Virus record (IMG/VR): IMGVR_UViG_2740892271_000008
Length of the DNA stretch: 4,595 nt
Strand: one strand, 5' to 3'
Source: a virus
Taxonomy: Duplodnaviria; Heunggongvirae; Uroviricota; Caudoviricetes
In this document: positions 1 through 4,595 of the stretch, piece after piece
How the letters are laid out: each line of letters starts with the position of its first letter
Position numbering within the stretch: the stretch's first letter is position 1
Translations under genes and position numbers: made by a program
The notes under the pieces: model-generated
What the model was told of the DNA's origin: nothing
What the model saw: only the letters and a program-made list of their open reading frames with translations
Databases searched by the model: none

Positions 1-41
1 GCTTTGAACTCTTTAGAGTAACGTTGGGTTTTTCTGCTCAT
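1..41 (-). CDS. IS3-family transposase OrfA, N-terminal fragment (continues beyond window start)
   Basis: ATG at 41..39 with AGGAG 6 nt upstream; translation MSRKTQRYSKEFKA resembles the start of the HTH-containing OrfA of IS3-family elements. Confidence 0.65.
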   Translation of the reverse strand, partial: MSRKTQRYSKEFK

Positions 42-105
42 TATTAGCTCCTTCTGATGCCATTCTATTTCAGGAAGGAGTGTCCGTTAAACTCAGGCTA
101 CCTCA
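1..105 (-). mobile_element. Left-flanking IS3-family insertion sequence, terminal ~105 bp (inverted-repeat end plus start of orfA); element body lies beyond the window start
   Basis: Minus strand shows AGGAG, a 6-nt spacer, then ATG at 41..39 encoding MSRKTQRYSKEFKA, a typical IS3-family OrfA N-terminus. Inferred terminal repeat on the minus strand, outer end at 105: TGAGGTAGCCTGAGTTTAACGGACACTCC. It matches the repeat at 4456..4485 at 20 of 29 aligned positions, with identical TGAGGT tip and GGACAC at positions 21-26. The distance from the end to the orfA ATG (64 nt) fits my recollection of IS3. Exact boundary is +/- a few nt. Confidence 0.7.
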
Positions 106-782
106 GGTTATTCGCTTCTGGGCATGGGCGGATCAACAAATGATAGACGGTAATGCAGATTGTAACGCTCGCGGCGTTACAAAAAGTGCAATAGATCGCA
201 TCACTTTTATGTCTGGTTTTGCTGATGCGTTAATTCAGGTTGGATGGCTGGTCGAAAATGACGGAGGGCTTTCTCTACCTAACTTTGAACGTCATAACGG
301 AAAAAGCTCTAAAAAAAACGGGCGGTTACAAACGAGCGAGTAACAAAAATACGCGAACTGAAACGAAAAGGTAACGCTGCCAGCGTTACACAAACGGATC
401 AAAAAGCGTTACCAGAGGAAGAGGAAGAGGAAGATCTAAATACTGATCTCCCCCTCGCCAAAAACGAGCGTCTAAAAAATTCGAGCCGGAGGCTATTGAG
501 CTGCCCGATTGGTTGCCGGAAACACTCTGGCATGAGTGGGTCCGGTTCAGACAGGCATTGCGAAAACCGATTCGAACGGAGCAGGGCGCTAACGGGGCGA
601 TACGGGAACTGGAAAAATTCCGTCAGCAGGGTTTTACACCTGAGCAGGTGATTCGACACAGCATCGCCAATGAATACCAGGGCCTGTTCGCGCCGAAAGG
701 TGTTCGGCCTGAGACGTTGCTCCGACAGGTTAACACCGTCTCGTTGCCGGACAGTGCGATCCCGCCAGGCTTCAGGGGGTAA
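106..782 (+). pseudogene. Phage replication initiation protein (lambda O / YdaU-like), 5-prime truncated by the IS and frame-disrupted
   Basis: Coding potential runs through three frames in succession: frame of ORF 80..343 up to the A8 run at 311..318, then the -1 frame (KKRAVTNERVTKIRELKRKG...EEEEEEDLNTDLPLAKNERLK) up to the A6 run at 474..479, then the frame of ORF 513..782 (KKFEPEAIELPDWLPETLWHEWVRFRQ...). Stops in the other frames (310-312, 341-343, 372-374, 444-446) are consistent with exactly these two switch points. Sits immediately upstream of the DnaC-like gene as in lambdoid replication modules. Bases 80..105 of the tracked ORF are IS-derived. Confidence 0.6.
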
Positions 783-788
783 CGGACC

Positions 789-1535
789 ATGAAAAATATT
801 GCGACAGGCGGCGTTCTGGAACGCATCCGCCGACTGACCCCGCCACATGTAACCGCCCCATTCAGAACGGTAGCGGAGTGGCGCGAGTGGCAACTTGCTG
901 AAGGCCAGAAACGTAGCGAGGAGATCAACCGCCTGAATCGCCAGTTGCGGGTGGAAAAAATTCTGAATCGCTCAGGCATCCAGCCGTTGCACCGTAAATG
1001 CTCGTTTGCGAATTACCAGGTGCAGAACGACGGCCAGCGATACGCGTTAAGCCAGGCGAAATCCATCGCCGATGAACTGATGACCGGGTGTACAAATTTT
1101 GCGTTCAGCGGAAAACCTGGTACCGGGAAGAATCACTTAGCGGCAGCTATCGGGAATCGCCTGCTGAAAGACGGTCAGACAGTGATTGTGGTTACCGTGG
1201 CTGATGTTATGAGCGCCCTGCACGCCAGCTATGACGACGGGCAGTCAGGCGAAAAATTTTTGCGGGAGCTGTGCGAAGTGGATCTGCTGGTTCTTGATGA
1301 AATTGGCATTCAGCGCGAGACGAAAAACGAGCAGGTGGTGCTGCACCAGATTGTTGATCGCCGGACAGCGTCGATGCGCAGCGTGGGGATGCTGACAAAC
1401 CTGAACTATGAGGTGATGAAAACATTGCTCGGCGAGCGGGTGATGGATCGCATGGTCATGAACGGCGGGCGCTGGGTGAATTTTAACTGGGAGAGCTGGC
1501 GTCCGAATGTTAGCCATTCGAGGGTTGTTAAGTAG
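789..1535 (+). CDS. DnaC-like AAA+ replicative helicase loader (prophage paralog of host DnaC; resembles what I recall of Rac YdaV)
   Basis: 248 aa; Walker A FSGKPGTGKNHLAAAIG and Walker B DLLVLDEIG; co-linear similarity to E. coli DnaC as I recall it (NRSGIQPLHRKCSF, MLTNLN, LLGERVMDRM, NFNWESW). ATG at 789 follows the upstream stop by 6 nt. Confidence 0.92.
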   Translation: MKNIATGGVLERIRRLTPPHVTAPFRTVAEWREWQLAEGQKRSEEINRLNRQLRVEKILNRSGIQPLHRKCSFANYQVQNDGQRYALSQAKSIADELMTGCTNFAFSGKPGTGKNHLAAAIGNRLLKDGQTVIVVTVADVMSALHASYDDGQSGEKFLRELCEVDLLVLDEIGIQRETKNEQVVLHQIVDRRTASMRSVGMLTNLNYEVMKTLLGERVMDRMVMNGGRWVNFNWESWRPNVSHSRVVK

Positions 1536-1549
1536 TTTCAGGAGGATTT

Positions 1550-1972
1550 ATGGCGAAACCTTTTACTCCCGAACAGCGGGAAGAACTGAAGACGCGAATT
1601 GTGGAACTCGTGCATCAGGACGGTCGGGTCACGATTCGGCAGTTGTCAGATGAAACAGGTATCAGTCGTGCGTCTGTCGGTCGCTTATGCATAGAACTGG
1701 TCGCAAGTGGTGATGTATATAATTCTGGCTACGGCTTATTCCCGTCTGAACAGGCTCGCAAGGACTGGCAAAGCGCCCGCAAAAAACTCTCGAGAGTAAA
1801 GGTGAGGAAACCGGTTGTTGTTGATCCGGACCTTATCTGGTCATTACCTGACGGAGAAATACGCCGCTACGACAGGCGCCTGAATATAATCTGTCGCGAG
1901 TGCCGGAAGAGCGAAGCTATGCAGCGTGTACTGGCTTTCTATCAGGGTAATTTTCAGGAGGCGATACTGTGA
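1550..1972 (+). CDS. Hypothetical phage protein with a predicted N-terminal helix-turn-helix / winged-helix region and a C-terminal CxxC
   Basis: 140 aa ORF; AGGAGG at 1540..1545 with a 4-nt spacer to ATG 1550; starts 15 nt after the DnaC-like stop (operon-like). HTH-like segment VTIRQLSDETGISRASVGRL; motif CRECRK near the C-terminus. Confidence 0.7.
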   Translation: MAKPFTPEQREELKTRIVELVHQDGRVTIRQLSDETGISRASVGRLCIELVASGDVYNSGYGLFPSEQARKDWQSARKKLSRVKVRKPVVVDPDLIWSLPDGEIRRYDRRLNIICRECRKSEAMQRVLAFYQGNFQEAIL

Positions 1973-2386
1973 ATGAAATTAGCTATCAGGCTTCAATTAC
2001 CGCTGGCATTCGCATCAAAGGAGAGGAGCATGGAAATAAAACCAGAAGATGAGTTAAGCAATATCGTTTTATTTCCGGTAAAAGAGGATGACCCTCGTAA
2101 TCAGGTTAATTTTCTTTATGAGCCATCGGAAAGACCATATTGCCATCACGCCTCTGTACGGGTTGACGAAAAAGAGCGTCAGGTCCGCTGTAAAATCTGC
2201 GGTGCGGTTGTGGAGCCGTTTGACTGGATGCTCTCTGTGGCAAAAAGAGAAACCAGACTGGCAGATGATGTAAGGCTATTGCGCCAGGAGGAACAGGAAA
2301 GGCGGAGAAATATAGAAAAGCTGATACAGATTGAGCGTAACGCGAAAGCGCGGATACGCAGGGCGACAAAATCCAGAACTGAATAA
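1973..2386 (+). CDS. Hypothetical phage protein, putative zinc-ribbon (C-HH ... CxxC) with a basic coiled-coil-like tail; alternative start at ATG 2030
   Basis: ATG 1973 abuts the upstream TGA (1970..1972) with AGGAGG at 1956..1961. A second in-frame ATG at 2030 has a purine-rich Shine-Dalgarno (GGAGAGGAG) 3-4 nt upstream and may be the true start. Motifs PYCHHASVRV and CKICG; C-terminus rich in R/E/K. Confidence 0.65.
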   Translation: MKLAIRLQLPLAFASKERSMEIKPEDELSNIVLFPVKEDDPRNQVNFLYEPSERPYCHHASVRVDEKERQVRCKICGAVVEPFDWMLSVAKRETRLADDVRLLRQEEQERRRNIEKLIQIERNAKARIRRATKSRTE

Positions 2387-2533
2387 TTAAATTTAGCACT
2401 GTTAAAAATTTAATCCTTAACCGGAGGGATTTCTGCACCCTCAAATCATCAGGAGACCACCCGAAAGGGCGGGGAGCAGTCACACATCTGTTTCCGATAG
2501 CCCCGTTCTAATGCTACACTCTTTGATATTTTT

Positions 2534-3220
2534 ATGACCCCAATAAACATATTTATGACAGTTGCTGATTTCAAACGGCCCAAATTGGAGCTCCCAAACG
2601 GGGCAAACAAACTACTACTGCACTCTTGCTGTGCTCCATGTTCCGGTGAGGTGATGGAGGCGCTTCAGGCCTCGGGAATCGACTACACCATCTTTTTCTA
2701 CAACCCGAACATTCATCCTCAGAAAGAGTATTTAATTCGTAAGGATGAGAATATTCGCTTTGCTGAACAACACGGCGTGCCGTTTATTGATGCTGATTAC
2801 GACACAGACAACTGGTTTGAACGAGCCAAAGGAATGGAATGGGAGCCCGAACGAGGGATCCGTTGCACCATGTGTTTTGACATGCGTTTTGAGCGGACAG
2901 CGCTGTACGCCGCTGAAAATGGTTTCAGTGTGATCAGCAGTTCACTGGGCATTTCACGCTGGAAAAATATGCAGCAGGTTAACGACTGTGGGCGGCGAGC
3001 CGTCGCGCATTATCCGGGCATGGTGTACTGGGATTATAACTGGCGCAAGCAGGGCGGCTCGTCCCGTATGATTGAAATCAGCAAGCGCGAAAAATTCTAT
3101 CAGCAGGAATATTGTGGCTGTGTGTATTCTCTGCGCGATACCAATCTACACCGCAAATCTCAGGGACGCCCTCTTATCAAAATTGGTCAACTCCACTACG
3201 GTAAAGAAGAGAAGGAGTGA
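2534..3220 (+). CDS. queH: QueH-type epoxyqueuosine reductase homolog (DUF208 family)
   Basis: 228 aa. Motifs I recognise from the DUF208/QueH family: [11 protein letters not shown] near the N-terminus, [38 protein letters not shown]. Start uncertain (ATG 2534 or 2555; neither has a clear Shine-Dalgarno). Separated from the upstream ORF by 147 nt, suggesting its own transcription unit. Confidence 0.85.
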
Positions 3221-3289
3221 TTTTATGGGGCACCTTTCTGATTGATTTCATATTGGCGAGGTAAGTAGAATGACTGCGGGTGCTTGAGG

Positions 3290-3326
3290 CTATCTGCTTC
3301 AGGCATGAACACCAAAAGGCAGATAG
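3290..3326. repeat. Perfect 8-bp inverted repeat (CTATCTGC / GCAGATAG) with a 21-nt spacer; not followed by a T-run on either strand
   Basis: Directly read: 3290..3297 and 3319..3326 are reverse complements. Confidence 0.5.
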
Positions 3327-3339
3327 AGAAAAGCCCCAG

Positions 3340-3374
3340 TTAACATTACGCGTCCGGCAAGACGCTTAACATTA
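3340..3374. repeat. Direct repeat TTAACATTA (3340..3348 and 3366..3374) flanking a small palindrome GCGTC-N6-GACGC, at the left edge of the N gap
   Basis: Directly read from the sequence. Confidence 0.5.
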
Positions 3375-3381
3375 ATCTGAG

Positions 3382-3626
3382 NNNNNNNNNNNNNNNNNNN
3401 NNNNNNNNNNNNNNNNNNNNNNNNNNNNNNNNNNNNNNNNNNNNNNNNNNNNNNNNNNNNNNNNNNNNNNNNNNNNNNNNNNNNNNNNNNNNNNNNNNNN
3501 NNNNNNNNNNNNNNNNNNNNNNNNNNNNNNNNNNNNNNNNNNNNNNNNNNNNNNNNNNNNNNNNNNNNNNNNNNNNNNNNNNNNNNNNNNNNNNNNNNNN
3601 NNNNNNNNNNNNNNNNNNNNNNNNNN
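3382..3626. other. Run of 245 N: assembly gap or masked sequence; content unknown
   Basis: Directly visible; the ORF-track entries across it (3346..3726, 3372..3659 minus) are artefacts of translating N. Confidence 1.
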
Positions 3627-3648
3627 CATCCTCAACGCACCCGCACTT

Positions 3649-3693
3649 AACCCGCCCATCGCTGTGATCTCTCAGCGTTTCGGCGGGTTTTTT
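3649..3693 (+). terminator. Rho-independent terminator (two-tier GC-rich hairpin followed by a T-run)
   Basis: Outer stem CCCGCC (3651..3656) with GGCGGG (3682..3687); inner stem CGCTG (3660..3664) with CAGCG (3673..3677); 8-nt loop; then TTTTTT (3688..3693) and GTTGTTT. The T-run is on the + strand only. Confidence 0.6.
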
Positions 3694-3713
3694 GTTGTTT
3701 ATTTCCGGTGAAT

Positions 3714-3741
3714 TTGATTCGCGCACCTTCGCAGATAGAAT
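3714..3741 (+). promoter_or_regulatory. Candidate sigma70 promoter for the downstream small ORF and YbcN-like gene
   Basis: TTGATT (3714..3719), 16-nt spacer, TAGAAT (3736..3741); lies just downstream of the terminator and about 80 nt upstream of ATG 3823. Confidence 0.4.
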
Positions 3742-3822
3742 CGACTCACTTAAGTAGCGCGCAGGGAGAAGAGGGATGGACCCCGAACAGGGGAGAGCTA
3801 TTTATCTGGAAGGATTCTGAAG

Positions 3823-4110
3823 ATGAAAATCGAAGAATTGCGTGAAATTTTTAGTGAAAATGGCCTCTATGCTGTGCGCGTTGAGAATGGAGCGATTGTC
3901 AGCCATTGCCGCATTAGATGTTTGCAATCTCAACAAAGGAAGAGCGGTGCTGTGTTATTTTATTTTTGTAATGGACTTCTGACGGACGGTTTTATTTTGC
4001 GTGAGGACGAATTTGTCACATCATTACGGGTTTTGAAAGAGATTGGTTTTAAGGCTGGTTTTCTGCTTTTGCTGAAGAATAAACTCATCTACAATCTTGA
4101 GCAGGATTGA
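3823..4110 (+). CDS. Hypothetical small protein (95 aa), AT-rich; coding status uncertain
   Basis: ATG 3823 with GGAAGGA about 8 nt upstream; stop TGA 4108..4110. About 40% GC by my hand count over the first 180 nt, versus about 57% in a DnaC-like sample. Contains four GGTTTT repeats. No family recognised. Confidence 0.4.
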   Translation: MKIEELREIFSENGLYAVRVENGAIVSHCRIRCLQSQQRKSGAVLFYFCNGLLTDGFILREDEFVTSLRVLKEIGFKAGFLLLLKNKLIYNLEQD

Positions 4111-4148
4111 ACTCCTGCTGTGTAACACCGTGCCACCGGAGAAAGCCG

Positions 4149-4455
4149 ATGGCACATATACAACTGGTCAAACAAACCTCTTCCGGATTACTTCTCCCGG
4201 CGACGCCGGAGAGTTGCGATTTTCTGCATCAAATCAAAATAGGTGAGTGGATACACGCAGACTTTAAGCGTGTGTGTAACTACGCATTCCACAAGCGTTT
4301 TTTCAAACTCCTGCAACTGGGTTTCGATTACTGGACTCCGGTCGGTGGGGCGATCACGCCTCGCGAACGAAAACTGGTGTCCGGTTTCGTTGATTACCTG
4401 TGTGAATCAGTAGGCCGGGAACATACGCCAGCTCTGAGCGAAGCCGCAGAGCAAT
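4149..4455 (+). pseudogene. Phage protein resembling the YbcN-like / DUF1367 family, 3-prime truncated by IS insertion
   Basis: ATG 4149 with GGAG 7 nt upstream. Protein MAHIQLVKQTSSGLLLPATPESCDFLHQIKIGEWIHADFKRVCNYAFHKRFFKLLQLGFDYWTPV... fits my recollection of YbcN-like proteins from lambdoid nin regions (family assignment from memory, moderate certainty). The frame runs into the IS terminal repeat at 4456, so the last 15 codons of tracked ORF 4107..4502 are IS-derived. Confidence 0.55.
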
Positions 4456-4595
4456 TGAGGTGTACTGGCAATAGCGGACACTACCATTTGTTCTTTTTTT
4501 AAGCAGCCATCTGATGATATTTTTCCCTGAAGGCTGCCGGGGAGATATTCCCCAGACGAGAGTGACGACGCTGACGATTGTAGAAAATCTCAATG
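4456..4595 (-). mobile_element. Right-flanking IS3-family insertion sequence, terminal 140 bp (inverted-repeat end plus orfB 3-prime end); element body lies beyond the window end
   Basis: Plus-strand 4456..4485 TGAGGTGTACTGGCAATAGCGGACACTACC pairs with the inferred repeat at the left edge. The orfB stop lies 43 nt inside the end. Internal GCAATAG-GGACAC resembles the IS3 terminus as I recall it. Confidence 0.75.
4499..4595 (-). CDS. IS3-family transposase OrfB, C-terminal fragment (start beyond window end)
   Basis: Minus-strand frame beginning at 4594 translates IEIFYNRQRRHSRLGNISPAAFREKYHQMAA then stop (TAA, plus-strand 4499..4501). The YN-RRH-LG-SP-F pattern is the conserved C-terminal tail of IS3-family transposases. 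Confidence 0.8.
   Translation of the reverse strand, partial: IEIFYNRQRRHSRLGNISPAAFREKYHQMAA

Follow-up and report, generated by a model that had tools for sequence, protein, structure and literature searches.

Genes and IS600 ends in the window

The window, meaning the whole 4,595-nt stretch analysed here, holds 4350 bp of phage genes with part of an insertion sequence at either edge (Table 1). The original prediction had taken both edges for ends of one IS3-family element in the same orientation, on the minus strand. That element is IS600: BLAST matched window 1..105 at 100% over 105/105 nt (E = 1e-47) and window 4456..4595 at 100% over 140/140 nt (E = 6e-67) to records annotated as IS600. 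Our reference was the intact 1264-bp copy on the Shigella flexneri plasmid pWR501 (L004 377..1640), to whose two ends the window edges, compared as reverse complement, are 100% identical; another pWR501 copy (L003), with IS2 in its right tip and a misleading 124/140 match, was set aside. At the left edge the IRL tip lies at window 105 and the orfA ATG at 41..39 (IS nt 65), and at the right edge the IRR tip lies at 4456 and the orfB stop at 4499. The element continues off the contig at both edges, with 1019 bp of each IS600 copy lying off it, and the full-length structure was read from identical resolved genomes. The predicted likeness of the two terminal repeats was borne out: IRL and IRR (inverted repeat I3) are identical at 20/29 positions, both start with TGAGGT, and GGACAC is common to both. 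IS600 and prophage meet precisely at 105|106 and 4455|4456, since IS-free relatives match window 105..4455 only.

Table 1. Features of the window, with positions in window coordinates
Feature	Position	Strand	Basis
Left IS600 fragment (IS nt 1..105): IRL and first 22 codons of orfA	1..105	-	exact match to L004 377..481
GGT, inner copy of the left IS600 3-bp target-site duplication	106..108		flanks overlap at L001 4002..4004
Phage replication-initiator gene, 3' part, pseudogene (262 aa when intact)	106..782	+	alignment to L001 3898..4686
Two perfect GTAACGC-N5-GCGTTAC palindromes in the initiator gene	162..180 and 371..389		I5 inverted repeat, D5 direct repeat
ydaV, DnaC/IstB-like AAA+ helicase-loader, 248 aa, intact	789..1535	+	annotation; PF01695 and PF00308 on identical product
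DUF977 family gene, 140 aa	1550..1972	+	PF06163
Hypothetical gene, 118 aa (137 aa from upstream ATG at 1973)	2030..2386	+	no Pfam match on record
queH (epoxyqueuosine reductase, DUF208), 221 aa (228 aa from 2534), intact	2555..3220	+	annotation; PF02677
sok/hok type I toxin-antitoxin locus	3278..3626	+	Rfam RF01794 sok; hokD annotated in L001; PF01848
Rem-family ORF, 95 aa	3823..4110	+	PF27490 on identical product
DUF1367 (YbcN-like) gene, 5' 102 codons, cut by right IS600	4149..4455	+	PF07105
Right IS600 fragment (IS nt 1125..1264): orfB end and IRR	4456..4595	-	exact match to L004 1501..1640

Within the stretch matched in H3 the initiator is annotated as a 'phage replication initiator YdaU family protein', and it was aligned with its intact counterpart as a reconstruction with the IS removed. 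The left IS had been thought to remove the 5' end of this gene, which it does not: IS600 splits the gene, whose first 105 nt are found directly on the far side of the element, with a GGT duplication. The fragment in the window bears two further frameshift lesions, a gain of 2 bp (A8 for A6 at 311..318) and a loss of 10 bp near position 448. Its two GTAACGC-N5-GCGTTAC palindromes, against 0.01 expected (200 shuffles), are probably origin or initiator-binding sites.

The cargo was predicted to be a DnaC-like gene, two small ORFs and QueH; all are present, queH as a prophage accessory gene, but the list left out the sok/hok locus and the 95-aa Rem-family ORF. The sok family match spans window 3278..3453 (117 bits, at L008 9100..9275). 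A run of 245 N at window 3382..3626 stands in place of the mok/hok coding part and corresponds to 275 nt at L008 9204..9478; L008, otherwise identical to the window, carries an ORF with the Hok/Gef-family domain (PF01848) at 9213..9425. Disruption of genes by the IS is real, as first described, but that description missed both the additional initiator frameshifts and the run of N. At the right edge IS600 does cut the YbcN-like (DUF1367) gene, an intact copy of which encodes 199 aa at L001 8083..8682. The truncated ORF continues across the junction into the tip of the IS, with its stop at 4502, and encodes 117 aa specific to the junction.

Full IS600 copies and relatives of the prophage

All unmasked bases of the window are identical to megabase-scale Shigella sonnei contigs, including the chromosomes of S. 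sonnei 75/02 (L009, CP019689; PMC5447701) and S. sonnei 2015C-3566 (L008, CP022457; PMC6456863), and the exact strings of window 1..3381 and 3627..4595 were found in L005, L006, L008, L009 and L011. We infer from this identity that the window's own strain probably has the same arrangement. The same 4350 bp are flanked by two full direct IS600 copies in six loci (L005, L006, L008, L009, L010 and L012); in L008 the copies, both 1264 bp and on the minus strand, occupy 4664..5927 and 10308..11571. At both sites the resolved copies have ORFs with PF01527 (HTH_Tnp_1) and PF00665 (rve), and some records annotate a single 385-aa product for IS600. They are ordinary IS600, at least 99.6% identical to the pWR501 copy and not distinct from it in kind, and the two differ from each other by 1-2 SNPs (IS nt 789 and/or 126). 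The two edges belong to one IS type, and in these contigs both copies are complete IS600.

The left copy is a simple IS600 insertion in the initiator gene, in its ancestral context: the uninterrupted L001 reads GGGAAGGTTATTCG, while L008 reads GGGAAGGT[IS600]GGTTATTCG, i.e. with a 3-bp GGT duplication. The search for target-site duplications thus succeeded at this copy only; the right copy has none, with AAT inside and GTT outside, as a rearrangement at this site explains. Its outer flank in L008 corresponds to L081 3246->2574, the 3' part of the integrase gene of the same prophage in inverted orientation, and the right copy is therefore a rearrangement joint to the prophage's own integrase. 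Beyond the inverted integrase part lie a 749-bp gap in ybhA, which is truncated, and then modC. Also in L008, a piece of the late region (L081 17999..18537) is inverted at 499..1038, and a partial IS600 in direct orientation occupies 2280..2991. In L006 and L013 we observed deletions flush with the end of the left IS600 copy. Homologous recombination of the partial IS600 with the left copy was considered as the route to the L013 deletion and rejected, since nt 49 of the partial copy is followed directly by the IRR tip of the full copy, so that no hybrid single copy is present.

The module also occurs elsewhere without either IS, as had been proposed for a check. Its closest such relatives are prophages at ybhA-modC in E. 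coli FDAARGOS_944 (99.6% identity) and FDAARGOS_943 (99.4%; NZ_CP065613.1 and NZ_CP065615.1 for the pair), over window 105..4455. These share with the window the gene order initiator, ydaV, DUF977, hypothetical, queH, hokD, rem, DUF1367, but have no IS600 insertions, intact initiator and DUF1367 genes, and the normal order int-xis...Q-tRNAs-lysis, whereas the window lineage is inverted, deleted and IS-ridden. Both insertion sites are likewise uninterrupted in S. flexneri SFBU1023. The full order in the IS-free relative L081 is int, xis, recE, cI, cro, ydaT, initiator, ydaV ... DUF1133 (Q-like), tRNAs, holin, lysozyme, which presents immunity, replication, antiterminator and lysis functions with the integrase at one end, as in a lambdoid/Rac-type prophage. 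The element is very probably a defective Rac/lambdoid-type prophage beside ybhA-modC, of which the window holds part of the early region, from replication to DUF1367.

Origin of the IS-flanked structure

We consider the window to be a short-read assembly contig from a Shigella sonnei-type chromosome, made up of 4.35 kb of decaying prophage between two IS600 copies (probability about 0.9). The contig stops 105 and 140 nt into the IS600 copies, very probably because the assembler cannot cross a multicopy element. That contig ends might simply have broken in a repeated IS was one of the original suggestions, and it holds. Of the two ORFs specific to the junctions, one is recorded in 521 collection blocks and the other in 481, and the longest contig carrying them is 2-5 kb in 440/521 and 397/481 blocks (~83%); contig breaking in the multicopy IS is therefore recurrent. 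The pattern is that of repeat-induced breaks in short-read Shigella assemblies, with ends ~100-140 nt inside a multicopy IS and the same junction ORFs on 2-5 kb contigs in ~400 blocks, and we found no difference from it; such breaks at IS are the limitation that motivated ISMapper-based surveys (PMC7373316). The two edge lengths are unequal (105 and 140 nt), which a single fixed k-mer overlap alone does not explain.

The two IS600 copies would stem from separate events. On the left, IS600 inserted in the initiator gene and generated the GGT duplication; on the right, it would have inserted into, or recombined at, DUF1367, at what is now the rearrangement joint. The early-region block is inverted relative to both the integrase side and the lysis side, and large parts of the prophage have been lost. 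As to order and mechanism, we infer homologous recombination between IS600 copies or transposase-mediated events for the inversion and deletions. None of the loci examined contains the reciprocal joint of the inversion, in which IS600 IRL and AAT would be followed by the remainder of DUF1367 (GGCTACCTCA+AAT+ATCTGAATACAGTTGCG). A scan of genome contigs with the 29-nt IS600 IRL returned 67 stretches, mostly from three complete genomes, and in none of them was either of the two junctions or the reciprocal joint present. The partial IS600 at L008 2280..2991 is a doubtful candidate for the reciprocal copy, because it is in direct orientation and not inverted as a simple two-copy inversion predicts.

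That direct orientation, together with the lack of a reciprocal joint within 10 kb and the L006 and L013 deletions that start exactly at an IS600 end, leaves some room for another route to the right joint. It may have formed by deletion or by one-ended intramolecular transposition of IS600 from DUF1367 into the integrase gene, or as part of a much larger chromosomal inversion. This possibility, which we hold to be the less likely one, would replace only the local inversion by homologous recombination between two IS600 copies and would keep the rest of the scheme. Deletion alone, however, does not turn the integrase and modC round with respect to the segment. With the segment in inverted orientation to both of its sides, an inversion must have taken place at some step.

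A quite different idea is that the unit formed by IS600, the 4.35 kb and IS600 is a functional composite transposon, which would move by its two outermost repeats (IRR on the left, IRL on the right) and carry queH, hok/sok and ydaV as cargo; the first description of the locus had raised a composite-transposon-like module as one option. Like Tn10 and Tn5, it has two copies of one IS around a few kb of unrelated genes, and these copies, complete, near-identical and in the same orientation, do bracket the segment in megabase-scale contigs. Moreover, in L011 the unit appears inside the ydaV-like gene of another prophage. Against this, GGT is duplicated around the left IS alone and the flank there is the ancestral one, so that the interior cannot have shifted with respect to this copy. 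Outside the unit, the left flank ends in GGT and the right one begins with GTT, so there is no duplication of the whole, and the right outer flank is the integrase of the same prophage. The only alternative contexts are L007 and L011, both draft scaffolds, in which IS copies end at internal nt 1254, 127 and 137 and 254 bp of the paralogous ydaV are duplicated around the unit. Such internal joins and the 254-bp duplication indicate mis-scaffolding, and we therefore rejected transposition into a second prophage for these two, which look like scaffolding chimeras; the unit was found at no independent site with intact outer inverted repeats. Without an outer duplication, with one copy inserted on its own and the other a rearrangement joint, and with no bona fide second location known, the structure departs from Tn10 and Tn5, and a functional composite transposon is very improbable.

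Equally improbable is that the window represents a circular molecule, e.g. an excision product, or a circularly permuted artefact, composed of the 4.35-kb segment and one IS600. The contig ends are the two complementary halves of a single type of IS, similarly oriented, and would close on one 1264-bp IS, and the deletions flush with the left copy in L006 and L013 imply that this copy takes an active part in rearrangement. In six long contigs (0.98-4.9 Mb), however, the copies are separate, can be told apart by SNPs and differ in what lies outside them. These two complete copies, 1-2 SNPs apart, exclude the artefact of a single IS. A circle would also carry a thrice-broken initiator gene and so be unlikely to replicate, and the same short contig recurs in hundreds of assemblies, which is what simple collapse of a repeat would produce. 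In principle the segment could be excised if the IS600 copies recombined, but no excision was observed; a single IS600 joining ...GGGAAGGT to GTTCGGCC... is what the deletion product would look like. There is only a slight chance that the block with queH, hok/sok and ydaV could loop out between the direct IS600 copies and then persist or re-insert as a translocatable unit. If true, a gene for queuosine salvage would travel from one Shigella replicon to another together with an addiction module.

Significance of the IS600-flanked prophage segment

The reading we favour, a contig of decaying prophage broken in two IS600 copies, bears out the original view that IS activity has remodelled this prophage, as seen in the left insertion, the right rearrangement joint and the inverted integrase flank. 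In all likelihood the segment came to lie between IS copies as a side effect of prophage decay driven by IS, and it is not a transposing unit. IS600 has expanded in all Shigella species, and its expansion, with gene disruption, deletions and rearrangements, is documented there (PMC7373316); the IS-flanked array is an ordinary, already documented outcome of that expansion and no new mobile unit.

Where both ends of a contig lie ~100-140 nt within the two ends of a single IS, annotation pipelines should call a composite transposon only after a closed genome has been checked for target-site duplications. Both junctions occur in hundreds of S. sonnei assemblies and are missing from the relatives examined in S. 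flexneri and E. coli, so the locus could be of use as a lineage marker. Otherwise the window is of little import beyond bookkeeping, a textbook case of short-read assemblies being broken, and prophages eroded, as IS elements expand in Shigella.

Two IS600 copies and a recurrent contig break

Both edges of the window are exact fragments of IS600: the reverse complement of the left edge equals nt 1..105, and that of the right edge nt 1125..1264, of the intact 1264-bp reference copy from Shigella flexneri plasmid pWR501 (L004 377..1640). In a BLAST search of the plasmid collection each edge aligned along its entire length, at 100% identity, to features annotated as IS600 (E = 1e-47 left, 6e-67 right). 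The original prediction of two same-orientation ends of one IS type is thus confirmed, and its count for the terminal inverted repeats was exact, 20 of 29 positions being the same in IRL (left) and IRR (right), with TGAGGT at the start and GGACAC at 21-26 in both. The two fragments share the minus-strand orientation, which makes the copies direct repeats; the interior is faced by the IRL of the left copy and the IRR of the right.

Features of the window (positions are those of the whole contig)
Feature	Position	Strand	Length	Remark
Left edge	1..105	minus	105 nt	IS600 fragment
Left-junction ORF	80..343			
Interior	106..4455		4350 nt	includes the N run
Palindromes in initiator gene	162..180, 371..389		19 bp each	GTAACGC-N5-GCGTTAC
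A8 tract	311..318		8 nt	A6 in intact gene
GTTAC/GTAAC half-sites	about 324..344, 404..412			
GAGGAA x3	415..432			acidic-linker repeat
Deletion	near 448		10 bp	between two TCCCCCT repeats
queH	2555..3220			intact
sok match	3278..3453			Rfam, 117 bits
N run	3382..3626		245 nt	over mok/hok
Right edge	4456..4595	minus	140 nt	IS600 fragment

As judged from sequence, the IS-flanked arrangement is both a real structure and an assembly effect. Two full 1264-bp minus-strand copies lie in 0.98-4.9 Mb contigs of Shigella sonnei-type loci (L005, L006, L008, L009, L010 and L012), among them S. sonnei 2015C-3566 (L008, CP022457; PMC6456863), with copies at 4664..5927 and 10308..11571, and the chromosome of S. 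sonnei 75/02 (L009, CP019689; PMC5447701). Aligned as had been proposed, the left and right full copies are of one type and differ at IS nt 789 and/or 126, and are therefore distinct, resolved copies; a circularly permuted artefact of a single IS is excluded for these long-contig genomes. Window 1..3381 and 3627..4595 are exact strings in L005, L006, L008, L009 and the draft scaffold L011. The suggestion that the contig ends broke in a repeated IS also holds. The cut DUF1367 ORF runs on into the IS tip, giving a right-junction-specific product of 117 aa. Exact-sequence look-up in the public collection returned this product from 521 blocks; by the longest contig that bears it, 440 blocks fall in the 2-5 kb range and 16 exceed 1 Mb. 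Of the 481 blocks with the left-junction ORF, 397 are in the 2-5 kb range by the same measure. Recurrence of one short contig in hundreds of draft assemblies thus marks a break within a multicopy repeat.

The prophage early region and its split initiator gene

Megablast against complete E. coli genomes placed window 105..4455 in FDAARGOS_944 (99.6% identity) and FDAARGOS_943 (99.4%), with no IS at either interior boundary in either genome; the module does, as was to be checked, occur elsewhere without flanking IS. The annotated order in these relatives is cI-like repressor, cro, ydaT, a 262-aa replication initiator, ydaV (DnaC/IstB-like), DUF977, a hypothetical gene, queH, hokD, a 95-aa ORF, DUF1367, DUF1364, DUF1133 (Q-like), four tRNAs and holin-lysozyme-lysis protein, with integrase and excisionase far left, adjoining ybhA-modC. 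Sequence comparison identifies the interior as early-region DNA from a Rac/lambdoid-type prophage, and the Pfam families on record for identical products (IstB_IS21/Bac_DnaA, DUF977, QueH, HOK_GEF, Rem, DUF1367) agree with the annotation. queH encodes an epoxyqueuosine reductase and is an accessory gene lying between hok/sok and the replication genes of the prophage; it is at the same position in many E. coli prophages, recurring among the megablast matches. The original prediction did not mention the N run, which in otherwise identical genomes is 275 nt with the mok/hok toxin coding region (L008 9204..9478); the sok match (L008 9100..9275) reaches into it. Masking, an estimated scaffold gap or a true deletion may account for the 30-nt shortfall.

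At the left copy, uninterrupted GGGAAGGTTATTCG of the IS-free relative FDAARGOS_944 (L001) becomes GGGAAGGT[IS600]GGTTATTCG, with flanks overlapping by GGT (L001 4002..4004); on this alignment the left copy is a simple insertion with a 3-bp duplication, GGT. Contrary to the original claim, the initiator gene does not lose its 5' end to this IS: it is split rather than truncated, nt 1..105 being intact on the far side. When IS600 and one GGT were taken out in silico, the reconstruction differed from the intact gene of FDAARGOS_944 by the A8 tract and the 10-bp deletion, each shifting the frame; together with the IS600 split, the initiator gene thus carries three inactivating lesions. The palindromes within this gene are perfect (0.01 expected by chance) and are probably origin or initiator-binding sites. 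Along with the half-sites and the GAGGAA repeat, they look like a candidate phage origin lying within its own initiator gene, the arrangement known from lambda O.

The inverted block and the composite-transposon reading

At the right copy AAT ends the inner flank and GTT starts the outer one, so that of the 3-4 bp target-site duplications looked for, GGT is found at the left copy and none at the right. The outer flank corresponds, in inverted orientation, to L081 3246->2574 of the IS-free relative, comprising the 3' 456 nt (152 codons) of the prophage's own integrase gene and 216 nt downstream. Past this fragment, at L008 12244/12245, 749 bp of ybhA are missing from the S. sonnei contigs relative to FDAARGOS_944 (L081 1825..2573), followed by modC-modB. 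A late-region piece (L081 17999..18537) is also inverted, at L008 499..1038. Given both inverted pieces, the early-region block has the opposite orientation to the sequence on either side, with the right IS600 placed precisely at one of the inversion joints. The locus has lost int-5'/xis/recE and DUF1367-3'/Q/tRNAs. Recombination between IS600 copies, with deletions afterwards, is the proposed route to the present locus; the reciprocal inversion joint was found in none of the fetched loci, and a partial IS600 close by is oriented wrongly for an inversion partner.

The same IS on both sides gives the block the composite-transposon-like architecture originally predicted, but the functional marks of such a module are missing: the outer ends of the whole unit carry no duplication (GGT vs GTT), and the copies have independent origins. 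Because the left IS600 has its own duplication in ancestral context and the right is a rearrangement joint, a composite transposon is not supported. Draft scaffolds L007 (10308..11488) and L011 (4636..4674 and 11445..11447), from assemblies GCA_001258575.1 and GCA_001253355.1, seemingly place the unit within or beside a second prophage. Movement there was rejected: IS600 is cut internally, at nt 137 where L007 joins the second prophage and at nt 1254 and 127 in L011, and 254 bp of that prophage's paralogous ydaV are duplicated around the unit. These joins probably represent chimeras produced by scaffolding or gap filling in the public assemblies. We consider it very improbable that the block occasionally loops out as a translocatable unit.

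Strain variation and Shigella IS expansion

In two of the loci compared, L006 (2516..4664) and L013, deletions begin precisely where the left copy ends in its IRR; they take the cI-cro-ydaT side, with different end points. In L013 (CP022459.1, 5363..8220) a third, inverted IS600 and a 58-nt IRL fragment replace ydaV-DUF977-hypothetical. Erosion of the locus, as these deletions indicate, is still going on and differs from strain to strain. In S. flexneri SFBU1023 this prophage stretch is present without interruption at either insertion site, and both IS600 insertions are therefore lineage-specific.

A scan of genome contigs for the IS600 IRL gave 67 IRL-bearing stretches, 27 of them in CP178302.1 (E. 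coli ECMA0423, loci L016..L077). NZ_CP065615.1 (FDAARGOS_943) was matched at 32 places in the megablast search and has IS1 insertions in this prophage. Both genomes, labelled E. coli, have Shigella-like IS600 loads and may be EIEC or Shigella-like lineages. The exact IRL also occurs in Streptococcus sanguinis KO9 (L034, a 547-bp contig) and Streptomyces sp. UG1 NODE_135 (L038, 1380 bp, coverage 1.3); its presence on such tiny, low-coverage Gram-positive contigs is almost certainly due to contaminating reads from Shigella or E. coli.

Five ISs (IS1, IS2, IS4, IS600 and IS911) are expanded in all Shigella species, and reference chromosomes of the genus have 229-348 IS insertions each; genes are disrupted by these insertions, which also mediate deletions and rearrangements, and their analysis has been limited by short reads (PMC7373316). 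That IS activity remodelled this prophage, as predicted, is borne out by the split initiator with its GGT duplication, the cut DUF1367 and the IS600 on the inversion joint. All findings here fit that documented and already known expansion.

Follow-up and report, generated by a model that had tools for sequence, protein, structure and literature searches.

The enzyme QueA makes epoxyqueuosine (oQ) at position 34 (oQ34) of tRNA-Asp, -Asn, -His and -Tyr. Escherichia coli has no de novo synthesis of vitamin B12, and we are not aware of a phenotype that distinguishes oQ-tRNA from Q-tRNA. The reduction of oQ to queuosine (Q) is carried out by QueG (b4166 in E. coli), which depends on cobalamin and on two [4Fe-4S] clusters, and in some bacteria QueG is replaced by the non-orthologous and non-homologous QueH (PMC5372724; PMC6461909). 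According to the title of Frey et al. 1988, as cited in PMC10639084, E. coli and Salmonella reduce oQ in a cobamide-dependent manner. The QueH family (DUF208, PF02677, COG1636) has a structurally described member from Thermotoga maritima (7LC5).

Lambdoid phages carry morons, of which bor and lom of lambda are examples. Whereas such morons encode surface or virulence factors, the cargo that we describe here is a tRNA-modification enzyme. A further phage system, 7-deazaguanine DNA modification (DpdA together with FolE, QueD, QueE, QueC and others), has its origin in the queuosine/archaeosine pathway, like the gene described here. They rely on genes for preQ0 synthesis and on a DNA transglycosylase, none of which is annotated with queH in the prophage and phage DNA that we examined. 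Among the viruses analysed by Hutinet et al. 2019, none was reported to have a homologue of QueA, QueG or QueH (PMC6884629), and our literature search found no paper on phage- or plasmid-borne queH.

Here we analysed a stretch of prophage DNA of 4,595 nucleotides (IMG/VR record IMGVR_UViG_2740892271_000008), which we call the window. A first-pass annotation had read one of its ORFs as a stand-alone QueH carried as a prophage moron. We consider it likely that this ORF encodes a functional QueH, i.e. a cobalamin-independent Fe-S epoxyqueuosine reductase, which would have been captured together with its promoter and would benefit the lysogen. The gene resembles the described family in its full-length profile match, its six cysteines and its predicted fold, and it differs from it by its location on a temperate phage or prophage beside hok/sok, in hosts with a QueG of their own. 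The window contains the following features:

106–2386, + strand: upstream replication module, context outside the queH unit (Pfam, NCBIfam and PHROG matches; annotation of NZ_CP065613.1)
106–782, + strand: O/YdaU-like gene, a pseudogene here (comparison with NZ_CP065613.1)
789–1535, + strand: DnaC-like ydaV (Pfam, NCBIfam, PHROG)
1550–1972, + strand: DUF977 gene (Pfam, NCBIfam, PHROG)
1973–2386, + strand: zinc-ribbon protein, a conserved phage ORF, PHROG 1621 (PGAP start 2030)
2484–3227, + strand: mobile queH unit of promoter and CDS, ~0.75 kb, with its left mosaic joint at about 2484 (nucleotide homology)
2492–2520, + strand: predicted queH promoter (conserved motif at a fixed spacing, also in several Enterobacter copies with diverged flanks)
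2555–3220, + strand: queH CDS from its likeliest start, 221 aa (Pfam, PDB match, AlphaFold/Foldseek, PGAP, start conservation, dN/dS)
3278–3700, + strand: mok/hok/sok type I toxin–antitoxin locus, its core (3382–3626) given as N (Rfam, Hok models, PGAP)
3823–4110: 95-aa protein, a conserved phage ORF beyond hok/sok, PHROG 340
4107 onwards: NinB-like DUF1367 gene, truncated by an IS

Identity and predicted fold of the queH product

An uninterrupted ORF on the + strand (2534–3220) codes for 228 aa and includes the motif YCGCVYS. The first-pass annotation had recognized QueH hallmark motifs in this ORF, and they are present. The Pfam profile PF02677 (QueH) matches over its positions 1–174 of 175 with 220.6 bits (E 1.9e-65), where the curated cutoff is 23.5 bits; chance would not explain such a match. 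The search of the NCBIfam profiles returned no model for the product; PGAP still names it 'epoxyqueuosine reductase QueH'. The sequences of the T. maritima QueH crystal structures in the PDB match it with an E-value of 5e-22. An AlphaFold2 model that was calculated with 30 homologues as input (pLDDT 79, pTM 0.80) contains the adenine-nucleotide alpha-hydrolase-like core of the QueH fold. When we compared this model to the PDB with Foldseek, the top five matches were all T. maritima QueH entries, with 7lc5 as the best one (E 2e-11, target-normalised TM 0.81). The next matches, far behind, were TtuA, LarE and TilS, which are Fe-S sulfurtransferases of the same superfamily. The product is thus almost certainly a member of the QueH family, and the gene in the window is a genuine, intact copy.

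In the work of Li et al. from 2021, the six cysteines of T. maritima QueH are said to hold a [4Fe-4S] cluster and an adjacent iron. The loss of these conserved ligands would speak against a QueH; all six are in place in the product, and the cysteines of 7lc5 align with C25, C26, C104, C107, C187 and C189 of the 221-aa protein, which keep the pattern CC, CxxC and CxC. The PDB furthermore contains T. maritima QueH mutants of the first cysteine (C9S) and of Asp13 (D13N; Asp13 is the residue mutated in 9dco), which indicates that these are the positions that experimenters consider catalytic. Whereas T. maritima QueH has an aspartate at position 13, the window copy has Cys29 (CCAPC) there, as is the case for most close homologues; the cysteine is found in 120 of the 120 closest homologues and also in the Acinetobacter-like and Staphylococcus aureus copies. 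Judged from these alignments, Cys29 is the common form of the family and not a lesion. A metal-binding side chain would thus be kept at the Asp13 position, where Cys and Asp may be functionally equivalent.

Start codon, promoter and upstream signals

The maximal ORF starts at ATG 2534. This codon is ATT in the plasmid copies of Salmonella and Klebsiella and in the Enterobacter copy, whereas all close homologues in the 5' alignment of prophage, plasmid and chromosomal copies retain ATG 2555, which is also the start chosen by PGAP. We thus rejected ATG 2534, whose codon is not conserved, and the product of 221 aa is likelier; the real start of queH is probably ATG 2555. The upstream gap of 147 nt (2387–2533) that had been reported for this gene holds for the maximal ORF, whereas the gap to the likelier start is 168 nt. 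As had also been reported, there is no Shine-Dalgarno sequence; none was found ahead of ATG 2534 or ATG 2555. The prophage gene differs in this respect from the chromosomal copies of Serratia, Photorhabdus and Erwinia, which have one.

An internal start at Met41 (window 2654) was also rejected, as it would remove the first CC motif. PHROG 3217 (188 positions) and some phage annotations start at this methionine, which is probably an annotation artefact, and the phage-database versions of the protein would then be N-terminally truncated. The Met41 codon is preceded by GGTGAGGTG.

We predict a promoter upstream of queH that consists of a weak -35 element (TTCCGA, 2492–2497), a spacer of 17 nt and an extended -10 element, TGcTACACT, with the TG at 2512–2513 and the hexamer at 2515–2520. 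In the window, the extended -10-like motif TGCTACACT (2512–2520) lies 34 nt upstream of ATG 2555. All 94 loci with at least 90% protein identity, which include prophage, plasmid and chromosomal copies, have TGCTACNNT at a distance of 33–35 nt 5' of the conserved ATG. It is also kept in several Enterobacter copies with otherwise diverged flanks. The motif is our predicted native promoter of queH. A scan for consensus promoters found no site upstream of queH because the -35 element is weak.

No intrinsic terminator was found in 2200–3800, a range that includes the stretch between queH and hok/sok. The Rfam scan of the whole window (E<=1) matched sok only; upstream of queH, it detected neither a riboswitch nor any other RNA family. 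The RNA fold of 2387–2560 is not significantly stable (z-score -1.1), and the only inverted repeat found upstream of queH is AT-rich and 9 nt long (2386–2414). Just 5' of the predicted promoter, a hairpin CCACCC-GAAA-GGGCGG (2457–2472) is present in the window and is perfect in loci L019 and L084. Most other alleles (the loci compared include L083, L087, L085 and L090) have an unrelated hairpin, CTGCTTT-GTGTCA-AAAGCAG, at that position; the stem of this second hairpin differs in sequence in the plasmid and Enterobacter copies but still pairs. A T-run follows neither of the two hairpins.

Prophage context and the N gap

The window is 100% identical to the IMG/VR contig L005. It is 98.8–100% identical, piecewise, to a Shigella flexneri chromosome that has these IS junctions as well, and it shares 99.5% identity with a prophage integrated beside ybhA in E. 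coli FDAARGOS_944. These near-identical genomes assign the window to a lambdoid prophage of E. coli/Shigella, in agreement with the enterobacterial host that had been proposed for it. The FDAARGOS_944 prophage has the gene order int, xis, gam, recE, repressor, cro, ydaT, O/YdaU-like gene, ydaV (DnaC-like), DUF977, zinc-ribbon protein, queH, hokD, a hypothetical gene, DUF1367 (NinB-like), DUF1364, DUF1133, tRNA genes, lysis genes and terminase. Also in the window, queH is located between replication genes and a nin-like region, as first described, with ydaV and DUF977 upstream and DUF1367 (from 4107) downstream. The zinc-ribbon ORF (1973–2386) and the 95-aa ORF (3823–4110) flank the pair of queH and hok/sok. 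The GC content of queH is 0.49 compared to 0.46–0.55 in its neighbours, and its composition is thus not distinct.

Both ends of the window (1–105 and 4456–4595) are the ends of two directly repeated IS3-family elements of 1,266 bp that are 99.8% identical. One element, which has a short target duplication, interrupts the O-like replication gene. The second one truncates the DUF1367/NinB-like gene, and the integrase region beyond it is inverted, which points to an IS-mediated rearrangement. Compared to the intact copy in NZ_CP065613.1, the O-like gene furthermore has A8 instead of A6 at about 327–334 (a +2 frameshift) and a deletion of 10 nt at about 449. The prophage in the window is a decaying, replication-defective lambda-like remnant; its queH, however, does not differ from that of intact prophages.

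Clusters of tRNA genes were found upstream of the lysis genes in intact relatives of this prophage, namely L001 (15423–15733), L083 (10382–10535) and L084 (12833–13082). The anticodons seen among the prophage tRNAs are CAU, UCU, UCG, UGU and UCC. None of these is GUN, so these tRNAs are not Q substrates and the substrate of QueH would be host tRNA.

The N gap downstream of queH had been considered as the possible place of a partner gene of a 7-deazaguanine system. This suggestion did not hold, as the gap contains mok/hok and the rest of sok, as seen in the identical contig L005. The Rfam model of sok (RF01794) matches the window at 3278–3378 with 58.7 bits, where the match is ended by the N gap, and it matches L005 in full with 117 bits. 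The 70-aa Mok/Hok ORF of L005 matches the NCBIfam Hok toxin model, and PGAP annotates hokD at the equivalent position in FDAARGOS_944. The 3' end of the hok mRNA, with a GC hairpin and a T-run as judged from the sequence, is seen in the window at about 3645–3695. The hok/sok locus begins 58 nt past the queH stop codon. The Rfam sok model matches the + strand, which is also the strand of hok, though Sok is described as an antisense RNA. The observation that queH has no companion 7-deazaguanine genes stands: no tgt, dpdA, folE or queCDE is annotated in 25 kb of the near-identical NZ_CP065613.1 prophage or in the 40.2 kb of the complete phage HannyBb that we examined by annotation, and queH stands alone in both.

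Distribution of the mobile queH unit

To delimit the unit, we compared copies of queH from different replicons at the nucleotide level. The homology begins at 2484–2491 when the window is compared to prophages of E. coli 042 and Escherichia albertii, and likewise for an IncFII plasmid of Salmonella, an IncF/IncR plasmid of Klebsiella and the chromosome of Enterobacter hormaechei. In the non-prophage copies, it ends at 3224–3227. The homology to non-phage copies is thus limited to about 2484–3227, which suggests that the movable unit consists of the promoter and the CDS.

Among 5,426 complete E. coli genomes, 995 (~18%) contain the queH CDS, 985 of them near full length, and RefSeq names it 'epoxyqueuosine reductase QueH' in these 995 genomes. 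By comparison, queG (b4166) is present in all 5,426, and the flanking hok/sok sequence in 4,332 (about 80%). In at least 851 E. coli genomes, the sok region directly follows queH. The same order of queH and sok/hok was found in 80 of the 80 IMG/VR prophage loci that we retrieved, in which the upstream and the farther-downstream modules vary. Lambdoid prophages with the pair of queH and hok/sok differ in backbone and integration site, with at least three of each.

Homologues of queH are not confined to the core chromosome but are found in prophages, on IncF plasmids and on chromosomes. On IncF plasmids of Klebsiella and Salmonella (L085 and L087), the queH unit lies alone beside IS3, IS481 and ISNCY transposases; one of the two plasmids is typed as conjugative and the other one as mobilizable, and iron-related genes (a TonB-family protein, fecCE) are nearby. 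In total, 302 plasmids in PLSDB have a QueH match, including plasmids of Bacillus, Ligilactobacillus and Acinetobacter. The Enterobacter unit is found in variable chromosomal neighbourhoods. The plasmid and chromosomal copies are without hok/sok.

The only verified cultured phage with queH is the lambda-like HannyBb, among 25 INPHARED records with a tblastn match. We rejected the two longest 'Bacteriophage sp.' faecal contigs, which look bacterial (argininosuccinate lyase, Asd, an ABC transporter, Tex and CorA lie beside queH), and 'Acinetobacter phage MD-2021a', where soxR, tadA and cynX surround the gene. Staphylococcus and Listeria records with QueH are unverified and unannotated, and no match was obtained when IMG/VR was searched with the S. 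aureus-type QueH. Four INPHARED records (CAKLQH020000001.1, MT835504.1, MT835608.1 and OR844989.1) either look bacterial around queH or are flagged UNVERIFIED; records of this kind would inflate counts of phage-borne QueH.

The reading of queH as a moron is plausible. Like lambdoid morons and auxiliary metabolic genes, queH is inserted between phage modules, with mosaic joints at about 2484 and, in non-prophage copies, at about 3227; it has a promoter-like element that may serve as its own promoter and is absent from many related prophages. It differs from lambdoid morons in that no terminator of its own was found (in 2200–3800) and in that its composition is not distinctive.

Chromosomal relatives and selection

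The closest proteins outside the mobile clade are 79–86% identical to the queH product. In Providencia, Ewingella and Photorhabdus, whose neighbourhoods we inspected, a queH with 80–84% identity is a lone gene among chromosomal housekeeping genes. Copies with 79–86% identity are found on chromosomal contigs of Erwinia, Serratia, Pectobacterium, Proteus, Rahnella and others, and these loci are without the phage genes of the window and without hok/sok. Some 70 further Enterobacterales genomes have copies in the same range of 79–86%. The chromosomal gene, like the window copy, stands alone and codes for about 220 aa. When the queH product is compared to the chromosomal QueH of other Enterobacterales, the identity is 80–84%, with 111 invariant columns. 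The first-pass annotation had stated that enterobacteria normally use QueG; this is true for E. coli (5,426/5,426), but not for the order, in which many members have a chromosomal queH.

We compared 20 distinct prophage alleles of queH to the window allele. None of them contains a stop codon, and dN/dS is 0.02–0.08 at dS up to 0.18. As estimated from these alleles, queH on the mobile element is under strong purifying selection, with dN/dS at about 0.03.

Discussion

Our proposal for the role of the gene is as follows. The host enzymes FolE, QueD, QueE, QueC, QueF, Tgt and QueA would build oQ at position 34 of the tRNAs for Asp, Asn, His and Tyr, and QueH would then reduce the epoxide in a two-electron step, converting oQ to Q. 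The cofactors for this step would be a [4Fe-4S] cluster and a neighbouring iron, bound by the cysteines of the CC...C, CxxC and CxC motifs. A unit of ~0.75 kb, containing queH and its native extended -10 promoter, may have been captured from an Enterobacteriaceae chromosome and, in E. coli/Shigella, would have settled beside hok/sok at the junction of replication and nin genes of lambdoid prophages. For the lysogen, the gain would be that Q formation is no longer tied to imported B12. As queG is present in every complete E. coli genome, a B12-independent backup is a reasonable reading of a second reductase. A B12-independent QueH beside a B12-dependent QueG may be seen as a parallel to the isozyme pair MetE and MetH.

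When comparing QueH to QueG, we find that the two proteins would share the reaction, the tRNAs and the cells, whereas only QueG needs B12 and belongs to the core chromosome. On balance, we favour the interpretation that prophage queH is a self-expressed, B12-independent backup for the conversion of oQ to Q on host tRNA. The data above show the family membership, the conserved ligands, the fold, the purifying selection, the mobility of the unit and the co-occurrence with queG, whereas the activity of the enzyme, the activity of the promoter in the lysogen and the fitness benefit are inferred. There are also points against this explanation, namely the missing Shine-Dalgarno sequence, the missing terminator before hok/sok and the change from Asp13 to Cys29.

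Instead of serving the lysogen, queH might serve the phage, if it were transcribed as part of the early-right operon once the prophage is induced and kept host tRNAs fully Q-modified for the translation of late genes. The gene is on the same strand as the early-right genes, downstream of cro, the O-like gene and ydaV and upstream of the nin and Q antiterminator region. This strand and position make read-through after induction likely, and the cultured phage HannyBb retains the gene. However, the unit of promoter and CDS is also found on IncF plasmids and Enterobacter chromosomes with no surrounding phage, and queH is intact in a remnant that is disrupted by IS elements and defective in replication. 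Furthermore, the hok/sok flank is about four times in five present in E. coli genomes and queH in only 18%, which indicates that queH is dispensable for this phage class. We thus regard a function in the lytic cycle as quite unlikely. It is very unlikely that queH is a neutral passenger that persists only by its linkage to the hok/sok addiction module and by lambdoid recombination hot spots. Such a passenger would be consistent with the mosaic flanks and with the sok/hok that follows queH in every IMG/VR locus retrieved and in hundreds of E. coli genomes, but the low dN/dS and the absence of inactivated alleles (0/20) argue for selection on the protein, and hok/sok is absent beside the plasmid and chromosomal copies.

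The similarity to chromosomal QueH also bears on what the enzyme acts on. We consider a repurposed Fe-S enzyme with another substrate, such as a modified DNA base or a small molecule, highly improbable, as the 80–84% identity and the 111 invariant columns connect the product to the Enterobacterales enzymes and we saw no departure from QueH in sequence or structure. That queH is one part of a larger 7-deazaguanine system for DNA modification or defence, with a partner in the N gap, has a probability close to nil: the gap is occupied by mok/hok/sok, no tgt, dpdA, folE or queCDE is annotated in the NZ_CP065613.1 prophage or in HannyBb, and queH is a lone gene also in its chromosomal homes.

The family with its chemistry and structure has been catalogued before, and this exact protein is annotated in RefSeq, whereas the role of queH as an auxiliary gene seems to be undescribed. 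In the literature that we searched, it is apparently new that a Q-tRNA-specific step is found on temperate phages and conjugative plasmids whose hosts have the B12-dependent isozyme.

Why a backup reductase would be kept on mobile elements can be addressed with a more speculative idea. BtuB, the transporter of B12, additionally serves E colicins and several phages as a receptor. Mobile queH might be kept because B12 limitation or the loss of BtuB is frequent and the step from oQ to Q affects fitness, and a prophage with queH might make it cheaper to shed BtuB. We consider this explanation unlikely; if true, it would link tRNA modification, vitamin supply and resistance to phages and colicins.

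The purifying selection on mobile queH is indirect evidence that completing oQ to Q may matter in nature. If the backup role is confirmed, lysogens with and without queH would be a natural system to study what Q does beyond oQ, and they would also address how the scarcity of B12 shapes E. coli.
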